From NCBI GenBank assembly GCA_051294905.1, contig CM119382.1, positions 11,408,001 through 11,472,000 on the forward strand: a DNA stretch of 64,000 bases, written 5' to 3'. The notes under the pieces were generated by a model, which was not told the DNA's origin, made no database searches, and was given only the letters and a program-made list of their open reading frames with translations. This document shows, piece by piece, positions 1-64,000 of this stretch. The stretch is from Botryllus schlosseri. Its lineage: Eukaryota. The translations under genes were made by a program, and so were the position numbers. How positions within the stretch are numbered: position 1 is the stretch's first letter; every line of letters starts with the position of its first letter.

Positions 1-36
1 ATTAAAAATAAAATCAACCATAGCCATTTTCTTCAG

Positions 37-2448
37 AAAGCCGCCGTAATGGAACTGCAGCTAAAAGAAAATTCCAACTATACCCATCACACGCCAGCTG
101 AATCAATTTATTTCTATGGTTGCGCTCCTTAACCTGTTGCAAAATTGTTGCACGATTTCTTCACTTGGACTTGCTCGGCCTGGTTTCTTGACGCGACCTC
201 CACATTTGAGTCCCATCATTTCTTTACGTAGTGCATTGCCCACAGGTTGAACCCCTTATTTAGATGAACTCGGCCCTTTTAGAGGTTGATTTTGCATTGG
301 ATTGAGCTGAATTGTGATGCGCAGCTGAAGAATTGGCGCTCACGCTATGTCTGCATGTACCGATAATCAAATTAGTGGTACCGGGGCCTACGATAACTTA
401 GGGAGGTATATTGAACTTAGATGATGTAATATAAAAGGGTTGCTTTTTTGTCAGTATTCCTGAACGGATCGTTTATGAGCGCCTTGTTCATCACTTGCTC
501 GATGGCCCTTCGTCAAATGGCGAATGTTCCCGTTCCGTCGTTCGCCGAGGGCGGCATTTTGTGGTTTAACGATCTCTCTATGGCGGACCCATTTTACGGC
601 CTGCCACTTATCGCCGGTGTACTAGTGGGAAGCTTTATTCATGTCTCGCTCAACGCCGGGACGATATCTGGACAGTATTCAGGGTGAGTAGAATATTGAA
701 CTTACCAGAGGTGGTCAATATACATAATAATAATAATTTGAATTTTGAAAATTAGAAAATAGTTGAGATGAGTTTTTTCTACTTCCACTTGAAGTAGTTT
801 TGACATGTCTTTGAAATCGCTACTTCTACTTGTAATTGAGTAGAAATTTGGGGCATTATTTCCACTTGACCTTAGTAGCAACACTAACCTCTGGGTGCGC
901 AAGTTTGACTTGATACGTTGATACCTATCTCCAGTCATGTATGTTTACAAGATCCGTTGTTCTGAATTCCAAATCTTCATCCTGTATATCAGGGTTGTAA
1001 TCAAGTCGCAAGGTTCCGAGTCACAAGTCAATCTCACTTTTGTAGTTTTGACTCGAGTCAAGTCCAAGTCAGTGAGTGGAGGGTCGAGTCATTGTGTTGT
1101 GACTCGAGTCTGAGACAAGTCATTGTGTTCACGGTTCAGTTCTTTCAACTTTGCTGGAGTGAGATGGATTGGCTCACATTCATAATGTCGTAATTTTCCT
1201 CAGTCCGATCAGTTTCTGGGCCCTATTTTCCAAGTGACTGATACACGCAATACCAATCACGTGGAGACTTTACTATCCTTCGAAGTTATGATGAATTTGC
1301 CGTCCCAGTATCAGGTCATATCACTTGGTTGGAGTCGTGCGCAATGACTCTAGTACAGGTCGAGTGAATACACAGATTGACTCGAGTCGAGTCATTTTAC
1401 GGATTTGAAAAAATGACTCTAGTCAAGTCGAGTCACAAAAAAAATAGCGAGTCGAGTGATTACTTGAGCCATCACAACCCTTCTGTATATGCTGGCAGTG
1501 GGTATGAATTTTCGTAGTCATGACGAGGGTTTGGAAAGAAGGCTGGAAATTTTGTAACGATGACGTGACCACTGATTCATTTTAACGTAAAAAACAATGA
1601 CATCATAATGTCCAAATCGAACTAAGGTTACTCTTGCCCTTCTGGATACGTTACTGGTCATGGCCGTGGCCACAGTCGAATTTGGACTGTTCAAAAACAT
1701 TCCATTTCAGCTTCACAATGTCAATCATCCAAAAACTTGGGAGGACTAAATTGCCGTAACCACGCCTGGCTATGCCGGTGCGCAAATAACTTCATCATGA
1801 TAACCAGAGCTGGTCAAAGTAATCATCGTTGGTACTCAAGAAGGAGAGGGCTCCTGGAAATATATTTTGACGAAAAATACACGTGTTCTCTGCACTCCGT
1901 TACTAAGTACTTTCCCCATATATCACGGTAATGTCTTGTTTTAGATTCGCCCGAAAAGCCAAGTACGTTCCGGTCGTGTTGATTCCGCTGATTTTCGGCA
2001 ACGCGTCGTGCGCTGTTTTTCTCTACGGCATAACCACCGGCACCTTCAGTCTGTGCGCGCTAACGCTACTGAACATCCCCGCGGTTCGCGAAAAGTTGAA
2101 AATTCCGGAAAGGGTACTGCTGTCCCGTTGGAATATGCTGTTCTTCACTTAACTGACATCTCTCTTTAGAGAGCGCCTGCCGCGACGATAGCCGGTGAAA
2201 GCGTCGGTCCGATGGCCAAGTTCAGAGAGATGAGGAACCAGAGTTACGAGACTACGTACAAAAAGATTCGCGTCAAAGAGATACGGAGTGAAAAGAAGCG
2301 TAGCGAGAAAGAACGCAAGAAAAGACTGAAGGGTGATCCGCCGGTTACTTACGAGATTGGGATTGAAGCGATACAGTCCACTCCTGAAGTTCCCGACTTT
2401 GAGAGAGACTGGAGACCGCAAAGGCCGAAGTATGCGGGGCAGTTTTGA
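37..2448 (+). CDS. OXA1L: Mitochondrial inner-membrane insertase OXA1L, 3' portion (5' exons lie upstream of the window)
   Basis: Exons 37-118 (tentative, donor GTTGCG), 455-683, 1945-2113 and 2170-2448 (TGA) have GT-AG borders and compatible phases. The peptides MALRQMANVPVPSFAEGGILWFNDLSMADPFYGLP and LNIPAVREKLKIPER match the Oxa1/YidC family as I recall it (human [46 protein letters not shown]). A basic, Lys/Arg-rich C-terminal tail follows. Confidence 0.9.
990..1482. mobile_element. hAT-type MITE (GACTCGAGTC-repeat family) in an OXA1L intron
   Basis: Termini CAGGGTTGT...ACAACCCTT, perfect 8-bp TSD CTGTATAT (982-989 and 1483-1490), and many subterminal GACTCGAGTC repeats. An inverted homolog is at 60412-60946 and a fragment at about 18240-18320. 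Confidence 0.85.
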
Positions 2449-2481
2449 TGCGTTGTGATGTCGAGCTTGTTTTTTTTCTCG

Positions 2482-2487
2482 AATAAA
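2482..2487 (+). promoter_or_regulatory. Probable polyadenylation signal of OXA1L
   Basis: AATAAA 33 nt downstream of the stop codon. Confidence 0.5.
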
Positions 2488-2695
2488 TGTGAAGATTTCG
2501 ATACTGCTGGCTAATTGACTGAATCTGCTGTGGGAGCGGGTCAGATGATATAAATCAGGGATGTCAAACTCAACTGACGTCGCGGGCTGGATTCAGCACT
2601 TCAGATCGCTCGCGGGCCGCACCGAATTACTCACTCTCGAAATACCCTTGTTTTTCATTTGAATAGGCCTATTTCATTAACCAGCCTATATACCT

Positions 2696-3075
2696 TAGGG
2701 GTCTTCAAAAATGAATTTTTTCCTCAAATCGTACTGGCTACTTGATAAAATTGTTAGGTTACCTAATTTAAGCCTACACACCAAATTTGGTTCAATTCCA
2801 ACCAGTAGCCCATTGCTACAGGAGAAGAAAGTTTCTGTTAATTATATAAAATAAATAACAAAACATTTGAAAATTTTCTATTCAACCCATGAAAGTGTTG
2901 GGTTGTCTATAGAAACGATGTTCACCAAATTTGGTTCAATTCCAATCAGTGGAAGCGGAGTTATTGCCGTCGAAAAATTTGGATTATGAATAAAATACTG
3001 TAGTATTTACGGTGACCAATTCTTTATTTATTTATTATAGCCCACCGTAAATACTATTATTTTCAAATCGAGGCT
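2696..3075. mobile_element. Truncated copy of a foldback hAT-type MITE (left arm plus central hairpin)
   Basis: Begins TAGGGGTCTTCAAAAATG and aligns with 12971-13181 and, inverted, with 15823-16188. Contains the hairpin TAGTATTTACGGTG...CACCGTAAATACTA. Confidence 0.75.
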
Positions 3076-3772
3076 GAATACCTCTATTCTATTTTCCGTG
3101 TACCTTACATATAAGGGTTTCGCTCATTGGCGTTTTCGCTTCTGTGACTATAACTAGTTTTTAATCTGTTTATTCTATAAATGACTGAATTGAATATGCA
3201 CTTTCTTGCCTACTCGGAATTTGGTGTTGCAGACCAGATATGGCGTCTGATAACCTGCTAGAGTTGTAACCTGAGTCCCACGTAATGTGTGGCTGGGTAG
3301 ATATACTTAGCTCTTTTCGTAGTAGACGCACGTCCCTGCGTTAGTCCTTGATCTGACAACTTCAACGTGAATGCAACGACAGTATTGCCTCAGATAGATA
3401 TATTGGTCGAATATGTATGGAATATACAGTAGGATATCGCAGATGAGTCTGCCTTTGTAATTGAAATGCACGAGCTGATAAATGGTAAGTCACGTGGTTG
3501 CGAGAAGAAAGATATAAGTCACGTGATATACAGATATGGGCGATGTACCATAATGATGTTGTATCTTACAAAGTGTATGAACCGTGAGAGGGCGCCCTAC
3601 AGTGTCAATGCCAGGTGTCAGCGACCTGCTCATATAGTGACTAAAAACCACAACACAGCAGTGGGGTGGCTGCAGTGGCGGCTCGTGACAATATCGGGTG
3701 GTGGGGCAAGGGCTGCAAGCGACTTTTTATTAAGATGACGTCACAATGGCGTTTTCCAACGTGAACAAGTTA

Positions 3773-6053
3773 AGGCTGCTGCACACTGGCTTTGCGACAC
3801 GACTAAAACAGGTAAAGGCCTCTGCACACTGACCTCGCGACGCAACATCGCGAGTTGCGCGTTGCGAGTTGCGAGTCGTAAGTCGCGAAGCAATGCACAC
3901 TGGTCCCGGCAGTGCCCACAAGCGGCAACTACAGCTCTTGCGCGTTCTGTCCGAAGTCTCGCAATGGATACACATTGCACAGCTCCCGATAGATCGCAAA
4001 ATGAATATTTCGATGGGTATACAATGGGTTTGTCAATGAATAAGATGACGTCTTATATGCACACACTTTTCCATTAACGAACCAATATCATATTTCAATG
4101 CTGAAAACGCATAATCTGAGTGACCCAGTTAAAGGCGCTATTTCCGGTTGTCGATCCAAATTTCTGGAGTTCTAGCTGTAGCCTATTATGCTACAGACAC
4201 CAAGCCTTTCTGTATTTCACTGCCTCAGTGACTGCATCAACTGTCAAGCACTCATACATTAATTTCTCGATATGATAGAGAACAACATTCAAATGCATTA
4301 TAATTTTATTGTATATGAATTAAGTCTTAACAATATTCAAATATGACTCTGGGATTCTTTCCTTTTCAATCTTCGATTCGCCCTCAGGTATCAAGCATGG
4401 AAACTGATCCGTAGGCCTGGTTGATTCATTCTCCATAATGATGCATAGTCCATTTCTGACTTATAATATTAGCCACTACAATTCGTACCGAAGTCTGATA
4501 AAGAGGAGAATAGACGAAATCTAACATCAAGAGTTACACTGCTGCTACCTAGTCAACAAAAAGATTTTCAGACGTCGTGTACTGAGATGTACCGGTATCT
4601 GAAATATACATCAGTGAACCCATGACATACCACGATTATATGTACCCGCTTAACCCAGTTTCCAACCAATGTACACTGTACAGGTTAAAATGAATCAGAC
4701 AAGGTATATATCTAATAAATCCACCTGTAGACATACAATGACTGAGAGTTTCGCGGTATCGGTACTGCCGGAGCTGGTTGGCCTTTGGTAATTACCAAGT
4801 ACCGGTACTGCTTACAGTAGAATGCGCTCTTGCAGTTAAGCTTCAAGTTTTAAAATGGCCTCAAATCAGTCTAAATTCAATGAGGAAACAATTATAGATG
4901 CCAAAACAAGCAATACCCGGTCAAACTATTGCGGTGACATAGAGCTAACGATCAGTAACTGCTGACCAGTCGCTCGCAACTCGCGACAAAGTTGAAAATT
5001 TTCAACTTTGTCGCGGAGTTGCGCAACCCTATCGCAGACGGCATGTTGCGAGTTGCCGGCGACTCCGGTCTGCATGGTCCAGTCGCAGACAGGCGCGATT
5101 CTCTCGTTTTATCGGGTCGCGAGCTCAGTGTGCAGAGGCCTTTAATTCCCCGATCGTGTCGCGGTAGTTGCGTTCTGCTGCACACTGACACCGAGTCGTA
5201 CACTCGTAACGTAGGCCTATCTGTTCTGTACCAGCTTAATGATTTCGTAACAGTATAGGTTCTTGGTTATTACTTTAGAAGAACACATCAATATACTTCC
5301 TACACATATGTGTTTTCTATGTGTACTGACAGCATTTTGCTGATGCTCCGAATTTTGATAAGGAATACATCATAATGCCACTAAGATATTCTCAAATTCG
5401 AAAACTCAGTTTATTATTTCAACTCAAGACGCAGATGCCCAATATACAGTACTAAGATACAAAGAATATAAACAAGAAGGTGTCTAATCGTTGATACGCC
5501 CTAACATACTCCATCAATCAGATATCTTTATAATATAAAGGCCTACTCTCCTTGGCCTACCGGTACTTTCGCAATGTCAAGCTTGTCAGTGGCATTCGCG
5601 GGCTAGCGGTCATGTTCTCTGTTATTCATCTTGTCTTGTGAATATATCGTAATTTAATTATCAAATATATCTTCATTTCGTTCATCCATCTTCTAAGTTA
5701 TCAACTTGAGGTTGAATCATTCTTTTTCTGGGCTTGTTGGATATCATACAGCGCCCTGAGTCAATCCCAAGATAAATTACGCATCTGGTACACGAGTATG
5801 TTAAATTAGGAAGTTGAACGATTAGAAAAGATTGCAACAGCACCGTCGAAATAAGAGCGCGTGCTTATTTTCTACGGCGACTGAGCCCGCAACTTGCGAC
5901 AAAGTTGGATTTTTTCAACTTTGTCGGCGAGTTGCGCAGCCCGCTCGCCGACGCTTTGTTGCGTAGTCTGGCGACGCGGTGTGCATGGTCCAGTCACAGA
6001 CAGGCGCGATTCTCTCGTTTTGTCGTGTCGCGAGAGCCAGTGTGCAGCAGCCT
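3773..6053. mobile_element. PIF/Harbinger-like non-autonomous element X (hosts element Y1)
   Basis: Terminal inverted repeats (TIRs) AGGCTGCTGCACACTGG...CCAGTGTGCAGCAGCCT in a TTAA context at both ends. The right subterminal region (about 5880-6050) is homologous to the right end of Y. The superfamily is inferred from the AGGC...CACACT terminus and the TA-rich target. Confidence 0.65.
3816..5141 (+). mobile_element. PIF/Harbinger-like non-autonomous element Y1 (about 1.33 kb)
   Basis: TIR AGGCCTCTGCACACTGA...TCAGTGTGCAGAGGCCT with TAA/TTAA flanks. It matches the inverted copy Y2 along its full length and has no transposase ORF. Confidence 0.8.
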
Positions 6054-6055
6054 TA

Positions 6056-8443
6056 AGGCCTCTGCACACTGAGCTCGCGACCCGATAAAACGAGAGAATC
6101 GCGCCTGTCTACGACTGGACCATGCAGATCGGAGTCGCCGGCAACTCGCAACATGCCGTCTGCGACAGGGTTGCGCAACTCCGCGACAAAGTTGAAAATT
6201 TTCAACTTTGTCGCGAGTTGCGAGCGACTGGTCAGCAGTTACTGATCGTTAGCTCTATGTCAACGCAATAGTTTGTCCGGGTATTGCGTGTTTTGGCATC
6301 TATAATTGTTTCCTCATTGAATTTAGACTGATTTGAGGCCATTTTAAAACTTGAAGCTTAACTGCAAGACCGCATTCTACTGTAAGCAGTACCGGTACTT
6401 GGTAATTACCAAAGGCCAACCAGCTCCGGCAGTACCGATACCGCGAAACTCTCAGTCATTGTATGTCTACAGGTGGGTTTATTATATATATACCTTGTCT
6501 GGTTCATTTTAACCTGTACAGTGTACATTGGTTGGAAACTAGGTTAAGCAGGTACATATAATCGTGGTATGTCATGGGTTCACTGATGTATATTTCAGAT
6601 ACCGGTACATCTCAGTACACGACGTCTGAAAATCTTTTTGTTGACTAGGTAGCAGCAGTGTAACTCTTGATGTTAGATTTCGTCTATTCTCGTCTTTATC
6701 AGACTTCGGTACGAATTGTAGTGGCTAATATTATAAGTCAGAAATGGACTATGCATCATTATGGAGAATGGATCAACCAGGCCTACGGATCAGTTTCCAT
6801 GCTTGATACCTGAGGGCGAATCGAAGATTGAAAAGGAAAGAATCCCAGAGTTATATTTGAATATTAAGACTTAATTCATTTACAATAAAATTATAATGCA
6901 TTTGAATGTTGTTCTCTATCATATCGAGAAATTAATGTATGAGTGCTTGACAGTTGATGCACTCACTGAGGCAGTGGAATACAGAAAGGTTTGGTGTCTG
7001 TAGCATAATAGGCTACAGCTAGAACTCCAGAAATTTGGATCGGCAACCGGAAATATCGCCTTTAACTGGGTCACCCAGATTATGTGTTTTCAGCATTGAA
7101 ATATGATATTGGTTCGTTAATGGAAAAGTGTGTGCATATACGACGTCATCTTATTCATTGACAAACCCATGTATACCCATCGAAATATTCATTTTGCGAT
7201 CTATCGGGAGCTGTGCAATGTGTGTCCATTGCGAGACTTCGGACAGAACGCGCAAGAGCTGTAGTTGCCGCTTGTGGGCACTGCCGGGACCAGTGTGCAT
7301 TGCTTCGCGACTTACGACCAGAGATGCCACTGAGATATTTTGGAAAAACCCAGATTTGGACGTTGAAAAAACCCAGAAAAACCCAGATCCTATATTTCAC
7401 TCAAATTTATATGATATAGCTACAAAACAGTGACTGAGAGTCATCAATGACAGTTATACGAACATAGAAGACGGTTTAGCCCTTGATATTGAAATCCCAA
7501 CTGTTCATTTTCAGACTATACATTTTGCTCAGTTAAATGGGCAAATCCATCGAAATATGATGCTTTCCTCTCAACACATTGCTACGGGCATTCGGTATGG
7601 AGGGGGGGGTCAATACGTAGTTTATTATATATTCGTAATGTTTGTCACAATGCTAATCCCCATCTATGATGAGGATGATTTTAGGGTAGTTCCAGTGACT
7701 GTGAGCTGACCAGATAGATTAAAAATAGCTTTCGATTCATTAAACCTGGGACAAGCACTTTTATCTGGGATGTTTAGTCGAAAAAGAAACTGCCAGATCA
7801 TGAAATTAAAGGTACGTAGGCCTACATTTGAATTTGACAAACCCCTCTCCCTCTGAATAACTTGCCCGGGTGACCAAACTGTCTCTTTGAGTGTCCCTGT
7901 TGAAAATGAATATACTCTGATGTCAACATGGTAAATTAGTTAGATCAACATTTGGTCTTTCCATGTGCATTAATTGCATACTTTACAGCAGTTACATACT
8001 ATTTACTGACACACAACGAATTTGTTGCAGCGCTAGCATTCAAGTCCTAAATCGTTTTAAATTGCAAAACAAATGCTCAAGAGTTGCCTTGTGAAAATGA
8101 CTTTCTGTGACCTAGTAGTCAGTATTCAATTAAGCTCTCTCATCACGCCAAGACCTCTCATTTTAATAGTAAATGGGTCTCTTTAGACTCAATCACAGTA
8201 GAATCCGTCGATGTTATAAGATCTTATCAAGCTAATAATCAATTTTGCGCCGTAAAATTGACCTGACAAACATGATGTTGAAAAAAAACCCAGATTTCAA
8301 GCACAAAAACCAAGAAACCCAGGTGATGCTCGAAAAACCCAGATCTGGGTGGAAAAACCCAGGAGTGGCATCTCTGCTTACGACTCGCAACTCGCAACGC
8401 GCAACTCGCGATGTTGCGTCGCGAGGTCAGTGTGCAGAGGCCT
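6056..8443 (-). mobile_element. Inverted copy Y2 of the Harbinger-like element, interrupted by a hAT insertion
   Basis: Same TIRs with TTA on both flanks. It is the reverse complement of 3816-5141 once 7319-8384 is removed (4 mismatches in an 80-bp sample checked by eye). Confidence 0.8.
7319..8376. mobile_element. hAT-type non-autonomous element nested in Y2
   Basis: TIR CAGAGATGCCAC...GTGGCATCTCTG, perfect 8-bp TSD CTTACGAC (7311-7318 and 8377-8384), and subterminal AAAAACCCAG repeats. Y1 carries the empty site. Confidence 0.9.
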
Positions 8444-9199
8444 TTAACTTAATGATGGTACGGTAACATGAATTTGCAGGCAACAGTGATTTTAACGTAT
8501 GTGCCACGAGAGGTCCGCTGGTGAGCTGTGACTTGAAGTGTTGTAACTGCGTAAACGGCGTACGGAACAAAGATTCAACACGGTTCATGTTCGCACTAGA
8601 CCTGGAAATGACTATAACTCGAGAGATAGCGTGAGCCTAACTGGAAAGGTCAACGAGTTCGGACAGATACGCAATTGTTATCTCATAGATTGGGCCTGTC
8701 ATATTGAATCCAAAACATTATTCTGAAGAACTAAGAATAGCAGCCTCGGAAATTCGGTCTCGGTACAGCATAGGAGATTTTGGCCTTGAAACTGGAGACT
8801 GTAACACGACACATACGGCTTTTTTACTGTCTATAGGTCTGCTGCAAAATCGCCTTTGGAAAATATATTACCGAATAAATACGTGGATGAAAGCTTTAAA
8901 CTTAGTACACTGTTACATGACATCATCGAGAAGTGGTCTCATGGCCCTTTTCGGTATGGTACACTGTCAAAATTGATGCGAACAGACCAACACCGAATTT
9001 TGCGCAAAATTTACTGAGGAATAGGCTGATCAAGTGATCAGCTGTTAGCCGCCATCGAAAACGAAATAGCTATCGCGTTTGACAGCAGGGGGTTGTGAGC
9101 AAATGGCTTGAAGGCCACAATTTCACGGTGAAATTGACATTGGAGAATATAATATCCAAGTAAATATTTGAATGCAAACTGAGAATGATATCATCATCT

Positions 9200-9800
9200 C
9201 AGTTAACGTTACCGCAGATACACCGGCTTTTGCGTGAAATCCGCAATGCGTTGTATGCCAAAGTGTCAGATCGGAGCACATCTCTACCATACTCGACCTT
9301 GATAACGAAATTACTGCCCTAATCACTGAGTATCAACCTTGAGACTTGGCACAGCGTTCGATACTAAAACCAAGACATACCATGCAAAAGCTTATGACGG
9401 ATCTAGGTAAGGAGCATCGTTAAAATCATTAGATACCAATACCGGCTTTGCGTATAATCTGTTAGCGATAAATGACGAGTCAGCTCTCACTCGAATTAGG
9501 AAACGAAATTACCACTAACACAGTTCAGTGACAAACTTAAAACTTGGTACAGCGTTCGATACTAACATTAAGACTTACCGTGCCAAATTTCATAACCGAT
9601 CTCAGTATTGAACATCGTCAAAATCAATGGATACCAATACCGGCTTTTGAGTAAAATCTGTTTGCGATACATGACGGATCACCACACACTCAACTTCGGA
9701 AACAGAATTACTACCCTAAACTTTAAGTAGAAACCCTGAAACTTGGGGCAGTGTTAAATACCACCATCACGACATGACATACCAAGTTTCAAGAGTTTTC
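9200..9800. repeat. Degenerate tandem array, about 3 units of about 200 bp
   Basis: Recurring ATACCAATACCGGCTTT...GAAATTAC...AAACTTGG(C/T)ACAGCGTTCGATACTAA at about 200-bp spacing. Confidence 0.7.
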
Positions 9801-10857
9801 ATGGTGTGAAACACCATTAAAATCGACCTATACCAGCAAAGGTCGACTAAACGCGTATTACGGTAATCGAGGTCAGATATAGATACGATTGTTACATCAC
9901 ACCTTAGGGGCGACCAGGCATATTTGCCCCACTTGCTCGGCCATTTTACGAATAGGTGAGAGTAAATCACCGTTTATTTATTGTGCGCGGCTTTGAGAGA
10001 ATAGACAGTGAAAGCTTGCTATGAGCGCTACCGGGGCATGCCCCGGCTAGGCATTCGCAAAGCGAAAACACGAAGAGAATTCGATTTTCGCAGAGACTTC
10101 GCTATATATGGGCATTTACAAGCGAAAGGACAAGAAGAATACGATTTTCGCTGTGATTTCGGTATATATAGATTGGTGTGCGTCTATAAATGGTAAAGAA
10201 TTGTTATTGAACAGAATATTAGGTGGGGCAATGCCCCAGTTGCCCTATAGGACGAGCCGCCACTGGGTGGCTGTAATGTGGCCTGTAAACATACTCGACA
10301 TGTGCTGTCTAGAAGCCCTATTTAATCGAAGTATTTATTACTAAAAATCTCAGATAGAAATGAGCTGGATATTAAACGCATTTTCAATCTACTCAAAATT
10401 GCCTCGCGAGCAGGATGAAATCATCTGGCGGGCGGTATGTTTGACACCCCTGATGTGAATAAAAGCTGTAGCTCCAAATCCGACTGCGATCTGGGGTTGT
10501 CCATATCCAAGTTATGAATAATTGGCAATTATTTACGGTGATATTGAAGATAATGGCTGAAAGTCATTCTGGTTAGGTTGAAAGCTAGTCCCTTATGTTA
10601 TATTTTCTCTGAATTCGCGAGTGGTGTTATAGTCGCCGCAGGTACAGCAACTTAAATTTGGTGATTTTGAAAAGAGGGCTGTGCGAGCCCCTAACCCTGG
10701 ATACCTCACTGTCTTGACCTATCGAAGACATGTTTATGCTTCCACGAGAATAATTATTCTCGCCGTCATGAAAATTTACTAACAAGTTGCTGCAATATTG
10801 ATAAGTTAAGAGCAAAATTTTAAAAAAAATTCAAAATGCCGTATCTTAAACCCAAAA

Positions 10858-11489
10858 GAGCCATATATGCAGGCCGTGTTATTTTTTTCAGTTTTTATTT
10901 TTGGCAGTTTTGGCATGGCATTGTCCTCTAAATACATAGTTTCAGACTCGAATTAGTCATAAAAACGCTTCATTTGGGTCAGTTTATCAAAAGAAACCAC
11001 AAAATGTGCAGCCTCCACTTTTAATCAGTGCCAACAAACAATAATAAAAACAAAAAACCTAGCGATTTGATCGATTAATAATATCAAACGAAGCCACAAA
11101 ATGTGCAGTATCCACTCGGAATCGGTGCCAATAAGCAAAAAGAAAGGAAAGCCTAACAAACACGCTCAACATCAGATTGTTATAGCAGCTGAGTCAGTCA
11201 AGTAAACCAAACGCAGTCAGTCGTTCAATTTCGCTGTGTCCACACCATGCACCCCTAATGGGTGGCCTTGACCCAGATTAAGAAACCTGCCCTTCACACA
11301 CTCTCTTCTCGCATGTAACGCAGTCATGTTAACACAACACCATGAACGAAATACACTATGGGCAGGCCGTGTTATTTTTGGCAATTTGCAAATTGCTTAT
11401 ACTTTTGGCCTTTTCAAATTTTTATTTTGGGCAGTTTTGGCATCTTACTCCTGAAAAGCCAAAAATAACACGGCCTGCATATATGGCTC
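10858..11489. mobile_element. Unclassified inverted-repeat element
   Basis: Perfect 29-bp inverted repeat GAGCCATATATGCAGGCCGTGTTATTTTT (10858-10886 and 11461-11489), with an internal partial copy at about 11361. No TSD found. Confidence 0.6.
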
Positions 11490-11589
11490 GCGATCCATAG
11501 GTTCCCGACCGCTGCTATAGGTATACCCACTTTATTGACTCAGCGGAAAATTATCCATTTACAAGTCAAAAGAAATGATACGCATAGGG

Positions 11590-12186
11590 TAGGCGCGTAG
11601 CCAGGGGTTGATTAGCGATTGTGATTAAAGAGTGACGTCTCGTAACTGAATGACAGCGAATGTCCGCAATCATGTTCGACGCGTGCGTACATGCGTAATT
11701 GATTTCCACTAGTCTTCAGTTATAGTCCAGTAGGCTTGAGTTATAAAAGAGGTAAGGTTTGAACCACCTGAAATCGGCGTCATTAAAGCACATATTCCAT
11801 AAAAACTCGTACACTTTTACTTGCGCAAATCGTCGCCGAGGCTACGTAAGACGCAAGACGCATTGATGAGCGGGCGTATTTAATTGTTGGACGCTTTGAT
11901 AAGCGCGCGAATTTAATTGTTCGACGCGTTAATAAGCGCGCGTATTCAAATGTTCGACCGGTGCGTATTTCATTGTTCACGACAGATCAGGGAGACGCTA
12001 ATTAACAGCACTTCCAGACTCGTCGACAAGCTTATCATACGTCTATAATCGCCAACACGGGAATGTTGTATCGATGATCATCGTTATTTACGCATCGCAC
12101 GTACTTAACCCTAATGAATCGATGCTACGTCACTAAATTCGAAAAAATCCGAACCCCCCATTATTTTTCGGCTGGCTACGCGCCTG
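11590..12186. mobile_element. hAT-like MITE with an internal 33-bp minisatellite
   Basis: TIR TAGGCGCGTAGCCAG...CTGGCTACGCGCCTG and 7/8 TSD GCATAGGG/GCATATGG. About 3.5 copies of a 33-bp unit (TTCGACGCGTTAATAAGCGCGCGTATTTAATTG-like) lie at about 11850-11980. Confidence 0.75.
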
Positions 12187-13296
12187 GCATATGGGTATTG
12201 TAGTTAAGAATTTCAAGGACAAATTTTATAGCCTTATACTCCTCTTTAATCTTGCTAAAATGACCAATTGATACAGGAGAATATGTATTTCCGTTGTGCA
12301 AAAGTACAAACTGCTTTTTTGACAAACAAATATTTCGCACTAGGTCATGTTAATATTGATAGAATGACTGAGAACGACATGATCGACAGTTCTTTACAGT
12401 CAATTATCTATTCATGCACTGTATTTCGCGCTTTATTTTCGAACAATATATATAAAAATTCCGTGATTTTGGAAATAAAAATGTTAATAATTTAGTCATT
12501 CATAAACATCGATAGAAGGTACAAATAACCATTTTAAGGGTTCACAATTTTCCTTCGCTCATCCCCGACGACTGCCTCACTTGACTTGCCTCCCCTAACT
12601 CCACGTCACTGACGTATCACACGGTGGGTATGGTACTGCTGTAGTGACCATGTTTAGCTCCATCTATCCATAACCCATGTGGGCAGAAAATTATGGCGCA
12701 CACAACGAACCCATATATTAGTGCTCCCAATACGTCACTGATGTTCAATTGTGACGTAACAGTTGATTGACATGTATGGCTCTTTGGGAGTTGCAATTGA
12801 AAATATTGGGAAAATATGGCTCTTCGGTCGAAAAAGGTTCCCGACCAGTGGTATAGGCCTACCTGGAATGCTCGAAATAGGCTTCTTTAACTTCAGAATT
12901 TGTTTTCAAAAGTGATTTGAAAACATTAACCCTTTAAACTAAGGTAGCGTTTGAAGTGGCCTATCTATATTAGGGCTCTTCAAAAATGACTTTTTTTTCT
13001 CAAATCGTACTGGCTACTTTATAAAATTGTTAGGTTACCTAATTTAAGCCTACACACAAAATTTGGTTCAATTCCAGCCAGTAACCGCTTTGCTACAGGA
13101 GAAGAAAGTTTCTATTTATTATATAAAAATAAATAATAAAAAATTTGAAAATTTTCTGTTCACCCCATGAAAGTGTTAGGCCAGTGGTTCTTAACCTTTT
13201 TTCCTCCAGCGCCTTCTTTCAAAAATTATCGTGCTTCAGCGCCCCGCAACCTCATATTGTAAGGAATGTAATAAAGACAATGAGTAAGAGGGAGCG

Positions 13297-14815
13297 ACGT
13301 AACAGCACTTCGTCAACCCCCTAAAACCGATTGCCTTGCTCACCCATAGCGTTATAAACCAAACTTCTGAGGGCTTCGCCCACAAGAACCCCGTAGCGTT
13401 ATTTCGATGGTCAGCAAAGTTTGTGTGGCCTGGTCGCCCTAGGTACCAAAATTTTCTATAATGCATGAATGAATAGGTGGTAGTTACATATATAAGCCGC
13501 TATAAATTTTTTATTCTCTCAGCCCACGAAATCAGATTTACCAGTAGCGCTGAGTGAGCTGTTGTATGGGAAAATAAAGGGCAGGTAATTAATAATTAAA
13601 CATATTCGGGCGTGCGCGTGGTTACAATTAATTCGTTACCAGGGATGTAACAGCACTTCGTCACCCCCCCCCCCCCACAAAACGTTGGTCTTGGGCCCCC
13701 ATCGGGTGATAAACCAAACTTGCGGGGGGCTTCGCCCACAGACCCTCATTCTGCTATCCGCTATTTGCTGATACTAGCCATCTACATTGGGTGTCCACTG
13801 TCCATTTACTGAGCCAGCTACTCTCATCTAGACGCGCGAAGTGCGAAAAGTTTCAATAATTAATGATTGAATTGGTCAATATAATCGGATGTTGCTTGTA
13901 TATTGATATCAATTTTTATGCTCTCTCTTCTCACGTAAACAGATTTACCGGTAGAGCTGAGTGATGTGTGATTGAAAAGGTAGGACCCCTCAATAATAAT
14001 TATACATCTTCGGGCGTATACCCGTTGGCAGGAACGAAACGGCACTTCGTCAGGCCCGCTGAAAAAACTTGGGTCTTGGGCTCCCATAGGGTGATAAACC
14101 GACCGCCCCCATCACGTTGTTCGCTTTTGCCACGAAATCAGCTGTACTATTTAGCGAGCCAGTGCGAAGCGCGAAAACTTTCGATAATTCATGATAAAAT
14201 CGGTCAGTAAGATCGGGAATTGCATATATATTGCTATCAATTCCTTGTCCTCTCTGCTCACGTTACCAGATTTACCGGTAGAGCTGAGTGAGGTGCAATG
14301 TTCCCTCTAAGCTGCGCACGTGCGCAGTGGTGACACGGTCTCTGCGCACAGAAAATCTACGTTGCGCACAACAAATCCGAAGTTATGACCTTTTTTAATC
14401 GTTACGCACTGTTGTCCAAGGGTCTGCGCAGTGAGTTGTTGAGTGTGCGCAGACTCATCAAAACGTAGAGTGAACATTGTGAGGTGTCTTCGAAACTGTA
14501 GGGCCCGTAACTAATAATTAAACATATTCGGGCGGGCGAACCCGTTGGTATGACTTCGTTGCATGATGTTATTTCGTGACCTCCTGTCTGCTATATCAAA
14601 AAATATAGAATCGCCCAACAGGGATATCGCCCAACAGGAATATCTAGTTTTAGAATCGTACTAAACTAAAAGACGCACACGATTTCAAATTGGTCTTTCT
14701 TCACTGGCATATAACTTTTTCCCGCCAGATGGAATTCCTCTTCTGGGGTTCAGATTGCCAAGACAGGAACATTCGGTGCCAGACATTTAGGCGCCCATAG
14801 ACAATTAAACCTATA
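13297..14815 (+). repeat. Three diverged tandem units (about 350-390 bp) of a dispersed repeat beginning AACAGCACTTCGTCA
   Basis: Units start at about 13297, 13645 and 14033 and share CCCATAGGGTGATAAACC, ATTTACCGGTAGAGCTGAGTGA and AATAATTAAACATATTCGGGCG. The third unit is colinear with the dispersed copy at about 34946-35490. Confidence 0.75.
14296..14479. mobile_element. About 185-bp hAT-type MITE (CAATGTT TIR)
   Basis: TIR CAATGTTCCCTCTA...TAGAGTGAACATTG with TGAGGTG duplicated on both sides. The empty site is visible in the 34946 repeat copy, and a sister copy lies at 57395-57587. Confidence 0.85.
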
Positions 14816-15045
14816 TGTCTTTTGTAGGTTATATATAACGAAGTTTTCGGTGTTAATTTGCTCTGAATAGATGAACGAGTGCCGAAAATTCATTCCCATA
14901 ATTTTAGGTTATGGCGAATGTAATTTTAACGTGTAACGCTTCCGACGACACATGTGGGTATGATCGCAACAAATATGGCACCAAAATTGAAAAGCATTTT
15001 TTTCAATGTACATACAACGTCAAGCCTGGTGATTTCTATCTAGCA

Positions 15046-15560
15046 CAGGGGTGTCAAACATACGGCCCGCGGGCTGCATCCTGCCCGGCAGACCACTTCA
15101 TCCGGCGCGCGAGCCATTCTGAGTAAATTGAAAATAATTAATCTCATTATTCGACAGATTCTTAACAGAAGTTGAGATTTTACTACTAAATAATTCGACG
15201 CAAATAATCCAGCATATTTTTCACCACGAATAGGTCGGACCAACGACGCATATCCGTTGTCCAGTGACCTTGTTCACTAAAACGGGCATAGAAATATTTC
15301 AATCATATCCTCGTTACAGCCACTCTTATAGTAGGTAATAAATGTATTCAATCGGCTAAGTATCGTATTTTTGCCAATTCCATTGTTTGCGAATAACGTT
15401 GTTGCTGGAATAGTGGGCCGACATATTCCGTGATATCAATAAAGCATTCCAGTGAACAGCAAAGATATGGATGTCGACGTAGCATATTGAAATTATTTGA
15501 CTGGTCCGGCCCGCGAGTGACTAAAACTCTTGAATCCTGCCCGCGGCACAAGTCCACAAA
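15046..15560. mobile_element. Charlie-like hAT MITE fragment
   Basis: Left end CAGGGGTGTCAAACATACGGCCCGCGGG plus internal GGCCCGCG repeats; no clean right end. Related ends occur at about 2556 and, inverted, at about 10400-10452. Confidence 0.55.
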
Positions 15561-16745
15561 ACATCTTTATACAGCAAAATGTTTGTATCAGTAGGCTATT
15601 GGCAATTTTGGGAATAAAATGAGCCCGCACAGTAGGATATTTCATTTCAGACGGCCATACTGTTGATGTGAGCTCTGGAGTTTTACTAGTAATGAAGCGA
15701 AACCGTGATTTCCCGATTAAAAAATTACAAATTAGGTTATCAATTATTTTGAGGCTTCGCGGACCCCCTGAAAATGCTTCGTGGACCCCCAGGGGTCCGC
15801 GGACCCCCGGTTGAGAACCACTAAAATAATATTTACGGTGACCGATTCTTTGTTTATTTATTATAGTTGTGCTCACCGTAAATACTATTATATTCAAATC
15901 CAAATTTTTTGACGGCAATAACTCCGCTTCCACTGGTTGGAATTGAACCAAATTTGGTGAGGATCGTTTCTATAGACAGCCTAACACTTTCATGGGGTGA
16001 ACAGAAAATTTTCAAATTTTTTATCATTTATTTCTATATAATAAATAGAAACTTTCTTCTCCTGTAGCAAAGCGGTTACTGGCTGGAATTGAACCAAATT
16101 TTGTGTGTAGGCTTAAATTAGGTAACCTAACAATTTTATAAAGTAGTCAGTACGATTTGAGAAAAAAAGTCATTTTTGAAGAGCCCTAATCTATATGCAA
16201 ACGAATTGAGCATCCAGTTCAACTGCAATCCAACATTGTAACCGATCACTTGAGTCGACATAAAAATTACCAGTGATTTTATATTTGCCCTTTCTATGTG
16301 ACGATAAACCCGATCACACACCACACGATGAACACACATAAGAACAAATAGTGTCGAAGATCATTATATGCTCGGGAAATCTGTGATCTAGGACCAGTGG
16401 CACCAAAGAGATTCACTATTACATAATAAATATACACTGGATGAAAATATGTTCTCTTGATCTCTACCTTAATGGAAGTACATGTACGATTGCACTGCAC
16501 ATACAATATATATATGAAACATTGAAGGCGCTCGTAATTTCCAACCAGCAAGACAGGACTTTTTAATGTAATGAGGATCTACTATACCATTGCCATGTTT
16601 GGTGACGCCCGAAACCATAGATAGTCCAGAATTTACGGATCATGAGATCCCTACTTTGGCCTTTGTAGTCCGACAACGGCACTTTGCTCGATATAGTCCA
16701 TTAGATGCATGTCGATGTCATCATTACCTTTCGTTCTCACCGGTG

Positions 16746-19700
16746 TTATATTCGAAAACCCGAAAATCGAGTGCAAGACTTGACGGCGCCCGTACCCGGG
16801 AAATGAGTATATTCCGCGAGGGATCCTTGCGTGATCGACATTTGCAATTGATCATTCGCCTCTAGGCTGGCGACATGGTTGAATTGGTACGGCCTGAGGA
16901 GAGATTGATCATCGTCGTACGCTTTAGTTGGTGGCAACGGAGGTATGGCAATCCTGTCCTCGTCGTTCAGTATTTCGTCAAATCCAGGCGGAGATTCTAC
17001 AACCACCGGTTGCAAGTTATTGCCAGTAACCGGCTCGCCCGTAACGGTAAACTCTCGAAGTGGCTCGCCGTTTCGAAGTATTTTCACCGTGGTTTCTCGG
17101 TGCGTTTCCACGCAGAAGCTGACGGATAGGAAGTATATTCCTGTTTCGCGGACGGCGAAGGTACCGCTTTCAGGCTGAACGCTCGCATCGCTTCCAGTTG
17201 GATCCATGTCGTTCTCGGTGAATGATACGATTGGCGAAAAGTCCGAGGAGATATCATAGACTGGAGACGGAGGGCTGTATTGTACCGAATCGGTCGTTGC
17301 TCCACTCGGGTAATCTGGAATGGTGTAACTGCTCCCCATAGCATGAGCAACGGCAAACACAGTTCCTGGGAATATATATAATTATAGTTAGAGAAATGAA
17401 AGAGGGTTCATTGATGCATATTTCGTTAACGCGATATGACGGCTTGCTTACGTAATATAGGCTGTGCTGTATTGTGGGCGTAGCTTTCTTTTACTTATTT
17501 TGAGTACTGGAGTATGTTTGTCAATCTTCTAATTCTGTTCGGCATATTTTAGACTACTAGTAATACTGCAGTTACAGTTCAATTCAGTTTATTCTTAATT
17601 TCATCAATCAAAACTACGTCTGGCAATATCTATAAAATAACTAACCTTCTCTGGACGATCCTCCCAGTTCACGCAAATACTCATCGATCTCATTTTCAGT
17701 GAGCGATGCATCTTTAGTAGCGAAGAGTACGAGATTCTTCGCCGCGTCGACTGTCGCTTGCAGTTGCGAAACGTCTTGTTTGACGGCGTCCGCTGCATCG
17801 CGGCACTTTCGAACGTCATCAGCGTTCTGTGCGATATTGCGTGAAATCTGAGCGGCCTGCACGTTTCCCGAACGCCTGTACGCGCGTATCTTCTCGTCCA
17901 TATCTTCAAACCGGGCTTGGTGACCTTTCAGCACGTCGTCCAAGTACGCAATTTGCTCCATGTTGCTATTGCAACATGATTCCTCTGGATGTTGAACGGC
18001 GTCGCCCTGCATTGCACAATAGCGTCATATTACTTCTCTGTTGTGGCGTTGCGTGTGATACCATCCTGCTTGTTACATCGCTTAATTTAAGTACCTGGGG
18101 TGGTCAGTAACGAAGCACTAGCCTAATCAAGTATAAGTCATCTATATTTGTATCAAATAATATTCAAGTATGGTATTGTTTGGGCAAACCCTATTAAAGT
18201 TTCTAAGGTCAGATTATTTTCTCATTTCAGTTTTCTCATACGTCGAGTCTGAGTCAAGTCAGTCGAAAAACGGGACCCGAGACTGACTCGACTCAACCAT
18301 GACTCGAGTCACCCCAACTGCGGTTTACATATATATAAAAATAAATACCTGTGAAAGGTATAAATCCACGAGATTACACCGTACCTGTTGTATCGTTTGT
18401 TGGTTGAAGGGTAACCTATTCAATAAGGAGCTGTCCTCCAGGATTCTTATCCGATGTTCCAAACTATCTTGACGAACTTGCATTCCTCTTACGACCCACA
18501 TCAAACCGAAAATTGCGAAAATAAGCAAAATAATGATGGCCAATAGAGACACGGATTTCACGCCCACACCTGGATAATAAATGGGAGTGATTACAATTCA
18601 CCAATTCCATTTCCGAGCATAAGGAATGAGCATAACCTAATGATACACATTTTCATGTGTCGAAATAACATCATAACATAATACAAGCGATGCAATAAAT
18701 AAACTTACGGCAACATTTTTGTTTCTCCGCTTTGTCTTCAGTTAAGAAATTCTCGTTTGCAAAAAGAGAATAGTACCTGTACGAGAATCAGTAGATGTTA
18801 AGGTCGAATTTATTTGGAGTGACGTAAAATAGTCAGCGGGAATTTGTAGCAGAGTACGTACACTGTATATCATCATATCAAGATAATGTTGGCAAGAAAA
18901 TGCAATGCCTGGTGGGTTTTAACATTCAGATAATCGCTATCCGTTTTTATCAGGCAGCTTTAGAAATGTGTAACATTCATTTCCATGTGAAAAATAAGTA
19001 CAATCCAGTGCTGGGATAATTCCAGTCATGACTTATGTTATGACACGAGTCAGCATCCTCAAATTACTCAACTACCTCATCATCATTTTATTAAAACTTT
19101 TATCAAATCAACACACTACACGATTTCGATATAATGAAAAGATAGGAGGGTGCCGAAACGACTTGGAGTAGTCTTTTAATCAGACACCCATCCTTGGCCT
19201 ACAGCATGTAAATAAGAGTCATGCACACTGGATAAAAGAAAGGATAACATAAAAGTGAGTGAAAAAAATGAGCGATGCATGTGTCGGTAGGCGAGTTCGG
19301 TATGTCAGATTGTGGTCTGGTAATTTTTAGGGGTGACCAGTATACCTCTGAATTATAATTAATTATATATATTAATTATGTATAATTACAATTATCAGGA
19401 ACGTGAACCGAACGTTCGTACCATCTAACAACCACACATATACCACAACCACAACCACAATTGGTATCGCTTATATGAAACTATAGCAGCTCCGATCAGT
19501 ATATCAAACATGTCAAAATCCATCTTGGGGTGCAGGCGAAATTACAAAGAGGAATTACGAACACCAATAAATAACGATATACTTGGTGGCTTATTTCGGA
19601 AGTCGAATCCACACTGGATTTTAGATATAGGGGTTCATACGAACATAAGTGCACAAATATACATGTGAACAGCTTCTTGGAGGTACAGAACTTTAATATA

Positions 19701-22700
19701 CAGTTAAATAGCATATTCATATTGAAATGAACCCGAATATTTTCGGCTGACACTCGTCAGGGGTAATCGTCAGCAACTATTAGATAATTCAAAAGAACAT
19801 CGTATATCAACAATCGTATCATAAAATATGACGTCACCAGCATGAAATGTCGAATACGAGAGCATTTAATGTAATATTTTTAGATAATACACGAACTCTT
19901 TTTGTTGACGCAGCCTTGGCTGGTGTATTTTGATGGTGTCGGCTTTTATCAATCAGCTATTATCATCAGAAATCAGAATATCCATAATGATATATAAGTA
20001 CGTGCTATAACTGTCAAACCGGCGACTATTTCGAGGGTTTCAACCATTCCATATCGTATGCGTCGACTATATCGGGTGCAAATCGTCTGTAGGCTCGTAT
20101 ACTGAACGTTTTTTCGAAAGTATTCACACAACTATGGAATCATTATACAAGCCTTGAATTTTTTTAATTTTTTTTATTATGTACATCAGCTTCATGTAAT
20201 GTTATGTTCCATGCCAACGTCCTGAGTACTATAGAGTCTCCTTGTAACAGTGCTTGTTATCGGACGCATCAGCAAAGTGGTGTGGATTGTAGACTATATG
20301 TTACAACATATAATGCATATTACATACCTGCCATTTCCTTCATAAGTGCCGGTACTGTTCTTTTTTTCTTTCGGGTTTGTGTTCTCACTTAAGCCATCTG
20401 TAAGAAGGCGAGTTTGTTATTTTGATAAACTACATTCAATTCGATCGCTCTTTGAGCGAACACAATGACGTCGTGACAATCTGGCGAAAACCGTCAAATT
20501 AAGCACTGCGCGTATACATATGATCAATTGCCCTGCTCACGTTCATAAATTACGCGGAAATGGCGAATCAAATGTGATAATACCATGTTATTAAACGAAT
20601 TACTTGATTGGTTTTTACGCAATCAAAGGATCTGATTTCTTGGTCTGCGAACTATATACCAGCCGATGATATTGTGTATATTTATCAGCAGCTGTTTCAT
20701 TGTTTGCGAAGAATTCAACTTGAAGCTATGTCATATCTATAGCTTGTAATATTACCTTTTCCATCTTTCACATCAGCCTTCATCTTCGTTTCCGTTGAAC
20801 TAAACGAGAATTGTACTATTTTGTTACGTTACCTTTTGAATGAGACTAGTTTGCAAGCTATATCCTTTACCGGTGTGCGAAAATTGACGCAGTTACAATA
20901 ATCTTGTGGTGGCCTATCTGTCACATAGACTGCATCATGATTAACATGCCGTATAAACGTATGGATGGAATCATCAATCATCATGTTATTATGCAGCGAA
21001 ACACAAACATTATGAGTACTGGCCCGGTGCAGTGGTGGGTTGAGAATCATGCTGACAGCGGGACGGGGGAGCAGTCACTGTATTCTAATCGCAGTGACTT
21101 GACCATTCCATTCTACATCGTCCAGACGTTGGGCATTCTAATCAGCCCATTATATACCTGTGAGAATAGTCCCACGCAAAGAATATGTATCCAAACCAAG
21201 GATATCAAACATACATGATTTCATCCCGACCGTGAAGCATTGATGATCAAACGACAGAATTATTGTATTCTCAACGTGGCTGACCAAAACAAAATAATAA
21301 AGTTGATTTCATTCTGTTTTATCAGCCATTTCATCATCCTTGAAGGCATAAGGAAGTATAGCTTTGGCGCGGAATCGGCTTGGTTGGCAAACAAAATGCC
21401 ACCCTTTCAAGGCCTGAAACTTTTGTGTATGCTTCCGTAATCTTCCCAACTAATTTCGCCAAGAGAATGTTGTTACGCTTTCGGACAATGTGCATTAAAA
21501 TCCGTATTTCGTAGTGTTATTACGCTACAGTCCGAACATTATTATTTATTCGCGAGTAGCCTACTAGCCAAATACGGCAAGGGAAACTATGAATCATGGT
21601 TCGGTACTGAAACGGTAGTAACAATCAGGGCTATACTATAGTCTCGAGCGTAATCCTGTAGATGCCGGTATGGTATACTTTCTTTGATTTTCATATTGCT
21701 CTACTATGGGGTTTCCGTAAAGTATGGATCGTTCAGTAAGAAACAGGATATGATTTGTTCGTAATGCATTCGATCCGTGAATAAGTTTACTCGTCAGTCA
21801 TCGGTTGAACATCACGTCGGATGACTCCATATCTGTCCAATGGGATGCACCGTTCCTCTGCCCGATTTGGACCAACTAAATAACGGTTGAGATTCGTTTC
21901 AGAAATCAACAGCACAATGGGGACGATTGACAATATCACATTGGAAACGAATCCCGAAATTAGAATGACAATGTGCCAAAATCATACCTAAATGGATCAT
22001 TGCTTTTATCACGTAACATATAATTGCCAGCATTACCGTAAGCCTTATGAGGGCTATGCGGCACCACGATGTGATATGTTGTAGCAATTAGGTCATGGAT
22101 CCGAAAAACTTCCTCTCCACATATTGCAGATACATACACTATAAATAATCCATATTCAGAAATCGAAATTTACCAACTCTTGGTCGGTTTGCTAACATAG
22201 TGACACAAAACCGTGCAGTGCATACAATATTGTAGCCTTTTTCTTTACCTTTTCTGATTTTTCCGAATGGTACCTGGAGCGTTAACTTCCTGATTTTCGT
22301 CAGAATCGTAGGTCAGTTTGTACATGTCTCTGTCGATCCTGATCTATAATGACTATTTTCTTTCTTCCGTGGTCTCGATTTATTGCTAGTCTGCGCGGGT
22401 AAGCATCTCTGTACAAATGAGCCTCGTTAAATATCTCCGACTTAATAATCCGCCTGCGCATCTGACGTCAATGCTAGTGAGCCGAAATGGAGGGTGATTT
22501 CACCTATTATACATTCATCACATCATCGTCATCTCAAGCGAAAGGTATTACGGAATTTCAACATTTGCCAACGTGCTTATGTAGGTATTAATATAATGCT
22601 TATCCGAGAATATCAAATCTTTTTTGCATAACGGCACTATATTAGATCACGTATCTGTCTATAATAGTCCGGAGACCTTATGCGGTACCTGGTATTTCAA

Positions 22701-23987
22701 GTTACGTCACTGTCTGTTGCATCCAAATGGATTACGTTATGTTGCGGCTATAAATCTCGAGATTAGGATTGGACCACGATATCGCGAACACAAACTATAA
22801 TTTACCTTTTCCCTTGTATTTGCCCTTGTCAGAAAAAATGGTGTATTTTCAATACAGCAGTGAGGGTTATGCTTTCTATACTATGGTAAATTACAATATA
22901 CCCCAAACGCTAGAACTAGATATAGCATATATCTGCCTCTGCATCATAGCTTTCGATGTTCTCTCCTCACTATGCCCAGCCGCGTCTGCGTATGTGTCAG
23001 GCCCGGTGATATCCATTTTAGTCCGTTCAAATCTATTGTAACTAACCGATTACACATTCCGGATATGGTGGAATACAATTGGATACGGGAAGTATCATGT
23101 AGCGAGAAGGAATCGACATTTGCTACACGGTATAGTTAAAAAACTAGAGTTGATTTTCATTATATTTCGAGGCTGCGAATCATACTATATAGTTCATCGT
23201 GCGGTTAATTCCTGCACCATCGAGAAACCAGACACTTTATTACATCTACAATTTCGGCAACTCCCAGCAGTAACTTCAGTCGCCAATGAATGCTAACTAA
23301 ATCATATCTTTCGCAGTGACAAATGGTATATGGCTTATAGTTATCGCGGACGAGGACGATTTATGCCTGACTCCACTTAATGTTATAGTTGTGCACACCA
23401 CACCACCATGATGTAAATGGAACGTCAACATAACAATTTTATCTACAATTTCTGTCAAATAGACCGACTGCATCGGGTTTCCTTGTACTCACGCTAGGGC
23501 AAGTTAACGGACATGCTATGGTGGTTCGAAAATAATTGTGATATAATCACACGGTTTCGTAAGAAAACAGTAAAGCTTTTATCAAAGAGGCTTTCTTTAA
23601 AATATGTTATAAACATATGCGTTTTAAAGCATGATTTTGTTTTAAATGCAACGCTATATCGTCGTTATCGTTCGGGTTCCATACGCGATATACGCGATGG
23701 CGTCATGAGATGAAACAGAATATTATATTAGTGCCTGTAATAGTCTGACGTAGCCAATTCAAACGTAAGTTTAAATTATAGAATTAGATCTGTCAATTTG
23801 GTAATCAAACCTTATTATGTTTAGAAAGTACACTTTTTATGGACTTGGGATCATTACTGAATGCTGATTGCTGATGCTTAGTAGATGCGGTCTGTTTCAT
23901 ATTTCCACTTCGGAATTTATTGCAGTTCCTGGCCTCGGGAGTAGGATTGCCCGTGGAATGGGAGTCTTTTATATTTTCTAGTGGCAT
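16746..23987 (-). CDS. Type II transmembrane protein with a coiled-coil stalk and C-terminal C1q (gC1q) domain, about 539 aa inferred
   Basis: Well-supported exons are 17365-16746 (C1q motifs GTFAVRETGIYFLS, KILRNG, LEANDQL and terminal TRFSGFRI), 18006-17646 (heptad-like helical segment) and 18569-18385 (hydrophobic SLLAIIILLIFAIFGLMWVV). Tentative upstream exons are 18776-18709, 20397-20328, 20799-20756, 22343-22249 and 23987-23811. All are GT-AG and phase-compatible, and they sum to 1620 nt with no internal stop. Confidence 0.75.
19076..19290 (-). mobile_element. Diverged short 3'-end copy of the LINE at 38940-39531
   Basis: CATCATCAT...TTTATTA...CGATATAATGAAAAG...GAAACGACTTGGAGTAGTC...CAGACACCCA...TTGGCCT...CATGCACACTG aligns with 38940-39165. 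Confidence 0.6.
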
Positions 23988-24601
23988 TGTTGCGAAAATA
24001 GGAAAATGGTTCAGGTTATAGTGTAGACTAGGTACAGCGCGAAGCGAATGAAGTAGCCTACTGGCACAGCGTCCTGATACTCCCAATAGGCCAATACTCC
24101 ATCAGGTAAAATTTGAGTGAAAACTATGAAGGCATATCGTCGTGCATGATTACTATACAACCCATAATTAAGGAAGAAATCCTATGGTATCGAACGACTT
24201 CATAATATTCTTAGATTATCCGCAAGCCGTACGCGTAGTGTAGGAATTAGTTCGCCATCGTCCATCAGTGTGTCTGTGTGGTATCTCGAAAGTCGGAGTG
24301 ATATCTTAGGCGTGAATAAGATGGATAATATAGGTTCGATCGGTGAGGAGGTTGTTTAGTCCGAAGGGGTCGATCAAACAAACAAACAAACAAACAATTG
24401 AAATTTATAATAAGCGCATCGAATCGACACCCCTTGCGAGACTTCTTTACAGAAAGGGAATTAGCCTATACCTGGCCTTTTGATCGTAACGTATATCACA
24501 TTTATAATTGCATGAACAATGAACATCGTATACATCACCGCATGTACTAATGGTCCGTGAATATATATGAGCATTTGAGCAATTGAACATGCGACATAAT
24601 A

Positions 24602-24860
24602 TAGGGTTATCATACGTCCTCTTTTAAGCGGATTTGTCCTCTTTTTTGACATTTATAATGTTTCCTCGGAGGACGCTCAAATGTCCTCTTTTTTTGGTAA
24701 TTTGTCCTCTATTTTGAAAATTGTGGTCAAATATAGGTGAAAATCGACTGAGATGTAGGAAATCAGCACTGAAGTAACGTTCCGGTGGGTATTTCGGAAC
24801 CGATCCGAAAAGTTGACCTTTTTTAGTCAATCGACAGCAAAGTCGAGAAAAATTTACTCC
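24602..24860. mobile_element. Truncated hAT MITE (TAGGGTTA.CA family)
   Basis: Left end TAGGGTTATCATACGTCCTC and GTCCTC repeats homologous to 58446-58779; the right TIR is missing. Confidence 0.65.
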
Positions 24861-24936
24861 AGTGCTCAAATGCTCATATATGTCGGGCAGCCAGTACCAA
24901 TTAAGCTAATCATTACGAAGCAATAGCAGTTGTAAC

Positions 24937-25338
24937 TAGAGCCCGACTGATATTGTATTTTTGGACCGATACCGATAAAACCGATATTTAACACCTTCAC
25001 CGATAACACCGATATATTCAGCTGATGTTAAAATAAGGTAGAATCTACCTCCAAAACTGCAGAGCATTTATATCAACAGCTTTACAGCCATTGTCATATT
25101 CGAACACGAAATAAACTAGAAAGGCTGCATCTGGACACCTTAAAGTAGGCTATATAAAATACAGCAATGTTCCAAGTCTAGCGGTCAAGGATTGTAGGTT
25201 TCTGACTTTCTACCACCATGTTGTGACGTCACGGAAATTGCCGATATTTTTTCACCTCCAATAGCCGATACCGATATTTATTTTAAAGTGTGATATCGAC
25301 TCGATATCATCGGCGAACCGATAATCGGTCGGGCTCTA
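24937..25338. mobile_element. hAT-type MITE with CCGATA repeats
   Basis: TIR TAGAGCCCGAC...GTCGGGCTCTA and perfect 8-bp TSD GTTGTAAC. Confidence 0.9.
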
Positions 25339-25865
25339 GTTGTAACGACTACGAAGTCTGTCCGCAAAATGATTTTTTAGCGACGATGACGCAATTAACA
25401 TTATTGGGTGTCTGATTTATAAGACTACTTCATGTCGTTTCGACACATTCCTATCTTTTCCTTCTATTGCAATCTCATGATGTTTGGAAATGATGAAATT
25501 GGTAAATAAATGAACGAGCCGGGAATGACGCAAATTTCGCTGGCGTAGCCGAGTTGTAGGCCCATTTGTAGTATAGGTCTGCTCATTAGTATCCATTCAA
25601 CAGCAATATCTTGCAAGATATTCAATTCACGGAATATACTGAGAAGCAGATACATACACGTTCGGAACGCCGCTGATTGATCTTAGTACCGGTATAGTAT
25701 CCTCGCAATTTTATTCCGTCGGATATGTAACCTGAGAAATGGAACTTCCTTGTCTTCCGAGTTAATCAATGCATGCAGCCTGCAGGTATTATTTTCTGAT
25801 ACTTTTTGGCAGCAGATAGGCTACACGTTGGAATCTTTTTGAGTTACATCTGAGCTACTCTAAAT

Positions 25866-28800
25866 ATGCTTGCGAACATCGAAAGCAGGATTCAAGATAC
25901 CTTTGGGATCAGAAATAACGTAGAAAAGGTTTTCAGCGGTTACGAAGATCAGAATTACCTAATATCCTCGTTGGAAGATGATAGAAGATATGTTCTGAAA
26001 GTCATAAACGTGTCGGACTCCGAGAAAGAAGTTAAGTGCAAGAAAACTGTGACATCCGGTCGAAAGTAGGATGCGAACTCACGGTCACGATGCGAACCAC
26101 ATGTCCAAGCATAGATTTAAACTGCTAATATAAATACTCTAGTCTATAATAGCAAGCTATACTGTCGGCCAAAAATTGTGCGATCACAGAGTTGTTGGAA
26201 ACCACATGGATTTGGTCAATCCTTCTCAACATTTTAGACATTGCGGCACCGTATATCATCTTATCAGCACCGGATCAACTTATGAGGTTTCAGCGTGTCA
26301 AAAACCGTATTTATCCTAATTTCCGTGTAACATTTGTGCGAATTACAACTTAGATTGATATCAAATGTAGCAATAATAATGTGTCAGAGCACCGTTAGAC
26401 TCATATCGAAGCTACTATTCCAAAACTATTTGCGCCTAACCGCCGAAACAATGCCTTAGCGCCGAATTTCTACATATAACGCGTACGACCCCTCTATATA
26501 ACCAAGTCTGCAGGAATTTATTGGTAAGAAATGCGGTACACGAAACCCGATACGCTCTGAAACTCGGTTAGCACGAGTGAGAGAGAGAGAGCCTATAATC
26601 TGTTCACATATGGTATCAAAATATGCATTAATATGTTTCTCCATTGTCCACTGATGTTTATGAATGACTAATCTTGAACATTTCTAGATTAAAAAATGAA
26701 CGTACAAGTACATGTATCATGCCGCACATGCGTGGCGTGGAATCAAAGAGTCGAACTCCGCCTCTGAATCCGCAAATTATCATCAATTGCTTGATCTGTT
26801 GCGCGGGCTGTCGCAATATAGTTGCATGTTGTTTATGCCCTGATGTTCCAGGGTCTGGCCAAGGTCTTTAATCATCCATGTTTGTAACCAGAAAATTAAC
26901 TTATTTCACGACATTTTGCGTCGTAATGTTGAGACACCAGCAGTCAGTGCATTTCCAATTGTGAACAGCGACGTCACCTAGCTTCAAAGTCGCATAGACC
27001 GCACCTATAACGAGTATACATTATACAAGCTAAACAAAATTATAGGGCGTAAGTCTTATGCAATACCTCATTATCCTTCGGCACCGTAAAACATTTCAAA
27101 TAGCACCACAACGTGCCGCGGCACCTCGGTTGAGAACCGCCGAATTAGAACCACCAATCAGACATGGGGTAATCGTGATTAGTAATCGTTATCGATTACG
27201 ACGATTACAGTATAGAAATTAATTTTTAATTTTTAATGTTTAATTTCTATAATTACAGCATTTCCAAGTAATCGTAATCGCAATCGATTACATTCGAAAA
27301 AAATCCGAAGTAATCGTAATCGTAATCGACTACTTCACATATCTAATCGATTTATTTGTGAAAGAACGATTACTTTTCATTTGTGCAATGCCCATGACAT
27401 AAACTGAACTATGAACATTGATGAGCAACGAAGAGTGTGATTTAAAACAGGATTTGGATAGCAGAAATGTCGGGTTTTCAAACGCCTCTATACTCATTAT
27501 TGCGTCACAAGTATTAGCTTGGTTCTTGATTGCGTAACGTATTATCCGCACGTAGTAAATAGATATTCGATGTAAATAATGTAGTACTGTGATTGTAAGA
27601 ACCCCCGCTGTGGGTTATGTCACTGCACTGATCATTACACTGCACACACCACTACCTCGCAGCAGGATAATAATCACCACACGGCCTAGTTTCGAATAGT
27701 AACGTATATGTACAAATTTTCCATTGTACAATGTATAGATGTTTTGTTATGCTTAGGTAAACGCAATCTGACCGTAGCTGATTGGCGAGCTGTAGGCCTA
27801 TTTACGTATACAATGGACAACGATTTGAAATTTTGTACCCGTCAAATTAAACATGACAATTTCTACATCGAAGCATTAAAAACCAGGCTGCTGATAGAAA
27901 AAATCATAACCGAGCCGTTATTTTCCGTTACTCGTATAACGGCAGATCGAAATATATGTATTAAGCGGATTGCAGTCAGAAGTTGATGTTTACCTTATCA
28001 TATTCTCATACGGCCCTACTTAAAACGGGCAACAATTGTTCTTTCGCAATTTTATACTCATCATTCGGATATGCCACTAGCCATCCGCTTACACACCATG
28101 TCAGCGTGGAATTCAGTTACAATCAGTACCGAAACAGCACTTCGCCACCGCCATTCTCAGAAATGGTGATCTTGTGCTCCCCATAAGGCGATCAATAAAG
28201 CTTGTGGCGGGTGAAGTCCCCCAGAACCCCCTTAAAGGCCGGGCTTTTCACAAGAACTGGAAAACACGATTTGATGCGATGGATCCGCTGTGAATTTGCT
28301 GTCAAGTCGCGCCAGGCGCGAATATTTAGGCACATAATTTACGACTATAACTTTATTTTATGTTGTTAACTGGGGTCGCCCAAACGTAGCGGACGAAAAG
28401 AAAACTAAACGAAAAACTTTTGTGAGACGCACCAAAAATTGTCATTTATGCACGTGGTTCATCATTTTCCTCAGTGAATGCCCCCGGTGGCATTTGTATT
28501 GTGGGCTGAGATTGAGAAGACTATTCTTCGCGACCATCCACCGCGGCTATGGACAATGGACAAATACACAATGTTTCGGCCAATGTAGCATGTCTTGTTG
28601 TGTTGCGGCGCGGTATTGGCTGGCACCGAAATGCCTATTTCTGTGTGAATCATGCCATGGTATATTATGTCATACACAATAAATAAAAATAAAGACCTTC
28701 TCTCATGAGGCTTTTTCATCGCATTTATGTCTTCCAAAGATATAACTTCTCAGAAGCAAAATGAATGTAATCGTGAGTAATCGTGATTACTTTTCAAAAG

Positions 28801-31800
28801 TAATCGTAATCGACTACTCGCGGATTTTGCTGTAATCGTAATCGTAATCGCGTGATTCATAGGTAATCGTAATCGCAATCGATTACATTCATGAAGTAAT
28901 CACCCCATGTCTGCCACCAATACATCGAAATCGTGGACAAAGCCAAAACCGAGGTATGAATATTATTTGCTCTTATACTCACAGGCCTTGTCGAAGCCGT
29001 GGTTGATGTCATAGAGTCGACGCACTCAAGAGGATGCCGATGTCCATCCGTTATCCGTACAGTTTTGGGGAACGCTACTATTACTATAAAAGAGGGTATG
29101 TGTTTGTATCTGTGAGCGCTCATCGTCAGAATGCAGGGTGAAGAAAGATATTAGGCACTTTTTAGTTTTTATTCTTGTGCAGAATTCGAACCCTGCAAAA
29201 CCGTGCGATACGGCTGATCTCATCTGTACCTTTACGTACCAAACTATCGCCTTACTACCGTAAGCACCGAATTTTGCAAGTTGACAAACTATATCGCTTC
29301 GAAGTATCAAAAGTCATTCACAAATATTTTTCCAATAGCTTGCCTCCTGTGTTTGATGACTTTTTCATACCTGCCAAAAATGTCCACTCCCACTACACGA
29401 GATCCTCGTCTAAAGGAAATATCCACTTACCCCCATCCAATAGCAACCTAACTAAGAGATCTATCGACTACTCGGGACCTATCATCTGGAATGCATTACC
29501 ACCACACATCCGCGAATTGCCTTATAATAGATTCAAAAAAGCCCTACTTTATCACCTCTTGTCGTTACACTAACACTGTTGCCCTACCTCGCCCAGACAT
29601 TGCTTCATTGATCATTTGCTACCATCGTTTAATTTTTCTTCTATTTTATTTATTTAACTACTGTAACCTTTTTTACAGCCAGACTGCTTGGAGTCAAGTG
29701 TACCTGTTTGATGCTGGTGTGATCAGACTAGATGACCTTCACGGTCTTATCGATCATTCCTATATAATACCGAATACTGTGCAAGCATATTTTCTGTACC
29801 ACCATCACTGCCGTGTGTTATGTATTTTGGTTGGATGAAAATAATGACTCTCTCTCTCTCTCTGTGTCATTCTATTTACTTACTTCCAGGAGCCAACCCC
29901 AGAAAAGCGATACTTCTGTCTTACATCGAAGGATTTGGGATGTGTAATTTGCATTATCAGCAGATGAGCCACGAATCCTTTTACCAAGTTTGCTCCGAAG
30001 CTGGGGCTTTCATCGGAGGATTGATTTTCAACTTAAAAGTAAGCAAATAATATAAACAGCGAGTAATTATGGCTAAAATGAACCAATTAATCTCCAATTC
30101 AGTCTAAGCACACTGCATTGCACAATGCACAGACCTCGGGGAAAACGTGAGGAGATCGGTCCCGGTCCGTTACCTTTGTGTATTGAAACGACACCATATC
30201 ATTGTGACATACGCGATGAATTAGTCTCATTGGCCACGCCACATGTTCAATATTCACAATTCGCTGCAACACCATGCAAAAGAAATGTAATATTAATTTC
30301 GGAGCATAAATTTGCATGACATTGTAAGAACTTGGCATTAAAAAATGTATGCATTCTTGTTCGATGTCAGTATTTGCCTACATTATAGGCCCTATCCCAA
30401 TTGTCCAGTGTCCAACCCGTGAACCGCGTGGTATTTTTTCGAAATGACCAATCTTATCAACTTAACCCTTACGAGGTGGGGTCATATTTTGCAGAATTGA
30501 CCTTCACATCATATATCATGATGAAGACTCAATCGGCCCCTACAGTCCGTTTTATGGCATAAAACAACGCGATATGCTTTCTTTTGTCATATCCAACCAT
30601 TTGCAGGCATAGTAAACCTGTTTATGACTCATATGCCGACTGAATTTGCACTTGAACTTGACCTAGATCTTGAAAATCACTGAAGCGTGACCAAAATTTA
30701 CAAATCCCCCTCAGAAAACTCTCCAGAAAACGTTTTGATTTTTGAAACGGTGAAAATTTACACAGAAAACCGTACATGTCAACTTCTGATGTTCTGGCAG
30801 ATTTTCCGACAGTATTTCCCACTCGGAAAATATCCGGAAATTTTAGGTGATAACCATATTTCATTTAATTTTTAATTTTTTGTTTATTTTTACAAACCAA
30901 AATTTTTGAGTAAGGTACCAAATACACCGGAACAGTCTCAGCTTTTCAACAAACGTAGTACCCGATGTCTAGGGCGTGTCAACATGGAGAAATCGGTGTC
31001 GGAGACATGCCATATCATATATGATACGCCCACCTCGTAAGGGTTAATCGCCTACCTACGTAATTCACGGTGAATTTACATTCCGAGAAATTGGCATTTG
31101 TTGATTGCTTTTTTGTCTATTACTTTGTAGCAGTAGCTAACAACCAGGGGTCGCGACTAGCTACCCCTACTACTGTCGTTTGCCTTTTCACGGGAGTCGT
31201 AAGAGCTTTTGATATGTGTCGCTACATAATAAAGGTCGAAAACAACTGCTCTATGTAGTTTAGGCTAGGAGTGCACATTGTGCACTGCACAAATGTTCAT
31301 GTTCAATTTAATTTTATTGCAACACAATGCACATTGTTACGCATCACATTTTTCACATTGTTAGGTCTATGCACAACTCCACATTATTTACACATAATTG
31401 TCAGACAATCAGATTTCGTCCTCCCGTACTTCACTGAGGTCGTATATCTCAATATCTGATATCAGACACCCGTGCATTTAGCAGTGGAATATATCTTCTG
31501 CACTTCTCGGTGACAATGAATATAGGAAACGAAAATTACGCAACGGTAATGAAATATCCCACGATGGTAAGGGATAAATGAAAAATTATAGGAGAACCAT
31601 TTCAGGGATTACGAATTAGCAGTAAACACACGCATGTGGCCTGTTTTCCAAAAAGGTCGGGCATGGACAAGGACACCTCTGCCCTATATTATCTTTCTCA
31701 CTTTAATTTCAGACACTCACGCCTTGCCAAACACTGGCTCGTCGTGAGGCGGGTTTCAAAATGGAGAACATCGCAGCCCTGAGAAGAAAAATCGGTATCC

Positions 31801-34474
31801 TGACCGACAATACTATCTACAACATTTGTAGCAAGGTAATAGATCGGGTTGAGGAGCTATGCACAGGAAAGGCATACTCTGCCTTATCCATAGGTTTGTT
31901 TATAGCAGTGATGGATGGCGAATATTGCGTTTTATTAGGTGTACAGAAGCACTGGTAGTGGCTTTATCACAGAAGTAGTGTAGGCCTATATATGTACGCC
32001 GGCATCCGGGAACATGTAGTCAAAGTCTGTCCAAAATCGAAAATGAATTAGTATTTCAGGACCGTGACTACATTGTAATCATTTCTGAGGGTCACACAAT
32101 CATATATTGTTTCGTTACTCAAGAAAATCGAATCACTATGCTCTACTCGAATCATTACAATTTGATACACGACTCGGATTCAAATGCTCGAATAGTTGTG
32201 CCCAGTACAATTCGTCCGTTCATTCGATTGGTGATATTCAATCACAAGTGTAGAAGTAATGTCATGAATATTTATTCAATGAAGCAGAAGTTGAAATTTT
32301 CAATATTTTAAAACAACTGAAGTTGACATTAAAATTGTAAAATCTGAAGTATAAGCTCAGTAAATAGTTTGAATAAGTGGGGTATGCTGTCAGATACTCA
32401 TATTTAATATGACATATTAGTCAATCGCACGTGACAACTATATATCAAAATTACAAGACAAGATGTAACCCTTGACCCGGAACGGAATGTCTAAAGGCGT
32501 CAAATTCAGCTCTGTAGTCGAGAAACATACTCTTGACCAGAGGTAGTCATGTAGTCAAGAATGCTACTAGAGTAGAACTATACGTAGACATAGTGACGCA
32601 AAATTGTACTCAAATACGAATAGAAATAGCGTCTTTGAAAGAAACTTAAACTACTTCTAGTAGAAGTCGAATTAAGTGGCTGTAAATATACTCAAATAAG
32701 TAGGTCAAGTTATATGCTATCACGGACTGACAAAAACGGGAACCAAAGCCACGGGGAAGTTGCATGGATTCTTGCTGTTACATCCCAAAGGGTGTGAATG
32801 TTGCACAACATACAATTTCGACCGCATAATGGGATTAAAATGATATTAACAAGAAGAAGACTCGAAGTAATGTTATCGTGAATATAAAGAAACACAAATA
32901 CATTTTTGAAAAGCGGAAAAAATAGTTCATGTCTCTTGTCCAGATATCTTCAACGGTTCTGGTCTGCTAAAACAACGTCTAACGCTTAATTAAGTCAAGA
33001 ACCACGCACACCGCAGTCAAAATTATATTGATCGATTACTTTCGTGAAACATATTTGTCTCTCTATCTAATTCGCGTGAAGCAAGACGAAAAGTATGTAC
33101 TTGACTTAACTTTGTAGAAATATTATTGTTAGTACTTCGAGAAAACATCCCTTAAACTTCCCCGTTCCAGTCTCTCTCTCACAGGAAGAATAACATACTT
33201 CTACTTGACAAACTGTAAATAGCGAAACGTAAGTAAGTAAATAAAAAATATTAATAATTAGAAATAGATGTAGCGAAAATTATATATATTATATATATAG
33301 CGTACTACAAGTGGAAGTACTTCGTCACTGACCAGTGACCACCTCTGCTCTTGAAATATATAAACGAGATATACTTTCTACCTGGCTAATCAAAAATGTT
33401 GAAAGTCCGTAAATGTGACTTTAAAAACTGTTGACGCAGAAGTGAAAGATAGGTCGTGGGTTCGATCTCCGGCCGGGTCAGATCGAAAGACCTGATTAGT
33501 AACACTGGTATCCATCTCTTCCTCGCTTGGCGCTCATGCATTACTGGGATAGCATAGAGGGGTGGTGCAAGACTTAGAAAGCCCTACAAGGCTTTATTTG
33601 CATTTCCCTTGTCCAATGGCATATGTTTGTTTGTTTTGGGGGTATTCATGGTGTTTGTCGACTACTATGGTCATTTACACCAGGCCGATATTCTTCTTAT
33701 TATCCGTAACTGCCGACTTATAGCACGGCCCACCTCTAGGCTTTTTGTAAGACACCGCTGACGCGGATGAGGTGGCGAGGAGGAGTGGCATATGTACATT
33801 GTACATCGTGCACTAATGGTATGCATATGCACAGATCGTGTCGGTGTATGTACCGCAAAACATCAAGGACAAAAAATAAACTACGTCATTTCCTAAAAAA
33901 TTTACCCACTTTTGTAAATAGGGCAAGTAGACGTAATTAGAAGTTTATCCTTCGTTACTGATACCGCTGATACCATTCTCGTCTGTGATATTTGTTATGG
34001 AGTCAGCCTACATCTACATTTATACACCTTCCTGTTCTAGGTGTAATTCACGGAGACCTTACTCTCGAAAATTTGGTTTTCACGAAAAAGGATGAATCCA
34101 ACGAATATTTCGTGAACGGCGTGATTGACTTCATGGATAGTAATATTGGGGGCTACGTCTTCGAAGTAGCTAATGCCATGTGCAGTGTTATGCATGCCTC
34201 CGTAATCAATGGAGGCACAGATCCTTTCTTTGCTGTTGGAATCACCTTGAAGTCAATACTTTCACACGTCTCTTTCAACGACAGAGAGTTGGATGCTCTA
34301 TTCATTTCAGTGCTGGGCCGACTCTGCACGCTACTAATTTTCTGCCGGCACGATGCCGCCAATAGTACTCAGACTGCAAATCATATTCCGTTGAAGTTCG
34401 ATATCTTGGAACGGATCCTGCAGGACGTGTGGGGTGTTGGCAAAGATGAATGGAAGAGAAGTGTGCTGATATAA
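25866..34474 (+). CDS. HYKK: Hydroxylysine kinase-like (aminoglycoside phosphotransferase fold), about 346 aa; first donor site non-canonical
   Basis: Exons 25866-26031, 28985-29095, 29890-30038, 31713-31893 and 34041-34474 total 1041 nt. Motifs GYEDQNY, RYVLKVIN, LLSYIEG, IHGDLTLEN and GVIDFMD...YVFEVA match HYKK/AGPHD1 as I recall it (SYDDQNF, EYVLKISN, LLTYLPG, NHGDLNDHN, GILDFGD...YVFEVA). The phase-1 junction after exon 1 reads G|TTAAGT. Confidence 0.8.
26223..27142. mobile_element. Degenerate hAT-like MITE in HYKK intron 1
   Basis: TTCTCAAC...GCGGCACC at the left and GCGGCACC...GGTTGAGAACCGC at the right; no TSD resolved. Confidence 0.4.
27159..28913. mobile_element. 1.75-kb hAT non-autonomous element with GTAATC subterminal arrays
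   Basis: TIR CAGACATGGGG...CCCCATGTCTG, perfect 8-bp TSD CCACCAAT and (GTAATC)n blocks at both ends. It carries a fragment of the AACAGCACTTCG repeat at about 28131. Confidence 0.9.
29187..29875 (+). mobile_element. 5'-truncated CR1/L2-like LINE (C-terminal end of ORF2, 3'UTR and (CT)n tail) in HYKK intron 2
   Basis: The peptide LQNRAIRLI...HSHYTRSS...IDYSGPIIWNALPPHIR...FKKAL is the typical post-RT end of CR1/L2-clade ORF2. The element ends GAAAATAATGACTCTCTCTCTCTCT. Confidence 0.8.
30466..31043. mobile_element. piggyBac-like MITE
   Basis: TTAA TSD on both sides and TIR CCCTTACGAGGTGGG...CCCACCTCGTAAGGG. Confidence 0.9.
32538..33347. mobile_element. hAT-type MITE with AGTAGAAGT repeats
   Basis: Termini CAGAGGTAGTCA...TGACCACCTCTG and 7/8 TSD CTCTTGAC/CTCTTGAA. 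The interior is homologous to 36601-37906. Confidence 0.8.
33435..33565 (+). mobile_element. tRNA-derived SINE fragment
   Basis: B-box GGTTCGATCTCC followed by GGTCAGATCGAAAGAC...CTGGTATCC...GCTTGGCGCTCA, shared with the copy at 52245; the A-box is lost. Confidence 0.65.
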
Positions 34475-34945
34475 ACGTGTAAAAGACCTCAAACGAAGAA
34501 CGACATAATTTCAATTTTTAATTCACTGCTACTAGGCCACCACATGTGTGAAGCAGTGTTAAAGCCATATACCAATATATCTTCGACTATTTAAGTTATA
34601 ACGCATATCATGCTTGTTATTTTCCAATTGAAGTCATCTGTAGATTTAGTGAGACTGTAGTCTATTCGTTTTTGTTCTCAACGTTTGTGGAGTGAATGAA
34701 ATAAAGACTCTCTTTCTCTCTCTCTGAATGCAGCTGCTACCTATGTTGTTGTCATGCTGGTAGCGTAGTGCTTGTCAGAGAAACTTATTCTATAACCGCG
34801 CAGTAGATGAGGGGTGTGAAACAGTGATATCGTTGATATAATTCTGCACTAAATTAATTGTTAAATGAATGGATAAATCAAGGTTATCGTGAACAATGAG
34901 CAACAGTAGGAAAATGGTAACGGGGCTGGGAAGTGATGACCAGGA

Positions 34946-35490
34946 TCGAAACAGCACTTCGTCAGCCCCCAAAAAACATTGCTCTTGGGCCTCCCATAGG
35001 GTGATAAACCGAACCCTATACGTTTTTACCGCTACTTTATCAGCGACATTTTCGTACTGTTTGGCGAGTCAGCTTAGACCGCGGGAGGCGCCAAAATGTT
35101 CTATAATTCATGAATAAATCAGCCAATAAATATCGGGAATTAGATATTTGGTCTCAATTTTATTATCCTCTCTGAGCTCGCGAAATCAGAATTACCGGTA
35201 GAGCTGAGCGAGGTGTCTTGGTAAACGTGTAGGGCCCCTAAATAATTATCAAACATGTTCGGCGGACCCGTTGGTATAATGACTTCGTTACATGATGTTA
35301 TTTCGTGACACCCTGTCTTCTATGCCAAAAGATATGAAAATCGCCACGACGCACACGATTTCAACTGAAATTTCTTCACTGGAAAATAATTTTCCTCTGC
35401 GGGATGGGATTTGCCTTGTGGGGTTCAGATTGTCAGGACAGGAACATTCGGCGCCAACCATTTAGGCACCTATGGACAATTGAACATATG
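34946..35490 (+). repeat. Dispersed copy of the AACAGCACTTCGTCA repeat family
   Basis: Colinear with 14033-14815 but lacks the 14296 MITE. Confidence 0.75.
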
Positions 35491-35929
35491 TATCGAAATT
35501 TCCGGTCAGCATAAGGGCAGTCCTTTACGGCCATAAGTTTTTCTTGCTGCCGATCATTCTGGCACATTTCTCGGTGTCGCATGTTACGTGGCATAAAAGT
35601 TCATACGTCTTGGCGCTTCGTAGCGCGGTAACGGCGGCGCCGAAATGCCCATTTCTATATATCATGCGTAATTTTTCTTGTGGGGAAGCGTACCCAATAA
35701 TCAAGATATTTAACACCATTAAATCGCGCTTAGTGCGAAAATTATTTGAAAAAGTTGCATAAATTTTCAAAAAATACAATGAAATACTCTATATAATTTA
35801 TGTTAATTCACGAAATAATTTTGGGCCCCCTTCGAGCTCACCCCCAATTGGGGGTTTAGGGTGCGGCAGTTACAGTCCTGGTGATGACTGATATCACTTA
35901 GTCAACTGCAACCTAATTACAGGATCCGG

Positions 35930-36010
35930 GGAAGCGAGTGATGCAGTTGGGCAAACACTGCAGTCGCGGCACCAATGGGCGTGGGTTCGAATCCCGTTTC
36001 TGACCAACTT
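35930..36010 (+). mobile_element. tRNA-like Pol III head (probable SINE remnant)
   Basis: Strong B-box GTGGGTTCGAATCCC and a weak A-box; no closed cloverleaf could be built. Confidence 0.4.
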
Positions 36011-36600
36011 CTACGTGTCGGAGGTTTCTCTGGAATCCTCATCGCCGACCTCACTACTTCGGCAGACGGTAGTGCATTGAAAAGCGCAGACTGAAAATGA
36101 GTCGTGCTGCAAGTCGGCAGCATAGACTACGATGGGTACGCGTGGGAGCGAGAGAGAATGAAGAATTACTGCGAGAGAGATTGAAGGACGTTTCTAAGAA
36201 TACAAAAACCTATGAACATTATGAAATTCGTATCGTGGAGCACAAGGCCTAAAACGGCGATGAGCTCCACTGTGTTGTGCCCATTAATACATACAATTAC
36301 AGGATCAGTATCAGTTGAATATAATATGTAATTTCATCAAATCCAAACACTCTAAAATTTCGATACAATGAATAGAGAGAAAGGAGTCGAAACGACTTGG
36401 CGTAGTCCTGTAATCATACAGTCGCCTTGGTCTATAGACCATGAACAGACCATGTAAGCTAGTAAGCATATGTACTTGCTGTACAGCATGTAAATGTGCA
36501 GTGCACTAATTTAAAAATAATGGAGTTAAATAGAAAGGGCAAAAGATGATAAGGAAGTGGCACGTGCTGGTAGGCGTAGTCGCTATGGTGTGTTGACATG

Positions 36601-37906
36601 CAAAGGTGGTCAAAGTAGTCAAGAAAGCTACTCGAGTAGAAGTAGAAGTAGCGACGAAGAATATCTACTCAAGTACGAGTAGAAGAACTTCCTTCATAAG
36701 CAACGTAACATTACTTGAAGTAGAAGTAGAATTGACTGACTTTAAATCTACTCAAGTAAGTAAGTAGTTGTAAAAACGATAGTAATTCGTTCGCATGGAC
36801 TGTGAAAAGATGCAAATGGAGCTATGCGGAAGGTGTAGAGAGCTTGATTCATATTGATGCATTCCAGGAGATGTCAATTTTTACAGAATAAGCAGTCGTC
36901 CACATCATGGGATGTAAATGATAGTATTGTTATGGAATGGAAATGCGATACTAATCCTTTGTTTACTCTAACACCCCGTTTTAGAGAATATCATTGCATG
37001 GCGCTCTCCCCCATATTATAAGGCCCCTAGTTCAGTCGAAGAGCAATACGGAGAAGTTGTGTCGGATACGGCTTCAACACTTTGCGCGATTAGTATACGT
37101 TAATTAAAAATATGGCAGATAGTAAAAATGCCATAGTGTATAGCTTTATTTTCGGAAAATAGAAGGCATTAATACACATGCTTTTATACTTCAATATGTA
37201 TGTTCTCCAGACAAAAGAACTGAAACTATAATTAGAACTCAACGTATAATACTTGTAACTGAAAAAATTCAAATACTACTTCTAAAAAGCGGAAAATATT
37301 ATTCATGTCTTTTGTACAGAAAGTTTCAACGGTGCATGGTCTGCTAAAACAAGGTCTAACGTTAAAAAATAGTCAAAGTTCACTTTTCCAGATTATGGCA
37401 CGTTGTAGGCTGCTAGGTATAATCGGTAATGGCCAGATTGCGAAACGGTGGTTTCAAACGTTAGCCTATGGGGGGGGGGGGGGGGGGTGCGGCATACTTA
37501 CTGTGACGAAATATTTGATATAGGCGACAGCGGTGTGAACAGAACCACGCAACCCGGTATCTAAATTATATTCAGTGATACTTTCGGTAAAACATAATTA
37601 CTCCACCTACTATGCGCGAAACGCAACGAGAATTCTGGGTATTACATGACTTTTATGAAAATTATATGTTGGTACTATGTGAAAACAGCCTCGAAATTCC
37701 TTAGGCTATCTTTCCTATTTGGGGATTGAACTACTTCTACTTAACAAACTGAAAATAGCGAAAATTAAGTAAGTAGTTCACAAAATATTACGAAGTAGAA
37801 GTAGAAGTGGCGAAAAAAAAGATCTACTTGAGTAAGAACCAGAAGTGGAGGAAAACTACTCGAGTACTTCGAAAAAGTAGAAGTACTTCGTTACTGACCA
37901 CCTCTG
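36601..37906. mobile_element. Larger copy of the AGTAGAAGT hAT MITE family
   Basis: Termini CAAAGGTGGTCA...TGACCACCTCTG and an internal block AAAAGCGGAAAA...GGTCTGCTAAAACAA matching 32900-33050. TSD not conserved. Family ends also occur at about 707, 18097 and 49066. Confidence 0.7.
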
Positions 37907-38001
37907 ATGAAAATTGTAGCAATAAATGGAATTGAATTGAATGTCACATATTGGTCCTGTAAATCTCGATCGCTGACCAGTATCAGAAATAATATACTAT
38001 C

Positions 38002-38228
38002 ATCATCATCATCATCATTGGTTTATTAGCAATTTTATCAGTTCAATACACCACAAAAATGCGATACAATGAAAAGACAGGAAGATGTCGAAGCGACAAG
38101 GAGTAGTCTATGGAATCTGACACCCACCTTGGCCTAGGCGATGTAAAGAGGAGGCATGCACACTGAATGAAAGTAAAGAAGATAGTATAGAAGAAGAATG
38201 CGACAAGAAATAGGGCGGCATGTCATGT
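38002..38228 (-). mobile_element. Short, recent 3'-end copy of the adjacent LINE
   Basis: Near-identical to 38940-39165; on the minus strand it ends AATAAA...(GAT)n. Confidence 0.8.
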
Positions 38229-38939
38229 CAGTATTCCGTGTTCTATTTTTAGATAGTCATGGCAGTGTCATTTTAAATCGACGACTATGTTATCGCAATT
38301 GATGAGATATAAAATAGAACATTGATTTTTACTGCTTTCCAGACATAAGGCTAATTCACACATGTACGGTTCCCGGCCACGATTTTTGCCGTGCGGTTTT
38401 TCATCGTACCGTACGAACCGGGTATGTGTGCAGTTGCGCCGCGGGGTGTCGCTAAACGTGGTCACGAGATTTTTAACGACAAAACAAAACAACATTCCTC
38501 CAAAGAGGAACTAATTTTAACACACTTCAGTGGGTTCGAAAATCTTAGAGATATGGAGTATGGTGCCGTTGGTAAAAGTTGGTCAATAATATATGCAAAG
38601 CATATTCTTTTTGTGGTTGATTATTGAAGATACTCTCCGAAGTTTTTCTCTAGTTGAGTTACTCGAGTAAGAAAACCTTGGCGACATGATGACGCAATGT
38701 CGACTGTCGCTGTCGCCCATCGGTGTTACACCGAAGCTCGCTGGCCGCTGGTAGGGGAGAAAGGAAAACAAACAAGTACGGCTTGAGTGGCCGACTGAGC
38801 GCATTCAGTTGCCAGTTGGTGGAGGTGAGGCAAACACTGCATCCCGCATCTAGTCAGATTTAGCGATTGCGTCATCAGGTATAGGCGTACCGCGTACGGT
38901 AACACTCATAAGTCATAAAGCCAAAGGTATATAGGTTCA

Positions 38940-39531
38940 ATCATCATCATCATCGGTTTATTAGCAATTTTATCAGTTCAATACACCGCAAAAAATGCGA
39001 TACAATGAAAAGACAGGAAGATGTCGAAGCGACAAGGAGTAGTCTATGGAATCTGACACCCACCTTGGCCCAGGCGATGTAAAGAGGAGGCATGCACACT
39101 GAATGAAAGTAAAGAATATAGTATAGAAAAGGAAAGCGACAAGAAATAGGGCGGCATGTCATGGGAAGCGAGATCGATAGGTCAGTCGTGGTCCGGTAAT
39201 CTTGAGGATGGACTGTATTTATTTAGTAGTAATTGCTTGTAATTCGACTTGAATGTGGACATGCTCGTCGACTGTCGGAGTGTCGGATGGCCGGCGGGAT
39301 GCTGTTCCACACATCAGGTCCGGCATATTTGATAGAGCGATGATCTTTCCGGTCGATCATATGATATTTGGACGACGTGGACGCGCGTGTGTTGTACTTG
39401 TGCGCTTTTGATTCAGAGGTAAAGAAGTCATTGAAATATTCGGGGCAACGACCGCAGTGAAACTGATACATAAACTTGGCAAGTCTGAAATTTAACATGC
39501 TCCTCGTGTCCCAGATTCCTACATTTGCCAC
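38940..39531 (-). mobile_element. 5'-truncated CR1/L2-like LINE with an (ATG/GAT)n tail
   Basis: ORF2-end peptide LAKFMYQF...HKYNTRAS...SIKYAGPDVWNSIPPAIR (39531-39223), followed by a 3'UTR and a microsatellite tail. Confidence 0.8.
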
Positions 39532-40615
39532 AGTTTCACTATCAACGTAATGAGTTTCTAATCTTCTTAGTTTGCTCCGAAATGTTGCTTTAAGATTTGT
39601 CTCCCAAAATTATATTGAAAATCACCATGACAGACCAGGCTACTATAATGATCAGTTTTACCTTTAATGTATAGGCTACTGATATCCCTATTACTGCATG
39701 GTTCCATTAGGGACCAAACCGAACCAACCCAGGACTACACACTCTCACTAGTGTTCTTTGTTAAGTTATAGAATGCAGGCATTGTTACACTTTATGTTAT
39801 GTTATGTAGTGATGTCAGGCTCAGGGATGTCGACGCAAATCGCAAACAATCGTTTAATTCATAAACATCTTCATAATTTTCATATACATCCCAAACAGTA
39901 ACAATACAGAAGAAAATGTTTATCTGGTAACATTGAAAGTGTCATTGGAAACCATTGAAAATGTCGTCTCAATTTGGTCGGAAATAACGTCTTGACTATT
40001 TCGGTTCAAGATCTTGAGCATTTACGTTCCTTTCTTCAATCAACTTGCTGACGTACATACATTATAGGCTAATATCAATGATTGACCACATTTTCATGGT
40101 GCACAATTAACAAGGTATCAGCGTTGAGTGGTTGACTGCTTCGTTATTATGATATGGGATTCACAAATTATAAGTAGATTGGATTGAGTCATGAGTCAAA
40201 TAAACTTTAAAGCAATATTGCGAATATATGCCATTCATTTAAATGTAGGAGATATCTTACCATACCGCATTCTAATAATGTATTTAGAATAAAATATGCA
40301 TTATAAAGCTTTGAGCCGGCACTTCTCACTCACAGGCAATTGTAAATCGGCAATTTAAATCAAGGTAAATCAAAGTAAGAATGTGTCAGCTCAGATCATT
40401 GTGTTTTATTCTAATATTATTTCTGTGCATACAAAATGTGCTTTTTCGCGTAAGTTATGATGTCTTTGTGAGTGTATTATAGAATCAATCTGTTTGTTGA
40501 TTGATATCACTTTTGTTGAACAGATAACGTGGTGAAATTAAATAAAAATCTATCGTTGTCGGTTAATGGACGGGCACCTTTGCCCGTAAAAGGGTAATTT
40601 GATTGCTTGTAAAAG

Positions 40616-43039
40616 ATGTCACATAATTCCGCTAAACGGACAAAGCCCATCCCTGGTGGGCAGAATGAGCAGGAATACCGCGCAGTCATGCGTAAAATAG
40701 CAACTGGACTTACTAAGGAAAATCTGGATACCCTGTTGTTCCTGTGCAAGGATCACATTCCCCGCGGACGTGAAATCAGCTCTTGCCTGGATCTGGTGAA
40801 GTTTCTCGAGGACAGAGACTTGATCTCGCATTATAGCGCTGTATTCATAGCGGAGGCGCTTCATATAATAAGAAGAATGGATTTACTCAAGGTCATCCCG
40901 TGTATCCGCAATAAAAAGCACTTTGAAGACGAGTTTTTGGCTTTTACGTATTCATCATTTAGCCCATACCGAGTGCTAACCGTCCAGCTTCAAGACGAGC
41001 TGTCGCAAAGGGATTTCGAGTCGTTCCGGCACGAGTGCTCGCAGCATTTGAATATACGCAGTGTAGACTCGTCGAAAAACGTTCTGGCTCTGTTGTGGAA
41101 GCTGGAAGAGGAAGACGTAATTAGCGGCGACGAATTCGATAACCTGCTGTCGATATTGCAGAACATTGACAACGTAAAACCCCTGAAAATGTTTCAAAGA
41201 TTACTCAATGGGGACGAAGGTGTTGTGCTGCCAGCCGGCAAACAGCAGCAACTGCAAAATAGCGAGCAGGACATGTTTCCCGATCGGCACTCTTCTCCAC
41301 CTATGTCTGAACCACCTTCTTACGACCACACTATCGGTCGCGAGACTATCGGTCGCGTGGAAGCAATGCCATTCATGCAACGCCCACCGTTAGAGCCACG
41401 CGCCTCTCTGTCTCCGGGATATGAATATGAGGGAACCGTCAACACAAAGCAGAAATATTACCAATCTCCCGAACCAGCGATGTACAATTTCGATAATCCT
41501 GACGGTGGAATCAAGGTGTCTGAGGCCCGATGGTTTGCTAATGACGAAGTTACTCCAAAAGCAGTGGGGACTGCTATGACATACCCCGAAATCCGCAGGA
41601 CAGATTCACCCGCCTCTATGCCTCCAAACTACTCTCACAATTACTACCCTAATCCTCATCACAGTCAGTCTTACGACGGCTTGTCATCTCTATCCTGGCA
41701 ACAGCCAGGTCCCTATCCCCCTCAACGTCACGAGTCACAATCTCTTCACGTTTCTGCGACCTATCCTGAAATTCCTCGAATGCCTGTTCATCACCAGGAT
41801 TATCACGGCAAGTCATTTTTTCCACCGCAGCCCTACGAGGATCCAGTGTATCATCACACTAACCCGCAGTCCTATCCTGTACATCGGCAATATCAAGTCC
41901 AGAATCACTACCATCGACCTGATGTGAAAACGGTTTCAGCGGAACTTGAAGGTCTTAGCATGTCGTCGACTGAATCTAAAGCAAAGGAAGACGCGCTGGA
42001 CGAGAAGGTTTCACACGATTCATCTGCGATTCCACAAACGGCCGTTAATCAGGAACAAGAATCTCAGCTTGAGTCTCAGAGGCGCGAAGAGCTGAAAGCG
42101 CAAATACTCGAAGAGCAGAGAAACAAGGGATCGTACAAGATGGACAGCTCGCCGGTGGGGCTGTGCGTATTGATAAATAACGTGAAGTTTATAGAGAATC
42201 GCAAGACAGCGGAATACGAACGCCGCGAGAAATTGAACTCGGAAAATGTGGGAACCGAGGTTAAGAAGGTGTTGCCAAACATCCATCTTGACGACAGAGA
42301 AGGCAGCGACTGCGATGCCGACAAACTGGAAATGCTTTTTGAACGGCTAGATTTCACTGTTGAAAGACACAACGATCTCGACCAAAGGTCGATGATGAAA
42401 GTCTTGAAGGAGGCCAGCGAAATTGATCATACTAAATACGACTGTTTTCTGTTGATCATTCTGTCTCATGGCGACAACGGATGCGTTTTTGGTGTGGACG
42501 GCTTCAAAGTTAAGTTATGCGACCTGCAGAAGATGTTCTGGGCGGAAAAATGCGTGACTCTCGCCGATAAACCCAAAATCTTCATCATCCAGGCCTGTCA
42601 AGGCGCGAAGTCAATGCCGGCTTATGCACCTGAAGCCGATCTCATCACTCACGATGGTCCTGTGATCGATGACATCACAGATAAAGGTACTCCCAACAAG
42701 TCCGACTTTCTAATGGCTCACTCCACTGTTCCTGGATACATTTCGTACAGATCGATCCGCGAAGGTTCGTACTATGTCCAGGAAATTGTCAAAATCTTTA
42801 AATCGTGCCATCAAACGGAGGACCTGTTGAGCATGATGGTGATGGTTAGCGATGCAGTCGGGAAGTATCAGCGAAAACAGGTGCCGATGCCGATACCGAC
42901 TTTGCGGAAGAAGGTGTACTTTCATCTGAAGGCAGGCTGCACGTTGGACGATTTGGACGACTCGAGCGTGACGGAGTATCCGTCGATGGAGGTTCCGTCG
43001 CGGACGCGCGTGACGCAGGAGTCTGGGGATATGGAGTAG
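40616..43039 (+). CDS. CASP8: Intronless caspase-8/10-like initiator caspase (DED-DED, long linker, caspase domain), 807 aa
   Basis: A single uninterrupted ORF. It has two N-terminal death-effector-like domains (LLFLCKDHI...RRMDLL; YRVL...LLWKLEE), catalytic SHGD and the pentapeptide QACQG (the caspase-8/10 form), and p10 motifs DFLMAHSTVPGYISYR, GSYYVQ and TLRKKVYF. The symbol marks family membership; orthology is not established. Confidence 0.9.
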   Translation: MSHNSAKRTKPIPGGQNEQEYRAVMRKIATGLTKENLDTLLFLCKDHIPRGREISSCLDLVKFLEDRDLISHYSAVFIAEALHIIRRMDLLKVIPCIRNKKHFEDEFLAFTYSSFSPYRVLTVQLQDELSQRDFESFRHECSQHLNIRSVDSSKNVLALLWKLEEEDVISGDEFDNLLSILQNIDNVKPLKMFQRLLNGDEGVVLPAGKQQQLQNSEQDMFPDRHSSPPMSEPPSYDHTIGRETIGRVEAMPFMQRPPLEPRASLSPGYEYEGTVNTKQKYYQSPEPAMYNFDNPDGGIKVSEARWFANDEVTPKAVGTAMTYPEIRRTDSPASMPPNYSHNYYPNPHHSQSYDGLSSLSWQQPGPYPPQRHESQSLHVSATYPEIPRMPVHHQDYHGKSFFPPQPYEDPVYHHTNPQSYPVHRQYQVQNHYHRPDVKTVSAELEGLSMSSTESKAKEDALDEKVSHDSSAIPQTAVNQEQESQLESQRREELKAQILEEQRNKGSYKMDSSPVGLCVLINNVKFIENRKTAEYERREKLNSENVGTEVKKVLPNIHLDDREGSDCDADKLEMLFERLDFTVERHNDLDQRSMMKVLKEASEIDHTKYDCFLLIILSHGDNGCVFGVDGFKVKLCDLQKMFWAEKCVTLADKPKIFIIQACQGAKSMPAYAPEADLITHDGPVIDDITDKGTPNKSDFLMAHSTVPGYISYRSIREGSYYVQEIVKIFKSCHQTEDLLSMMVMVSDAVGKYQRKQVPMPIPTLRKKVYFHLKAGCTLDDLDDSSVTEYPSMEVPSRTRVTQESGDME

Positions 43040-43041
43040 AC

Positions 43042-43260
43042 CAGTGGTTCCCTACCTAACTTTTTTTCATGGTCACGGCCCAATATTGGATTTGAAAATG
43101 TTAGGGAAGCTGATTACTAAAAAAATGGTCAGCACCTCCGGCCAGACCTATTTGGAAAGCTGATTACTGAATAAAGGTCAGCACCTTCACGCCCCCCCTC
43201 CAAAAAAAAAGAATGACCCCCAAGTTTAAAGCCACTGGAGTAAAGAAATGCAAGCTTGCC
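43042..43260. mobile_element. Probable hAT MITE remnant immediately after the caspase stop codon
   Basis: CAGTGGTTCCC terminus 3 nt after TAG and an internal duplicated GAAGCTGATTACT...GGTCAGCACC; right end not found. Confidence 0.4.
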
Positions 43261-45271
43261 CGGAAACGGGCATTCTCGGGGTTGCGGTTGTGCCTGAATG
43301 AAATCTGCAAAATATTCTATTATTGACAAATTTTACATTGTAAACTTGCCGCGATTAGCCCTGTTGCGGTGCGGTATCATCGTTGTGTTGCCCTGAATAT
43401 TAAATACGCTGTGTTCACATGGTGGCCAGGCCTATTTGTGATTTTCGAAGCCATTTGCATTTCGTAACATGGCCCCACGTATGACGATGGACTAATGGAA
43501 AGTGCATTTCTTCCAACTCCACTATTTATTGCTTGAATAGGACTTAATCTCAGAATATTTCGCATTACGCTTCCTACGCCGACGCTATGAAGTACTAATT
43601 TCAAGATGAGGATGTTTGCCGTTTTAATACGTGTGTGTTGAAATTTGGTCGTTAACTATAGATTAATTTAAGGTTACCCGTTTCGGCGGTTATGTTTGAT
43701 CTAAAAGCAGATATTGTGTCTATGTCAATTTACCACTTCTATCATGTCTGTACTCTGTAGTAGCTTGCTTGCTGCTATCCATCCATCGAAGTTTCATCAT
43801 AGAATAGAGCGGTTTTATGGATTAAATCTCTAAATTATTACCAGTTTGTTCTTATTTGTATATAATCTACTAATTAATGCTCAAATAATTTTGTGTTGGA
43901 CAGTCGCTGTGTGATTACATCGGTTTATTCCAAGAGAATTTTGGTATGTTGGTTTGTTTCGAAAGGAGACAGAGAGATAGGCTTTTCCAATCAGAACCAT
44001 CCGATTAGATATACACAGAGATAGAGGATCAGAAATTGCTATAGTATATGACCTTAACAGGGTGACGGAAATCGCGTAAGCTTTTATTAGCACTCGGCCT
44101 TCGCATTGTGCGTTTCTCCTTTCATCGTCCTGGGGGTGTAATGTGGGATGGGAAGGTACTTAGTAAATGTCATCAGTAACTTGTGGCTCCCGCATCGGCA
44201 CCGTCGAGATCTGATCAGAGACACGTTTTTTGTCTGAGATCAGTTGAGAAAATTGTAGTAATATTTTACCTGTCGACATACGAGTTTTTACTGCCATCCA
44301 CGATCGTACACGGACATTATGGTGGGTTGATAGTTTTGATGTAACGCCCGAGTAGTCTGCGTAGTCTCACAACACAATGTTACGTCACCAGATCAGCAGC
44401 TGATCGAGCTGCTGCTATTATTTTAATGCAAAAGGGGCGCAATCATATTACCTTTACAAGTAAAGTCAGTGCAAAGCTAGGGACTAATGTGAGCAGTCAC
44501 AGTCGAAATTGTAACAAGTTGAACTGTCTGTTTCTCGTGACTCGCATACAAGGGCATTGAACATGGTGGTTTTCTGCAGAAGTCCGATAGAGCATTTATA
44601 TAATTGCCGATTTAAGATGGTCAGTCGAGTGAAGGATTTCTAAACAACGTAGCATAAGCTAATCAAAGGATACCAGAATTCGACTGCCGATTTACTGACT
44701 CTTATAATACATGACTCGTTACTATATCCTTTTGAATTGTGAAATCAAAAATCAGGATGTTCCTATTCCTTAATATGATTGCTAGGTATATTCAGTATAG
44801 TTGTTGGTAAATATCACAGCACCACGTAGAGGGTAGACGTAGTAATAGTGTTTAATTCCTGAAAATCGAGTACGACATTACCGAAATATTGTGATTTTTA
44901 CCAGTTGAATTAGGTTGATTTCATTCTTATATTGTTGGCAATCAGCTATGCTGACAATTATATCTGTGACATTGGGCGAAAGTTTGGTAATTATAATAGG
45001 AACTGGGTAGTCCCTTGGGTAGTCTGCAATACATTAGTGTGGTTGAATCTTGTCTAAGTCCCTGTAGCGGTGCAGTAAGATTCGTAATGACATATATATG
45101 GCACGAATACAGTTCCCATTGTGATTGGTTGATTAATGCAACTGTCTTCAGTGCAATGTTTTCAACCTTCATTCAACTGTTTCAATGATAATTATGCTTG
45201 CACTGTGACCATGGGAATTTCTTTCTTGATTGTAAATTAGACGATCCTGCCACCACAACTGATTTCAAAAC

Positions 45272-45898
45272 ATGTCTGAGCCATGGGATGATTCTTCGGT
45301 AGAGAAAATTACAAAAGAGGATGCCTTGTCAAGATATTCCAAGCATCGTCAAGCAGCCCATGCCATGTATTACAGTAAATGTGACACAAAGCAGCTATTC
45401 GATCGTATCCCAATGAGATACAACATTCTTATGGTTATGCGCTTTGATGGTAACCTTGGCTTTCCGGGTGGCTTTGTGGACTTGAGAGATCAAAGCGAAA
45501 CCATTGAAAGTGGACTAAACCGTGAGTTAACCGAAGAAATAAACTTGAATCAGGAATATATGATCACAGAAGATAATTATCGAGGAACTTATGTTCACAC
45601 AATGCCTACCAGGAAGTTTATAAATCACTTCTACCTGAAAGAAGTCACCGAAATGGAATATTCCGCCATTGAAAGGCGTGTTTTTGATTCAATCGAGTGG
45701 GGAAAGGAAACCTTAGGCATTGTGAATGTGCCTGTCCAGAAAGGTGTCGGTATCTCAAGGATTTATCTGCCAATCGTGGATTTTTTGCAAAATAAATTTA
45801 TCGGCAATGCCAGGCAGCAGCTTATTGAAGGCTTGCTGGAAACTGGAATTTTTAATCATGATGAGATGCTAGCGTTTTGGAAGGAAATTCAGCAGTAA
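45272..45898 (+). CDS. NUDT16: U8 snoRNA-decapping Nudix hydrolase NUDT16-like, single exon, 208 aa
   Basis: [29 protein letters not shown]...GLNRELTEE (Nudix box), HFYLK and [14 protein letters not shown] closely match NUDT16 as I recall it ([29 protein letters not shown]...GLNRELREE; FIGSAREQL). Confidence 0.92.
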   Translation: [208 protein letters not shown]

Positions 45899-45916
45899 TA
45901 CGTAATCCCAAGGATA

Positions 45917-46620
45917 CCGTGATTTTTCATGCATAATGCCCACAATTTTACCGATTTTTTGTCCTAAAATTGGGAGTTCGCATTATGCATATGGGTACAA
46001 CAAGCCTTGAAAAAAAATCTCCCTCGGAATAAAACTTGAAACCACACCTTTCTTCATGTTTGTCTTCAATCGCGCATCACATTCAGTCATCGCATCCTGC
46101 TCAGTAATTCGTGTTATCAGTGTTATGCGCTACCAATTAGCAAGAAGCATGTTGCCAATAAGCGCGAGTAGTCTGCGCTGCACAACAGCACGCAATCTCC
46201 TGCTGAGTTGGTTTGATGTTTGTGCTCAAGCGGACAGGCCTGAATAATCGCATATACAACAGGCTGTGTGCGCGAGATATAATCTTTGCGGTTGTCAATG
46301 GCATCTCCAATAGGCCTGGTGCGCACGATATAATTGTTGGCCTGAGCAATTGCATCTGCAATAGGCTTTGGCTGGTATCTACAATCATGTAGAGACAATG
46401 CCGTTAAGTGTATAATGATTAGCGATTGTTTGGTCATGATTGTTGATTGATGATATCGAATACTAAAGCATAACCATCGCTGGTAACCTATCATACACAC
46501 AAGTTTGTCAACACGAGAAGCTTACACACAAGTTTGTCAACACGAGAAGCTTGTATAATCGGTTTTAAGCATGTACTATTCATTTACTGCGAATTCAGGG
46601 TGCGTATTATACATGGGTCC
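45917..46620. mobile_element. Probable pogo/Tigger-like (Tc1-mariner) MITE, right tip eroded
   Basis: Starts TA|CCGTGATTTTTCATGCATAATGCCCAC, with the subterminal inverted motif CGCATTATGCAT and GGTGCGTATTATACATG near 46600. It contains about three 51-bp units (46230-46390) and an exact 29-bp tandem duplication (46495-46552). Confidence 0.55.
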
Positions 46621-47816
46621 TATCCAACAAGATTCAGGAAACCAAGTTTTTTTGGACAGCACTAGTGAACGTACAACGTTGTCAGTTGTCACCCTTCAAT
46701 GGATTGTTGATAATTAATAATCATAGATTGTTAATATGCATTTAATGTGCTTTCCTCTAAATATATCTCGATGGTCACCAAATCTCTTCGCTGCAGCTTC
46801 ATCTCACGATTACCGTACTGTACTATGAGATTATGCATATATTCCTACTGTTTTTATATCTTAATTCTTCCGAATGTGTTATTTTTGTGTTCTGAGTTTC
46901 TTTGCAACAAGCCTCCTTTCGTGCTGTAGCTGACTTGTTGATCTCTTGATCCCTTCACTACAGCCTGGTTCTGCATTAAATTATAGGCTATTTAGCTTTG
47001 TATTTATAGATATGTGGTGGAACCGGATAAATTCTCTCTCTCGTGAACTGCATTTTGCATCCAATCAACCCTTTTGTGTCTTGTAAATTTATTTCTCATT
47101 AGAAGTATTTGCGATGATAAATCAATGGTCTCTCTGTCTCTATGGGAAGGATTTTATCTGAAATCTGGATTATTTATGTCTTTTTATCTCTTTCCCTTTC
47201 TTATTTGGCATTTGAGTGAAGACCAAACAATTTATTAAATTCACATGTGATGAGGTGACTGGCCAGTAGCGAAATTTTTATTTTTTCCCAGCTTGTTGTG
47301 TTTTCAGATCACTTCTACCAAACGTATTTCGAAGCAGAGCTAACTACCATCCAGACTCCTGATTTTGTATAGTAGAAAGTGGTAGAGTGGTTTGCATCAA
47401 TGTTATGAGTGAAATAACTGATTACAGTTTCGAAAAATGTGCCCATTTGCAATGTCGTTTGTCGATTTGTGTTAGTCACGAAGCTCCATCTTACAATCTC
47501 GAAATAAGCCTGGCTCTGATCTACTGCAAAAAGTATGCGGCACGTAGATCAAATTTTTGTGTTGAAAATAATGTCTTGACTATTCTTCAGACCGAAAATG
47601 GGTTTTAGCATCTTCTGGATATCGCTACATGTAATTGAGTAGAGTTTGAAGACATTAATGTTACTTCTACTTGAGTTGCAATACTGATTGAATTATGAAT
47701 CGAATTATTTGCTATGACCGCACCACTACTCTTCAGGTTTATCTTATTTATGTCAATATATGTAGTCCATTCACCCACGCAATCATTGGTATGCATAACG
47801 TTTGACTATTGACAAG

Positions 47817-59625
<11,809 letters not shown>

Positions 59626-60411
59626 GATGTGTCCTTTGGTGGGCGTAGCCGGAATGAGGAAGTTGGGCCTGCTGCCACGTTTTTTATGTCACTACCATTT
59701 CAAAATTTTGAGCTCCATGGCAACGCCCGGTGTGTTGGTTCCACGTGTAGCGGAATGGTGTTTAGGTGTAACGAAAATACCGGGCTCAAGAGTATCGAGT
59801 CATCGCTCGATCGCTTATTTTCCTGGATTTTCAAATGTTTTTTCTTCATAACAAATCTCTACCGGCGACAATATATGAAACATTGTATCTGATCTGCGGA
59901 AAAAAACATAACATATTACGTGCGTCGGTGGTGTTGTATCGGGTCTTTACTCTCAGATAGCATACGATATGTGGATCGCAACTAGTTTCGAAAATAACAA
60001 CACTTTGGTTTTTGAATCTGTCAGGTTTCGCACAGCTTTAACTCCAAATTACTGCAGTCAGTAAAAAAAGTGAGATTTCACGCAATACGCGAAATTGTGT
60101 AAATCAAGACGTTTGCTTCACCGTCTTGATGAACCAGAAAGAGCAGAACCAAAAAAAGAACGGTTAGCACAAGTGTTGTTGGGTCAATTTAGAAATACAT
60201 ACAGTAACTGAAATAGTAATGAAGTGGGCCGAAAGCACTTTCCATCAATTCCCTACATTGCCGCACTTTGCCAATGTGCCGTGATACTTGTCATGTCGTG
60301 TCACTTAAATCTTTTATCCTGGCTGCTTGTATGTATGCAAGTGGAATCGCATCATTATGTCAATGATGTTCAGTGCGAACCATGCCTTAGCATAGTTTTA
60401 TATAATTGGCC

Positions 60412-60946
60412 CAGGGTTGCAATGACACGAGTCATGATTCGACTCCAAATTTTCTGGTGACTCGAGTCATTGTGCACGACTCGAGACTAGGACAACAGAC
60501 ATGTTTCATTGTAACTTCGAAGAACAGTAAATTTACCACATTATTGGTATTCGTCTATCATTCCTGATAGGCCTACTTGTAAAATAGGGCCAGAAACTCT
60601 TTTTTCTGGGCTTTTTTGTCGCCGTAGGAACAGCGACGCCGGGGAAGAGGAGCCCGGAATAACCTCGGACAAGGAATCGAACCTGGGCGGTAGGCGTTTA
60701 TCGTCATCACTATGCTAACTCCCCCGCAGTCGGAATAGGGTCAGAAACTATGGTGCTTGGAGAATAGGGTCAGAAACTTAAGACTGAGGAAAATTACTAT
60801 ATTATGAATGCGAACCATTCTATATCACTCGAGCAGAGTTGAAAAAAGTGGGTCGAACTGAAAACTGGCTTGGACTCTAACTTGACTCGACTCAAAACTA
60901 TCAAAGTGAGATTGACTCGGGACCATCTTACTTTGTTACAACCCTG
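60412..60946. mobile_element. GACTCGAGTC-family hAT MITE, inverted relative to 990-1482, carrying a SINE
   Basis: TIR CAGGGTTG...CAACCCTG and 6/8 TSD AATTGGCC/AATTAGAC. Confidence 0.8.
60599..60733 (-). mobile_element. Short tRNA-derived SINE inserted in the MITE
   Basis: The minus strand has A-box TAGCATAGTGA, B-box GGTTCGATTCC and an A-rich tail. It is flanked by a 16-bp TSD AATAGGG(C/T)CAGAAACT (60583-60598 and 60734-60749), which is single-copy in the 990 element. Confidence 0.75.
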
Positions 60947-61054
60947 AATTAGACCATATCAGAAAAGAGACTCCAAGATACTTACAAGCAGAGACCGTCA
61001 TTCACAATTCGCTGGATATCACTCTGGCTGAAGAAACCGCTACATGTGGATTAC

Positions 61055-61809
61055 TAGGGCGACCTAAAAAACGGAAGATTTTGACCCTAAAAATCTAAAT
61101 TTTGACGTAACGTATGCAAATTAGGTGATTTCCCACATAATGTTAGAATTGTACTACTTATCTTCATTTCTGGTTGGAACTGTCTGCCCTTATGAAGTGG
61201 TTTGGCCTGAAAAAACACTTTTCTGCCTCAAAAACTGTCAAATTTTTACATGAAAAAACTTTATTTTAACGAAATCCAGTAGTTACAGTAAAGAATTCCA
61301 GTAGTTACATTACGCAGTATGGTAGAAATGTGAAGTACAACGAAAGATACTTTCCTACATTCTCGGGTAGAAAGTGTCTGCTTACTAAGTTGATTGCCAA
61401 GGATGGAGAAAGAACGTTCAACAGCAGCAGTTGTTGCCTGACAACACTGAAGTTGTGCGTACACGGCTGGTGACAAATCGTGTTGCTTGATTCTGGCAAT
61501 AGTGTCTACATCACAATTTTTCATCATGCGCTTCTTGATATCAGATCCATTTTTCATCATGCGCTTCTTGATATAAGATCCATGCAATGCCCACACTGTC
61601 TTGCTTCTGTTGGGATATTGCGGTACGTTGAGCATAACACCATGTCAACCTATTTGTTCAATTTGAATGTTTACGATTCACACTAGGCAGACAATGGGCC
61701 GTCTACAACAGTAGGCCTATAAATGCAAAAAAAGATTTAAAATGCCAAGTTTTTCAATGATACAATTTTGACCTGACTTTTTTGACATGTTAAAAAAAAA
61801 ATCGCGCTA
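61055..61809 (-). mobile_element. Internally deleted hAT element retaining a frameshifted transposase C-terminal dimerisation-domain remnant
   Basis: Termini TAGGGCGA...TCGCGCTA and 6/8 TSD TGGATTAC/GTGATTAC. The minus-strand peptides CCQATTAAVERSFSILG and, in another frame, RHFLPENVGKYLSLYF match the hATC motif (ERxFS). A 33-bp tandem duplication lies at about 61516-61580. Confidence 0.75.
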
Positions 61810-63056
61810 GTGATTACTTTAGGTAAAGTTCGTATTTCTAGACAACATAAAAGCGGTACCAGTGATTCGGTTAGTACTTGCTGATGTACGTGGATTTACA
61901 TTCTACAAGAGCAAGATGAAGTTAGTGTGGAAAGATGCATTCACCGTAATAACATAAAATCAATTATAAAAGGCACGCATTGATATGAACTAGATTGTTA
62001 AAATAAAGAGACGAGATACTGTCATGGTTAATACACATTGGTTAGCGAATAAATTATAAAAGGGATGTATGCATTGATATGAACTAGCTGAAACTGATGT
62101 GTCACAGTCAAGAGACGAGATCTGTCACGGTAAGTACAGACTGTTGTTAACTTCTTCAATCTCAATAAAAAACACCTCACGCTTCTCACACAACTTTAGA
62201 ACAGTGAGTGTACGCTGTACACTGCACATTATTTATACATTTATATATCTATCCTATCAAGTATCAGATATTTGGCCATCAGAGTCAAGGCTTCCTTGGC
62301 TCTGCAGAACGCATTACATCAAGGGCGGGTAACTTCTCCATCCGGCGGTCCGGATAGGGGAATATGAACATAAGGCCGTATGTTCCCCGTCGCTGCATTA
62401 CATCATCATTTCAAAAAAGATAATGCTGGATATCATTAGTGTGGCATAGCTTCCCCATTAAAACTGATCGGGGACTAAATTCCCTACCAACTACCTACCT
62501 ATATACTACCAAATGTCATGCTACATTGTTAGTAGGCGCAAATTTGAACACCACTGCTCTAAGGGTCTCTAACAGTCAAGTGGCAACGAAGTACGTTGGG
62601 AATACTGTGAGGCCAAATAACAATATGGCAGTAACAGACTTGAAATTAAAAGTATTGGTATAAAGCAGGTATAAACCATTGAGACCTGAATAGCATAAAC
62701 ATGCAGTTCTCCCAGTAAATATGAAAAATTAAATATAATTGCGATGCGAGTGAAGATTGGAAATCTCACAGATACGTCTAATCCAAAATTTTGATAAATC
62801 AATATCTTATACCAAAAAATAAAGGAAGTAACCTAGGCAATCGCAATCACATTCAGAAAAATTATACAGTATTAGTAAGTGGTAAAAACTACTCTGGTTT
62901 AAAAATGGTTTCAGGACTCTCCTAGTGGGTAGAAAGTATTGAATTTGAAACTATATGTTTCGTCGACCAAAAAAACTCTTTGATGCCAACAGCGTAAATA
63001 TCCATTACTCGAAAGAACAGACTCTTATCACTTGACTCGAATTACTGCGCCCAGCC

Positions 63057-64000
63057 CTAGCTGATAGTTATCGGCAACGCAATGGCGGCCGCACACAGTA
63101 TTTTAAAGTCCGAGTAAGGCATCAGTACTTCCAACCATTCGTTTTCCGAAGGATCATAGCATTCCATTTGGTTGCCTTTGGACGCATCGCAACCGCCGCA
63201 AACGTATATGTCATCCATAACGTTAAACGCGCTGCACCCTTCCCTAGTGTTAAACATCGGCGCGATACTAGACCAAACTTTGGTTTTAGTGTCGAGAACT
63301 AAATTTGTAGCGAGTGCACCATCTAACGACTCTCGCCCGCCTATAATGTAAATGGACTTGTCGAAAGCGGCCGCAGCACTTGACATTCTGGGATTAGGCA
63401 GGGACGGATATTCCAGCCAAGTATTTTCAATCAAGTGATACGCCAGCACAGACGAGATCATAGTGTCGGCGATCACGCCTCCTATGCAGAAAATTTTGTT
63501 ATCGAAAAGCACAGAGGCGTGGTGAACGAACCCCTTACCACGAGTTAGATATATCCACGTGTCCGTAAACTGATTGTATTCTTCGATGCAGCTTTCGTCA
63601 CTACATTTTCTGCCTTCGACGACATAAATGCGACAGTGATCGGCAACAACAACAGGACGGGGGCCATGGTCGTACCGCGAATTCTTCCCTTCACGTACTG
63701 CAGGAACGTCAGTGCCCGTGTCGATATTGATTTGAAAGACGGACCGGTGCGTGAATACGTAGATGTAATCACACAGAGCCGCGAGCGAGAAGCAAGGACC
63801 CACCGGGGTGGGAATATTGATAGCGTCGAACTCCCAGTTGTCGCAACCAATAATGTGCATCTTGTTCAATTGTCCGAGGTACACAATCAGACCATTCACT
63901 CCGTCATTCTTGGGGTAGCTGTATGCCAATACTCCGGCTCTGTCGAAAATTGTAGAGCTAACGCGCCTGTAATTCGGCTCGGCGTCCCTGATCAACGGCT
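63057..64000 (-). CDS. Kelch-repeat (beta-propeller) protein, C-terminal part; the reading frame runs off the window edge
   Basis: Repeats KIFCIGG...YHLIENTW, SIYIIGG...DTKTKVW and DIYVCGG...YDPSENEW, with more degenerate blades upstream. The frame is open from 64000 to the stop at 63057. Confidence 0.85.
   Translation of the reverse strand, partial: PLIRDAEPNYRRVSSTIFDRAGVLAYSYPKNDGVNGLIVYLGQLNKMHIIGCDNWEFDAINIPTPVGPCFSLAALCDYIYVFTHRSVFQINIDTGTDVPAVREGKNSRYDHGPRPVVVADHCRIYVVEGRKCSDESCIEEYNQFTDTWIYLTRGKGFVHHASVLFDNKIFCIGGVIADTMISSVLAYHLIENTWLEYPSLPNPRMSSAAAAFDKSIYIIGGRESLDGALATNLVLDTKTKVWSSIAPMFNTREGCSAFNVMDDIYVCGGCDASKGNQMECYDPSENEWLEVLMPYSDFKILCAAAIALPITIS

What the first reader, a model, noticed from the sequence alone, without database searches (positions are those of the whole stretch)
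16746..23987. Membrane-anchored C1q protein with a receptor-like layout (cytosolic tail, TM, coiled coil, gC1q)
Seen: a C1q-type head ending FSGFRI, a helical stalk with a CC pair (EESCCNS), an internal 20-residue hydrophobic segment preceded by basic residues and KQKCCR, and about 150 polar residues upstream with no N-terminal signal peptide. Established: most C1q-domain proteins (C1q, C1QTNFs, cerebellins, EMILINs) are secreted. The type II TM-stalk-trimeric-head layout is that of TNF ligands and class A scavenger receptors, and gC1q and TNF share a fold. Inference: this is a cell-surface, trimeric pattern-recognition or adhesion receptor, possibly from a lineage-specific family; the juxtamembrane CC may be palmitoylated. 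TM-bearing C1q proteins are, as I recall, known from some invertebrates, so novelty is not guaranteed.
Basis: partly seen in the sequence, partly recalled or inferred. Interest (0 to 1): 0.7.

Follow-up and report, generated by a model that had tools for sequence, protein, structure and literature searches.

The report
Membrane-anchored C1q-like protein of sea squirts
This is a real, expressed, single-copy gene for a C1q-family protein that carries an internal membrane anchor and a conserved cytosolic tail instead of a secretion signal; the layout recurs in several unnamed assemblies and in the sea squirt Styela clava, but nothing is known of its function.

Summary
The gene is real and the layout is right.

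- **Gene model:** spliced contigs from three runs, plus raw RNA reads, join seven minus-strand exons (22410 to 16746). They encode 474 aa: a polar tail (1-91, ending KQKCCR), one hydrophobic helix (92-113), a linker, an SCC pair, a helical stalk and a 204-aa head ending FSGFRI.
- **Start codon:** the ORF at 23987 is not used. Reads run collinear through its supposed acceptor, and the start is MYKLTYDSD (22325), behind an in-frame stop.
- **Head:** it is a divergent gC1q domain. Pfam C1q gives 20 bits, below the cut-off. The family profile hits cerebellin-1 and EMILIN-1 (6e-7), while TNF ligands reach only 0.25. The fold matches C1q/TNF (Z 10.7), with a roughly 45-residue Pro-rich insertion.
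- **Trimer:** a trimer model scored 0.70, against 0.01 for the best control.
- **Relatives:** Styela clava LOC120348623 and four unnamed assemblies share the layout and the MYKLTY start. The window's genome has no paralog.
- **Inferred only:** type II topology, palmitoylation and function.

Membrane-bound C1q proteins are mentioned for bivalves, so this is a new variant of a known kind. Earlier scan notes cover only this same stretch.

The parts
22249..22410 (-). Exon 1. It holds the 5' UTR (seen up to 22388 in X1 and 22410 in X2) and codons 1-25 plus 2 bases. The ATG is at 22325-22323 (MYKLTYDSDENQEV...), with an in-frame TAG at 22346-22344.
   Evidence: Styela isoform X2 starts at the same MYKLTYDSD.
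20756..20799 (-). Exon 2 (44 nt), polar tail.
   Evidence: Joints 20397/20756 and 20799/22249 in X1, X15 and X2. AG/GT flanks.
20328..20397 (-). Exon 3 (70 nt), tail, ...NSTGTYEGNG(R).
18709..18776 (-). Exon 4 (68 nt). It holds the conserved tail motif YYSLFANENFLTED and the juxtamembrane KQKCC (C85, C86).
   Evidence: The motif recurs in Styela and in L006.
18385..18569 (-). Exon 5. It holds the single hydrophobic helix (residues 92-113, KD19 maximum 3.1), the conserved MWVVRGMQV, and a linker.
17646..18006 (-). Exon 6. It holds the ectodomain SCC pair (C159, C160) and about 105 residues of helical, heptad-patterned stalk.
   Evidence: (helices 10-46, 49-97 and 104-115 of the exon, pLDDT 71).
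16749..17365 (-). Exon 7, coding part. This is the divergent gC1q head (residues 269-474). It has invariant C353 and C466, a roughly 45-residue Pro-rich insertion between strands E and F, and ends FSGFRI.
16280..16748 (-). Stop codon (16746-16748) and 3' UTR. The UTR is at least about 460 nt, judged from the length of the X2 contig, and its end is not mapped.
23808..23987 (-). It is an open frame but is not joined to the gene in any transcript seen, so it is not counted as part of the gene.

Best explanation
The gene is single-copy, has 7 exons and lies on the minus strand. By its nearest named relative the host is an ascidian. It encodes a 474-aa single-pass membrane protein of the C1q family.

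Parts of the protein:
- **Tail:** a polar, Lys-rich N-terminal tail of 91 residues without a signal peptide. It most likely stays in the cytosol. It carries conserved motifs (MYKLTY-D/E-S/T-acidic and Y-Y-S-L-F-A-N-x-N-F) and a juxtamembrane Cys pair.
- **Anchor:** one hydrophobic helix acting as a signal-anchor, which gives type II topology (N-terminus inside).
- **Stalk:** outside the membrane, a second conserved Cys pair and a helical coiled-coil stalk of about 105 residues.
- **Head:** the stalk holds up a C-terminal gC1q jelly-roll head that assembles as a homotrimer. The head has an intrachain Cys pair and a long Pro-rich loop between strands E and F.

Working model: the protein displays a trimeric C1q head on the cell surface. 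It acts like a membrane-bound ligand or recognition/adhesion molecule, as TNF-family ligands do in layout and as cerebellins and C1QLs do with their heads. The conserved tail would provide sorting or signalling.

Shown here: exon structure, transcription, the conserved layout, and C1q-family kinship of the head.

Inferred: orientation in the membrane, disulfides, acylation, trimer formation in vivo, and any binding partner.
For: Transcript:
- Single spliced contigs (X1 1744 nt, X2 1975 nt) join all seven exons with GT..AG introns. Contigs from X15 carry the same joints.
- Raw RNA reads (X23) cross two of the joints.
- The genome holds no second copy that could be a retrocopy.
- The translation is open for 474 codons.

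Anchor:
- The only strongly hydrophobic stretch is residues 92-113. The first 30 residues have a mean KD of -1.5.
- There is no in-frame ATG between M31 and the helix.

Head:
- Homologs P0004, P0008 and P0009 pass the Pfam C1q cut-off at 26-52 bits.
- The family profile against PDB finds cerebellin-1 and EMILIN-1 gC1q at 6e-7, then C1q, C1QL3, collagen X and caprin-2. RANKL reaches 0.25 and Eiger 0.8.
- Foldseek top hits are C1QL3, C1QL1 and Cbln1.
- VIA-align gives Z 10.7 for caprin-2 C1q and 10.2 for C1QL1.
- AFDB cluster hits are C1q proteins and EMILIN-2.

Trimer: score 0.70 against a best control of 0.01. This mark was reached by 21 of 30 solved homomers and 0 of 23 single chains. Runs agree in at least 51% of contacts and pLDDT is at least 52. 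The interface lies on strands 75-81, 102-106, 155-165 and 198-204.

Stalk: helical, with heptad periodicity.

Conservation:
- Styela clava XP_039274726 (522 aa) aligns end to end, with both CC pairs, the tail motifs and MWVVRGMQV conserved.
- Loci L002, L003 and L004 each have an MYKLTY exon, a TM+CC+coiled-coil exon and a head exon.
- L006 has the MYKLTY exon, a YSLF tail exon and the head exon. Its TM+CC exon was not located.
Against: - The window's own head scores below the Pfam C1q cut-off (20.0 against 23.7).
- The head model is poor overall (mean pLDDT 52). Only the core strands reach 70-83.
- The fold search cannot separate C1q from TNF (Z 10.7 against 9.7).
- The trimer pass may reflect the model's memory of solved C1q/TNF trimers.
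- Net charge in the 15 residues on either side of the helix is equal (+2/+2). Orientation therefore rests on the long, Lys-rich, signal-less N-terminus, the closer basic cluster KQKCCRVGVK, and the Cys pairs on the C-terminal side.
- No topology predictor could be run.
- There are no N-glycosylation sequons in the ectodomain.
- The contigs may be incomplete at the 5' end, so an extra upstream exon in other tissues is not excluded. Styela has such an isoform, X1.
- No functional data exist for any member.
Confidence: 0.75

Rival explanations
1. The protein is a highly divergent TNF-superfamily ligand rather than a C1q-family protein. Type II anchor, stalk and C-terminal trimeric jelly-roll is the standard TNF-ligand layout. 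The head would bind a cysteine-rich TNFR-type receptor and might be shed.
For: - Layout is as in EDA or Eiger.
- VIA-align Z is 9.7 for EDA-A1 and APRIL/BAFF and 9.4 for Eiger, within 1 of the best C1q hit.
- EDA-A1 and 4-1BBL appear among the Foldseek hits.
- Weak Pfam TNF hits at E 0.07-0.08.
Against: - Sequence evidence points to C1q. Pfam C1q passes the cut-off in five or more relatives, while TNF never does.
- The profile against PDB gives C1q-family hits at 6e-7 and TNF ligands at 0.25 or worse.
- The AFDB top hits are nearly all C1q proteins.
- The motif pattern G.F...G.Y.F...N...D.V...FSGF is the C1q signature.
Confidence: 0.1
2. The protein is secreted. The hydrophobic segment would act as a cleaved signal peptide from an alternative downstream start, or the ectodomain would be released constitutively, so the mature protein is a soluble coiled-coil C1q like the bivalve sC1q-like type II proteins.
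For: - Coiled-coil plus C1q is a common secreted layout in bivalves (PMC6835236).
- Basic residues occur in the linker and stalk (HRIR, RAYRR), and MWVVRGMQV next to the membrane is conserved. Either could be a processing site.
- The contigs cannot exclude minor transcripts.
Against: - All spliced contigs include exons 1-4.
- No in-frame ATG lies between M31 and the helix, so no N-terminal signal peptide can be made.
- The tail is conserved at protein level from the first Met across six loci, which argues that it is translated and functional.
- No conserved furin consensus aligns between the window and Styela.
Confidence: 0.1
3. The orientation is inverted, or the head is intracellular (N-terminus out, C-terminus in). 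The C1q head would face the cytosol, as in caprin-2, whose C1q domain is intracellular.
For: - Flank charges are balanced (+2/+2).
- Caprin-2 C1q is the top VIA-align hit.
- The C-terminal part has no N-glycosylation sequons.
Against: - A 91-residue tail with 17 Lys/Arg and no signal peptide is unlikely to be translocated (established positive-inside and N-length rules).
- Conserved Cys pairs in the stalk and head fit an oxidising compartment.
- A juxtamembrane CC on the N-terminal side fits cytosolic acylation.
Confidence: 0.05

Closest known systems
gC1q-domain proteins (Pfam PF00386), with cerebellin-1, C1QL1/3 and EMILIN-1/2 gC1q as the nearest solved examples
   Same: - C-terminal jelly-roll head with the C1q residue pattern and a predicted homotrimer.
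- The head sits on a trimerising stalk.
- As in EMILIN-1, the stalk is a coiled coil. From my knowledge of the EMILIN-1 structure, its head also carries a long flexible insertion after strand E.
   Different: - No signal peptide; an internal membrane anchor and a conserved 91-aa cytosolic tail instead.
- No collagen repeats and no EMI domain.
- The head is so divergent that a single-sequence search of 1.84 billion proteins finds no ordinary C1q protein at E <= 0.001.
- The window copy falls below the Pfam cut-off.
TNF-superfamily ligands (for example EDA-A1, Eiger, RANKL)
   Same: - Type II layout: cytosolic N-terminal tail, signal-anchor, stalk, C-terminal trimeric jelly-roll.
- The fold is indistinguishable at the level of the model (Z 9.4-9.7).
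   Different: The sequence signature is C1q, not THD. No TNFR partner is known here.
Styela clava LOC120348623 (XP_039274726 and XP_039274727, 'uncharacterized protein')
   Same: - Apparent ortholog with the same order of parts.
- Both CC pairs, the tail motifs, MWVVRGMQV and the head Cys pair are shared.
- The head is about 36-40% identical.
- Isoform X2 starts at the same MYKLTYDSD.
   Different: - Styela has a longer Pro-rich tail and linker.
- Styela has an annotated alternative first exon adding 19 residues.
- It is uncharacterised, so it gives no functional information.
Membrane-bound C1qDC proteins of bivalves (mentioned in PMC6835236, citing Gerdol 2011 and 2015) and secreted 'sC1q-like type II' (coiled-coil plus C1q)
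   Same: C1q head behind a coiled coil. The existence of membrane-bound forms has been stated.
   Different: - Those come from hugely expanded, tandemly duplicated immune families. This gene is single-copy with a conserved tail.
- No sequence kinship beyond the C1q domain was detectable here.
- The bivalve sequences themselves were not examined.
Class A scavenger receptors and collectin-12 (type II, coiled-coil stalk, trimeric)
   Same: Type II trimeric surface receptor layout with a helical coiled-coil stalk.
   Different: No collagen repeats and no SRCR or C-type lectin head. Pfam finds only C1q and TNF in the full-length ortholog.

Membership tests
C1q domain family (PF00386) | Significant sequence kinship with known gC1q domains | tested here: met
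   - Profile of the 10 heads against PDB: cerebellin-1 and EMILIN-1 gC1q at 6e-7, C1q A/C at 1e-5, C1QL3 at 2e-4, collagen X at 4e-4.
- Relatives P0004, P0003, P0005-P0009 pass the Pfam cut-off.
- The window head links to them at E 9e-23 to 4e-4.
C1q domain family (PF00386) | The protein itself reaches Pfam's gathering score (23.7 bits) | tested here: not met
   The score is 20.0 bits, E 8e-4, and only profile positions 31-73 match. The long insertion splits the domain. This is a scoring threshold, not a structural feature, and membership is argued from the row above.
C1q domain family (PF00386) | Ten-strand jelly-roll fold | tested here: met
   - AF2 model: core strands at pLDDT 70-83, overall 52.
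- Foldseek probability 1.0 to C1QL3, C1QL1 and Cbln1.
- VIA-align Z 10.7, rmsd 2.9 over 111 residues, to caprin-2 C1q.
- The fold is shared with TNF.
C1q domain family (PF00386) | Conserved C1q residue pattern (Gly/aromatic/Asn core and C-terminal F-S-G-F) | tested here: met
   Invariant G66, G74, Y76, F82, N97, D170, G179, F199 and G201 in alignment A1. They align with the cerebellin and EMILIN pattern.
C1q domain family (PF00386) | Homotrimeric head | tested here: inconclusive
   The model supports a trimer. The score is 0.70 against a best control of 0.01, a mark reached by 21 of 30 solved homomers and 0 of 23 single chains. Run agreement is at least 51% and pLDDT at least 52. The pass may come from memory of solved trimers, and there is no measurement.
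C1q domain family (PF00386) | Secretory signal peptide (usual, not defining) | tested here: not met
   The N-terminus is polar (mean KD -1.5 over the first 30 aa). The only hydrophobic segment is internal, residues 92-113. No SignalP or DeepTMHMM was available.
TNF ligand superfamily (PF00229) | TNF homology domain recognisable by sequence | tested here: not met
   Pfam TNF gives 13.5 bits against a cut-off of 23. In the PDB profile search the best TNF ligand is RANKL at E 0.25 and Eiger at 0.8.
TNF ligand superfamily (PF00229) | Type II membrane topology with a C-terminal trimeric jelly-roll | tested here: inconclusive
   The order of parts fits. Orientation in the membrane is inferred, not measured.
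TNF ligand superfamily (PF00229) | Binds a cysteine-rich TNFR-type receptor | not testable with these tools
   No candidate partner was identified.
EMILIN/multimerin | N-terminal EMI domain and signal peptide | tested here: not met
   Pfam on the full-length ortholog P0004 finds only C1q and a weak TNF hit. The exons of the window protein give no EMI hit.
Collagen-stalked C1q/CTRP or membrane collagens | Gly-X-Y repeats in the stalk | tested here: not met
   The 474-aa sequence has no Gly-X-Y run. The stalk is helical.

The most novel reading that the evidence does not exclude
Ascidians may have a conserved, single-copy 'C1q-headed TNF-like ligand'. This would be a type II membrane protein that signals juxtacrine through a trimeric C1q head and signals back through its conserved MYKLTY / YSLFAN-x-NF tail. 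It would be a living example of the membrane-anchored state linking the C1q and TNF families. The polymorphic head loop (codons 380-386) might mark the partner-binding face.
Probability: 0.12. Interest if true: 0.7.

Novelty: new variant of a known kind. Interest (0 to 1): 0.42.

Why it matters
Almost all described C1q-domain proteins are secreted. To my knowledge no chordate C1q-domain protein has been described with a membrane anchor.

This gene shows a conserved, transcribed family that mounts a C1q head on the chassis used by TNF ligands (type II anchor, stalk, trimeric head). It also has a cytosolic tail conserved from its very first residue.

If the topology holds, it gives a tractable case in sea squirts, which are close relatives of vertebrates. 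Two questions become testable: how C1q heads can work in cell-bound form, and how the C1q and TNF families relate.

On present evidence it remains an uncharacterised variant of a well-known domain family. It is not a new kind of system.

Tried and rejected
rejected. It is not joined in any contig, and reads run collinear through the would-be acceptor.
- **Paralogs in the window or genome:** none. tblastn of the exons against the window, the head against the genome and the family profile against the genome find only this locus. The profile search adds two weak ordinary C1q hits at E about 2e-3.
- **PF00386 against the genome:** lists about 7 ordinary C1q loci. This one is not among them.
- **Full-length relatives:** The search for homologous proteins with P0004 and with alignment A2 returned only P0004 itself. 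Alignment A1 added only P0015.
- **ESM Atlas on the Styela tail and stalk:** only generic long-helix look-alikes.
- **Synteny:** L002 and L003 have CDC37 downstream of the gene, but the window does not.
- **Rfam on 16000-24500:** nothing.
- **Literature:** no paper combining 'C1q domain', 'type II transmembrane' and 'coiled-coil'.
- **P0001 contig DNA:** not retrievable.
- **Strand from raw reads:** not decisive, because depth was at most 1.2 and both directions occur in the head exon.
- **Organisms of the ENA and Logan relatives:** could not be named.
Full report
**What is in the sequence**

- On the minus strand, the ORF 16746-17360 ends in CTRFSGFRI.
- The ORF 17641-18012 carries EESCCNS and reads as a charged, helix-like segment.
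- The ORF 18325-18567 holds a 22-residue hydrophobic run.
- Just upstream, a short exon ends ...KQKCC with a GTAAGT donor.
- The splice phases fit: C|GT makes the Arg of KQKCCR, and G|GA makes the Gly that joins stalk and head.

**Transcript evidence**

I laid 16740-22739 against four runs of the same species from four studies.

- In X1 a single 1744-nt contig joins all the exons, and in X2 a single 1975-nt contig does the same.
- The exons are 22249-22388/22410, 20756-20799, 20328-20397, 18709-18776, 18385-18569, 17646-18006 and 17365 downwards.
- Every skipped part is CT..AC on the plus strand, which is GT..AG on the minus strand.
- X15 shows the same joints at depth 250-450. It also has low-depth unspliced pieces, as expected of pre-mRNA.
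- The true RNA raw reads (X23, about 6% of the run read) cover the exons thinly and cross two of the joints.
- The genome has no second copy of the head, so the spliced form is not a retrocopy.
- The alternative joint 18010/18389 has the same length. It is explained by one synonymous difference next to the junction.

**The 5' end**

- The contigs end at 22388 and 22410.
- Raw-read depth is 0.99 in 22340-22539 and 0 in 22540-22739.
- 6 of 6 raw reads covering 22345 run collinear with the genome there, showing only a 2-base deletion allele.
That is not what the transcripts do.
- The first in-frame ATG is at 22325. A TAG precedes it, and it stays a TAG in the deletion allele.
- The annotated isoform X2 of the Styela clava ortholog starts at exactly the same MYKLTYDSD.
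- The gene therefore has seven exons, the protein is 474 aa, and the tail is 91 residues, not about 150.
- An extra upstream exon in other tissues cannot be excluded, because Styela isoform X1 has one.

**The protein**

- **Residues 1-91:** polar (14 K, 3 R, 15 D/E), with no hydrophobic N-terminus.
- **Residues 92-113:** the only strongly hydrophobic window (KD19 maximum 3.1).
- **Between M31 and the helix:** no in-frame Met. No translation start can turn the helix into an N-terminal signal peptide.
- **After the helix:** the conserved MWVVRGMQV and a linker of about 40 residues.
- **C159-C160, then the stalk:** about 105 residues that AlphaFold2 folds as long helices (pLDDT 71-81). Their heptad hydrophobic periodicity is the highest in the protein.
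- **Head:** residues 269-474.

**What the head is**

- On its own the head scores 20.0 bits on Pfam C1q (cut-off 23.7), 20.6 on BclA_C and 13.5 on TNF.
- An exhaustive phmmer search of 1.84 billion representative proteins found only ten hits at E <= 0.001. None was an ordinary C1q protein.
- Nine of those ten are clear relatives. Several pass the C1q cut-off, with P0008 at 52 bits, P0009 at 51 and the Styela protein at 26.
- A profile of the ten heads hits solved gC1q domains. These are cerebellin-1 and EMILIN-1 at 6e-7, C1q at 1e-5, then C1QL3, collagen X and caprin-2. The best TNF ligand is RANKL at 0.25.
- The alignment shows the C1q pattern plus two family-invariant cysteines, C353 and C466 in the whole protein.
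- In the C1q/TNF topology these two cysteines lie on neighbouring strands C and H. An intrachain disulfide is therefore plausible, but that is inference.
- The AF2 model is weak overall (pLDDT 52), although its core strands reach 70-83.
- The model retrieves C1QL3, C1QL1 and Cbln1 first by Foldseek.
- By VIA-align it gives caprin-2 C1q at Z 10.7 and C1QL1 at 10.2. EDA-A1 and APRIL/BAFF follow at 9.7, which is a tie at fold level.
- AFDB clusters give C1q proteins and EMILIN-2.
- A low-confidence, Pro-rich stretch of about 45 residues (head residues 107-154) sits between strands E and F. It holds the family-conserved PP-L/I-P.
- My verdict is a divergent member of the C1q family, not a THD. Its fold is the one shared by both families.

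**Trimer**

- Three copies of the head gave a score of 0.70, against 0.01 for the best of three controls.
- That mark was reached by 21 of 30 solved homomers and 0 of 23 single chains.
- The runs agree in at least 51% of contacts, and pLDDT is at least 52.
- The confident contacts lie on strands 75-81, 102-106, 155-165 and 198-204.
- The tool warns that a pass for a family with solved trimers may come from memory. I count this as support for likeness, not as proof.

**Conservation of the layout**

- *Styela clava* XP_039274726 (522 aa, 'uncharacterized protein LOC120348623') aligns from MYKLTYDSD to the C-terminus.
- Conserved features are the tail motif GTY-x-GNGR-x-YSLFAN-x-NF-x-TED, the juxtamembrane CC, MWVVRGMQV, SCC, parts of the stalk and the head.
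- L006 has the MYKLTYESEDD exon, a YSLFSNNF tail exon and the head exon. Its TM+CC exon was not located.
- L005 has the CC/coiled-coil exon and the head.
- The tail is thus conserved from its first residue. That argues it is translated and used.
- In the window's genome the gene is single-copy. It is also distinct from the roughly seven ordinary C1q loci.
- Other agents' notes call this genome a sea squirt. That agrees with Styela being the only named relative, but I did not verify the species.

**How it most likely works**

- I commit to a type II, cell-surface, homotrimeric C1q-like protein.
- The long, Lys-rich, signal-less N-terminus and the basic cluster KQKCCRVGVK place the tail in the cytosol. 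This follows the positive-inside and N-length rules and is inference.
- The Cys pairs and the head lie outside.
- C85/C86 are in the position typical of palmitoylated juxtamembrane cysteines (inference).
- C159/C160 at the base of the coiled coil could form an interchain disulfide knot (inference).
- YSLF fits a YxxPhi sorting signal, and the acidic S/T cluster after MYKLTY fits CK2-type sites. Both are motif matches only.
- The gene is single-copy, and the tail and head are conserved. I therefore favour an endogenous partner, meaning juxtacrine ligand or adhesion as for TNF ligands, cerebellins or C1QLs. I rate this above a microbial pattern receptor of the expanded bivalve type, but nothing here tests binding.
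- The alleles seen in the RNA contigs differ from the assembly at 16 listed coding sites, 8 synonymous and 8 not. Five of the non-synonymous changes are packed into codons 380-386, at the start of the E-F insertion. This is one shared alternative haplotype, so it is a lead at most.

**Comparison with what is known**

- The head belongs to the C1q family.
- The chassis is that of TNF ligands.
- The coiled coil plus gC1q with a flexible insertion recalls EMILINs, but without the EMI domain, signal peptide or collagen.
- Gerdol and colleagues state that membrane-bound C1qDC proteins have been identified in bivalves. They also class secreted coiled-coil C1q proteins as 'sC1q-like type II' (PMC6835236). 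A membrane-bound C1q protein is therefore not unheard of.
- I found no paper describing a type II coiled-coil C1q family. No characterised relative turned up either.
- I rate it a new variant of a known kind, with moderate interest.

Noticed in passing
window 19660-19935 (intron 3 of the gene): This is a copy of a dispersed repeat of about 270-280 bp. The genome search gave 4662 first-look candidates, and the 40 that were scored are 91-94% identical on many chromosomes. It accounts for the enormous contig depth (10^4) at 19540-19940 in the RNA runs. It has no Rfam match. It is probably a SINE- or MITE-like element that is transcribed as part of many RNAs.
   Followed up: partly
window 40616-43039 (+): An uninterrupted 807-aa ORF with two death effector domains (PF01335, 2e-24) and a caspase domain (PF00656, 1.4e-44). 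This is an apparently intronless caspase-8/10-like gene. It lies about 18 kb from the 5' end of the C1q-like gene, on the other strand. No link between the two genes was tested.
   Followed up: no
window 45272-45898 (+): A single-exon ORF of 208 aa matching the Nudt16-like U8 snoRNA-decapping enzyme family (PF22327, 7.6e-50).
   Followed up: no
window 63057-63995 (-): An ORF of 312 aa with Kelch repeats (PF01344, 2e-25). It runs towards the window end and is probably part of a larger gene.
   Followed up: no
window 17013-17033 (codons 380-386 of the protein): The RNA-derived contigs of three runs share a haplotype with five non-synonymous differences within 21 bases, in the head's variable loop (P380A, N384 changed at two positions, N385K, L386F). 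Most other differences in the exon are synonymous. The 87%-identical relative P0001 also differs there.
   Followed up: partly
window 22345-22346: All RNA evidence (6 of 6 raw reads and the X1 and X2 contigs) lacks two bases present in the assembly, in the 5' UTR. This is an allele or a small assembly error. The upstream in-frame stop is kept either way.
   Followed up: yes
window 22461-22468 (minus strand): A perfect TGACGTCA palindrome (CRE-like) lies about 50-60 bases upstream of the 5' ends of the transcript contigs, with a TATAAT-like stretch near 22510. This is a possible core promoter and was not tested.
   Followed up: no
L002 14030-19605 and L003 15751-19831: In two unnamed assemblies the orthologous gene is followed by a convergent CDC37 gene. 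The window has no CDC37, so this neighbourhood is not kept in the window's species.
   Followed up: yes
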